Assembly (NCBI GenBank): GCA_030704615.1
Contig: CM060731.1
Coordinates: 43,648,001 to 43,712,000, forward strand
Direction of reading: 5' to 3'
Length of the DNA: 64,000 nucleotides
Origin: Takakia lepidozioides
Lineage: Eukaryota; Plantae; Bryophyta
Position 1 is the stretch's first letter. The number at the start of each line of letters is the position of its first letter. Position numbers and translations under genes: made by a program. Positions 1 through 64,000 of the stretch are shown here, one piece after another. The notes under the pieces were generated by a model. That model was not told where the DNA came from and did no database searches. It saw only the letters and a program-made list of their open reading frames with translations.

Positions 1-493
1 CTTGAGCCCAGACTTGACATTTGTTGTCAAAAGGCTTATTTTGCCGAGTCTGAGGAGCAAGAGAGTCCAAAATTGGATAGATGTCTGTTTCAGAATTGTG
101 TTATTTGAGCTTACCCAAGCTTGAATCACATACATGTTAAGTCTCAGTGTGCAGTGAATATCACATGGACTTCATGTTGGCTTACAGAGACTGGAAGTAC
201 AGTGATCAAGAGATCCGTTGAAATAAAGTCCTAGTTTGTAAGGTGGGGGGGAGGTTGAGCTTGTAGTTACATCCAGTAAGTCTTGTTCAGAAGTTGAATA
301 TACCTGATACCTCCACTCCTATGGGAGCACTAGAAATGGAAGGGAAGTGTGGTGGGACAGCATACGGGGAACATCTGGCAGTGGTTGCTGGACAAAATGG
401 TCTTGCTGCCAGTATCACATATGGAGCAGGTTGGAGAGAGAAGAAGAGAGGTGGCAAGGTAGAGCTGATGAATTGTTGTTGATTGTTGTTCAG

Positions 494-3400
494 GAGGTTC
501 TGGAAGCCCTGCGAGCACGGTTTAATACTGCGAAGGAAGAAGTCAATTCCGAGCTTGCTGTATTTGCCGGGGATTTGATCGAGATTCTTGAAAAAAACTC
601 GGATGAGGCCCCTGATTGGCAAGAGAGGACAGAAGATCTACTGGTGTTGGCCCGTGAATGTGCACTCATGGGTCCCCAGGAGTTCCGAAAGCGATGTGAA
701 GGTATTGTCCAAGAACTAGATGACAAACGACAAGAGCTTCCCATGGGAGTGCTCAAGCAGTTGCACACACGGATGCTTTTCATCCTCACGCGCTGCACAC
801 GGCTGCTGCAGTTTCAGAAAGAGAATGGCTTAGATGAGGATGGGCCCCTTCACAGGCTCCACCAGCGTGCAAAAGTGGGTCCCCAGTTTGAGAGGCATTC
901 CAACTCTCTGGCCAACCAAAAAGGGAAATCAGTGGTGGAGATCGAGCCTGTGAAGGAAAGGAAATCCAGCTCGCCACCCCATGTTCATTCCGAGGATGCA
1001 GTCTCTATAGGCCCTGGGTGGAGAGGCAAAGATGAGGCCACAACATCAGCTGATGTTGTGCAGACGAGCAAAGAGGAAATGAAAGAATTGCCCAGCAAGC
1101 AAGATACGCAGGAGTCCATAAATCCAGTTAACTCTCTTGTCGCTGATCGGCTGGCATCCTGGAAAAAGTTCACATCTTCGTCCGAAGGTTGGGAAAGACA
1201 GTCCAGTAACCAGGACTTGATCCAGAGTGAAGCAGATATCAAGGCCAAAGTTCACAAAACAGAAGGCTTGCATTCAGACCTAGAGGATAGGAGGGCAGTG
1301 GCCGGTCCATCAAAAGACACAGGACCTCCAACGTCGTTGAAGCGGCGTCAGAGAGTCTCATGGGGTAATTGGGGTGACCAGCCAGGTGCTTTGGATGACA
1401 ATCTCCCAGTGATTTGTAGGATATGCGAAGAAGAGGTTCCCACATTGCATCTTGAAGAGCATTCTCGCGTTTGTGCATTTGCTGATAGGTGTGACCACAA
1501 GGCACTTAGCATTGATGAACGTCTCCGACGGCTGGCTGAAGTGCTTGAAAAGATGCTGGAATCCTACACTCCCAAGAGCTCTTTGATGGCTGCAATGGGG
1601 AGCCCCGACACAGCCAAGACATCTAGCTCTAACAATGGCGGTGAAAGCTCGGATGGTGGCCTATCAGAGAAGTTTGGCGGAGCTTCTGAGAAGCCTCTTG
1701 TCACTGAGAAGTTTGGAGGCGAATTGCTTCGTCGGGGCTCTGAGGAGATGCTAGAGGACTTGCATGAGATCGATACCATGGCTAGTATGGTTGATGAGCC
1801 AAGGATCAATCCCATAACTTGTAAAACACGGTTTGGGCCTAGGCCTGATCAGTTTATGGCTCCAGCGTCGTCATCTGCCGGTAGTGTGCTGGCACCAGCA
1901 TCCTCTGCAGGCAGCATAACTCCTCGTTCTCCCCTTGCCACTCCAAGGACCAGTCAGATTGACCTCCTTTTGGCTGAGCGAAGCAGCTTTGGAGAGGCAG
2001 AAGATCTTGTACAGGTCCTTTTCTCTCCCTGGCACTTCAAAGTTTCGTCGTCTCTCTATAATCGTCTTTCTCCTTCCTTTTAGTCTTCTGAGTTTTCTTT
2101 GAGGCTGTAACTTGGCTTTTTGTGGAAGCCTTCCAAGCTACAGGAAACCTGCCCAGCAGGAGCTAGCATTCTAAGTCAACAGGTGTGGTGTACATGTTTG
2201 CAATCAATGGTACTCCGTCTCTTGACTGTATGTAAAACTTTTGCTAAAGTTGCAAGACTTGTTGAGGAGGTTTCATCAAATTGTTTTGTACTTTTACCAG
2301 CCCATATTTCCATCCTTTTAGCTCCACGTTTTTGTCATAGCATGCTGCTGAGAAGGTGAAAGGAGGTGTACTGAATTGCATTGTCAGACTATGGTTGTGT
2401 ATCAGGATAAGATCTGGTTCAAATACTATTTTCTATTTGTTGAACCAAAATTAAAACACGTAGACATAGACGTCTTGCAGATAAACGAGTTGGCAGACAT
2501 TGCCCGGTGTATTGCAAACACAAATGCAGGCGATGAAGGAGCGCCCGAGTACATGATATCTTGCATGCAGGACTTACAGGATGTACTTCAGCACAATAAA
2601 GTTGAGGCATTAACTGTGGATACTTTCGGAAAAAGAATTGACAAACTCTGCAGGTGAGATTCTTAGCTAGTTGGAATGATGAATAGGTCAAGAAAGGCAA
2701 CATACCTTTTTGGCCTGAGTGGGTGATGTAGTGATCATGCTTTCACTCTATTGCTCCAAGGATGAAGACACAATATGTTGGAGGTTCTTAGAGAAAACTC
2801 AAATCCATGTATCAAAGTTGAGGTGATTGGGAAGGGAAGCAGCAAGATATATTTGGTTTCTTTTTCCTGCACTTGCTGTCAGCAGTCATCCTTGATGTAT
2901 GTCTTCGTGCTCATCTAGTTAAAAGACCTTTCGTTTGGGGTGTTCATCAGTTGAGCATTGCTAAAAGGCCCCAGGCAAAGTGCTTGCGTGTGCCAGCAGC
3001 AATTCAGCTGGTGGGCACCCCATTTTTTCATTTCTGGAAACAGGGTTTGGCCTTGAGTCATCTAAAACAGCAGGCGTTGTAACTGTCATTTAGAGATTCA
3101 GGACAGCAACATGTGAAAGAAATGGATAAAAGGAGGTTGAGAGACTGAGACTTTGTAGGTCACATCTATAATCTCATCGTTTGTTAATCGTACTATCATT
3201 ATGGGCTTTCTGCAGGGAAAAACTCCAGCAGGTTTGTGATACTTCGGATGCCAATGTGGACACATCAAGCAGTGCAGCTGAGGAAGACACTCCAGTAGAG
3301 GATGATGTGTTCCATAGTCAGAAGTCAACACCTGTGCACCCAACATATAAGGACCGAACCTCTATTGATGATTTTGAGATCATCAAGCCAATCAGCCGTG

Positions 3401-6400
3401 GCGCTTTTGGGAGGGTGTTCTTGGCAAGAAAACGGACTACTGGTGATTTCTTTGCCATAAAGGTGAGGCGTCATTCAGACCAAATGGTAGAGTGGAAAAT
3501 TTAATGATGGTGCAAGGTTCTCTTAGTCCTGAGTGCAAGATAATTTATCATGAGTGGGGCTTTTCTTTTCTCATTAACCTATAATTGCTGACCTGTATTA
3601 TTCCTGTGTAGATTGGTAGGCAGATGTAGGGGAGTTGAAGTTTCCAATTTTGTCTTCTAGTGTTGTGACATGTTTATTTTCCATCTGTGCTTTGGTTTTC
3701 TCTCTCCTTGTAACTCCTTCGTTTAATGTTGCAACTACAGGTTCTGAGGAAGGCAGACATGATCCGGAAGAATGCAGTTGAGAGTGTCCAGGCAGAACGC
3801 AATATTCTGATCTCTGCCCGGAATCCTTTCGTGGTATGCGGTTGTAACCACTCCTCGTTAATCTTTTTACATCTTTGTTTGACTCTTGACATATCATAAA
3901 CAACGCATGTGTGTGGGACTTAATAGGACTGTGGTTGTAGGTTCGGTTCTTCTACTCATTTACTTGCCGGGAGAATCTGTATTTGGTGATGGAGTACTTG
4001 AATGGAGGAGATGTCTATTCCATGCTTCGGAACCTGGGCTGCTTAGAAGAGGAAATGACTCGAGTTTATATTGCTGAGCTTGTAAGAACTCTCTCTCCCT
4101 CTCTCTCTGCCTCTCTCTCTCCCCCTCTCCCCCTCTCTCTCTCTCCCCCTCTCAACGACAGAGGAGAGGGAGGAAGTGATCTTAAGTGGCAGTGGGGTAG
4201 CCAAGAGATCCCGGTCCTCCCTTCCTACACTTACCTGGGCGTTGAGTTCTCCTCCAATTGTAATTGGGATGCACATATCCGGAAAGTTGTTCAAACTGGC
4301 AAGGGCAAAGCTCTGGGGCTCACTAAATTTTTCCACTGCAGAGGGGTCAACTCTGAGGTTAAGAAAACCATGCTTTGTCGCGTTATTAGACCTGCCTTGG
4401 AGTACGGATCTGCTATATGGGTTGATAACTCCAACCAGGCTAAGTCTCTAGAATCCATTCAAGTGGGGGTGCTTAAGGAGTGTATGTCAGCATGCTCCAA
4501 AACAGCCAATGTGGCTGTTCGGGGAGTTTGGCATTCCGTCCTTAAGCTCCCGACGAGATGAATTCAAGGTCAGATGGTGGGGTCAGCTGCAACATATGCC
4601 CAACACCAGATATCCTAAATTAATCGACTCTATATCTTGGAAACAGGACCGCCCTGTCAAACAGGCTAAGTCCTGGCAGAAGAGAGTAGAAGAGATCCTC
4701 AAGGATCTGGACCTGGATCCGCAAGTCTTGACCCTGCTGGATAAATCTGACTTAGAGGCTGTAGTGTCCTCAGCCATGTCTGTTGCCATGAGATTGTCTG
4801 ATGAAAATGGTCTGTGACATGGGGGAGGACATCTTGGATGACCTCAAGGGTCTACCCACTCTCGGCACTAGACTGAAATTTAAACTCAGGGCTGGAAGCC
4901 TACCTTTGAACAGCAAACAGAAGCAGAGAGGAAAGGGAGAGTGCAATTGCCCGTTGTGTGGGCAATCTGAAGACAGTATTCATTTTCTGATACACTGTCC
5001 GGGGTTCTCTCACCAAAGAGACGCTCTCTTCAAATCTATTAAGGGAATTGTGCCTGTACCCCTGTTTACCAACTTTGAAAGTCTCGAGGCTGAGCCAAAA
5101 GCCCAGGCCCTCCTGAGGCCTAGTTTTTGGGCAAATCACACACAGCAGATTGATGCTTGTGTGAAGGGATTTCTAGAGGATATCTGGAAAACCCGGATTA
5201 ATTCTATATATGGAGGTAAGTCTTACTACCAACGTCAGCCCCTGACAGAGGTAGGTTCTGTCCCTTTTGTTCCCGCTCAAACTGGGCGCGGGGTCAATGG
5301 CCACAAGGCTATGGCAAACAACGTCTTATGAGTACAATCTAGGCAGTAGTTGGAGCCGTTATGAGATTCTTTTTACAGTGGATATTACTCTCATACCGTC
5401 TTCTCAAGCATCTCACAGTTTCTGAGAATTTTTTGACGAGGTGCTATTTGTGAAGTGGCTGGAGTATCTAATAGAAGTCTGGAATCAATGTCTCAATGTC
5501 TACAGTGTTAGGCCTGTCCGAGGGCTCCTGACACTCTGTACCCCTAATCTAAGGAGACACGCATTACATAGATGCTGTGTTTAAGCAAATTGGGGGCTAT
5601 TACTAGAAGTCCAAAGTTAACTAACTTAACAACACTGCCTACCGTATTGCAGTGTTAGGCCTGTCCAAAGGTTCCTAACAACTTCTACCCTTATTTAGGA
5701 AGCATGCATTCCCTTATGTAGCTCAGAGTTTCATAGAAGGTCTCAAAGATAGGGACAGTGTGAAAAGGTCCCAAGTAGTTCCCTGCATGTGGGGTCGTTA
5801 TGTAAGAACCCCAAGACTTTTATGTATACTCACTATGCATTCCACTTCATCACACTTCTTGTGTGTCACTTCCAGAGCACAAGAAGGCTCCACAAGAACT
5901 GATACTGTAGTATCATCCAAAGTGCTCACTGTCCCAAGTCTACAACATCTCTACTCCCAGACACTCAACTACAAAGTCTTTTAAGTAGTGCAGTGCACAT
6001 GCAAGTAGTGCTGCTACCAACTAACTGCTATCCACTGCCATTTGTGCTAATCATGGACAACTCTTGTCTTGTACTGGACCAACATGACTTGTCATGTCTA
6101 GCTTTACTGTATTTCACCCCATCTCAGACTTCAGGGGCAATATTGTGTTATTTCTATTAGCATTATAAAGTAACGTTATTTTCCTGTGGGCAAGCTGGGC
6201 AAAAGGGGATCCGTCTAATCTGTGGGCATTAAGCTTCTGATCCATTGTAATGCATCTTCACATGGAGTAAAGGATCAACAGACTGTTGCTGTACCTCTTT
6301 ATGGTCAGTTTGACTGTTTGAGAAGCTCAGGAAACATGGAAGAGTTCCTTTGTTCTCGGGTGGATATTTATGTCAAGTTGATGCTATGCTACAGAGGATT

Positions 6401-9400
6401 TTGAAGAAAAATGGATATTATTTATAGATGTCTCACCGCTGGAGATGGTGGCTCACATTGGGGTCTCCCTCTATTGTTCTCCTACCTCCTCTCCTTGATA
6501 TCTCTGGTCCTTCCAACCTGGTAGTAGGCTTTACACAACAAGGTTAAAGCAGCTTTTAGGTCTAGTGGGTGCATCTCTTATCCAGATTTGGGGACTGCAT
6601 AATGCTGGTTGTGATGTGTGATAGGGATAGAATGTGCCTTTGTAACAGGGGTTCCCCTCTTTTGAACTTCAAGTGTTCCTGGACTCACATTATGTGTGTT
6701 TTTATTTTTCCACCTGTTTGGTTTGCTCCAGTTTTTTGTGAAGTGCAAATCTATCTGGTGTCTTGCTAAACTGTTAGCGTTTTTCCAGGTGCTGGCATTG
6801 GAGTATTTGCATTCGTTGGGGGTAGTCCACCGTGATGTGAAGCCCGATAACCTTCTGATTGCCCATGATGGACACATTAAGGTAGTAGTGGGAGGACTTC
6901 ACTTGAATGGAATAGCAGTTGGCACTCTATGGCTATATGAACTCTAGATAGATGAGATAGCACTGCTGTAGCTTGTTGGATTGTGGCTGCTGCATTTCCT
7001 CTTAACTTTCAGTAGTTTGTTCTTACTGTCTTAGGCTGTGCAAAGGGACTCCAGAGGTGGATGAAAGGTGAGGGTGGGGATACAAGAGACTCTGACCTGT
7101 CAAGTGGCTTTGTTGCAGCTAACGGATTTTGGCCTTTCAAGAGTAGGCCTCATCAATAGTACAGACGATTTGTCAGGCCCTGCTGTAAGTGGAACCATGC
7201 TGATGAAAGAAATTGCCAAGAACCACCAAGCATCTCCAGAGCCACTGCAGCAGAGAGAGAGGCGTCAGCAACGGCCAGCTGTTGGCACTCCCGATTATCT
7301 AGCCCCTGAGATTCTCTTGGGAACCTCTCATGGTATGTGCTCCTGCAGCTTATTTTGGGGTGTATTCAATGTAGCAATTTAGCAGGGGCTTAGAACACCC
7401 AGGCTACTGCAGCTTTGTTTAATGTCATTGTGTCTCTGCCTTTGTCCATCTCATTTCTCATTCTTTCTGTCTCACGTAAGGGGATTGTCCTCAGGTCCTG
7501 CTGCAGATTGGTGGTCCACGGGTGTCATTCTTTTTGAGTGCCTTACGGGGATTCCTCCCTTCAATGCTGAGCATCCCCAGGTATGTCTGGATTCTCTCAT
7601 ATATCCTAATGTTCTTCTCTTTCTCTTAGGTTCAGGCCTTGCCTGTATCCCAGGCTGGTCCTGTGATTGAAAATAAAACTCTGAAACTTTAGGTTGTTTA
7701 GTACTACCCTGGCCTACTTCGATCCCTGATTCTTGACGAAATTTTTTCACTTTCCATTTAGGTAGTTCCTTTACAAGACCTACTGGGCTGGCCATTTAGC
7801 CTCAGCAACCAATCTCATAGCAGTGAAACTTGCCTAACGTTACGTGTTTCTGGATTGGTGGTGGTCCAGCTTATTTTTAACAACATTCTCAACCGTAACA
7901 TTCCATGGCCCCGAGTTCCTGAGGACATGTCATATGATGCCCAGGATTTGATTGACAGGTATTTTAATGTCTGTCTTTCTTTTCAAATGAAGAAGTCTCC
8001 AGTCTCTACAATCCATTCTTTTGTGAAATTAAGCAGATGTGAAAAGATTGCAGAGCATGCATGATTTCCTCAGGGGATGTTGAACACAAAAATTGCTATT
8101 GCTCCTGTGGCTTGGTAACCACAGTGAAGGAGGTTGTTTGCATCTTAAACCCTGGCAAAAGTAAGAAGCATCTTACACTTTGGTGTTCTTTCCAGACTCT
8201 TGACTGAGGATCCCAATGAGCGCCTCGGAGCTAAGGGTGCTGCCGAGGTAAGCCTGATTTTTCAGTTGGAATAAGAAGCCATGGCTAGTAATTTCTTGCA
8301 GACAGTTTTGTGGTATGAGTGAGATCCGTTGCCTCTACAACATCAGGCTATCTTCAACTTCAGGCAAAGGTTTCATGTTAGGGGTATACAGATCACAGTT
8401 CACAGTGCAATTGTTCGTCATGGTTTATTTTGCAGGTGAAAGCGCATCCGTTTTTCAAAAACATCAACTGGGATACACTAGCCAGGCAAAAGGTGAAAGT
8501 TGTTTGTTTGTTTCTGTTTCACTGTCCCTTCCTCCAGAATTGGTTCCACTCATTCTACAGTTCTCATTACCTAGGAGAAAACTTTGTGTTGTGTGTCAAA
8601 GCGAGAACAAAATGCTTGCTTGGCTTGATGATGAGTCAAATGTGGCAGGCGGCTTTCATCCCAAGCCCTGACAGTGCGGATGATACAAGCTACTTCACCT
8701 CACGCCATACATGGAACTCCAGTGAGGGCCGATTCATCTCCGACCCTTGCTATGGTGACTCAAGTGATTATGGAAGTAGCAGTAGTGGAAGTACAAGCTC
8801 CTCGGATATTAGGCCTGAAGAAGGAGTAAGTGTGCTTCATATTTTCTGATTTCCAAGCCGTTTCATGCAGGAAGAAATTGCTGTCTTGCAGTGATGAAAT
8901 CTCTGTCGTGTTCGGTAGTTACCATGATGGGTATGCTGTTTGGTATTGGTGTAAGGAGCAGCCTCAGTTGGATGTAACCCATACTCTGCAAGTCCATGTT
9001 ACCTTGATGGAAGATGGAGATTTGCTTCTACTTGTTCACTCATGTACATGCACTAGGCTTCTCTTCACTAGGCTTTGAGCAGGCAGACAACTAGTTTTTG
9101 AATCAGAGGGTTTGAATAGATTGAGGAACCAACTGTTTGGTAAAGGGAAATCTAGCACGACTGGGAAGAGGCCTGAGGGCAAGCGTAAGGAAGCATAGTG
9201 GTATTTGTGAAGCAAATTGCACGAACTGTTTGATGACCCTGGCCCTTTAACAGGGAGACGAGTGTCGCGACATGGCTGAGTTCGAGACTACGCCCTCTGT
9301 CAAATACTCCTTCAGTAACTTCTCATTCAAGGTGTGTTCTGCTTCTTGTCTCTTGTTGCTAGGCATATGGATGCATGCTTATCTCTACTGTTTGCACATG

Positions 9401-9990
9401 GATGTTCTTCATATGTAGACCTGGGCACATATTTTGGCAATAGATTGGCCTGGTTGGTTGGTGGGAAGCTGAGGTCAAACCTTGCAAGGAAATGCCAGTG
9501 AGAAATACTTGGTCTGGCTAAACGAGGCATGTCTTTGTTTTAGCGGAATTCCTTGTTGGGGAGGGAAAGGTCTATCTCATGGTACAACAGAGTGGAGTGC
9601 TTAGGGCACTGACCACACTGCCTCCAAATCCACCTCTGGGTTATTTTAGGAAGACACTTCACATGTTCAAGCTGGCTGTGGGCAGGGCCATTGCCTGGTA
9701 AAAATTAGATATGCCAAATGAAAATGGGTGCAGGGAGGAACTAAGAAACCAGGGAAGTTGACTCATACAATGTATGAGTTCCTGCCTCCGAACAACACTG
9801 AGCTTTAGCTGGTCAAGGAACTGTTGGAAATAAACTCATTTCCAGGATTCTTCCTTGCGCTGGTTGTCATGAATTTTTGTCTGATAGGCGGAGGGGGGCA
9901 TGCATTGAACAGAATCTGTCGCAGTTGGCTTCCATCAACTATGACCTCCTTCTACAGACTGGAAAGGATTCACCCAAGGGCTCAAGTTGA
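494..9990 (+). CDS. IRE/IREH1-family AGC Ser/Thr kinase (MAST/Greatwall/Rim15-like), 5'-partial, 15 exons in window
   Basis: GT-AG exons 494-2014, 2481-2653, 3216-3462, 3741-3833, 3941-4081, 6789-6881, 7119-7332, 7495-7580, 7870-7958, 8196-8247, 8436-8492, 8649-8825, 9254-9331, 9913-9990 plus upstream exon(s) not resolved. Phases are consistent. Motifs: [37 protein letters not shown] zinc finger, [43 protein letters not shown]-terminal [18 protein letters not shown], stop TGA at 9988-9990. Confidence 0.93.
4088..4153 (+). repeat. Imperfect (CT)n microsatellite at the start of kinase intron, abutting a LINE fragment
   Basis: ctctctctccctctctctctgcctctctct... begins 6 nt after the splice donor at 4082. 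Confidence 0.9.
4154..5336 (+). mobile_element. 5'-truncated non-LTR retrotransposon (RTE/RTE-X-like) 3' end: RT C-terminal part plus CCHC finger, frameshifted
   Basis: ORF pieces 3983-4561, 4509-4817, 4801-5331 give [34 protein letters not shown] and [17 protein letters not shown]. The 3' end ...ggctatggcaaacaacgtcttatgagtac is shared with copies at 29.4-30.9 kb. Clade call is tentative. Confidence 0.8.
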
Positions 9991-10479
9991 ACATTGACTG
10001 CGAGTCCAGCTCCTTGGTTCTAAAACAACTTTGTGTGCCTCTCTAAAGTGTTGAAAATCTGAAACAGAGAGCACATGTCCTAGTGGCCGAGAGGGTCAGG
10101 ACCGTGAAGACCTTCCACACTCAGGCTCAAAGGGTCTTGCCTCATGTACCATGTACTATATGTAATATGTATCATATTATTCAGGCTATTCAGTTAGGTA
10201 GTCTTGTATTTTGTGTCTCCTCAAGCAAGCCTTGTCAAATTTTGGTGCGAGGAATCTCCACAAATTTCCTTCCATTAGAGAAGTTTGTATGGTTGTGGTT
10301 GTATGGATGTTGTCTGCCTTTTGGCTACGGTCAGAAAAGGAGTTCAGAGTGAGTCAAGCTGTTTATCTGCTAATTCTTCGGGCTCTCTCCACTGAGTCCA
10401 ATATGTAAGTCATAAGAGGCACATCTTAATCATAGTATGAGTGCTTTACAAAATAATACAGAAGCGGTAGAGATGTGGC

Positions 10480-10730
10480 AGGGTGTCCAGGAACTTTGGG
10501 CAGATGTACGTTCACCTCTGGGATCTCTCCCTAGTGGTCCAAACAGCATTACTGATGAATTCCTCGTGTTGACTATTCCTTTTGAAGCTTTTAGATTCCA
10601 AGTTACATCTATACCAGTAGTGGGTTAGCACAGGACCCAAGAGTTCCTCGATCAACCAATTGATTCTGCTTCCATCAAGCTTTGCTATCCTGATCTGAAG
10701 TGAGCGATTAAATTTCCATGCCAAGATTCC
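10480..10730 (-). mobile_element. Older, diverged MULE transposase fragment
   Basis: LDGSRINWLIEELLGPVLTHYWYRCNLESKSFKRNSQHEEFI aligns by eye with LGSRRVDWLISELTGDVLTHYWYMSHAKAYGFIRNKRQEGFV at 12.2-12.36 kb. Confidence 0.75.
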
Positions 10731-10804
10731 ATATCAGCAGTGATATCTAGATTGCATGAGGGACATTTTTTATGCCCTTGTGGTCCAGATGGTTAGTTTG
10801 GGAC

Positions 10805-11045
10805 CAATCATGTAACTCCTATCTATTTCATCTCTGATCATGTAACCCCAACTCTTGATCATGTCCCCCCACGCAATGTCCTCCTAACTCTTGTCATCCC
10901 ATATCATGGATGTCACCCTCAATCATGTCATCCCAAACGCTATCACCTGATCTCATGTGACCCAGATCATGTTAATCACCAGATGCCACCTTATTTCATG
11001 TAACCTCTAATTATGTCACCCCAAATCATGTAAGCCCGTGACCCT
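10805..11045. repeat. Degenerate short-motif array (CATGTCACCCC-like)
   Basis: Repeated catgtaaccc/catgtccccc/tgtcaccc motifs at roughly 20 bp spacing. The same motif occurs at 25910-26075 and inverted at 49760-49930. Confidence 0.7.
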
Positions 11046-11446
11046 TCTAAAATTGTTGTATTGTTCTTGCAGGGGGGTTGGTAGAACGTGAGCACACCTC
11101 TTCGAGGCAACAATACGCAGAGCTCGGTTTCAAACCCGCTGAGGCGGTTCAAAGTGTGTCCTGAACCCTAAACCTCAATGAAAAGCAACATACAAGTCCT
11201 CGTTGGCAGGCTGAAAAGATGCATTGGTCTTCCTCACCGTCTCCTGCAGATCACATGTATTAGCCACAATATTTAAGATCCAAAGCACTTCACCACCCCC
11301 TCATAGTTCACCATCCCATTTCCATGCACACACAAATTTGAAAAGACGTGTTCAGTCGGAAGGGCTACTTCAGATTATCCCTGCATAGACCAGCCTCATT
11401 TCCCATTAACTCAACATACACCCCATGGAAATGACAGACCTGAAGT

Positions 11447-14280
11447 TCAAAACCAGGAGAAAGACATGATCCATGAGACCTCCATATGTTGGCTTACCTG
11501 AAGTCCTTCAGCCGGTGTACAACCTCTTCCTGGTCCTGGAATCTTGGGGCATGGGTGGGTAATTTCCCGAGTAGCCATGCCTCTCCAAAAAGTCTTTGTA
11601 GCGCGCAAGTGACTTTCCATTCCCATCATCAACAGCAGTCATAACTGGCTCCCCAACAGGGTACTGAAGACCCCCCTCCATCATGGCAGTGAGGTCCAAA
11701 ATCTTTCCTTTTGTAGCTCTCACCAAGGCAAGAAGGTGTTGCTGGAGAAATCTGTTGTCATCCATCAGTTCAAGAATAGTTTGCCACTCTGTGGAGATAA
11801 GGGCAGGTAGACTGGGCAGTGGACTTCGACCAGCGGATGTTCTCTAAGCCATTGAAGGGGAGGTCAGACCTGGGGGAGTTTGTGAAGATGATAGGATGGA
11901 AGAAGGGGAGTCATGACCAGTCATCAAGTTGTTCAGGCCACCTTTACATGTCCCCATGAGGGAACCGCAGAACTTTGCAATCAGCCCATCCTCCACTTGG
12001 GGGTGCAACATCTTCAGAACCTTCACCTGGTGTGCGCACATATTTTCTTTCTGGGCCCAATGACAATCACAACATGCCCATTTAGAATCCAGATTGTGGA
12101 TAGTATATGTCATACCCAAATGGCGGTGGCATTCAACTGTTGCAATGCCTCCGGGTGTATGAGGCAGATGCACATTGGCATTTGGAATGTCCTTGGCAAG
12201 CAAAATTGAAGTGCAAACAAATCCCTCCTGCCGCTTGTTTCGGATGAACCCATATGCCTTTGCATGTGACATGTACCAGTAATGGGTTAGCACATCACCT
12301 GTCAGTTCAGAGATGAGCCAATCCACCCGCCTACTACCGAGGACGCTTTTGGTGCTCTTCAATTACGCTTTCAGGTTCCCATGGTATGCTTCTATGGCAG
12401 CATTAGTGTCTTGAGAGGCATGAGGTATATTGCGGGATCCTTTCATCCACATTTTGGCTTTTGGAAGCCACTCTGTCTCCATGTAGGTGCAGAATTCTGT
12501 CTCAGAAGGGTACTTCTCCCGCAGGTCCAGAATTTTGAATACGGCCCATGCTTCACCTGCATCCCCAGAGGTCTCCTTTCTATCGTACATGATCTGTGCC
12601 AGGTCTTGTAAGATAGCCGCTCGCAATACTGGGTCTTTCACCTTTGCAACTGCATTCTTCTGCCAGGCTCGGCAAACATGCCACAAGCACAAGAAAACAG
12701 CACAATCCCCCCAAACAGATCTGTTATCTTATCAGGTAGGTAAACTGAAATTCATGTGTAACCAAGACATCATGGTAGGCATATTGCCTGAGTTCATGGA
12801 TGTACCTAATGGCAGCAATTTCAGCATCAGCGTCATCCACAATAAATGCATTGGGACGCCAGTCTACTTGCCGACTTGTCATTTGTTTGTTTAGTGCCTC
12901 CATCCAAGGCGTCAGATCGATGGTTTTGCACCTTGCAGTGATAATGTAAGCCACTGGAATACCATTCAGCCAGTCGTCGAATACCATCATGGTATATAAT
13001 GGGTACTGCAACAACAATCATGTGTAACTGAAGTGACTTGAAAGGAAATGGTTGCAAAACAGAGTACTTCACACGAAGAACGTAATTTGTCATGCTTTCA
13101 AGAAATTCGGGTTGACAATCTGACGAACCTTCTTTTCATTCGTTCCAAAGGTTGCATCACAAGCAACTATGCGACGATGGCCGTGTTTGAGCATCTATTT
13201 TCTCTGCCAATCAGTTTGTATGCCAAGCACAAATGGATCAAGTTTTCTGTCATTCAACGTCCAAGCAAGGTGATTAGACTCTTCCTGGTAGTAGAAAACG
13301 CTTCCTGCGTTTTCATGCACCCACATTCGGACACTTTGTGCATCATTGGAATGCTTTTTGAATGTTTCTTCATCGCACTTGTTGGCAATATTTCGGATGT
13401 CATTTGAAAGAAGGAAGGTGTCACGAGTAACCTCGAACCCCCCATCCATGATTTCCCTCACCCTCTGCGTGTGCTTGGCCATTATCTTGTTGATGCTTAG
13501 TCCGAGACGGAGGTTGTGTAACACCCATGATTTCATCTCATCATAATAGACCAGCTCTGCAATATCAGGGTCCACATAGCATTGCTTCACTACAAACCTG
13601 CACATGCATCCCCTCTTGATGCCTTCCCCCGATTTTGTTTGTGTGGTCCTCATGTGTTTTGGCTTTGCTTCAGTGGAAGCGGCCGTGGCTCTTGGCTTCC
13701 TCCCCTTCTTCTTTGACCTTCACTCGGCGTTTCTTGTGTGCCATTGCAAGGGTAACCTCCAAGAGGGAACTAGTTCTGTCCTGTGGACCATATGAGCAGT
13801 GATACCTACAATAACAAAAAAAACAATCCGTTACTATGATACCAAGGGGATTCAGGCACTCGGACATTCATGGAAATCATTCAGCAGCCCTTGCAACACA
13901 TGACCTGCAGCCCAATGTACCTTGTTGTAGTCCTGGCACTGTTGCTGCGAGGAGCTAAGAGAGACCCCTCCGGATGGCATCTTTGCTGATGCCTGCTGAA
14001 AGTGCATGGGCCATCTGAACGGGAAGACTCCCCTGTAATGAAATCAGCAACTCGATTCCAGGGAATGTAGGTGACTTCGACAAAGTTTTGGCTAGGAGGC
14101 TTGCATGCCATTTGAAACGCCACTGCAGTACACGATGGTTAAAAGCACCTACACTGGGCATTTGAACTTGGTTTCGAAGCAGCAAAACAAGATGGGATGC
14201 AATGTTTTCTTCATTCTCGGCAACAGACATATCGTGGCGCAATTTAGGGACCTGAGGCACGACTGGTACTGGCTGCACGT
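11447..14280 (-). pseudogene. Mutator-like (MULE) DDE transposase with C-terminal SWIM finger, spliced, inactivated
   Basis: IPWNRVADFITGE; YHCSYGPQD; KRGCMCRFVVK; PFVLGIQTDWQ; catalytic D in CDATFGTN, D in FIVDDADAE, CLWH motif, E in TNAAIEAYHGNLK; SWIM CDCHWAQKENMCAHQ. In-frame stops at about 13195 and 12363, and an apparent deletion after ELVYY. Confidence 0.88.
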
Positions 14281-14605
14281 TGTGCTTTCGTGGTCAAAAC
14301 AGGGTGAGAGGACCATGAAAGGAAGGTGACGATTGGAGGGTGCCTCTCATTACACATACTTCCTGGTCTCATCCATCCGTACCTACATACATCCATCCTA
14401 AATCCTAGAAGTAGACCCAATCCATAAAATAATACTAAATTTCAAATTTGAATTTTGAAATTTGAACATGTACAACCTTGTGTATACATGCATATGTGAG
14501 GGCTTCACGCCTATGGTCATCATGTGACTTTCGTGATGGTCATCATGTTACTTTCGTGACCATCATGTATGTGTCATCTGCCATGTATGGATCCATGTTT
14601 TCGAC

Positions 14606-14893
14606 TCACGATGTGTCCCGCGCTCGATGTTGGATTGTGGTGACAGGTGTCATGTGCCACAGAGTTCTTGTGGTGTGGTGACGGCCGGCGGGCGGGGGGC
14701 GGGCGGGGGGATGGGGGTTTGGGGGGCGGGGGGCGTGAGGGGTGGGCTGGGGGGGGGGCGAGGGGGCGTCGGGGCGCAGCGACGCGAGCCGCGCAGGAGC
14801 CGGCGAAGGGGGTGCGGCTGGGTGGCGGGGGTGCCACGCAGGACCAGGACGAAGGGGTCGCATTAAACTCCCGGGCCTTTTCTAATGTGCGCC
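14606..14893. repeat. MULE terminal repeat copy A (G-rich, ends ...ctaatgtgcgcc)
   Basis: Homologous to 39121-39376 in the same orientation. The last ~43 bp (gaaggggtcgcattaaactcccgggccttttctaatgtgcgcc) are identical and similarity stops abruptly there. Confidence 0.85.
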
Positions 14894-17417
14894 TGTCTGG
14901 AGCAGTGCCGCCTGCTCTTACTAACTACTAGAACCTGTGTTTGTGCAGCGATCACCAAACCACCATCAACGGGGCTCGCAAAAATGAAAAATGAAACATG
15001 AGCTCGCAAGCCGGTTGACGACAGACAACCGTGTGGAGCTGAAGAAAAGTAAGCAGTACAACAGGCAGCTATTTGACAAGGTTGTGGCAGCCTCACTACT
15101 TCCATTCCCCGCAGCCTGTGTGGGTCCTTTGGAGGATCAACCACGTAATCTAGTTCGCCTCTCTAACACACTGCGCGCACAAGGTGTTCCACTCCAGCAA
15201 CAATTGTACAAGGGAGTCTTGAGAGAAAGAACTTCACCGTTGGGCCGAGGAATGCTGCAACAGATGAGCTTGCTGCTCCAGATGACTGCTTGGGTCGAAA
15301 TTATTTTCGTCTTCAATGCTAATAATGAGTGCAGGGTACCTAGTGACTCACGAAAGAGGGTCTACTTGCATCAATTCATCTGGGTTAATGTCATATGATT
15401 CACGTAGCCTACAGGATGTGTAAATGTGATTTGATGCCGCTTGTGATTTGCTGTTGTAAGTTCAATGTAACAAAAGGAAGTTGCTTCACAGTCTTCAAAT
15501 CAGCCAATCAACTGCAAGGTATGGAGAGATTTCATAAACTGATATCTCTTCATAAGACAATGCATCATCAGGCCTTCCTTTTCTCAACATGTTCAAACAT
15601 ACTACAACTAAAGACCTCGAAGACTGTTGAGAGAGAGGTTCTGGGGCAGGACAAAGAGGGCACGAAGCACTTGGATCACCACCAGGGATGCCCACAGAAG
15701 AGTAGACTATTGACTGCCGCCACTTGTTCAAGACGTTTTAGTCCAATTAGTTTCAGTCCAAAGACGTCCAGGAGAGGCCCGCACCTTCAACTCTGACAAT
15801 TTCATGGCCAACTTGCAAGGAGATGAACCAAAGTTCACTGTAGATCGATCATCCATGTTTTCCTAGGCACAAACACCAAAACTGCTTATATTGAGCTTCA
15901 GTGTGTGAATCCTTGACCAACAGGGAGGGGCCAGCACTTCACCGATTCTACACAAAACCAATCAAAGCTTACTTGCATTCTTGTGATTTAATGTGAGGTT
16001 CAAACCTCCCTGGATCTTCAGTGAATTTTCCTTGGAATGCGGAACTTGGAGGCCACGTCCTGAGGATGGGAAGAAGTCCGCGAGGGGCAGCAATGTGAGC
16101 AGATGTCCTGTTCAGATCTACTATTATTGCCTCCAACAGTCCACCCAATTTTTCCTCCAATCCCGATTGCATGTAGGCTAGCATGAAATCTTTCCCTGAT
16201 ATCGACATCCCGTCCCCAAGCTTCACTAACCGCAAGCCCAGGGAGCTGAAATCCTGCCCATCCTGCTTTTCTGTAGTTCTCTAATATGCTGGTCTGTGCC
16301 CACGTAAGCAATGGTGAATCCGTTTTTTAGCAACCTGTAGGATGGGAACATAGCTTAGGATCCAGGAACCCGGACACGGCAGCATGAGAAGCAAATCCTC
16401 ATCCAAGTGCCCAACCAGATCAGATGCCATGTAGGGAATTCCAAAAAGGCCTTGATGTGAAATGCAGCGCAATTCACTTGATCAGATGCCAATTCAATTG
16501 AATTGCGATGCCAATTCAATTGATCTAACCCTAATTTGCAATTCAATTGAATTGTAATCTATAATTTTTAACGCAGTTTTGTATATAATATATATAATAT
16601 ATTATCATGTATATGTATCGTATACACATATACATACAAGAGTATAAGCTGAATATACTTGTTGGCCCGTCTATTCCTGCTGCCCGTCCATCCTTTGCTT
16701 GTGGTAAGGCCTAAGTCACGACATGAGTCGCGTAGCCTAAAGGAGAGATATATAGAGAGAGGAGAGCGAGAGCGAGGGAAAGGGAGAGAGAAATGAAGTG
16801 ATGAAGGGTTTTTAGGGCAGAGGTGCCCTAAAAGTGAAAGGATCAAATCAGTTGGAGGACGAGAAGTAACGAGAGAAGAATGCAAACAAGTTTAGGGTTG
16901 AGCGGTGGTGGAGCGGTGGTGGCGCTATGTATGATGGAAGCCTTCTTGGATCACCAAATGACAAGATCTGCCCATGAGTAAGCACATTCCCATATTGGCA
17001 TGAGTTCCCCCAATCATTGATAAAGATATCATTTTAGCTAAAGCTGTAGTTCTTGTGTACGTGCAGGTGACTCATGAGTTTTGAGGAGAGAACTTTAGGG
17101 GTAGTAGAGTGGGTTACCAAACGCTCCTCAACACACACACTGAAAGAAAGAGCTTGATCACATGGTTTGTCTTCAACCTGCCCACACTGTGTACTGTGGT
17201 TTGCTAATACATTTTAGGATAGAGTAGTTGTTGTTTCAAAGTACATTTGGTTCATCTACTTGATAGCCTATGTGAACTTTAGTGACGTAAGTCCTATGGG
17301 GAATGTGTGAGTGGATGCAGTGACTATAGAATTAACAGCAAATAATTACAACAAGGGCAAGGTCGAAGGCATTGGCACTGGGGCTATTAAAGCAGAGATA
17401 AGACAGATCATGTGAGC

Positions 17418-18967
17418 ATGGAAAACAACCATTTGGATGGTGACAAAGTAGTGGATGATTTAGTACTTTATGTGGAAGCAATGTTGAATGAGGGTGCCAC
17501 AATGAAATCAATCGCCACTGCCCTTTCTTTTGATGATGTACGACCATTGAGAAGATTGCTATCAGAAGTCCAAGGGTCTCCTTTCAAAGTTCATCATCAA
17601 TTGAGTGTCCAACGCTTGTGTGAAAAGATTCAAGAGTTACTTCCTATTGAAGAGAATGGGACAAATTGGCGAATGAGAACAGTGCAATCTGCCTTAAGGA
17701 GGTCAAATTGGCTGATTCCTCGAAGGAAGGTGGGGGAAGCTTTGAAAATCATCTCACCCTACCATTATGAGCGTAGGAGAAGGGCACAGGCAATTCGGAG
17801 GACTCAGTATAATGTGACAATGCCTATGGCTCTATGGCACATTGACTGTAAGTATTTTATCTCATGCATCTTAAATGTTCTTTGAAGATGCACATGCAAG
17901 ACGTTTTCTTGCATTACATATCGCAAAAATTGTAGGCAAACTAAAACATGTGTGCAATTCGTGGTGCAGCTTATGACAAATTGGTTATGTTTGGACTTCG
18001 AGTACATGCTGGCATTGATGGGGCCTCTCATTTTGTTTTATGGGCGAACTTTGCAAGAAACAAGAAAGAAAAAACCATTTTCAAATGATATCACGATGCA
18101 GTTTCCAAGTTTGGAGCACCTTTACGAATTCGATCTGATTTTGCAGTAGAAAACAACACATTGAAGCCACACGTTCTGAAACACCCAATCCGTACTTGAC
18201 TGGGTCTTCTACACACAATCAGGTTAGTATTCTATACAATTCTATCTTGCATATCAACTTTACGTTTCTGTCATATTTTTGGTTCATCTTTATTAATCAT
18301 TGAGTGTGTAATGTTGTGCATATTCCTAATACTTTGTGTGGTGTAATCACCACGTTAGAGGATTGAACACTTTTGGCGGCATCTATGGGAGAAGGTAATG
18401 TTCTACTACAAAAATTGCTTCCAAGCAATGGTCAATGATGGATTATTGGATATGGACGATCCGTGGCAACGAGAATCTTTTATTGACATATATATGCCCA
18501 TACTACAAGAAGCTGTTGATGAATACGTGAAGATTTCGAATGGACATCGAGTTCGCACGATTAATGAAAACGGTCGATATCGTCGATCACATGTTCCTGC
18601 TCGTTTCTTTCGTGAGTATGAACGTTTGCATGGGTAAGCTCATGGTTTTCTCTTGTTTGTACTTTCATTGTTAAGCTACAATTTACATTGGAATGTTATT
18701 CTAATGTGGTGATGTGTTTGATCATGTAGATGGACCAGCCACCTTATTGATGACCCACGATTCAGGGAAGACCCCCGACACATTGGTAACCAAGACTTGG
18801 GGCCTCGTGGGAATCAAAGGTGGCGATGTGCAGGTGGTTTGCATGACCTTCCTACCAAAGGAGCTGAACTCATTCCTGACATGGTTCGTGTCCGTGCACA
18901 AGCTTATGAAATTGAAAGGTTGGGAAGGATTCGATCTCTTGTTTTCATCTCCACTACTACATGTCTC
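17418..18967 (+). pseudogene. IS3EU-like integrase-core transposase, 4 exons, one nonsense codon and a small lesion
   Basis: Exons ~17418-17847, 17970-18222, 18359-18633, ~18730-18967. Translation: ...IRRTQYNVTMPMALWHID|SYDKLVMFGLRVHAGIDGASHFVLW...FGAPLRIRSDFAVEN...LTGSSTHNQ|RIEHFWRHLW...GLLDMDD...NGHRVR. D-D-E = WHID, RSD, RIE. Premature TGA at 18086-18088. Confidence 0.85.
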
Positions 18968-19437
18968 GGTATGTGGTTTGGCAACGCATGAACATAGATA
19001 TTTTGATCAATTGGACCTCATTGGTAATACCGTGTTAAGTAGGGAAGCTCTCCAACTTTTAATTACACAAACTCTGTATGTAATTGTGATTAACTGAATA
19101 AGTGGGACAATCACATTCAAAGATAATTATTTTATGTCATGTACTTTGAGGATTTCTGTTAAATAAATGTCATCATCATATCCATTGTCCATATTGAACC
19201 ATACACCCTAAACATCAAACCATACTACTTGGGGGCAGGGCCTGGGTTGTACGATCTTTGGAGGGTTGTGAAATTGTTGGGTTTCATTGGGAAGTGCACA
19301 GCGTGAGGCTCATGAGGCCGCCTTTTATCTCCAACAATCTTTGTCTGCCCCACATATGAGACAATGATGACCAACTTGCCTCATTTTCAAGAACCCTCTA
19401 TTCATAATCTAAGAATTTTGCATACAGTAATAAAAAT

Positions 19438-19577
19438 CCTAAGTCAGACAAGATGGAGAGATTGAAGTAGAACCTTGATGTCTTTGACTTTGAGTTGACC
19501 GATGATGATATCAAGCCCTTGACAAAAGCCTGCGCACCAACGACCCTGAGAAATTTTTGTGTATCAATCTCTTCTGA
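19438..19577 (+). pseudogene. Captured C-terminal exon fragment of an aldo-keto reductase (sorbitol-/mannose-6-phosphate reductase type)
   Basis: PKSDKMERLK*NLDVFDFELTDDDIK-(frameshift)-LDKSLRTNDPEKFLCINLF* matches the AKR IPKS...RLKEN..VFDFEL motif and the RTN.P.KFWGI.L tail of plant S6PDH/M6PR-like enzymes. Confidence 0.78.
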
Positions 19578-20259
19578 GGATGAGTTTGACTGGTGGGTGT
19601 TGCTTACAATCTAAATATGTTAGCATGTTTCATCTGCACCTTGAGACACTAACCAATTTCATACTGCCAAGCCCTTATAGTGCCAATATATGGCTATGTA
19701 CATATACCAAACATGATACCACTGTAAGAGTATCAACGTCTAAGAGTTGATATATTAAACTCTCTATCGAAACACACAGCCCAATTGCAACATGATACCT
19801 TTGTAAGGGTATCGAAACAAGATTATTGAGATAATTCTCGAAATGAACATGTCTTTTGTTTTCTCTGGGGTTGTGTCATGGGGGCCAGATACTAGTGCCA
19901 GGGGAGTACATGATGATGAAGGGGAAGCCATTCATCAATTGTGAGGTTTGAAATTGTCTGTTTCTTTCAGAGCTAGCCATATTTTTTGCCAGTGAATCAG
20001 AGGAAGCTGAAGCACTTCTGAGTAAGCCATCTGTCTCCCAAAGGGTCCCCCAAAAAATGAGATGGAGCTAGCCTGGCATGCACATCAAACCCATTTAGCT
20101 CACAAGCAGTTTAAGGAGGTTTGCATAAACATTTGGCCAAGGTTTGAGGGCTTTGCCTATTCCAACAACAGTATTTACCAAAGCACATAACGTGCTTGTA
20201 ATAACACTCGGGCTGCATGTGGGGTTCATGGGATGCTGAATGGAAGTTGAGGAATTTGA

Positions 20260-20394
20260 AAGGCTGGAGTGGGAATCGAGAGCATGAATGCTGAGTTCTG
20301 CAATAGTGATGAGATTATGGTTGTAGTGCAACGTTGTAGTGGGTTTGTTATTGGCAGCCCAACACTTGCAAGCCACATGCCCACTCCTATGAAG
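20260..20394 (+). pseudogene. Captured fragment of a flavodiiron protein (FLVA/Flv1-like flavodoxin domain)
   Basis: KAGVGIESMNAEFCNSDEIMVVVQRCSGFVIGSPTLASHMPTPMK followed by a GT donor at 20395. It resembles the Flv motif TKAGVAVESINCE...GFIIGSPTLGGHAPT. Confidence 0.8.
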
Positions 20395-20576
20395 GTGTGA
20401 CTGGTGATCTAGTGACCAGTCACTTAGTCAAACCAGCGATACGCAGGCAGTGGGTAGAGTGGTGGATGAGCAACACATGGAGAGGTGTGCACATGGAAGA
20501 TCAATGTCAAGTCCATATCAGCCCTATGCCAAGTTATATTGCTTCCCCTTGTGTTCAATACCTCTACAGAGCGTGA

Positions 20577-22277
20577 CTACAAACGTTGAAGGGCCAAGCA
20601 GAAATTCTTGTCATTACCACCATGGTGGTTTGAGTTTATTTCACTGTATAACTTGTCCCAGTATAATTTTTTCTGAGACCTAACAAGCTGATTGATATCT
20701 TTATGGAGCTGGTAGTACCTCGCCCACAATTCTCTGTTGGTTTCCAAATTGCAGCACTGTTTATAGAGGGCTCCTCTCTCAGCTATCTTGAGTTTAATCT
20801 CATTAGTCCACCAACTAACTGCTCTACCGCAGACAATTAGTTTCCTCCCAATGATCTTGTCATCCACGGAGGAAACGAAACTCTCCCAAGAGTCCACTGC
20901 TCTTTCGACTTCATTTATTGCGTTAACAGAGCGTGACTGAAGTTCTTGGAGCGATTGGACAAAATGAGGGAGAGCCTCTTGCAAGGCCTAGACGTACTCA
21001 GCCTTAACCTCCTCATTGTGGAATTTTTCTATGCGCCACTTCCGAATCGAACGTTTCACAGATCTCTTGGTGGTAGGAAAACACCTTTTGATGTCAGTCC
21101 AAACCAGCAAGTGGTCAGAGGTACCAATATCAGTTCTGTCGATCAACACATCGGCACACTGGGGGAACAAAATTTTGTCCATTATGATATAGTCCACAAT
21201 GGAACGTTCCCCAGTTTGGGGTTTCTCACGAGTCCACTGCACTTGGTCACCTCTTGTCCTATTATTCAAGGTCAAAAGCTGAAGCTTCTAGACAGTTAAT
21301 TAACCGTCTGCCATTAGAATTCAGCTCGTCCTCACCAAAAGGTCCAATGATATCGTCCTGATGGATCCCTTTGCCCACCCGGGCATTGAAGTCCCCCAAT
21401 AGTACCACCTGACCTTTGGCAAGGAACGAAGCACAGTCCAGCTTCAAAACTTGTGAGGCCTTGTCTGCATCAGCACACAGGGTCCCCTCTGTGGGCATGT
21501 AAACACAACGGACAAAGAGGTCCAGCAGAGAGTACTCATGCCGCCCTTCAAATTCAGTTTTAGCCAGATACTATGCTCGTACCTCAAACCCTTGTTGATA
21601 ATTTCACAATTGTCAAACAAGAAATCACGGACGAACTTATTTGAGATTGAATTGATGCGGGACTCTATTAGAAGCACTTTTGGTCATTGCAACCTTCAAC
21701 GTACCCCTGTTATCAAGTCTCGAGATGGTACCATTAACCATGAAATCCAAGCCTAAGGTAGAGCATGTAGTTTTAAAGGACACATCGTCCATCCTGGGAT
21801 TCACCCCAAAAACTACATATGAAGCCCTAGATTTGGCATAAGTAACCAATTCCCAGGGATCACCCTGAGGAGTGTTGATGTTGATAGGAGCTAAATTTTT
21901 GATTGTTTTCGCAGGCCATAAGTTGAAGCACAGGAACCAACCCGAGCCCAAGTGCCGAGTATGCTAGACAGAGCATACGACTGCCCAAATTTGGGCGGAG
22001 GGGCCCCCAAGCGGTAGGAGTCCGCTTGTTACCATTCAGAGATCACACTCCAGGGAGTTGCAGGGAATGGCCCGTGTAGGCATATTCTAAAGAGGGAAAG
22101 GCCCCAAGCTTTCCAACTAAATCCAATGCACTACCTTACCTGAAGCAAAACGCTTAAGGTCGAAACAAACAAGGACACGAGGTCAGAAGGCCGACATTTA
22201 GTGACAGAGACATTAATGTACTCCCGTTTCAAGTCCACCCAATGTCAATAGGCTTCCTAGAGGACAGGGAGAAACAC
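20577..22277 (-). mobile_element. Nested LINE 5' portion with AP-endonuclease domain (RTE/RTE-X-like), 3'-truncated, frameshifted
   Basis: VVLLGDFNARVG, GPFGEDELNSNGRRLINCL, ERSIVDYII, IGTSDHLLVW, AVSWWTNEIKLKIAER in ORFs 21262-21498, 20988-21275 and 20577-20984. Confidence 0.82.

Positions 22278-22278
<1 letters not shown>

Positions 22279-22321
<43 letters not shown>
22279..22321. repeat. Perfect (GA)n/(CT)n microsatellite at the 5' side of the nested LINE
   Basis: About 21 uninterrupted GA units. Confidence 0.95.
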
Positions 22322-22324
<3 letters not shown>

Positions 22325-22740
22325 GAAATGAAATAGGGTTGGTTGTTTGTTTCTCCCTTGGCACCTAAGGTGATATTAGTTGTCCTCCGCATACATATCC
22401 AGCACACCAGAAAAGAGAAGAAAGCTCTTTGAACTTACTTGAAGCATCTTGTATTTCCAAGGGTGCAGCATCCTTCATACTCAGGATGGACACGGTTGCC
22501 TTACCAAATGTGTCAGCTCTGCTGCTGCCTCTTCCTTGGCCTCTTCCTGTCCACCCAACCATGACACGTACCATGAAAAACTCACTTGACATTTCTATCC
22601 CACTCTTCTTATTGAGTAAACCAGAAACAATAGACAATCATGTAGCCAAGTGGTACGCGATGAACAACTGTAGAATCTAACAAGCGAGGACTGGGATAAA
22701 AACAGAGATAAGAATGCGTACGTTGCCAATCCCTCTGTAG

Positions 22741-22962
22741 GTATACTAAACAGGGCAACTACCTCATAACGATACCTCAACCTGCATATAGACTGATTTG
22801 ACCAGGTTTCTTTGTAAGTCAGGCGCTATACCTCTGGTGGTATACTAAACAGGGCTACTGTCTCATGACGATACCTCCGCATAAATATAGATTAATTTGG
22901 CCAACTTTTCTTTACCTCTCTAGATATATCAAACAGGGCTACAACCTAATGACAATACCTCT
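22741..22962. repeat. Three degenerate subterminal direct repeats inside the right end of the IS3EU element
   Basis: tatactaaacagggcaactacctcataacgatacctc (22742), tatactaaacagggctactgtctcatgacgatacctc (22841), tatatcaaacagggctacaacctaatgacaatacctc (22925). Confidence 0.75.
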
Positions 22963-23515
22963 ACTAATATATATGTGTAGTATATATCTCTCCTTTAGGC
23001 TACGCGACTCATGTCGTGACTTAGGCCTTACCACAAGCAAAGGATGGAGGGGCAGCAGGAATAGACGGGCCAGCATGTATATTCAGCTTATACTCTTGTA
23101 TGTATATGTGTATACGATACATATACATATACATATACATGATATTATATTATATATATTATATACAAAACTGCGTTAAAAATTATAGATTACAATTCAA
23201 TTGAATTGCAAATTAGGGTTAGTTCAATTGAATTGGCATCTGATCAAGTGAATTGCGCTGCATTTCACATCAAGGCCTTTTTGGAATTCCCTAGCCATGC
23301 TATCCTAGAAAGAAGCTAGCTGTTTATGTGAGGACTAATACTTATGTAATTGTTAATATGTATAGGATTCACTCGTCCAACTTGAAGACGCTACTAATCT
23401 AAAATGTGAGGCAATACATTTAATATACGTGGCGCCAGCTCAGTGCAGTGTCTTCATCATAGCGGTCATGCATCTTCATTCATATCTGCGTAAGGTAGAT
23501 CTGCAGCATCACATG

Positions 23516-23934
23516 GGCTTCTCATTTAACAGTAATAGGGTCATAATTCACGCACGTGTGGCTGCGGTGGGCCCCGCGTGTGACATAGGGGTAGCGTGAC
23601 ATAGGGGTAGCGGAGGGTGGGAGCGCCCTTACCCGGATCCGCCAATCTAATGCTGGGTTTGTTGGTTTGCTGGGCCTCACAAAACATATGAGCTAGTCTA
23701 CTGGCCCCACAATATACACATAAAGCATTAGTTATTGCATAGGTTTTTTTTATTAAATATAAAAGGGTCCAAACCGGTCTGTTGGAGGGTTCCAGTCTCA
23801 GGTCCGCCACTGTAGATGAACAAGGACTAGAATCTTGCCGACCCTGTGAATGGGGGGTGGGCTTATGAGCTCACCCCAAAGGGTGGCTGGGCCCGCCCTT
23901 GCATTCATGACCCTATTATTAAAAAATGAGAGCC
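23516..23934. mobile_element. MITE (~420 bp), probably Mutator-type
   Basis: Imperfect TIRs ggcttctcattt.....taatagggtcat / atgaccctatta.....aaatgagagcc. Flanking direct repeat atcacatg at 23508-23515 and 23935-23942, extendable to catcacatgg. Confidence 0.75.
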
Positions 23935-24149
23935 ATCACATGGCCGCCACCACCGTTTGCCTTAGTAACTATAGCTTCGTTATAGTTAGTGATGAGTGTC
24001 TGACGAAAACTATAAATGTACTCACCCGTCTGGTGTTCATGTCAGTCGATCAATGCAATTCTTTCACAGATTGCACCTAGCTCACTGAGGCCACAAACAT
24101 TGGAGGGCTGGAGCGAGAGAGAATCCTGGTGAAGTCGAGATTATTCAGA

Positions 24150-25842
24150 ATGGAAGTGAAGGTCCTATCAAAAACCATGGTGGTTCCCACGCCACGGCCT
24201 CACGAGAGCCGGGAGTTGCAGCGGCTCCCACTTACCAGCTTCGATGTCCGCATGATTCAGTATCCTCCCCTCAGATTCGTGCTCCTGTTCGAGGCAAGCG
24301 CTCAAGAAGACCTCATTGTGGAGCAGTTCAATGAAAGACTAAGGGAGAGTCTCTCAAGAGCGCTGGCAGACTACTAGCCATCATCCACCCTGCTGTAGCA
24401 CCGACAACATGGTGGCTACAGCACCATGTATGCAATTGTTAAAGTCTGTCATGCAGCTTTGACGGTAGAGGCTTCTGGAAACTAGATAACGACGTTGGGA
24501 GACCTTGGCATTTCAAGCAGGCCGGTTCGTGCAAGACGAAGACGGGCAGACAGCCGTGGACTGTAACGACGCAGGGGTGGAGTTTGTTGAGGCTTCAGCT
24601 CCCATCACTGTACGGGAGCTAAGTGACTACAACATGGCTGACATGTATCCACACTTTGCCCAACCGATCCCCTTCAATCGTGAGGACTTTGGTACCTGGC
24701 ATACCCGCGGCCCTCTTTTTGGCGCCCAGGTCAGCAAGCTTCATATATCTCTGTGTCATTATATTTCAGGTGTGAAGGTGACGATCACATGTCAGGTGTA
24801 GCAATAGTAGCTTTTTTGAGGCCAGATACGCCCCAATTCGAACGAGTGTCTGACTGACATCGATTCCCTTTGAAACACGCAGATCACTCATCTCAAGTGT
24901 GGCGGCTATGTAGTTGGTTATGTTTACTTCCATGGAATCGTAGATGGAATGATGCTCCGGCAATTTATCAAGTCATGGGCAGAGGTCGCCAGTGGGGAAC
25001 CAATCTCCCTTCTTCCCGATTTTAGCTCGCGAGCGAACGTAATCAAATTGGCATCGGAGTCAGACAACTCGGATTGTCCAACAGAAAATGCTCTTCCGGC
25101 TTGTATTAAGAGATTACCGTTGTCGGTTAATCCTAAGTTTCTTTCCGTGGAGGATTCAAAGGATACCCATGCGACTGCCCTGGACTCTTTGCACATTTTG
25201 TTTGATCTACCGATGCAAAAGAAGCTCAAAGAGAAAGCAGTGGAGGGTTCACCACATGGGCCCACGTTCCGTACTTATATCATGATCTCTGCACATGTCT
25301 GGAGGGCCCTTACCCGGGCTCGATTGCTTGCAGATACGGAGGAAACTCGATACTTCAATAACGTCGATTGCAGGAAACGTTGGCCAGAGCTCCCTCAGAA
25401 TTATTTCGGAAATGCAATTCTTGACGCGGTGGCAGTCACCACCGCGAAAGAGCTTCTGGGAAATGGAATCTCATATGCTGCAAACCTGCTGCACAAGGCG
25501 ATCGATTTCACCGCTCAACACATCAAATCTGTCTTGACCGCAATGGAGAAAGAAAAAAAGGAATGGATCTTTGTGGGTGATTTCCGACCTTTCGCTGATG
25601 TGAGCACAGCTGTTTCAACTCGATTCCCAAGTCATTTTGACTTCGGATTGGGCCCGGCTTTTGCCAATAGGGCCGCTATGGCCAAGACGCAGGTTCCTTC
25701 TCCGAAGATCGCCTTTAGAGCAAAGCACAGCGATGGTAGTATACAGATAGAGTTCAACCTGCCCCACGATGCCGCAACGAGACTGCAGGAAGACCCAGAC
25801 TTCATGTCTTGTATATCATCTCTCACCGCTGTCGCGCTTTGA
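24150..25842 (+). pseudogene. BAHD acyltransferase interrupted by a 133 bp insertion in exon 1
   Basis: LRESLSRALADY [TAG, insertion 24375-24507] AFQAGRF...VDCNDAGVEFVEA...PLFGAQ, conserved Q-intron 24730-24882, then HGIVDG (HxxxD), NYFGNA and DFGLG (DFGWG variant). Stop at 25840-25842. Confidence 0.85.
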
Positions 25843-25909
25843 TAGCGATTTATGCACAAACAAGCGCACGTTCTCCGTGTCCGGTCAGTTAGGCAGCTCC
25901 TTTTCTAGT

Positions 25910-26075
25910 TGATCATGTCCTCAACCAATGTAACCCCTGTGCATGTCACCCCGATCAATCATGTCCCCAAGCCCATATAACCCCAAATTGTGTCACCCCA
26001 CTTTCCATGTCACCCCATCCCATCCATATTGTGTCACCCTGCCCGTGTCACCCCATGCTGGCGTCACTCTCACCT
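25910..26075. repeat. Degenerate CATGTCACCCC-like array
   Basis: catgtcacccc/tgtgtcaccc repeated about 8 times. Same motif as 10805-11045. Confidence 0.75.
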
Positions 26076-27547
26076 ATTAGGGCAAAGGTGGGAACAAGCA
26101 GCGTGACAATTGTCATCCATTCTGAATTCAAGCAGGGGTTCTACGAATGGGATGCCACTAGAGTGAGGCTGGAGTGACAGGAGTGATCAAATGTCATACA
26201 ATGGCCCAGTTCATTTTCAGGATCGATGTGCGTACCCATATGGTATTTCATTTGGAGTTTATCCTGCAGCGGCCCAAAAAGGGACTGTAAATTAGCCACA
26301 AATCATCATAGATGGTTCATGGCTCCCCAAGCCAAAGAATATCAAACAGCGGTTGAATATGATTTGTTTCACAAATGTCCATTGAGACACCTATCATCCA
26401 TGGCCTCACACTTTTCAAACTTCAGAGGGTGAAAGGAAAAGAGGACCCAGTTTTATGTTCAAGATCGGAAATACCATGACTTTGGAGACTGACAACACCA
26501 ACTGTTGCAACTGTTGTGTGTGTTGTGTAATTACTTGTGCTCGCAAGAGTCAATGTTTAAGACTATCCTGTTTCATATCAACACTGAGACAAGGGGTATG
26601 CGAAATGACAAGTAGGGTTAGGCTAAATTGTGACAGTTTTCTTGAAGCATCCACATGTCATTTCTGGAAATATGGAATGATCCCCAACTCTGCGTCTTTG
26701 TGCAACCTTGAAAAGACATGTATAATCACTTGTGTACGACCCTCCGAAATTCTGTTGCTTTCCGTTGATGAGCGGTTTTGGACAATGAGAGGATACTTTA
26801 GGTGCGTCCTTTGGGTCAAGAGACACCATAACTTACACTTCCTTCAGGAGGCGTCATATATTATTATTATTAGGTTCGTCCTTTTCAATCTCATACGACT
26901 GAGTACGCCTATCAAGTGGACTATAGTAGCAGGAGGTTGGATAGTCCCTGCTCACACATTTGTGCGTCACCTCATGTAAGCAAAAGAGGAAATGTCACAT
27001 ATTCCAAGAATATTCTGGGAAAAATGCTTTAGCGAAACTAAAATGTGAAATTTGTGCTCACATGAGCACAAGCCACGCGAAATTGGGGCATAGGGGGAAA
27101 AAACGAAAAAGGCAGGGGGGATTTCCCGTCAATGCCATCTCCATCAACAATATTCTTTAATTAATAGTTGCATATTTAATCGTGTTCAGTTGACGCTCGT
27201 AAGAATCACTAATGTGACACAATTCATTTTGTTCCGCCCACGAAATCATGGGTAATGACCTAGTACCGCAATAACCATGTAACAATTTGTTAGCGAAATA
27301 TAACAACCTCACGTCGTCCCTTACCTTGATTTATTTCGCTGGCGAAACTCGTTGTTTGCCTCATTAAATTAAATTGTTCTATTATCATTTGGTATTTGTG
27401 CGTTTGGGATGGTCGGTGTTGGTTATTGTGACTTTGTTTTACCCTAATGTGTTATATATTTGTAGGATACCAAAGCTGTAAATATTTGGAACTTGGAGCT
27501 TGTAGATATACATTAGGGGTGCCTATTTCGAATTAGTGTTTAGGGTT

Positions 27548-27583
27548 TAGGGACAGAAATAGGGACAGAAATAGGCACAGAAA
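27548..27583. repeat. 12 bp tandem repeat x3
   Basis: (taggg/cacagaaa) repeated three times. Confidence 0.7.
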
Positions 27584-29374
27584 CCCCTATTTGGCGTGTA
27601 GGAATCCTATTTGCGTGCATTCTATTTCCGTGGAAACATGGGTAACTTATTGCCATGTTTTTGTCCATTTTTTTGTGCTCGAATCAGCCATGCTCATCGG
27701 TGATGGCATTCCAAATTTACACATTTACATGCATCTTTGTAGTTGAATACCTACTTTGAGTCGCTGGCCATGTACAACTGTTTCATTTGAAGTTGGTATT
27801 GTTTCCTTAGCAAAGGACTAGCATTTAGGGTACAAAGACATTTTCCAATGCTCTCTGGCGTCCAATACATAAGGTATCGAAGAACGATCACCCATTCTTG
27901 TCTTCCACATAAAAGAGAGCATGCACAACCGGCACGAATACAATGCCCATGGAATGTTGTTATTTATATGATTGCAGAGCATAGGTGCAAGGACAGAGCT
28001 GCCAGTCATGTTACAGGGAACAACGTGGACACAAGTTTGTTCGGACCCCAAAATGTCTAAAATGTCAAGACTAAGCTTTCTGTCCATCATAAAATGCAGC
28101 TATGTTGCCCCCACTCCAGTAGGTTCAGATAGCAATAAATATAATGCCTCTCCAACCACGTTTGTGAACAAAACATCCCACCAAGAATGAGAATATTGAC
28201 TGTGGCAATGCCAATTCAAAACGACACATCCCTCAAAAGCACCCGCCACTTTTTCCCGCCCTACTGTCATGTGGGTGGAGGCTACCAATCAGAGACATTG
28301 CCTCCACTTCATGCATGTGTTGTCCATACATGTGGACCAATGCGCACCTCAGCGGATGGTGGAATCAGTATCCCTTTGCTCCTCAAGATGCATGTGCCCA
28401 TCCGAAATCGTGCAGCACATGACTTACCCCCTCCAAAAGTCATGTTCTCCAGCCTCACCGAACACATACTCTCCCCACACGACACTGCCATTCAGCACTC
28501 CCAAACTCGTTGAGTTTCCTCAGATCCCCCATTGCCTCGTCGCACTCTCCCTCACCCATTTGCCTGGCCTTGCTGCCTCTTTCACTTCCGCCTCTCGCAC
28601 TTAGCAATGTCGAGACGTTCAAGAAGGAGTAGGCAGCTCCTGGCTGCAAGAGGAAGCTTTTGTTGATGTCGACACTCACAAGGAGTTGGTAGGAAATATT
28701 ACTGGCATCGTGGGGACTTGCATCTCTGGATTGGAAGCGTTGGTGGATTGGTCAAAACCCACAGCAGGGGATATCATTCTTACAGCACATGTATCTGCAG
28801 GTAGAGTGGGCTGGTCTGGCTTTTACGATGACACCAACAGTGCAGCTGCAAAACAGCCTAACACCGTTGTACTCAGGTCAAGATTCATGTGTGCTCCTAA
28901 CGAAGAGTGGGGGCCACATGCTTTGGGCTTGGACCCTTCGAAGGAGAACGAGTGTTTTCATATTCTTACCTTGTTTCAATGGGTGGATGAAGGCTGGGAC
29001 TGCATTAAACTGCTGGATGAACTTCCTTCCCCCATCATGCGCAAGCTTCAGAAGGATTGCAGACCTAAAAAACCTTGGACCAGGGCTGGTGACATTTGCC
29101 TAACTATTCAGGATGCCAAAAAACAGATTGTCACAACAATCTTTCCATGTATTCATGTCCAATGTGTACTCCCAGCATTCATGGTTTTCATTTTGCGCAC
29201 ACATGGTTTGAAGGTTCTCCCACCTTACTTGCACATGCACGGGTTCATGCACTTGCATATATTCTGAAGTAGGTGCAGCAGGTGGAGTTGAAAGTGAATG
29301 ACACATGCTGGGAGTTGTTGGAATCACTCAGTGTTGGGGTTTTCTCATCAGTGAGCAACCCTATTTAGGACCAT

Positions 29375-30930
29375 ACTCCTGACACCTCTGTTCACCAACA
29401 TTGAAAATCAGGAGGCTCAGCCTAAAGCCCTGCTCCTCTTGGGGTATACATCAGATGGATGCTTGTGCGGAGGGATTTCTGAAGGAAATCTGGAAAGCCT
29501 GAACAATTTCCTGAACCAATTTTATGTACCAACATAAGTCTCACTACTGGATTAACCCCTCACAAATGTAGGTCTATCGCCTCTTCTACTGCCCAACCAT
29601 GGATGCGGGGTCTATGGCCACGACGCTATGGCAAACAACGTCTCGTGAGTACTCAGGACCAGCAAGAACATAGTCTCTCCCTGCGCCTCTGTTCACCAAT
29701 TTTCAACCACTTTCACAAACTTTGTCGAGGTTGAGCCTAAAGCCCTGGCCATGTTGGGGTCTGATTGTTGGGCAGGTCATACTCAGCAGATTCATGCATG
29801 TGTGAAGGACTTTCTAGAGGAATGAAAGAAAGCCTGAACAATGTCGAACATAGTCTCTCCGTGTAGCTCTGTCACCAACTTTCAGGAGGTTTAAGAAACT
29901 ACGATCCAGGCTGAGTCTAAAACCCTGGCCATGTGGGGGTCTGATTGCTGGGCAGGTCACCCTCAGCAGGTTGATGCATGTGTGAAGGACTTTCTACAGG
30001 AATGAACCAAAGTTTCAACAATCTCCTCAACCAATTTTTGTATACCAACATAAGTCCCACTATTGGACTGAACCCCGCACGAAGGTACGTCTATCGCCTC
30101 TTCTTCTGCCCAAGAATGGATGCGAGAATGGATGGAGCAGCCCAAATTTCCAAGAGGGGGGGTGGCAAATGATCTGGTGTCTATGTGGGTGTGAAGCAGT
30201 GGGAGCTGGGGGGGCAGCGATACAGCATTGGGAGGGGATCATGGGCTTGCCCCAGGCAAGAGGGCCATGCAACCAATTTAGCTACCACATGACCACTGGT
30301 TGAAATAGGTAGTTAGTAGAGAGAGAGAGTGAGAAGGAGAGTAGAGATACATGAGCTAAAGGTGTTGTGGAACGTGGGTGGGTGGTTGAATGTGTGGGCA
30401 ACAGCATCCACAGATGCTGTAAACTGCAGGGAGAGGGGACTGTAGTACCAGTAGTTAGTGGCGTAGACGCTAGGGAACACACAGGGCAGACTGTAGATTG
30501 AAGATGAGCAAGAGGGTCCTCTATATGAGAGGGTAGTATGGGTTTGGTCTGGTGGTGTTAACAGTGGTGGGACAGCATACAATCTCACATCATCTAGCGT
30601 AGTCTGGCCGGTCCGTTGGAAGGGGGTTGGGCAAAACTTGGTCAGCTGCAAGTCACCCCCATCAGGTTGATGCATGTATGAAGGACTTGCTAGAGGAATG
30701 AGAAAGCTGCAACAATCTCCTGAACCAATTTTGTATACCAACATAAGTCCCACAACTGGACTGAACCCCTCACGAAGGTAGGTCTATCGCCTCTTCTTTT
30801 GCCCAAGAATGGATGCGGATACCGAGCCTTAAGCCCTGGCCATGTTGGGGTCTGATTGCTGGGCGGGGCACACTCAGCAGATTCATGCATGTGTGAAGGA
30901 CTTTCTAGAGGAATGAAGGAAAGCCTGAAC
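29375..30930 (+). repeat. Head-to-tail array of at least 5 partial LINE 3'-end copies, same family as 4154-5336
   Basis: Units near 29375-29652, 29685-29845, 29865-30125, 30660-30820 and 30822-30930 share ctgagcctaaagccctgg, gatgcatgtgtgaaggactttctagagg and gtaccaacataagtc, homologous to 5055-5336. Confidence 0.82.
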
Positions 30931-30987
30931 CAAGAGTCTTCAACTCATACCAACTCTGAGAGAAGTAATTGTTACAACATGCATGTA

Positions 30988-32200
30988 CTATATGATGTCG
31001 CGTTTGGGATCACAAATCATTCTGTTCAAGAAGATAAAATAAAGATGCTTGCAGGGTACAAATTTGCCTCTCTTTCCCAAACTTGTTGAAAGCATGCCAA
31101 CAAAATCAGGACAGGTGCAGTTGGGGAAACTTGAAACTGTGATGTCATAGAATCCGTCATGGATAGCAGATGTAGAGGTCATCATAGTGTAGATCCGACC
31201 ATACCCGGGATCTGCAACTTCCGTAGTGCCTGCAACACGTCCTAGAAGCATTCGAGCGGATTCCACCTTGCCGAAGTGCTCGGCAGTTGGAGGGAAAAAT
31301 TTTGTAGTGATGGACTGAATCATAACCAGAACCCCCCCATCCGACATAAACAATTTGCAAAATGAGAAGACCCACCGCCAGTACCTTTCGTCAAATGCAT
31401 TCCAGGTTGGGCAAGTGTCAGTGGGGAGAATGTCTGGTACCGCCTGCCCGTCCGGAATGTCAACAATCACCATGTCTGCAACACACGGTTTCTGAGCACC
31501 ATTCACCCAATCTCGCCCCGACAAAACCTGCAAACAACGCCGACCAAACTTGAAAATCACATGGAAGATGGGAAATATGCAACAGTAAAGGTGGGAATTT
31601 TATAGCAGTGAAGATGAGAGAGTTGCTTACCGACTCAAGAAAAGCACTCATCTTAACCCACGTTGGAGAGGGATCTCCAGTGTAACCACCTTTCCTGGTC
31701 TCCATTTTCAATGACATCATTGCAGGCTTGCAAGGGCCAGCCCTTGCCGTCCAGGAACAGGAAGGTACAGTGCATGTGGATAACACGAGAAAGACCTGGA
31801 CGACGATTTCTCATGTGAGTAAGTTGAAATTGTGTATGAATCTTAGTTCTCGAACAGAACCCCCCACCATTCCCTTTTCTTCTATGTTCGCTAATGCATT
31901 GCGTTCACGTTGGTTTTCAGGATATTGGAAGCTATCTCTTTGCACAACGTCAGTGTTTTTCAGTCTGACTTCTGGTGCAGCCCTCCACGTTCGTACATCC
32001 TGCCAGAGTACGCTGAGGCCATTGCTCGACAACAGTTGATGAACAAATCTCCTTCGTGTGCTCGGAAGCAGAAAAGGCACCTAGGAGCTCGGGTTTTCGT
32101 GTCTGATAGTGCCACAGTTTCGGGGGATAGTTGTAGTGATTGAGACCATGCGTCAATGTAGTCCGGTTTTGGTTCGGGGCATATGGCAACTGCCAGACCT
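30988..32200 (-). pseudogene. Transposon cargo ORF remnant: amino-methyltransferase-like segment joined to a SWIM zinc finger
   Basis: The SWIM is clear: YDITVSSFPNCTCPDF...FVPCKHLYFIF (CxC-xn-CxH). The upstream DMVIVDIPDG...PTWN...VFSFCKLFMSDGGVLVMI resembles N6/N4-MTase motif IV and following strands, but this part is tentative. Confidence 0.6.
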
Positions 32201-34199
32201 ATTGTGTTCCAACACATTTATCTAATACAATGCCTGCACACGCATGTGTGTTCCTGGTAATGTAGTTGAATGCTCGTTCCTCAAGTTCAAGGCTTGTATG
32301 CATTTGCAAATATGACTTCATTTTGTATTTATGTCTTCACTTAGTCATTTTGAGCACACGTTTTAGTTGCAAGCCTTATGGCTGCATTATGTATGCACTA
32401 TTGGCTTCAGCGCTACATGAAGGGCATGACATTGATGCCTACAATTGGTTATGGGTCAAACAAGAACCTCGAACTCCTCATGCACAACTTTAATGGGTAT
32501 GCTTACAACTAATGAATAAGCTTGAAAATGTTGGTGCTCTATCGATAGATATTAGCACATTGTACCTCACTAGCAAGGCGACCAGGTCACATTGATAGTC
32601 CACAGCCACTTCAGTGTGGACATATGGTGCGTTCCTCCAGTGTGGTACTCAAATGGCTCACTATATGTCGACATTGAAGAGGAAAACAAAAGTGAAGCGT
32701 GCTGCACATGGAATATGCTCCAGTAACCAGTGGGAAAATATCAAAGAATGGAATATGTGCCTGGCATCTGCTGTGTTGTCTTATTCTACATAGGTTTCAT
32801 AGGTCGACCTTTCCCCATATGGCAGACATTGGTTAAATCTTATCATGTGCTTCATGAGGGATTCTCTCATTGCTCATTCATCCTCTCTCATTCATCCATT
32901 GGATTTCATCCATATTCATCCATAACTACTCATCTACATCCATCCTCATTCGCAGCGTGGCATCCACATTCACTGTCTATCATCCTCATTAATTCATCCA
33001 CAACCATTGTATATTCGGTCTCTGCAAACATAATCATTCAACAACATCGCCCACATATGTTCCCTTTGAGCCGAATGCGCAATTCCGCGGCTATGGGCCC
33101 CCTTCTACCTTTTCGGCCCTCGATTATAGGTCGCTGCCTATGGAAATGACGTCAACCTGCCGTGACGTGGCATCTACCAAGCTGGCAGGGTGTGATGACG
33201 TGGAGTCAGACGCGGCCGCCTAGGTGGCAAGAACTGCCGATGTGGCGTGAGCGTCGCTGCGCTCACGTGCTCACGTGCTCATGCTCACATGCGCACGCTT
33301 CAGCACTCCCCCCCAGCTACCAGTGCTTGTCAACATATACTTGTTGAAACAGTCCTAGTCTTCAGTATTGGGCATTATGTCACTGCACAATACATGTGAG
33401 CAAGGAAACGGAACAGTAATGTGGCACTGTGAAGTGAGTGTGAGCAGATTGTGGGGCAACGGGGATCCCATTGGCTGCCATCATGTTGAACAGCATGCCC
33501 TTGAATCGAAAACATTAGAGAGAAGGAAGAGACATCCTGAAATAGCATGCCCCAATGTAGAGAAGGGCTGACTGGGGGTAGGAAAGAGGGACTGAAGCAA
33601 ACATGCAAAACAAAGCAGAGAACGTGCACTGACGGTCGGAAATGTGCTATCTTAGAAGAATAAGACACAATTGTTGGAAGCAAAGGACCACAAAAATCAA
33701 CGCAGAAAGGTAGACAATTACTAAATAATACTTTCTGTAGCCAATTGTATCCAATGTCACAACGCTTTGCCGACTTTCTTGGCTCGTTTACACCGTCTGC
33801 GTGAGAGGGGAGCTGGAGTGGTGGGCACAGGGAGGACAGGGCTGCTGCAATCTCCAACTTTGCGTGGGGTTTGGGCACTGCATATGGAGGCTCGTGCGAT
33901 GGGTGACCGTCAAGCTCGTGCAAAATCATGTCTTGAAGTTCATATCTTTTCTCGCGCACGGCCTCAGTAGGGAACCACTCTGATGTGAGCTGCAAAGAAA
34001 GAAGAACAAAGAATGCAAAAGCAAACAATGAACAAGCAATGATCATTGTTAGAAATTCATACAATTTTCGTAAGGATATTCATGTTCGTTCTACTTGATA
34101 CATGGATTCAGCACATTGCGCGAGCACATGAACGTCCACAACTAAAACAGGCAGCAAATGATCATGTAAACCACGAGCAGCTGCCTCTTACCGGGCCTG

Positions 34200-34960
34200 C
34201 ACCACCAGGTTTTGGATTCAAGTACGTTTGCACTAAGTACAGCTCAATGTAATGAGCTACAAACAGACCACATTGCCATGTGTTGGCCTGCTGTGGAACA
34301 GGCGGGCAGAACCACCGCTTGAGGTCAGTCGCATCCTTCCACTGGGGGCTTCTTGGGCTGATTCCTCTGACCATGGCCCAGAAGTAGCAAACAATGGCTT
34401 GAAAGCACGGTACTTGTGCAAACTTATGCTATTCAAGTGAAGGTAGCGAGACGGTTCCAAGATAACCAGACTCCAATGGTCACTGCACAGGGGGGCAACA
34501 ATAGCAGGTTAGTCCACATGTAGCAATGGAGCACGACCTTCTTCAAAGGTACGGCAACAAGAAGGTATAAATGCATACACATTGTACTCACTTGCATAAA
34601 ATTGGCACAATAAGGGCTTCAACACCCTCACTCCTGAAGAAGGGGAACCGTCTTTGCATCCAAATCCGCACAGAGTCGACTTGATTTGCCTGCTTTGCAC
34701 AATGATCGCGAAGGCATATCCATGTGAAGCTATCTACAACACGGATTTTATTGCACACATGTTCAGGAAGAGAAAGTATTTTAACTGACACCCAGAAGTC
34801 CATCAGACAGTCACTAATCCACCCCCTTGCAGAGAGCAAGTCATCTGCATCTTCTAGTCTAAGAGGAACTTGCGAAACCCGAGAGCCCTTCGAAAACCAT
34901 ATGTCATGTGTTTTTGCCACCACTGCACCACTGGCCCGCCTGCAAAAAAGGCACATACCT
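34200..34960 (-). pseudogene. Ulp1/C48 SUMO-protease domain (transposon cargo), spliced and degenerate
   Basis: LLSARGWISDCLMDFW, IRVVDSFTW, LIVPILC | HWSLVILE...YLHLNS...VPQQANTWQCGLFVAHY. Catalytic H, Q and C are present and the D is replaced by N. Confidence 0.8.
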
Positions 34961-37039
34961 CATTGCTATGAGAATCTGCCCACATAATTATGCACATGCG
35001 GGCCACTTGCAAATTGTGGATGGAAGGTATACCATATCTTGCATGAAAAAGGGTGCATAGGCGTCGCAACTCACAATACGTTTTTGAGGCCTTCATGTAT
35101 CATGCACATCCAAGAGCCCAATATGTCAATGCATGTGCAACGTCGTACATACACCATTTCCAATCTGGAGAGGAGAGACCGTTAACATTAAAAAAAACCA
35201 CAGTGGCACTGGATACCTGGACATGGTTTTGTTGCGCTGCAATGCAAGTGTTGGTTGGGGCAACGCATCTTTTGCCTTGGTAGCAACCATGGTATGGATG
35301 GGCTTGGGTTTGGCAAAGGTGGCAGTGGTTGCATTTTTATTCAATGCCCGGACGTTGCCATGTACATCACCATGAAATCGTGTAGTAGCCTCTGTACTGT
35401 GAGGTGTATCAGCACCATTAAACAAGATTTGGTAAGGTTGCATGGGCGAAGGCAGTGCGAGAACCATCGCATTGGGGGTGGGAGGCTCTATCCCATGTTT
35501 AAGCACTGAGTAGCTGGGGTAACGGAAGATCCAACAGTGCTTACTGCATGTACAATAGTACCCTCATCAGTGGGACATCGCATATTAAGGGGTGGTGGAC
35601 TTTGGAACTCAGTTATGTCACAGAGGGTTTGTTCTGAAGTGAAAGAGGCCACAGGGGGAGGCGGTCGACACAATCCAGGAAATACCTGAGTGGCGCTTAG
35701 TTCCATTTCAAGTTGAGTCATGGGGACCTGGGTTGTGGCATTGTATGTCGCCACAAATTCTTCACAGAGGGATTGGTTTGGCTTGAGGGAGGACAGGATC
35801 CAACAGCACATGTTCGACCCACACATGTTTTGGCCTCCTCCAGAAGGGTGGAATTCCATGCCATGTTTATCAAGCCCACATGAGTGCCCCCATGTTCGTA
35901 TTTAGTACTCAGGTGAACGAGTGCGCTTGACTGCTGTTCAAGGACAACCGCCTCCTTATCTCTACACTTGGCATTGCAGAAACGTGCCTCATCCCTTGCG
36001 AGCCTCTCAATGTGGACCTCATGGAGGATTTGTCGGGCAGCCTCAAGTTTGTCATGTAGGCTGGATTCCCCGTAGTCAAGACAGCCTGCACACCAACATC
36101 GCATTGTGAAAATGTGGCCGTGACAGAAATGAAATGAGAACAACACCAGGACATTGTTAAGAACCACCGGAACTGAAATGCAGTAGCACGAACCGTGGTA
36201 AGGCAATACGCACCTGGTGGACAAGGAAGCCAGCCCTGTCGACATCCTCCCGATGCTTTCAAAATTTTGTTGAAGTCCTTCAAGGATTTTTTCTTACCCA
36301 CCCCCTGCACCATCAGTTGGTATACTCCCACACCACAATATTTTGAAGGCATAGATTCAGAACGGCGAGGTCACGCACAGCCCTGCATCGGACCTCGCGC
36401 ATGAACAATGCAGATCTTCAAAGGATTCGCAGTCCTCTTTCCGCACTCCCCCCCAAAAGGCCTGCAAGCCCTTCACCACCTGGGTTCGGGCTTCCTCGTA
36501 TGGGGGCATGCCTCTGTACAGGAAGTATCCCATCTGTAGGTGGGGAAAGTCTCACCCCTCATTTGTAATGGCACACTGGCCATCTTCTGTGTTGAGAAGA
36601 TGATTTCGGAGAGTTAACAAGATGGAGTTTCGGGGAATTGACATAGGTTTCATGTTGTGAACGTGAGACATCCAAACCAGACGGAACACCCTGCTGAAAA
36701 GCGGAATGTTTTGAGGTGGAGCATGGTGGCGAGCAGCCTGAAGAATGACCATCAACCTATAAGGTTCATCCTCAGAATGTGTGAACATATCGGGGGCAAC
36801 TCAGGGATCTCACCTGCTGCAATAATTGGTACAGAGGGACCAACCCCAAATTCCCTCCTGTTTCTCATCATATTGTTCTCTATCCCATTTTGCCATGTTG
36901 TCGTCAACAAACTGCCTTCTATGAGCCTCCAACTCAGATTGGGCTGCAATTCCTGTCATTTCGAAATCCAACAATGTCATGGCATACTTGTGATGTGCCA
37001 TCACCAGTTGGCATTCGGTTCGCTGATGTTGTAGCATTT

Positions 37040-37330
37040 CTAATAAACGAAATACTCAAGACGTTTATACTTGATACGAGAGTCTAAAACTTCGTCGACT
37101 TCATACTCAATTTCTTGGTTGACTTCGATTGGTGGAGGTGGTACGGAGACTCTCCCTGGAATTTCGATTGATGATACAACTCCATAATGAAACCATGAAA
37201 GATTGGATGGATGCGCAGACTTTCGTGGGAGTTCAAGCCGAAAACTGACCGGATTTATTTGTCGAATAATTTTGAATGGTCCCAGGCGTTGATAATCCAA
37301 CTTCCTTGATGGTCGCAAGGTTTGTACGTC
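37040..37330 (-). mobile_element. Ty3/gypsy chromovirus fragment (integrase C-terminal GPY/F module and start of chromodomain)
   Basis: RPSRKLDYQRLGPFKIIRQINPVSFRLELP...PPPPIEVNQEIEYEVDEVLDSRIKYKRLEYFV. Confidence 0.85.
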
Positions 37331-39120
37331 CCGTCGAGGACGTATGGCAAATAGCTCCACCACATTAACCACAGCTGTCTTCTCCTCTAGAGGTGCATCA
37401 AACTGCTCCCCCCCCCATTGCAGAGTCATAGAGCTGGTCAGTAATAGAGGAAGAGTAACCAAAAACCCCAAACTTGAAAGGCAACTTCAAACAAAATGCA
37501 AAGACACGCATCATCAAGAAGGAGTTTGTGACCATGAAGGTGCAGGCCAAGAAGAAGGTGTTACCCATCGTTTAAGCCACCATTGACCAAAGCGTTGCCC
37601 ATCATTTGGTCCCCGAACTCAAATTTCCCAATAAGCCCCAAGACGATTGAGAAAGAAGACTCGTCCAAGATGGAAATCCGTCGGGCAACAAGCGAACTTC
37701 ATCAGATATGTCAGTCTTGGGCATGAAACAGTGCGGTAATGGGAGGCACAACAATATCCGAGGTCAGTAGCAACGACGTCTTGACAAGCCTTCCCTTGCC
37801 TCCTTCTCTACTTAGCGGTGCAAGGGTTGTGGACTTAAGAATTGCACTGGAGGTCTGCCATCATTGTCTACCTGAAGATGCAACTCCAACGTGCACTTCG
37901 GGTTGAAGACTTTGCTGGCGGCACACAAGAGTCGTACAAACGTAGAGTTTACAATGCGCTCAGATGGAAGACTTTCTGTGATGGCAGAGGTGCATCCAAT
38001 GAGTCATTTCGAATGGCGGAGGTCTAACATCTGCTGTGGGAGCGCAGGTGGTGTGTCCAACAACTGGAAATCGTCATCGTCATCATCATCGTCAAGGTCC
38101 ACTCCCGGCTCCTTCCGAAGCTCATGTGCTTCCTGCGCGTTAGATTCTCGTGTAGTCTCTTCTTCTGCCGTCGTCTCCTCGCGTTCTAACCCTCATCTTC
38201 ATCAACTTGCAGGAAGATGCTTCATCCCGTGCTTACTAAGAACAGCCTCCATGATGTGCCTCTGCCCCTTTTCAAAAACATGGTACATTTTCAGTTTAGG
38301 CCTACCCTTTCCCACAACAGCATCACAGCCATTTATCCTGTGAATGTTAAGTTCCTTCTTATCTTTGCTTAAGACAGTGGATACACTTGAATGGCTTCCT
38401 ATTATCATCACCGGCTGCTCAACCCTTCCTCTGAGTGAGCTCGCATATGAGATTTTCCCACTCATCAAGTCGTACGTTTCATTGTATGTCCGACGCGCTT
38501 CGCGCATGGAGGATTGTTTCACCATATCGGTGCCCCTCCAATCCACTACCCTCCTCCTGAAGCATTCTCCAGCCGAGCAAAGGTTTGCTGGAATTGAAAG
38601 CAAGAACTCAAACTAAAACATGAAGCATGCAAATGGACTGCAACAGACAGAAATGGCAAGCAAGAGGAAGAAAATAGCTACAAATCACACGAATGACTTC
38701 CAAATTCTACAAAAAGAAACCCTATACTCAAGTCGAATGAGTAATCGCTTCACACCGCCACAACTCAGTCAACAGTTTATAACAGCCGCGATGCATACTC
38801 CTCAGGAAGTGCTTGTAACACCGCTTCCGCCGGGATCATACATTTCGGGCCATGCAAACGCCAGTAGCTTGGAAACCTATCCTATGCTGCCATGAATTAA
38901 ATCAATCAAGCATCGACGTGGGGAGTGACAGCTGAAGGCCGCATTCAAATCGACAAGTCCACCATGTGCGTGGCGAACTGGACGCGAAAAGCATGAAAGC
39001 ATGATCATCGCGATCTCCCTACATCCATATATGAGTATTTGTCACATCCTGTCATGTCAAGCCGTCCATCATCATGGGTGATTGCAGCACATGGATCATT
39101 TGCATCACCATCCATCTTCG

Positions 39121-39376
39121 TCATGCTGTGTCCCGCGCGATGTTGGGTTGTGGTGACAGGTGTCATGTGCCACAGAGTTCATGTGGTGTGGTGACGGCCG
39201 ACCGGGGGGCGGGCAGGGGTATGGGGGGTTTGGGGGGGGGGGGGGGTGGCGCGGGCCGCACGCGACCGCGAGCCGCGCAGAGCCGGCGAAGGGGTGCGGC
39301 TGGGGTGGCGGTGGGTGCCACTCAGGCAGGACCGAAGGGGTCGCATTAAACTCCCGGGCCTTTTCTAATGTGCGCC
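39121..39376. repeat. MULE terminal repeat copy B
   Basis: Homologous to 14606-14893 with an identical terminus ...ctaatgtgcgcc. Confidence 0.85.
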
Positions 39377-41379
39377 CTCCAGAAATTGCTCACACTAACA
39401 AACCCATGAGGATAAATAGATCTGAATAACTCTTCTACATAGTTTTACGTAGGAAGTCAAAGGGGTGGGATTCTATCCAATAATCCAACTGAAATTAAAG
39501 CAAAGATCCAGGGTCTCAAGTCGATGTCAATCCCAGCCAATCTACCTGCAACAGCATCCGACAAAGACCTAGGAATATTGAAGTCATATTCTCTTGGTGC
39601 CCAGTCTGGTGGATTGGAGTACGGCAGCCAGTCCACTTTCCCTGGAATGTGTAGCTATAGTATCATGGACTTCAATCATCGCCATTTCGATCACTCACAG
39701 GGCTATGATAGAGACCATATTTCAAACCCTAAGCTTTTCCCCAGCCGGCGTGGGTGGGTCCAAAAGGACCCTTATTTTTTTTTTGTTTTTTCGCAAAGCC
39801 CTTCCTAGGGGTCGCGGGAGCAGGAGGTGGTGTTCAAGCACCCCCACCTGCCCCTTGTGGCCAAGGTCATTCTTCGCATCGGAACCAGGGACGCCTTGTG
39901 AAGGCTCTTTAGAACGTGCGAATATGCCTCCACCTCCAAATCCTTTGATGCAACTTGGTAAGATGTCAATACCTCGGAGGCATTCGTCAATGCCACATCC
40001 ATAGATGCAAGCACATCCGAAACCTTCTTTAGCACGACATCAAACTGTGCAACCAACTCCCCTGCCTTCTCAATGCGACAACGAGCACGTCCTTGTAATC
40101 ATGCTCGAGTCCATTTTGGAAGAGCATAAGAGTTATGATGATACCTACTGGATGCAGGATGGATGGACCCGTCCATCCAACTTGGTTGGTCCGTCCACAT
40201 TAACTTTGTTTCATCCGCTAACTTCATTGCAGCCTTCTCTGCGTTTCAAGCTCTTGCTGTTCATGGGCCTCCCTCACTGGTTGAGCCTCTGTCTGCCCTT
40301 GATGTTGGGGCAGAGCTCTCAGCACCAGTCACAACAAGGAACTGGAACCTTCCAATTTCCCAGTGACAAAGATTTGCCTTTTCCCAATTGTGTGGCAAGC
40401 AGGCTTAGGCAGTGCCATAGAGATACTGTCTCTCTTACGGTACAGTGAATGGACATAGTAAAGGTTTCAGACGAAATTTGTTGGGATGTTGTACATTTGC
40501 AAAAGAGAGTGGTGGAATCACATCTGCAGGATGTGACAAATATGGAATGTGGCTTGAAATTTGAAAATGCCACTGGCCGCAACGGTCTGCAGGTGCCAGG
40601 TAGCTCTTTTTGATGAACAATATGTGAAAGACAAGGAGCAGTGCCGAAAGCCAGGGCACGAAGACTCGAAAGACATGGGCTTGGTTGGGTTGGGGTGTGA
40701 CGCAGTGGTGACAAAGTGACTGTTTTGACTGTAAGAAAGATGTCGGTGATGCAGCTGCCCTGTTTGCAGGCTCTTTGATCGCATGGGGGGAAGGTGCCAA
40801 TGGCAATATTGATGTGAAGGCAGGTCAGGTTGAGGACCTGGTTAGAGGACCTAGCTGGTGGATTTGATGAGTTTTGGGAGAGGTGGCAGGTTGTCGACGA
40901 ATTCGCCTTTGATCTGTATTTTGAAATGCAGGGTACTGAAGCCGCTGCCCCACTCAACTATATGGATGTGAGACGCAGACTCGAAAGGGTCTTGCTCATT
41001 TGTGAGTCGTTGGTGAACATGTACCGAGATTTCCTGGAAAGTGCCTGTCACTCATGAAGGCCTGGCTAGAAAAATCAGATACAGACCAGAATGTGTGCCC
41101 CTCTCCCAGCGGACTGGTTATCAAGCATAGTCTCCAACGCCATCCACCAACAAAGAGACACATGATCCATCAGAAATGCCTTCCATTTCAACTTGAGAGG
41201 TATAAAAGATTGAATTGAGTGAAAGTATTTAAATTCGTCCAGAAAGGTAACCTTAAAATCAGCACACAAAGTAAATGAGGTGCCTTCGTATAACTGGTAT
41301 TCACTGATCCTGACAACTATTTTGCCATGTGACACGGATGGGTTGAAGGTAAATATCCGAAATTAAAAAACAGGAATGA

Positions 41380-44300
41380 TGGAAAGCTTTGGAAAGAATA
41401 TTTTTCCAAACCCAGTCAATGGTGGGACAATGGAGGCAGAAAGGTGAACAGAGTGACTTGCATGAATGTTGTTGAAAGCTCCACTAGCAATCCGCCTTGT
41501 CAGAACCTCTCACAGTTTTGATGCTGTCGAGTGTCTGCGTGAAGGTCAATCATGGAGCATGGAACAGCACTGCCAAGAGTTCACTTGAGATTCTTCACAA
41601 TGCTGGGACAACTGCCTTGGCAAGGTGCCCTTTCTTCATGTATGATTTAAGGAGTTTGCCTGTTCCTGTCAATATCATAGAAAGCGGCCCCCCCCCCCCC
41701 CCCCCCCCCCCCCGCAAAGGGGCAGTAGCCGCAAGGTGAAGTGGCTCTTAGTTACGCCGGTTTAGGCCGGAGTCTTCTCTCTCTCAATATCATAGGTGTT
41801 CTTGCTAAGCAGGCAGTAAAGATGCATTGCCCAAGGGTTTCTCCTGGTGTTTACCAGGTACTGGGGAGGGTTGGCTTGGTCTTAGGAGGCCAACCATGGC
41901 CGCTCAGCTGCACATTTTCACAGACCAATCAGACTACAGACATAAGCAGAGTGCACAAGAGGTCCTTTGGATTGGGGATTGGTGGAGTCCTCCTTGGGTG
42001 AAAGAAAAGCTAGCCGCTTCCCTGACACGAGGTCACGCACAATGTGGTGAGGGCGCGCCTTCTTTTTCAATACATTTAGGCTAGTTTTGTACTTTGGAAA
42101 AGCTTTGGAAAGAATATTTTTCAAACCCCTGTCAATGGTGGGACAATGGAGGCAGAAAGGTGAACAGCTGTTATGTTATGATAGATGCAGACAACAAGAT
42201 GCATTGCAAATTTTTCTCCCCACTCATGTCAGCATTTCAGCATAGGGACTACTGTGTGGTGGGTAGGGTTAGGTTGTTAGCTAGATAATTTTAGGCTGAA
42301 GGAGGCAGGTATGGTTGGGGTTCAGATCCATCCAAGAGAGCCGGATTTCAAGCATAAGAATCCCAATGAGCCATTAAGGATTGATAACTACAAGACACCT
42401 GCATTTGTAGATGGTCAACTGGAAGCAGCAGCAGCAGAACAAGTAGTACACTCAGGCACCTCCACCATGACAACCGGTCACATACAAGGACCAAGACACA
42501 AGATCTCTTCTGGCACTTGCGGATATGTGAGGCAGGACGACTGAAAGATGCTCTGCACATTTTGAATCAAAGAGATATTTCAGCAGATTCCGATACTTAC
42601 GTCTGTCTCTTGCGTAAATGCATCAAAATGAAAGGCCTGGCAGCAGGAAAGCAGGTGCATGCCCACATTATCCAAAGTGGATTCAAGCCCAACATGTTTC
42701 TACACAATACCCTCGTCAACATGTATGTCAAATGTGGCAGCATCGTGGATGCACACAGAGTGTTTGATAAAATGCCTGGACGAGGTGTGATCACGTGGGA
42801 TACAATGATGGCAGGATACACCAAGCATGGATGTGGTAGGGATGCCTTGGAGACCTATGAGCGGATGATATGGGAAGGGGTGACCCCGAATCAGGTCGCC
42901 TTTGTTTGTGTTCTGAAGGCCTGTGCCAGCCTTGCAGCCCTGGAAGAGGGCAAACAGGTCCATGCTGACATCACGAAAGCTGGGATTGTGCCAAATACAA
43001 TGTTGGACACTACCCTCTTCGACATGTATGCCAAATGTGGGAGCATCAAGGATGAAATGAAATGAAATGGTGCTTTATAATGTCCGCGGAAAGCTCATAG
43101 TGTTTATGGGACAAAATGGAAGAAAACATGAGAGAGGAAACAAAACCAGAACCCAAGAGTGTGGCTGAACAAAATGTGGTGTCATGGAGTGCGATGATCG
43201 CAGGATGTGCACAGCATGGGTGCGGGACTGAGGCTTTGGAGACATGAGCAAATGGTGCTGGAAGGGGTCACACCCAACCACATTACGTTTATTTGTGTTC
43301 TCAAGGCGTGTGCCAGCTTGGCAGCCCTGGAAAGGGGCAAAGAAGTCCATGCTGCCATCATGAAAGTTGGAATCACACCAGATGTCATTCTGAATACAAC
43401 CCTCGTGGATATGTATGCCAAGTGCGGGAGCATTGAGGATGCAAAGGTTGTGTTTGAGAATATGCCTGAACGAAGTGTGTCCCGGAATGCAATGATGGCA
43501 GGATATGCCCAGCATGGGTGGGGGGATGGAGGCTTTGGAGGCCTATGAGCAAATGATGTGCGAAGGTTGGAAGCCTGACCAGGTCACGTTCGTCTGTGTT
43601 TGCAATGTGTGTGCAAGCATGGCAGCCCTGGAGAAGGGCAGAGAGATTCATACTGACATGATGGAAGCTGGAACAATACCGGATGTTGTGTTGAATAACA
43701 CCCTTGTGGATATGTATGCCAAATGCGGGAGCATAAGGGATGCAAAGGGAGCGTTTGACAATATGGCTGAACGAAATGTGGTGTCATGGAATGTGATGAT
43801 CGCAGGGTATGGCCAGCATGGATGCAGAATGGAGGCTTTGGAGACATGTGGGAAAATGATGGGGGAAGATTGCCCCTACGCGGTCAACGAACTTCTACTA
43901 ATGCTAAGATTTGTCGCAAATTCGGAAACGTTTCGATCAAGGGGTGGCTCCAGATCAGGTCACGTTCGTCTGTGTCTGCAATGCATGTGCAAGCCTTGCA
44001 GCCCTGGAGAAGGGCAAAGAGGTCCATGTTGACATCATGAAAGCTGGGATTGTACCAAGTATTTTTCTGAACAATGCTCTTGTGGACATGTATGCCAAAT
44101 GCGGGAGGATTGAGGATGCAAAAGGAGTGTTTGACAACATGGCTGAATGAAATGTGGTGTCATGGAGTGCGATGATCGCAGGATATGCCCAGGATGGTTG
44201 TGGTAAGGAGGCCCTGCAACTATTTGAAGGAATGAAAAAGGACGGCTTGAAGCCAAACGGTATCACCTTTGTATGTGTTCTCCAAGCATGTAGCCATGGG

Positions 44301-44620
44301 GGCCTAGTGGATGAAGGCAAATACTATTTTGATTCCCTGAGTCGAGATCATGGCCTCACTCCTACAGTGGAGCACTTAGGCTGCATCGTGGACCTTCTTG
44401 GCCGTGCGGGGCAATTGCGTGAAGCTGAGGACTTGATTAACAAAAATGCCAGTACAACCAGATGCTGTGGTGTGGAAAGCCTTGCTTGGTGCCTGCAGAA
44501 CTCATGGGAATATGGAGGTGGCAGAACGTGCGGCAAAATCTATACTCAAGTGGGCTCAACAGTGCGCTAGAACGGATATGTTGCTATCAAATATCAACTC
44601 TTCAATATCAAACTGCTAGC
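41380..44620 (+). pseudogene. PLS-class PPR (E-type) gene with two N-terminal OSB-like PDF motifs; multiple frameshifts and stops
   Basis: KLWKEYFSNP(S/C)QWWDNGGRK at ~41384-41443 and 42097-42159; SDYRHKQSAQEVLWIGDWWSPPWVKEKL at ~41930-42012; PREPDFKHKNPNEPLRID at ~42331-42385. Then repeated VTFVCVLKACASLAALE.GK.VH / LVDMYAKCGSIEDA / NVVSW..MIAGY triplets and E domain VEHLGCIVDLLGRAG...VWKALLGAC. No DYW domain seen. Confidence 0.88.
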
Positions 44621-45009
44621 GCAACCGCATGCACCTAACATGGTTAAGAGTCAATGACACCTCTTGCTGTTCACCTCATCCGACCCTACCTGGAGCTGCA
44701 ACAGACAGAAACTACAGAGATTTGGGTCCAGGTATTCAGGAGCATGATCTACTTTCTAGCCCTCGGCTTCCATGTACTTCTCCAACCAATTGAATGAAAC
44801 CCAGAACAGCAGTCAAATTTCAAAATTCTGATTTACCTTGATAGACCGTTCTTCGCCATGGACTAATTTTGTTTGGTAAAACCCACAAGGACCAAAGGCA
44901 AACGTATCGCAACACTCGAGTTTCACTAGCATATTGGATTTTTCGTAGAGGTCCATGTGCAATAGCTGTTGTTAGACCCACGCATGAGATCCAATTTGTT
45001 CATTGCTGG

Positions 45010-45280
45010 GAGATCGAGAGGCTTGTTGCAGAGGGTTGTGTATCTGTGACCTCTGTGAACCAGTCAAAACTCATAACATGCATTCCAGGAGTCCCAGTGC
45101 TGAAACCGTCAGACCTCCCACCCGCTCTCCACCATCCCGATGAGTACAAGGATGCTGTCAGGATTCATAAGCGCATTGACGAGGCATCGGTGGTTCTGGT
45201 CAACACTGCTAATGTGCTGGAAGGGACAGTCTTGGATGCCTTGAAGACCCAAGTCATCGGCACAGAGGAAGTGGTCTGTA
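45010..45280 (+). pseudogene. UDP-glycosyltransferase central fragment
   Basis: LITCIPGVPVLKPSDLP...EASVVLVNTANVLEGTVLDALK matches the plant UGT IPGxP..DLP / VLVNTFxELE motifs. No PSPG box follows. Confidence 0.65.
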
Positions 45281-47526
45281 TTTTGGGTGTTTAACTTCAT
45301 GCAAGTTCCAAGATTAGGTCATGCACAGTGAAGGCCCGTTTTCTTTGTTGTAACATCCTTTCAGCACTCTTTTCAGCCAGAACTACTCTGGATGACCTTC
45401 AGGATCCAGCCTTCCAGATGATCTATGGCCACCATTCCATGCACTTAACTTACGAACCCTACATACTTTCTGCAGAGATGGATCTTGGAGATTGGTCCAT
45501 TAATGCAACCAGAGCCTGAAGTTTTGAATCCTGAGGCACCCAATCATATCATACAAAGAGCAGCCGAAGCGCTAGATCCATGAGTGCAATGGCTGAACAC
45601 ATAAGCTCCTTCTTCAACTGGTTCTTTTCGTGTGTTTTGGAACCCTTGCCACTATTCAGCACCACAAATCCTGGAGATGGCACAGGGACTGGAAGCCAGC
45701 AAGCAACCTTTTTCATGGATACTGCAGACGCCAAACGTTGCACACTGCTGCATATCCTTCATTGATACAACTATCCATCGCTGAATTCCTCTCTTCAGGA
45801 ATCCTCTGCAGAAAAACATTAACCAGTGAAATTCAACATGTGAATGCTTTGCAAGGTGAAATCTCAGTTTGGTTTTACTGGTGAAATGCAACATACAGAG
45901 CTGCAAGGGCTAAACCATCAGTCCCAGCAACCCAATTTTTCCACGTACAGGGACAAACTATGTCTGTTGTAAATATGTCACCTAGATTTATGTGAGAAGA
46001 ACAGACTTCACACTTTGTATTTAGCGCGAGACTAGTGCTCCTGATGGATTATATAATCCTGAACAAATGTCTCTAGGGCAAGTGATTAATGGATTCCCTA
46101 GTATGAAGGTACGGCTGAAGGTGATGGAACTGACGATCTGGCTACGAAAGGCTGTGGCAGATGGGGGGTCCTCACAGAGGAATCTGGAAGTTTGTGTCCA
46201 GCATCTTAGGACACTGACCCCCCCCCCTACACTTAAGGTCTGAAGTTACCGCGGCTGCTTCAAGAAGACCTGGTCATGTGCAGTTTGAACATGCAGGTGA
46301 GGTGGCATGCAGAACTGTATGACTCAGTTTTTTAGACTTGTCTACTTGTAAAGTGTCCTTGCTTACTGCAGAAATGGACATAGCGGATGTGTGCAGGTGT
46401 CTGAGGGATCACTGCCCCCCAAACTCTTTTCTGGAGAGTTGATGATGTTGGAGCTTAATTTTCAGACATCTTGTTCTCGTCTCTCCATAACAGAAAGCAC
46501 CTTGTTCCCTGGCACAAGCCCCTTGCGTACATGGGCGGCAGAGCACACATGTGATGAGTCATTTGATTTGTAAAACATTTTTTTTTCCCTTTTTTCCAAA
46601 GGGGGATTGGAGCCCTTTTGAATAAAATTAGAAGTGGTACTGGAAACCTGACCAAGGAGTGCATGAGGGAAGATGAACAAGGATTGGGTGACACCCTGGC
46701 CAAAACCCGGAGGGCTGAAGCTATGTTTGAGAAAACATAATACTGGAGGGCCAGCTAGCAAGGAAAGAGTGTAAAGAGAAAGGAAGTTCATCAGTCTGAA
46801 ACCAGAGTCCAGGGAATATCCCACGTGATGAGGTTGTAGCGATTTCCATGGCAGCAACTGAAGGTTGAGGGAGGGTGGATGCAACAAAAACCAGAACAGA
46901 TCCAAAAGACACTCAACGTTTGCGCCAGAGAGGTTCAAAGTTGAGATGTGCTTGCACTTTGGACTTCCGATTTTTCTTTGTGCCTCCAGTTGACATCTGA
47001 GGGACTAGCAGGTCCCCCATCCTGAGGGGTAGGAATGTTTTCAAATGTTCGACAGAGTTCCAGATAGTCCATTGTATGTCTAACGGGTTTTAGGAGTCAT
47101 ATTCATTGTCCCAGGTGTATGTGCTGCATTTGGCTGGTGTGTGCCCAAGGTGACATGGTTCAGGTGGATATTGAAGGATGGAATCAATGTGGATGGTGAC
47201 ATGGTCCTTGCCACTGTGATGAGTGAAACTGTCCACGAGGGAGACACTTTCCGCATGTGTCATGCCTCAGGGAAACACTATCCAGGTTCACACAGTCCTG
47301 AATGCTGTCACTGTGCAGGGGGATTGCTATTTTGTCAGCCATCAGCGATCAGTATGACGTGGACACACGAAAAATGGCCACGTGGCAAAGGGTTGTCTAA
47401 TATTTTTTTTTTCTAGGGCTGCCTGTAAATCCAAAACTGAATGATAGTCGTTTTCCAGTAGAAAATGAATGAGAACAACACTATTTTTTTTATTTTTTTT
47501 CGCGGAATAGTGGGGTGTGGCCCTGT

Positions 47527-49245
47527 TTTACTTTATTGAAAAAGGGAAAGATACAAGCATAGCATCATGAGGAAAAATAACCTCAATATGAAAGTGCCTT
47601 AGAGGTTGATGTAGGAAGCCACTGCTTCGTAACCAAAAGGCAGCAGTCTGCAGAGAAGAGTATGATAAGGTCTGGTAATGAGAGAAGAGAAGATAAAGCT
47701 TAGACTCAAGAGTCATGTCTATCTAAGAAAAGGTGTCAAAGGACCGTTGCACAATCAATTTGCCCTTCCTAACTGATTTTCTATGCCTCCAATTGACCTC
47801 CTGGTCCTCCCGATCCAGCGGGGTATGCATCGCACTAAGCGAACTGCCAGCCTGATGGGATGGTGTCGCTCCAGAGAACTCGGGAATCAGATTGCCCGGT
47901 GCAGATTTTGCCCCCTTTGCCCCAGGAGTTGTCAAACTCATCGAGAAGTTGAGTCCTTCTTCTCGGGCCACATCTGCATAGAGCTTCCCCAATAACCCGC
48001 CAAGCCTTCCTAGCATCAGACATTAAATCTGAAACCATAAACAATATAGCCCTAGCGTTGCTCCATTTGTTAGCAAAAACAAAACCACATCTGGCTTTCC
48101 AGATTTTCCATAGCATCTGAGCTATGAGGGAAGCCCATACTGGGCAAGGTGACCTCTTGAAAATTAAGAAGTAACACTGAGGTATCATCCCGAGGGAGAG
48201 GGTTCCAGGAGGAGTAGAAATTCCGAACCAAACACCAGGAAGCACGGGCAGCGTGACAGTACAGTAGGCAATGCTCCATGGTTTCAGACACGTTCATGTT
48301 GCAGAGCTTACAAATTGAGCTAACATCAGAGACAGAGTAAGAGACTGGGAGAATTTTGTTAACCATCTTCCATAGAAAGCCCGACAGCTTTGCAGCCCGG
48401 TCTTTCCTCCAAATATCCTTCCAAATGCACTTCCAAGATTTGGGATGGCCAGAGAAATGAGCCCATTTCTTGGTAAGCTTGAGATCCACTGGGATATGGA
48501 AGTTGAGTAAAGAGTACCATTTCTTGACCGTGTAAGAGAAGAAAGGCGAGTGCTTCTTATCTTGCCAAATCCATTCACCAGGGTCAAACTGTAGCAAGGT
48601 TAGTGGAGCCAACAAAAACCAGAGGAAGTGAGAGCTTTGGTGGCAGCCATTGGCCGCTGAGGGGCTGATCTTGCTAGTGTTCATACAAATGACTCTGATG
48701 GCGTAGAGGGCAACTTCCTCGCAATGAGAAATTCCAGGAGAGTGTAAAAAACCAGAAGGGTGGACTTTAAACAACCAGCCCCGAAGGGAAGAGCCATCCC
48801 GGGACATAGCAAAGAAAGCTTTTTTGGGAATGATACCCTCCAAACCCCACCAAGTGTTGAGGGCCTTCCTGTTCCTGGGATGGGAGGTCAGAGAAACCCA
48901 GCGGTCAGGGAAATCAGCAGTCACCATCCCCCAACCAGCAGCAGCCCGCCTGCTGGTCATATCAGAGGTGACAAGCTCTCTAGGCAAAAGAGTACCATCG
49001 CTCCAAAGGTGAGTAAAGTGAGAAACCCCCGCGGCTTCCCAAAATGCCCAGCAAGGTGAACACTTAACGAGAACTTCAGAATCTCTATTGTAATTTCCAA
49101 AGAGGGGTTGTCTGAGGGCCTCCTCAGACGTCGTGGGCTGAAGTTGAGCAAGAGAGATACGCATAGCAGTCCAGGCCCTCCATATGGATCTCCACGCACA
49201 GGAACCACATAGAGGTTTGGCATTCGAGTTTCCACCTTGCACCAT
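47527..49245 (-). mobile_element. 5'-truncated L1-clade LINE (ORF2 C-terminus with zf-RVT)
   Basis: 391 aa ORF with FSYTVKKWYSLL, WKCIWKDIW, FLWKMVNKILPV, CKLCNMNVSETMEHCLLYC, then MLWKIWKARCGFVF. AATAAA on the minus strand near 47531-47537. Confidence 0.85.
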
Positions 49246-51751
49246 CCACTATATTGCTTGTCATCATCGGATAACTAATGTCGAGACCTAACAAGGTAAA
49301 ATACAAAACCCTTTAATTATCACAGAAGGCTGGCAAACGTGGGGTATGAGTTGTGGACTTGAAGGACAACAGTCGTAGGCTAGATGGCCGCGGAGAACAC
49401 CTTCGTTGGCCAAAGGTGGAGGATGAAGAAGACGATCAGGATGAAGTTGGGAAAAATGAAAACTTTCGGTTTTTAAAAAAAAAATTATTTTACATTGCTA
49501 TATCATCCTCCACCTTCAATGGACGAAGGTTCAGGGTGAAGTGGGGGAAAAATGATAATTTTCGGAAGCACCCTGGCTGAGCGAATGTTGTCACCTTCGT
49601 TAGTCGAAGGTGCAGTTTTTGAGCAGGTTCGTTGGGCAAGGGAAAATGTTCGTGCTGACCTTCGTTGACCTTCGTCATTGATGGAATTGAGCTGTTTACT
49701 GACAGAATATGAGCTCTCACTGTGCAGGAAGAGTCCTACATGCTGTCAGTGTGGAGAGTGACACTAGAATGGGCCCTGGGTGACACAGTCCAGGAGGGCG
49801 ACACATTGGAGGGTGATCACATGGCCGTGAAGGGCGACACTCTCATGGAGGGTGGCATGCCCCGCCTGACCATGTCTAGGAGGGTGACACGGCCTAGGAG
49901 GTTACATGTTATATCTCTGTGAAGGGTGACACTGCCTTTCCTCTCTTCCACTAGCGGATATCTCAGTAGCCTCCTTTTAGGTGAAGGGGTTACATGCTTC
50001 ATGCACCATGGGAGCTCATTTGTTTGCAACATTGCCATGGAAACTTGTGGAGACACCAGTATGGCTTCTCTAGCAGTGGTGTAAAGGAGTGTAAGATGCT
50101 GAGATACCCTTGTCAACATCACAGTTATACTTCATTAGACAAACACCTTGTCCTACATTGCTGGAATGATCATTCTGATTAGAATAAAATGACGATACAT
50201 GTGTTTCACTACACCAAACTGAAGATGAACCATGACCATGCTGCAGCTGAGTGGTCCTACTGCAATAGTGACATAGGGAAATCATAGATTCAAGCCATGC
50301 TCACACAGAATTGAGAGCAGCTTCCCTTCCACAACCATAGTTCTTTCTTTGGTATTCCTGTTTCTGAAGAAGTGTTCAAGTTGCTACAGACAGACATGGA
50401 AGAAAGGTGGGCCTTTCTTCACAGAAGATTCTGATTCCATTTCTTTGATCCGTCTGTCCGAAGCGTCTCACAGGCATATATTCCAACATCATCGATCCAT
50501 TTTCCATCCGCTTTGTTATGTGTCGTTTACCTGTGACATCCATCCGCGCGGTTTTTGATTCCAGTGCTTTCTTCTAACACAGGAGAGGGATCTTGCCTTC
50601 TCCTGTTTAGAAACATTCTTCGTCTTCTTCGTTCCATAGGCAACTTGAAGCTGATAGGTTACGTTGCGCTCAATCTCTCTTCCCTGTATCGATCTCTGCA
50701 GCGGTTGCAAGGACGACTCTGTTACCACGATTTTGATATTTTTGGGGATTTGTTTCGATGTCAATTGTTGTGCCGATCCGTAAAACCGGTGGTTGATATA
50801 CATAAGAGGAGTCGTTGCTTGGCGTGTACAGGACTCGCGTTGCAGCTATGGAGGATCATTGGATGTGATTTTGAAACGTATCTGGTAAGAGGCTGGACAT
50901 TTCGGAAACGTGGTCAGTGTCCTCGATCTGGTTGCTTCGTGACTGATCCAGTATTGTAAACTGTTTGCATCTACAATTTTTTTTTAATAGGACTTATCCT
51001 GAGCCTGTGATACCCTCCAAGATGATAGGTGCCGGATTCAACTACAGGACAAAAAAATTGTGGCAAGAGCCTCTTAGGTCTTCTCTTTTACGATGTGGAC
51101 GTTAGGACTATGTGCACCTCCCGACACCTACTATGACAACAGTCAAGGGTTGTCGGCTAATAGGGAAAGAAGATGGATATATCAGCTGAATATAATCGCT
51201 GTCGAGACAGAGTTAACGAAAGGACTCTCACATGTATGTCAGAATGGCCGCAATTACCTGTTGAATCTCTGTTAAACGTCCAATGTTTTCTGTTTACACA
51301 TACAGATACTTGCATGCATTCAAGGTTCATGGATCAATGATTTTCATATTCAATTGCTTGATATGGAAAATTTTAGGTACTATTCAGAGCTAATTCCAAG
51401 GGCCGACGCATATGAGCAAAGAACCAACAGACGGCTTAGTGTGTTTGTGAGAGGCTTCACGCATACAGCAGTACCGAAGTCCTGAAGATAGATACTGGAT
51501 CTCTGTGTGTTGTGTGTCTCAAATAGTCCTGGTGGAGTCAGATTCTACTTATGGTTGGTTGCACAACTGGTTAATTGATCACATCTGTCACAGAAGTTTC
51601 TGGAATGTGATGGGTTTTATAGCAAATACCTATCCTGACATTGACGAAAGTTCCTCTTCTATGTAGATTCAACATCTTGCATCCACTTGAGTGCCGCCAG
51701 GGCTGGTGAAAAGCAGATCTGTAAGGCAGACCTGGACAGGCACATTGTAAC

Positions 51752-54700
51752 ATGCAGGGAAACTGGCCAGATTTTCGGGCCTGGGTGTTTGGTGTTGTAC
51801 CTCCATCATCTACCTCATCTAATCCAGCCTCATCATGGCCTGGGCCTAGTGGCAGTTCTGGACTGAGGCCTGGGCCAGGTCTTCCTCCTGGTTCTGTTTC
51901 TGCTTCCAATCCAGGCCCCTATCATCTTCCTCTGTGTTCACCTGATTCCTCGAGTTTTAGTCCAATTCCAGGAAGAGAAGCGCTGGGTGGGGGTTTGTTA
52001 GCAGTGCTCCAAGCTGCAGGGGGGTTCCTGCGGTCTCTAGGGAGAAGGGATGCTGTCAGCAACATAGAGAAGGGCAAGGGTGCAATGCAAAGGCAAGGAA
52101 AGGGAGGGAATCAGCACCAAAGTAACGTGAAGTTGATAAAGAAAGGTCCAGGAGCTTTGACCACTAGTAGTGTTATCAGTGCTAGTGCTGGCCATGGGAC
52201 TGTCGGCAGTGGATCTGCTTTAGAGCTTCTGAACCGGGTGGCCTCTCTGCTGCGGGGAGGTTGGGGCAAGATGAGGACCCATGGTGCGCTGCCTGCTATG
52301 CTTGCTGCAATATTGCCACCTATTGAGACTTCGTAAGCACTGACCATTCTTCAATAAATGTATTAAGGTTAATGTCAATGCTTGTTAACTGTTATGTGGA
52401 AGCCAACTCTAAAGAAACTACCTGAAATGGTAAATCTTAAGCTGGATGACAATCTTTTGATGTGTTCCATGGACTTCATGAGTTTCCAGATAGATTGCTT
52501 AAAATTCTTGGAGTTTTCTGTGGTGTCAACATGACTGAGGCAGTTATTCCCTAGGGCGAGTGTGATTACTGTGATCACAGGCCCTTCCAGAATCTCCCTA
52601 GCTGAATTTTGTTAGGTGTGCATTCTTGTTTGTTGTGAATGCCTGAAGTTGTTTCATCCCTCTTAAGGGTGTGGTTAGGGCTAATTATTTACTGTTTGCG
52701 GTCGTTATCCTTCCACCCTGATCAGAAGTCCTGTAAGCTCTCAAGTTGTGATTAGGCATGACTAGAAGGAGCAGCGCAATTGTAATTTCTAAGCAGGAAA
52801 TTACAAGCAACTTCTATTTCATTGGATCTTGTATCCAACCAAGTAGATTACTACCATCTCTATGCTCTCATGTCGATCCAACATTACAAGAAGCAAATGT
52901 AAATGCTTGGAGTAGTTTTGGGATAATCTGGCTCAAGTCAATGACTCCAGAAGGGCTCCCTTGCGGAGGGCTGCCAGGCTGAAAGACCTACAGGAGCAGG
53001 ATTCTCTAGAAAGCCATATTCTATACTAGGTTGATTTCTCTGTGCCTCTCTAGTCTCAGGCATCACATTGTCTGTAGGGTGCCATATCTGACTCCTTGGC
53101 CTGCTGCAGGTCTGCCAAAGTGAGACCTAATTCTGTCGGAGATGCTCTTGGAGAGGTCTCAAAGGAGGGAGACAGACATGATGCTAGGGGCTGTGCTTCA
53201 CAAGCAGTGATAGAGGATGTGCGTGAGCTGAGCATGCGATCACTGGAAATGGTAGTGGAACCCAAGACTGGTGTGCATTTCCCTGTCCATCTTTCCTGCA
53301 GTGACTTTGAAGACAAAGCTGGGGTTCCAAGCCCCTCTTGCCAGGTGGTCCTCTCTCATACTTTGCCGTCATATTCTGGTTGCTCGCTTTATGTAGCTAT
53401 GGAGAGGATCAAAGGCCCATCTGTCTTTCTGTCTTCTTTTTTTCCAAATTGACATTGACCTTGGTGTGGGTAAAGGCTGACAAGGAACCTTTCTATGGGA
53501 TTGAAACATCATGCAGGTACTGGCAGGGGTGGGAGCACGAAGCAAAACTTTTGTCAAGTTCAAGTCCATAAAGATCTATGCGTTTGGCTTGTGTAAGTAT
53601 TCTCCCCTTCATCGGGAGCAGACTGTGTAGCAAAGCAGCTGCCCAACTACGTAACATGCTTTCTGGAGAGGAAATGACAATGTTCCAAATGTGTCATTAT
53701 TTTCTCCTAAAGTACTGTCCTTGTCTCTAGGACAGATGTGCGACCTGACCACCTGCGTGCACAGCTTGGGGAAAAGTATGGAGATGTTTCTCTTGAAGAT
53801 CTCAGGAACTGCCCCGACTTCTTGGATGATGTTCTCAGGTAAACAGAACAATGTCTGCAGTCTGGAAATATTAACTGATTAGCAGGAAGCGAGAGGAGGG
53901 AGGGGCAAGGGTACAGGTGTCCACGTTGCCTTCCAGTAGACATGTTCAGAATGGGGTTTAATGTTTTTGGTTTTGCATTGGATGTGTTCGTGAACGAACC
54001 AGTGCGGGTTGAGCATAGGATGGATGCAGCCAATGCAGCTAAAGTCCTTACTGACCAGTGCATGCTCTAGGTCTCCCTCTATTTACGCTTTTGAGCCCGA
54101 AAATTTGCAAGTTGGGTGCAGCAGACATGAAGTGGATATGACTGTGCGGCTTGTGGTGCACTACAAAGGCCTGAAAATGGCCATGGTCCGCAGGTCTTGA
54201 TTTTTCCCCTGTTCATTGCTTGAGTGAAAAATTCTAGTTGGATAGTTATTTCTCTGCATCACATCGCCAACAAACTGAACTTCTGTCATATCAATTTGGT
54301 GCTATGCCTTCTGAAAGAAATCTGGAAAGCAATATCTACTGTATGTATGAAGGTCTGTCTCATTGCTGGAGCCAGCCTTCCAAATGGGAGTAATGCCGAT
54401 TCTGCTCTCCTGTCCCCATGCCCCTGCTCATCTTCCTATGTTGTTATGGTTTCCAAACACAGTGGGAGGCCTATGGTCCAATGAGCATGTTACCTCCAGT
54501 ATGTTAGCTTATATCTGCACTCATGTTGTCAATGTCTCTTACTCCCATCTGCAGCTGCTCCTTGGTCTCTTTGCTAGTTATCTATTGGATTGGAGAAGTC
54601 TATAGGAGTAGTCTTCTCATCCTGCCAATGATGGTGATTGTGGCTGGTTGCGATGCAGTGCCTTTGAGGTGTCTCTGAAGAATCGCTTGAAAAAGGTGGG

Positions 54701-55726
54701 CTCCTGTTTCATGGTCCTGCCATTTCTGGAACTGATGGCACACAACTCCAGCAAATTGCCCTATTTGATACAAAATTTCAAGTGCTCATATGGATGATGA
54801 CTTTCATATAATTCTAACTGTTGTTTGCTGCATTCAGTATCCACTAATTTGGGATCTGACCTGCTGTGAAAGCTATGGCCTACAGATTGCGGGCGTAGAG
54901 GATGATGAAGGGCTGCGCATATTCTGCTCTTACTTGTCAGAGGACATTGCCCTCTTTCAGGTCTGTCAGTATTTCTTAAGCTTGGCACCATCCGACGAAT
55001 ATCCCTCGGATTGTTCCAGATACAGTGTTATTGATATTTTAATAGGGCGGCTATGCACTTGTCAATAACCTGACCTAGTGGGGAGTAGGCATGTTTTTGA
55101 CCTGTTGGATGGGTTCCTCTTTAATCTAATGACTGGATGGCGGGGATGAGTACAGGGGAGCACCATTGATATTCGTTGGCAACCAGGTGGGCGCCTTCGA
55201 ACTGAAAGTAAGTCGATCTATGCTATATCACACTTTCCAAGCTGACAGGAGTGCGTAGGAAATTTGGATTTTCAAAAAATTTCTCCACTTCTCAAGGTGG
55301 GAAATATGCTTTTCATGCAGTTGGTGGGCGTCAAGTTGGAATCATACACAGCCCTCGCCTTTGCCGTAAGTGCTTGTCCTTTCCCTTTCACTTGGGAGAA
55401 AAAAGAGAGAAAGAGAGTTGTGTGTTCAAAGATGCCCAGGAGGGCCTATGGATACAGGAAGAGAGAGTTGGAAGTCGTCTCAAGGGAAGTATCCATTCGA
55501 GAATACGTTTTGGATTTAACCTGAGGGCTTGATAGAGGAACTCTGTTTCCCATGCACAAGCCATTAAATCTGTTTCAAGAAGAAATTCCCAAGACTAATG
55601 GAGGACTTGAATTGGTTGATTGCAGATGCATTTTTCGATATGTACATTGGGGACAAACCCGTCTCGGAATCTGCAAAGCAGAAGATTGGGGAGAATTTTG
55701 CACGTATGCTGCAGTCAAGCGGCTAA
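51752..55726 (+). CDS. Chalcone-isomerase-fold fatty-acid-binding protein (FAP2-like)
   Basis: Exons 51752-52332, 53110-53344, 53517-53592, 53736-53838, 54125-54193, 54659-54695, 54886-54960, 55156-55207, 55321-55365, 55626-55726 splice in frame. Motifs: VVEPKTGVHFP, QVLAGVGARS...IKIYAFGLYVRP, MTVRLVV, AFEVSLKNRL, IHSPRLCHAFFDMYIGDKPVS. Confidence 0.88.
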
Positions 55727-55990
55727 CCTGCCATAGACAGGCTCATTGGTTCAATTGTGACCATCAATCCATTAAATCTCCTGTTTATCATGCCATCAAT
55801 TACGGGATACTCGGTGACTTTCGGGCTTCCCCTGCTGTCAGTAGATTGTCTCGGCTAGGTCGGCTTTCCGCTAACCTGCCACAGACAGGTTCAATTGCGA
55901 CCGTCAATCCATAAGATCTCCTGTTTATATAGGATACTTTGTGACTAACAAACTTTCCCTGCTGTCAGTTGATCATGTCAGCTAGGTCAG
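55721..55990 (+). repeat. Diverged ~150 bp tandem duplication spanning the FAP stop codon and 3' UTR
   Basis: gctaacctgcca(t/c)agacagg...tcaatccat...atctcctgtttat...tccctgctgtcagt occurs at ~55722 and ~55870. Confidence 0.75.
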
Positions 55991-58900
55991 AGATTTACCT
56001 CGTCTCCAGGCTGTAGATGGTGCTGGGCTCAAATCTTGATGTCTGAGGCTCTGTGAGATGGCTGTCTAAGGTAATGTAGGTGCTTTGAGTCTCTAGTGGA
56101 GAGAAATGCCCACCGGTAATGACGATTCGTGTTGAACAGTAGTGCCCACCTCAATGGGGCAGTAGGGTGAATGAGTGAAGGAGGCACTAAATCCAGCGGC
56201 TTGAAGCATTTTTGGCGAGACAATTTTGTACATAACGCAATCAAGGGTCTAGGGATTTTGTTACATCTCCATGGGGACATTGCCCTTGTAGATCACCATA
56301 GCTTGACATTGTACAGATTTCTTCTCAGAATGACATTCTTAAAGATGGCATTTGAGCTCTTTCACTATAATGGACTGGGGAACATTTAGGTTGTTCAGAA
56401 TGTATTGCAATGTGTGCTAAAGGAGGAGTGGGACTTAATGGCAGTGACCTTGGAAGGGCAGTTGACCTGGAAAAGTCTTGCTTTGTGACTGACGACTTGC
56501 CCAAACCATGCCAGAGCACACAGTTCTCACTGCCAGCTAAAGCCTCCTATCATACTCGAACAGGGATAGTGCATGAGACATACAGGGCAACAGATTGGAT
56601 GGACAGCTGGAGAAGAGAGACCGTCCACATGAAGCAGAAGATGGACCAGTATGGTATTGAAAATTGGATCACAGCCAACCCGAGTGGCCATCATTTAATC
56701 TGTCAGGTAATTTGGGCAGAAGATGCATCCTGACTTCGTCCAAAGTTCTCCACCCTCCTCTCACAAGTATCAATTTTTTTCGATTTGAAAGTTGCAAGCT
56801 TGTATACCTTGAAGTACCTAGAAACTTATTGTAATGTTTTTGAGATGACACAAGTCGAGAGAACATTTATAGATGCTTCAAGGCCACGTTTGGCCCAGGA
56901 GAGCTTACTGCTAGTGGGCATTTAGGACAGTTTTGACAAATGGAGGTCATTGACATCTCTGGGGTGTCAGCAATGAAGTAATAGGTGGGCGGATGTTACT
57001 ACTGGTAGGGGATTCGTAGCCCAGGTTTGATACAAATCCAGTGTACAAGGCGTTTCCAAGTCCCGCCCTACTTCCCCCCAACTGTGAGGTTTCTGTAGTG
57101 TACTGGGGGAGGAGTGCCATCCAGGTTTGTGGTTGGTCACGAGAACAGATCGACTACGAAGTGAATATTCCATTTTATGGTTGACATCAATTGGATGCAC
57201 TGAAATGGTTCAACAGATTAACAATGGTGTTCCTATGCATGTTGAGGGGGTGTTGAGTGTCTGTAGTTTCAGTTGTTAATGTCTTTTAACTTGTTGTGGT
57301 AGTATGACTTTAGAGCTGATGGAGTGAAGCTGGTGCCGAAGGAAATTAGTTCCCATGGACTACTGCTCGAGTTTTGTTGCATTTTTCTGATGTGAAACAT
57401 AATTGGAAGCCGAGAGTAGTGGTGGATATTTTGGAATTAGTCTAGAATGCTGCATGCTTTAACACAGGGCCTTTAATACTCCCTTTTTAGTTCTTCAGTT
57501 TGTTTCATCATCTTCTGACATTGCTGTGCCTGGTCACTCGCTATAAGTGCTGTTTATAGGGATCGGTTCTATTCACACCCTGGCATGTAGTCTTTGGCGT
57601 GAGGCCACTCATCTTAATTTGTGGACTCTGAGATCTCCTTTTGTTGCTATGTCACCATGATGCAACTTGAAGAGCGAGTAGGGCCATAATTCTTAACAAA
57701 GTTGTAAATGAGCCCTTTCTCAGAGGTTCTTACGTGTCACTGGCAGTTGTGCACGTAGGGAAGCCTGCAAGAGAAATGTCAGCACTAGAGAACTAGCTGG
57801 CTGCACATTGTAGAAGCAACAAGATCAGCATACCGCTGCCGCCCACCTGGGTTCCGTAGGAGGAGACTCGGGGATGAGGGCGGAAGGTCTTCCTGCCTCC
57901 ACATACTGGCTCTCTCCACCCATCATTTGGTCACCACGGCCTGCACTGTTTTTTATTCTTTTTAAGGGGCTCACAGTTTGTTTCTTTAAAGAAAAGGCCC
58001 CAGAGGCCAAATGTATTGATAATGAGGAAAAAATAACCTCACATGGCAGGCCTTGGAGGCTGAGAAAGGGACCACACCCCCCTAAATACTGTAATGACTT
58101 ATGACGCCCTAAAAATGTATGCAACTTATTAATATATTATTGGTACCTTTATGCTTAAACCACCACCACCAGTAGTAATTTAGGGTCCTGGTTTTCACGA
58201 CCCTCATTTGGGAGGAGTCAAATGTGGCCTTTCAACAATCCACAATATCAAAGGCTTGTTATAGCTTTTAAAATGTTACTGCTTTTACTCTGTATTAATA
58301 TGCTCACTTTATTCACATCACTATCTTCCAAAATTCCAAACGCAAAGACGGCAACGCAATGAGAGTAGCTGCGATAGATAGGTAATTTTACATATAAAAT
58401 TCAGCAGCATAGGTCAAGTGATACAACATCAGAGTTCACAGGTCTATAATATATAGGAATGTACGGTTCTTGATTAACAACTGCCTCGCTAAAACGATCA
58501 ACATATGCGATATTAAGATCCAGGGGCTCGCCTCTATACCACTCTTCATCAAAATATCGTGGACCCCGCTTCCCCTCCCTCTCTTCCCACATGCTTACAC
58601 TGCAACGGTGGTGCTTTTCATTGCCTCCATGCTGGCCCCTCGTAGCTGACCTCTGCTACTGTGCACCCTTGTACCCTCTGCCTCTGCTACTGAGCACTAC
58701 GCTGACATCTTATGCTGGTTAGTCCTACGCGACTACCGAAACACTTTTGGCGCTCCCTATAGTCTATTCTAGAACGTTCTCTTACGCTTGGGCACGGACG
58801 GCATATGGGCCTAGAATGTGGGGCCATGTGATAAACTCCTAGATGTCATTTGCCTCTTTGTCGATTTTATTTTCCCATCAATCAATATAGATGTCTGGAT

Positions 58901-59838
58901 TTACAAGTCCATAGTGCATAGGATTTACAAGTCCATAGTGTCTACTTTCATTGCCTCCATGGTGGCGGTCCCTGCCTCTCCCGCTGGTACACGCCCCGCC
59001 TCTAGTACAGCCTCCCCAACATGCTCTGGTACAGTCCTCCTGGTACGGCCTGCCCTCTCCAGCCCGCCCTAGAATGGTAAGCGGCTAGGCGCATACGTTC
59101 TAGGGGACCCCTCGGAAAACTATGTGCCTACATTGTGGCTTGTGGCGCCCAAGTGGGGCCCATGCCATTTACCACTGGGGCTAGACTGCACGCTGCCACT
59201 TCTATTCGGACAGCCGCTTAAGCATCGGTTGGCCTCTAGCTGATTTGATTTTTGGGGTGTTTGGGGCAGATATTCACTTATTCTTGTTATCTACATTAAT
59301 TTGACATAGTTATGGTTTTGTTTGTTTTGGGGCCCTAGATGGAACCCACTAACTAAAGTAGTTACTATTATGTAGTCATGGTAAGGATAAGCATGCACCT
59401 CATTTTAGAGCATCTTTGGAGGGAGTGGGCCCAACCTTCCAGAAGGCGTTGTACCCTAAGCCTACTCCCACCATTTATCACTTGTCCATTGGGAGATTGT
59501 CATTGGCTCTTTCAATGCTATCTCTATTTTTCACCTTCCCTAAATTGAACTCTGATCTCCTCTCCCTCTTTCCAGCTCCCCTCCACCAGGCCCACATGTC
59601 CAACCATCAAAACCCCCTTTTTCTTCCTGTCCATCTGTCCACCCACCCGCCCTTTCACTAGTGTGTCCCATTGGCAGACCTTTTTTTAGATTAAATTGGG
59701 TTACTCCATTGGGTTATATACTGTGTGAATGAGTTCTCTAGAAAGATATAGAAAAGACTTTTTTTAGAACGGACATCTTGACAAATATTTTAATATATTT
59801 TTACCGGAAGAGAAAAAACAAGCTGCTCGTTGCATAAT

Positions 59839-60011
59839 AATATTTGACACATCCCGAAGGAAGCGTAAATTATGGTGTCTCTTCACCCCCGAAGGGTTAT
59901 TGCCTTCCGCTAGGAAGGTGGACACCTTTGTGACACCAAGTGTGGATTGAACCCACAACCACTTCTGAGGTGGTATGTGTCCATTACCACTAGGCTACAA
60001 CTTGGTTGTTG
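59839..60011 (-). mobile_element. tRNA-derived SINE (173 bp) with 14 bp TSD
   Basis: Minus strand has A box TAGCCTAGTGG, B box GGTTCAATCC, acceptor-like stem ACCAAGT/ACTTGGT and anticodon-like arm ACCAC-CTCAGAA-GTGGT. Direct repeat gctcgttgcataat at 59825-59838 and 60012-60025. Confidence 0.85.
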
Positions 60012-63000
60012 GCTCGTTGCATAATGACTCCTCTTAGTTCACCAGGGCTTCGCGTTGCTCCGCACTACTAGCGACGACTTCTAAGAAGGACGTCCGGACG
60101 GATGGGCCATACTCGAGGATCATGAGAGAGAGTACGGATCATGCAGCGTGCCAAAATGTCGGTCACGGAGTTCCGATTTGGGGGGGGAGGGGGAGGGGAG
60201 TTGGAGGGGTTTTCCATGGGTCGTCTTGGTACAACAAGTAGATTTGGACTATGATAAATCACTATTTTTTTATTATCCGTTGTGAGCATGCATTGGGACA
60301 AAATGTAGACTTTTTGAAGAGGAGATCAAGGAGGACGGTCTTTATAAAATATGGTGGCCCTTACATGGAACGTATAGATGTGTCTAATTTAAGCTCTACC
60401 AAGCTATGCTTTTGTTCTAGTTGTCGTCGTTTGACTTTGTCTCCTCTTGTGCTTTGGCCAGCAGTTTGACCCTTTTTTATTAGAAATGAAAGCCCGTGTT
60501 TCTTGTGACGGAAATTCATCCAATATCGGATCGCCGAAGAACTAAAAGACGCAAAATTCACAATATTGATAGAAGACAGTCATTTCATGTTCGACTACCC
60601 AAATACAATAACAGAATGGTTCGATAATTGGAGGAGAGGCGAGGACATGAGGTGGATGGGTGGAAACAACATGAGCTTCACGAAAAAGCTCCTAAAAAAT
60701 AACGCAAACAACTCTGGCTCGACATCCGGTAACAACAAACGTCAAAAAACAAACAACGACGAGATGTACAATACAATAGAAGTCCTTAACGAAAATGGCC
60801 AAAAAATGGATGGAGAATCCGTACGTTCAGGGGATCCCGTTGTAGTCAAGTGTAACAGTCACGAATCTGTAATTCCCGGTTTTGCCAAGGTAGGGGAATT
60901 TTGCAATACCTACAAAGATTGTTATTTCTTCACGGTCCGAAGGGACGTTCCACAAGGCCCTGTGGAAGTTTGTACTGTAGGGCAGGCGCTTCCATGTGTT
61001 CCCACCTTTAGGGCATGATGGTCATTGGACGTGAAACTGTCATATATCACGTTTGTCATGTCTTGGTGGGTTATTTCCTGGATTTGTTGGTCCGTTACAG
61101 TGTCTATTGTGTCGGCTATTTCCAACATTGACATGGTTGTTGTATGTATGGTGCACAAAGAGAGAGAGAGGGAAGATAAAATGTCTTGTCGAGACATGGA
61201 CAAGACCAAACAAGGTCTTTGTCAATTTGTATGACAAATCAGCCTCATAACGAGGCACTATCAATCACTCTTCATTCATAAACCAGTCTGATGACATATA
61301 ACAGATCTCACAGTTCATGAAATCTCTGGGAGGGGGGGTGGGATCATATAAACATCCGTTTCAGACAAACAGGGACCCAATCAAGGGTATGCTTCATACG
61401 GAATATTAGAAACATTTCATAGCAGGAAAATTATGTTTAACTTGCTAAGTTTACCACCCATTGTTCCCATTAATAAACTGGAGAAGAAGTTCCAGTTTTC
61501 ATATAGCCATAATGGTCAGATTAGAGCAGTAAACAGCTTCTAAACTATTTACACATGAAGGGAATGTCCATACATCTTGTTTTCTGTCCCAAGACCTAGT
61601 TTCAATCTGGGGCTAGTGTATAAATGGATTCAAAAGGTTTTGAGCAGTAAATGATTACTGATAATCACAGACTACTGATAATCACAGACTATAAGGAAAT
61701 CCAGAAAAACATGTCATGGTATATGCCTTAGTAGTAAAGCCAGTCTATCCCAGAGCCCGTTTTAGGTCTTGGGGCAATTTGTATCTGCTCCAGCAAGGTA
61801 CTTGCAAAGGTCACAAACAAGTAGAGAAGGACAGGAACCCATATGGTCTGCATCAGGCAGCATACATGGCCTAAAAACAAAAGATTGTGGTTCCCTATGT
61901 CCTGTTACTTAGCTGCTTGATATCATTCAAGCCACAGCATCATACTAGTACTATAGACCAAAATAAAAAGCTCATGCTGTGCTGTAAAACAGCAAATCCA
62001 GCATCATCACGTAGTGTACAGAAATCAAAGGCAATAGTCTTTAATAGAAAGTATGTGTTCTAATAAAGCTCATCTAATGTATTAATGCTCAACAGGAAGA
62101 GTTGGAAGCATAGCCAGAAAGATCAAGAAATGGGGGCAGATTCGAATCAGCTCCCTGAAGAAACAACTTGAGTCGACTTCACTTCAGCTTGCTAGTTTTC
62201 AATCAATTGCAAGCTTCATGAATCATATTAAGTGAGGGCCCTCACCTGGTCCCATCACATGCAGTCAAAAAACAATGAAGTTAGTGAAGATGTGGAACCC
62301 CGGGTGAATATCAGGCCTCACGCTTGTTATCGCTGTACAACATGCGTTCAAAAAGCAAGAAGAGATCAAAAGCAGAGCAAAGATATTCCACAACCTTAAG
62401 TGTTTGTGGAAGAGGATTCGACATAGCTCCAAGAACTCGATAATCGACAGCACAAACAAGCAATGATGCTGAAATCTACGAGCATTTTATCAGGTGAAGG
62501 GACTTCCTGATGGTTTAAGAGCGACGCTGGATCTTAATGATCGGAACGGCAAGCAGTCACAGCTTAAAGTAGGTTGCCCGCCAAGGGAAGAGACAACCTC
62601 ATTGAGGGAATTGAAGGAGGGATTGAAGCTCGGCCGCCTTGCATACCCCAAGCACTGGAGGCTGTCATAAAGCTTCTCCATAGCAATCAAATTCACAAGA
62701 TTTGTGCTTAAATGATCCCTTTGACACCATCTCTCAGCTCCATCAGAATCAAAACGCACGAGTATCGTGCAGAGTTTAAGGGCGGAGGAAGAGATAGGGC
62801 AAACCTTCGCGATTTCATCCAGAATAGATGAAAAACAGATAATGTAAAGTATTTCCCTGATTCCATTATGATGTCATCCGGTAGTGATGGCATCCAAAAG
62901 AAGAGTCTGGCTTTCATTAGGGTTTAGTTTTCATGACCAAACTCATCCAAAGAACCCAGTAATCAGAGAAATTGCTTTAATGGAATTCCTCCATTTTCAT

Positions 63001-63559
63001 GATTACATCCATTGTGGATTAAAAAAGGTTTAGACAAAATTAGTCCAAGCCGGTCTGGGTTTTGGAAAAAGTACAAGCAAATTCCTTGTACAGAGGGAGA
63101 GGGAGAGAGGGAGAGAGAGGGGGGGGGGGGGGGGGGAGGGGCAGATGAAAGTATATATCAGTGGGTTTTTGAAGAGAATTAAACCCTAAGAGTGCGACTT
63201 TAAAATTAATCACGCTAATCTATAGAACTACGGCTTTCTCTCTCAGACCGAGGTTGATGCTATACCGCTTTGCTGGGAAGTTAGGTGCAAAGTGCGATGT
63301 AACAGTATGTTATATTCCTCTGCTTCACCTGTACCTGGAAGCATCATTCGATTAGGGACCCTCTCACAATCAGTTATTGTTTTAGCAGCAACACCTAGTG
63401 AAGACAAAAGGCCTAGTCCATTGATGTTTGATTCAGGCCCAGCTATGTTGATTTATTGGAATTCCAATAGGAGATGGCCTTTCATTTCCTGCTCACAATT
63501 GTTTTTGTTCCTGTCATAAAACCAGAGAACCTCACATCAGAACATATATGCTTACAAAT

Positions 63560-63820
63560 ACATACAGATCCATCTGCCCTTTTTCAGTGCTCAAAGACTG
63601 GCACAGACATCAGAATACACATGAGGTTCACCTACCAGGCATCACCCATTCACAATCTCCAAAGCCTCCCTGCCACACCCAATACATAAACAGAGTACAC
63701 ATAAGTTCATTGCTTTGCATCCTCAATGCACCCACATTGGGCATACATGTCCACCAGGGCAGAGTTCAGAATGACATCTGGTACAATTCCAGCTTTGACA
63801 ATGTCACCATAGACCTCTTT
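63560..63820 (-). pseudogene. Degenerate PLS-PPR fragment
   Basis: Minus strand gives DIVKAGIVPDVILNSALVDMYAQCGCIEDAK, then GCGREALE and CASL.ALKKG remnants. Confidence 0.75.
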
Positions 63821-64000
63821 TGTTACTGTGATGAATCAGTACTTAAGACACCTGAGCATTGGGTTCTTGACAAACATTGTCAACACACACTTAACAACCT
63901 AACTTCCACAATGACCATCTAATTTGCTAAGCTAGTAAATTTTATTGTTTGACATGCAATTATTGATTAGTTAATTTATACGTAACTCGTATGTTCTTGA

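Follow-up and report, generated by a model that had tools for sequence, protein, structure and literature searches.

Results

The locus analysed here raises the question of whether a DNA transposon has taken up pieces of unrelated genes alongside its own transposase and, if so, in what form the pieces arrived and by what route. The first-pass annotation had placed fragments of an aldo-keto reductase (AKR) and of a flavodiiron protein (FLV) inside an element of the IS3EU type and had called this Pack-type capture. The window referred to throughout is the whole 64-kb stretch of DNA that was analysed, and the coordinates of the features within it are collected in Table 1.

Table 1. Positions of the element, its termini and the sequences that it contains (coordinates of the window).
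Feature	Position	Strand	Basis or remark
TIR element, whole (6,862 bp)	16432-23293		Inverted ends and target-site duplication
Left target-site duplication, GCCATG	16426-16431	.	Read directly; same as 23294-23299
Left terminal inverted repeat	16432-16754	+	Begins TA; repeated CAATTCAATTGAATTG-type palindromic motifs
Right terminal inverted repeat	22981-23293	-	Ends TA
Right target-site duplication, GCCATG	23294-23299	.	
Broken GingerRoot/IS3EU DDE transposase gene, several exons	17391-19097	+	Pfam rva_4 (PF24764)
Transposase exon pieces	17391-17847, 17969-18222, 18361-18634; C-terminal ORF 18705-19097	+	
Probable AKR C-terminal (terminal-exon) fragment	19435-19611	+	PDB 3wg6 and signature
25-nt motif in two copies, both palindromic (GATAC..GTATC)	19710-19813	+	Spacer between AKR and FLV
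Candidate FLV exon N-1 remnant	19971-20014	+	Flanks ttcag (acceptor-like) and GTAAG-like (donor)
Complete 148-nt flavodiiron (FLVA-like) exon N	20247-20394	+	Equivalent to Marchantia MpFLV1 S447-Q496
52-nt GT...CAG spacer	20395-20446	+	Palindrome with 9-bp stem, GTGACTGGT / ACCAGTCAC
Start (18 nt) of FLV exon N+3 (AVGRVV)	20447-20464	+	Directly after CAG acceptor
LINE-like fragment	20466-21963	-	Apurinic-type endonuclease remnants and downstream ORF; antisense to transposase

A single, old transposon of the GingerRoot/IS3EU type

The limits of the element were clear from its ends. The terminal inverted repeats (TIRs) are 323 bp long. Left and right are 88.7% identical in an alignment of 335 columns, with 100% complementarity across the outermost 71 nt. 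The element starts at its 5′ side with TAGGGAATTCC and finishes with GGAATTCCCTA, the reverse complement of the start, which gives TA..TA termini. It is flanked on both sides by GCCATG, a perfect 6-bp target-site duplication (TSD). Each TIR also contains two to three copies of the palindromic motif CAATTCAATTGAATTG, placed after GATGC (16484-16560 and 23187-23241), and these palindromes are candidate transposase-binding sites.

Between the TIRs lie the remains of a transposase gene, three exon pieces of which match the Pfam integrase core profile rva_4 collinearly (profile positions 17-52, 56-79 and 104-173; best E = 2.2e-11), and the N-terminal ORF gave a weak match to an IS481 transposase (E = 0.0066). 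The catalytic D, D and E are found within WHID, RIRSD and RIEHFW, and inspection by eye showed agreement of WHID, RIRSD, GSSTHNQ and RIEHFWRHLWEKV with the published DDE peptide of Sl-GR-005; no HHCC zinc finger was seen by eye in the N-terminal ORF. This copy of the transposase is defective: an in-frame TGA (18086-18088) separates profile positions 52 and 56, and the frame has probably shifted by 1 nt near 18180-18190, where the published peptide runs uninterrupted.

GingerRoot elements are characterised by TA..TA termini and a 6-bp TSD (Cerbin, Wai, VanBuren and Jiang, 2019; PMC6839031), complete IS3EU families have TA..TA termini and TSDs that are usually 6 bp long (Kojima, 2023; PMC10045372), and the two groups form one clade with 99% bootstrap (PMC10045372). 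Because the TA..TA termini, the 6-bp TSD and the DDE features of the present element fit these published hallmarks, the earlier assignment to IS3EU was right, and it is borne out by the TIRs, the rva_4 matches and the GingerRoot DDE motifs. Membership of the clade is a matter here of hallmarks and motifs rather than of a tree, and the exons of the transposase, FLV and AKR were each searched singly. The interval is a single IS3EU/GingerRoot DNA transposon of a plant genome, old and non-autonomous.

The base composition and decay of the sequence bear on the age of the copy. The cargo, by which we mean the DNA unrelated to the transposase that lies within the element, has an observed/expected CpG ratio of 0.27 with a TpG+CpA excess of 1.44, compared to a CpG ratio of 0.81 for the neighbouring BAHD gene; there are three in-frame stops across the FLV and AKR fragments, and the TIRs have diverged by 11%. 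The copy is old and dead, and probably methylated.

No further copy of the element was found within the 64-kb window, and a metagenome scan with the 22-nt element terminus returned 0 matches. Word-based protein searches with the FLV exon and with the best transposase exon, a method poorly suited to such short fragments, also gave no match. When metagenomes were scanned with a transposase exon, the sole find was a distant GingerRoot-like transposase pseudogene with no TIR or cargo in common with the window (contig L006, positions 7198-8989; JGI contig Ga0116229_10000110). It lies on an AT-rich (34% GC) eukaryotic metagenome contig, has internal stops, keeps its exon pieces in the same order as in the window and is 37-72% identical to the window pieces; clear TIRs were not found around it.

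Sequences surrounding the element

The window is DNA of a plant and not of a human, as seen from its BAHD gene, its plant-type LINE with a zf-RVT domain and the presence of flavodiiron sequence. The BAHD acyltransferase gene, in three pieces (24129-25842, + strand; Pfam Transferase, E = 1.7e-21), begins approximately 840 bp beyond the element on its right side. A copy with 79% identity and alignable introns is present on Logan contig L007 (run SRR327418), and is either a paralogue or the gene of a related species. Among named relatives, a Sphagnum protein came closest to the BAHD ORF (31% identity), and an exact-sequence look-up of this ORF gave no match.

Further from the element, a 578-codon open frame at 347-2083 (+ strand) had no Pfam match, and contains a motif that resembles the N-terminal part of AGC kinases of the plant IRE/MAST-like kind; the frame probably represents a large host-gene exon. 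On the opposite strand, a run of ORFs at 11844-13653 resembles remnants of a MULE transposase, with a SWIM-like CCDCHW..C.H pattern visible by eye, and gave nothing in Pfam at E ≤ 0.001. A 390-aa ORF at 48070-49245 (- strand) carries a zf-RVT domain (E = 7.4e-7) of the plant LINE type, and is unrelated in sequence to the LINE-like piece of the transposon. Finally, the GC-rich segment at 14574-14931, in which Pro/Arg/Gly-rich open frames overlap on both strands, resembles low-complexity sequence more than it does a gene.

A complete flavodiiron exon bounded by its splice sites

Flavodiiron genes are characteristic of green plants that do not flower. The segment 20260-20397 of the element matched the flavodoxin-like domain of a Synechocystis Flv protein (PDB 6h0d; E = 5.5e-9), and a search of 1.84 billion proteins with the same segment gave 117 matches at E ≤ 1e-3, the best at 5.2e-12. 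The best full-length match was MpFLV1 of Marchantia polymorpha (‘flavodiiron protein A’, FLVA; 61% identity), and the piece is 60-66% identical in amino acids and 71-72% identical in nucleotides to its best relatives in other species. Several of the short matches proved to be single-exon ORFs in which PTP(V/I/M)(Q/K) runs directly into V, that is, into the GT of an intron, at the point where the fragment in the element ends. The flavodiiron identity of the fragment is confirmed.

The limits of the piece were set against two reference exon maps, one for the Marchantia FLV gene (L001) and one for L003, a plant FLV gene from a JGI metagenome contig. The reference exon N is 148 nt long, encodes S447-Q496 and begins at the last base of a Ser codon (phase 2), and the exon in the window is equal to those of both L001 and L003 in length and phase, with an acceptor AG at 20245-20246 and a donor GT at 20395-20396. 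Nucleotide similarity to L003, L004, L005 and L008 (71-72%) ends exactly at both exon edges, and the Logan FLV contigs L008 and L009 have the exon alone in common with the window. The fragment had originally been drawn from 20260 to 20394; its identity and its GT donor stand, and the start has to be moved, as the true start of the exon is 13 nt earlier, at 20247. Two TGA codons interrupt the frame of exon N, one at 20248-20250, where Marchantia has CGA (Arg) and L003 has CGT, and the other at 20257-20259.

The flanks of exon N showed no similarity to the neighbouring FLV exons when compared with L001 and L003. Because AG and GT are present at the conserved junctions and the flanks are unlike the neighbouring exons, the exon came in with intron DNA and not from a cDNA, and on this comparison the FLV piece is an acquisition at the DNA level. 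The proposal of the first-pass annotation that the splice signals point to DNA-level capture is thus upheld by the AG/GT pair at the conserved junctions and by the intron-like flanks.

Plant or algal flavodiiron genes with introns were also seen on metagenome and Logan contigs (L003-L005, L008 and L009), where single exons are annotated as ‘flavorubredoxin’; these contigs are host DNA within microbial data sets.

Remains of the flavodiiron gene downstream and an unproven upstream candidate

A second stretch of FLV sequence was found on the far side of the short spacer that follows exon N. The heptapeptide QAVGRVV, in which the Q is provided by the CAG, matches MpFLV1 (P0004) residues 593-599 at 7 of 7 positions; at the nucleotide level the region of 20447-20464 matches the exon start in L003 at 18 of 21 nt, and AVGRVV is the exact start of exon N+3 in both L001 and L003. 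As a rough estimate, seven residues would agree by chance with some FLV position within several hundred bases, on the correct strand, at a probability of ~1e-3, and the match is in addition collinear and placed at an exon start. FLV homology stops at 20464. In L003 the corresponding interval occupies ~880 bp and includes two exons, N+1 and N+2, that are absent from the window, and we infer that the 52-nt spacer consists of two FLV intron stumps fused by the deletion of these exons. An exon-like piece had been noted at 20450-20575 and left without a name: its beginning can now be assigned to the start of FLV exon N+3 (20447-20464), the idea of a single exon has to be given up, and the remainder belongs to the antisense LINE-like ORF.

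The other exon-like piece left without a name, at 19970-20021, does have splice-like flanks, and was not significantly similar to the FLV exon before it. Its core (19971-20014) was tried as FLV exon N-1 on the strength of these flanks and an LAIFFAS stretch and was set aside as unproven, as the similarity in protein and nucleotide was at background and below that of many random tiles of the window; shuffling gave p = 0.013 and 0.077, in two conflicting registers.

A probable aldo-keto reductase fragment and the adjoining spacer

The reading frame that starts at 19435 encodes NPKSDKMERLK, is interrupted by TAG (19468-19470), continues with NLDVFDFELTDDDIKPL and stays open to 19611; a possible acceptor AG precedes it at 19426-19427. 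The residues from 19471 onward aligned with positions 272-304 of the 307 residues of PDB 3wg6, a conjugated polyketone reductase of Candida, at E = 0.48, and neither Pfam nor NCBIfam gave a match for the 47-residue piece. The 15 residues from 19438 fit a relaxed form of the AKR active-site signature in register with the PDB alignment. This PROSITE signature, [PAIV]-[KR]-[ST]-x4-R-...-[NSL]-...-[LIVMFA], had in its relaxed form one match in the window over six frames, at 19438, with 0.3 expected per shuffled window; the 11-residue upstream piece was judged solely by this pattern match. The fragment is probably derived from an AKR, an identity that is weaker than that of the FLV piece and likewise drawn from sequence resemblance. 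It had earlier been given as 19438-19577; the AKR identity is probable, as stated, and the end was misplaced, since the TGA at 19575-19577 is in another frame and the ORF runs to 19611.

The copies of the 25-nt motif in the spacer that separates the AKR and FLV pieces (19710-19734 and 19789-19813) are 88% identical and 79 bp apart. PDB searches with the other open frames of the cargo gave no matches. A 12-nt direct repeat, GTTTGACTGGTG / GTGTGACTGGTG, occurs just after the AKR coding part (19584-19595) and again after FLV exon N (20395-20406); it could be microhomology from a joining event or could be due to chance, such 12-mers being numerous in this region.

A LINE-like piece in inverse orientation

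The sequence beyond the FLV remains is a chain of ORFs on the opposite strand, for which the only Pfam match was to Exo_endo_phos_2 at E = 0.022, and in which the motifs LLGDFNARVG and SDHLLVW can be recognised by eye. Neither a reverse transcriptase domain nor a poly(A) was found in the fragment, searches of the PDB with its ORFs returned nothing useful, and no paralogue of them was present within the window. The ORF is broken off inside its coding frame at the point where the FLV piece adjoins it (~20466), and no run of A or T was found at this joint. We have modest confidence, judging from the Pfam match and the protein motifs, that the fragment is LINE-like.

Origin of the foreign DNA

The AKR and FLV pieces lie between the TIRs, 3′ of the transposase and in its orientation, exactly as first annotated, and non-transposon gene fragments, the FLV firm and the AKR weaker, sit inside the TSD-bounded body of the element. 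The explanation that we consider likely as a whole is that the two pieces were captured from host genes, their attribution being by comparison with genes of other species. The region 3′ of the dead transposase would then be a patchwork of foreign DNA in one old GingerRoot copy, assembled from three sources. The first would be the terminal coding part of an AKR gene. The second would be at least ~220 bp of an FLVA-type gene, made up of a complete exon bordered by intron on both sides together with the first 18 nt of a later exon, the two exons between exon N and exon N+3 having been deleted. The third would be the inverted LINE-like fragment, truncated on its 3′ side. All of these would have been copied in as genomic DNA and not as cDNA, and all would now be decaying pseudogene fragments. 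The likeliest route would be a switch of template while the element was being repaired or replicated.

The timing of these events matters for what they should be called. The cargo may have been present before the last transposition, and so have moved with the element, or may have entered afterwards; the label ‘Pack-type’ implies cargo that has been mobilised, and here the cargo is known from one copy. If the foreign DNA were filler introduced by double-strand-break repair after the last transposition, ‘Pack-type capture’ would be the wrong term. Such an origin would be in keeping with three unrelated sources of which one is inverted, with the internal deletion of the FLV piece and the palindrome at its joint, with a transposase that is dead and with the finding of no second copy having the same cargo. 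However, mobilised Pack-type elements show the same features, and the missing second copies reflect the databases searched and not the host genome. Furthermore, the cargo of the GingerRoots of Selaginella lepidophylla comes from just ten genes over 22 elements, which indicates that cargo was amplified by transposition there. Filler DNA is a possible but somewhat unlikely source of the patchwork.

Capture by the GingerRoot element itself also has to be set against delivery of the AKR and FLV pieces by a nested element, whether a Helitron, a MULE or a LINE acting by transduction. The LINE-like fragment adjoins the FLV piece, a hairpin follows directly on the FLV exon and MULE remnants are present elsewhere in the window (11844-13653), all of which could be taken to favour such a carrier. 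However, the interval 19098-20464 is without a bracketing pair of inverted repeats or a flanking direct repeat. A hairpin followed by CTRR-T was absent from both strands of 19000-22300, and the sole strong palindrome (20397-20422) runs into TTAG and not into the CTRR of a Helitron 3′ end. Nor does the LINE-like piece have the geometry of 3′ or 5′ transduction, being antisense, cut within its ORF and free of poly(A). A separately bounded nested element had been named at the outset as the finding that would speak against capture, and the search for one turned up no TIR/TSD pair, Helitron terminus or LINE-transduction end; we consider delivery of this kind very improbable. That the similarities are due to chance and no gene fragments exist at all is scarcely credible, for although the AKR match taken by itself (E = 0.48 in the PDB, no Pfam or NCBIfam match) and the non-significant candidate for exon N-1 might be read in this way, the AKR signature is in register with the PDB alignment, and for FLV such a reading is already refuted by an exon that scores 5.2e-12 among 1.84 billion proteins and has edges at conserved splice junctions.

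Discussion

The first-pass annotation had supposed that the uptake of pieces of genes was a process undescribed in integrase-family TIR elements. This is wrong, because Cerbin et al. (2019; PMC6839031) reported the carriage of gene fragments by GingerRoots, which belong to the same lineage as IS3EU (PMC10045372). In S. lepidophylla, 22 of 77 intact GingerRoots contained gene fragments, derived from ten genes; the fragments range from 84 to 1,654 bp, pieces of two genes occur together in several elements, and the presence of introns as well as exons led the authors to infer acquisition at the DNA level (PMC6839031). The DDE domain was kept in only 6 of the 22 fragment-bearing elements, and the authors describe the mechanism of acquisition as unknown (PMC6839031).

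The element described here resembles those of S. lepidophylla in its 6-bp, GC-rich TSD, its TA..TA termini, its possession of TIRs and its integrase-related DDE domain with GSSTHNQ and IE.FWRHL, and also in size (6.9 kb, compared to 3.9-12.9 kb there). Its cargo is similar in kind, consisting of fragments rather than whole genes, from more than one gene and with intron sequence. It differs in the length of its TIRs (323 bp, against 100-150 bp in S. lepidophylla), in the inclusion of a LINE-like piece in the patchwork and in the state of the fragments, which look more decayed here, with stops, whereas those of S. lepidophylla retain 79-98% identity to their parents. It is also unlike most of the S. 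lepidophylla elements in that it has kept a recognisable, though broken, DDE domain (6 of 22 there). With the IS3EU superfamily (Repbase; PMC10045372) it shares the TA..TA termini, the 6-bp TSD and a DDD/E transposase related to IS3/IS481; the superfamily has, however, been described mostly from animals and fungi, and the placement of the present element inside the clade is by these hallmarks.

Comparison with the better known capturing elements gives a similar picture of partial likeness. As in Pack-MULE, CACTA, hAT and Helitron capture, host fragments from multiple loci are found inside a mobile element, as copies of genomic DNA and mostly as pseudogenes. Unlike these, the transposase here is integrase-like, and not of the MuDR, CACTA, hAT or Rep/Hel type; the TSD is 6 bp, whereas those of the other groups are 9-10 bp, 3 bp, 8 bp or absent; and the cargo lies beside the remnant of the transposase, not in its place. 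Styx of Zymoseptoria, which is derived from IS3EU, likewise has extra coding sequences added to an IS3EU-type body (PMC10853768), but these are whole co-opted coding sequences in an active element, whereas the present additions are pieces of housekeeping genes and are dead.

Novelty may lie in the host, in the family with its 323-bp TIRs and in the cargo of this copy. Should the host be a species other than S. lepidophylla, this could conceivably be the first documented fragment-capturing GingerRoot/IS3EU element outside that species, a suggestion that we put forward tentatively. On its own the element changes nothing that is known, as the fragments are dead and the phenomenon has been published. 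It does add a further worked case of an integrase-type DNA transposon that carries gene fragments, and one in which the joints can be read at base level: a whole exon with both splice sites, a deletion that would have fused two introns, and an abutting LINE piece in inverse orientation. Joints of this kind are the raw material for working out the mechanism of acquisition. Were the host another species than S. lepidophylla, the palindrome-bearing 52-nt GT..AG spacer and the abrupt joint between FLV and LINE at 20464/20465 would be footprints of DNA pick-up, and one possibility is that they arose by template switching in an IS3/IS481-like copy-out step and not by gap repair after excision. A case of that kind would also suggest that acquiring pieces of genes is a property which integrase-like TIR transposons have in general.
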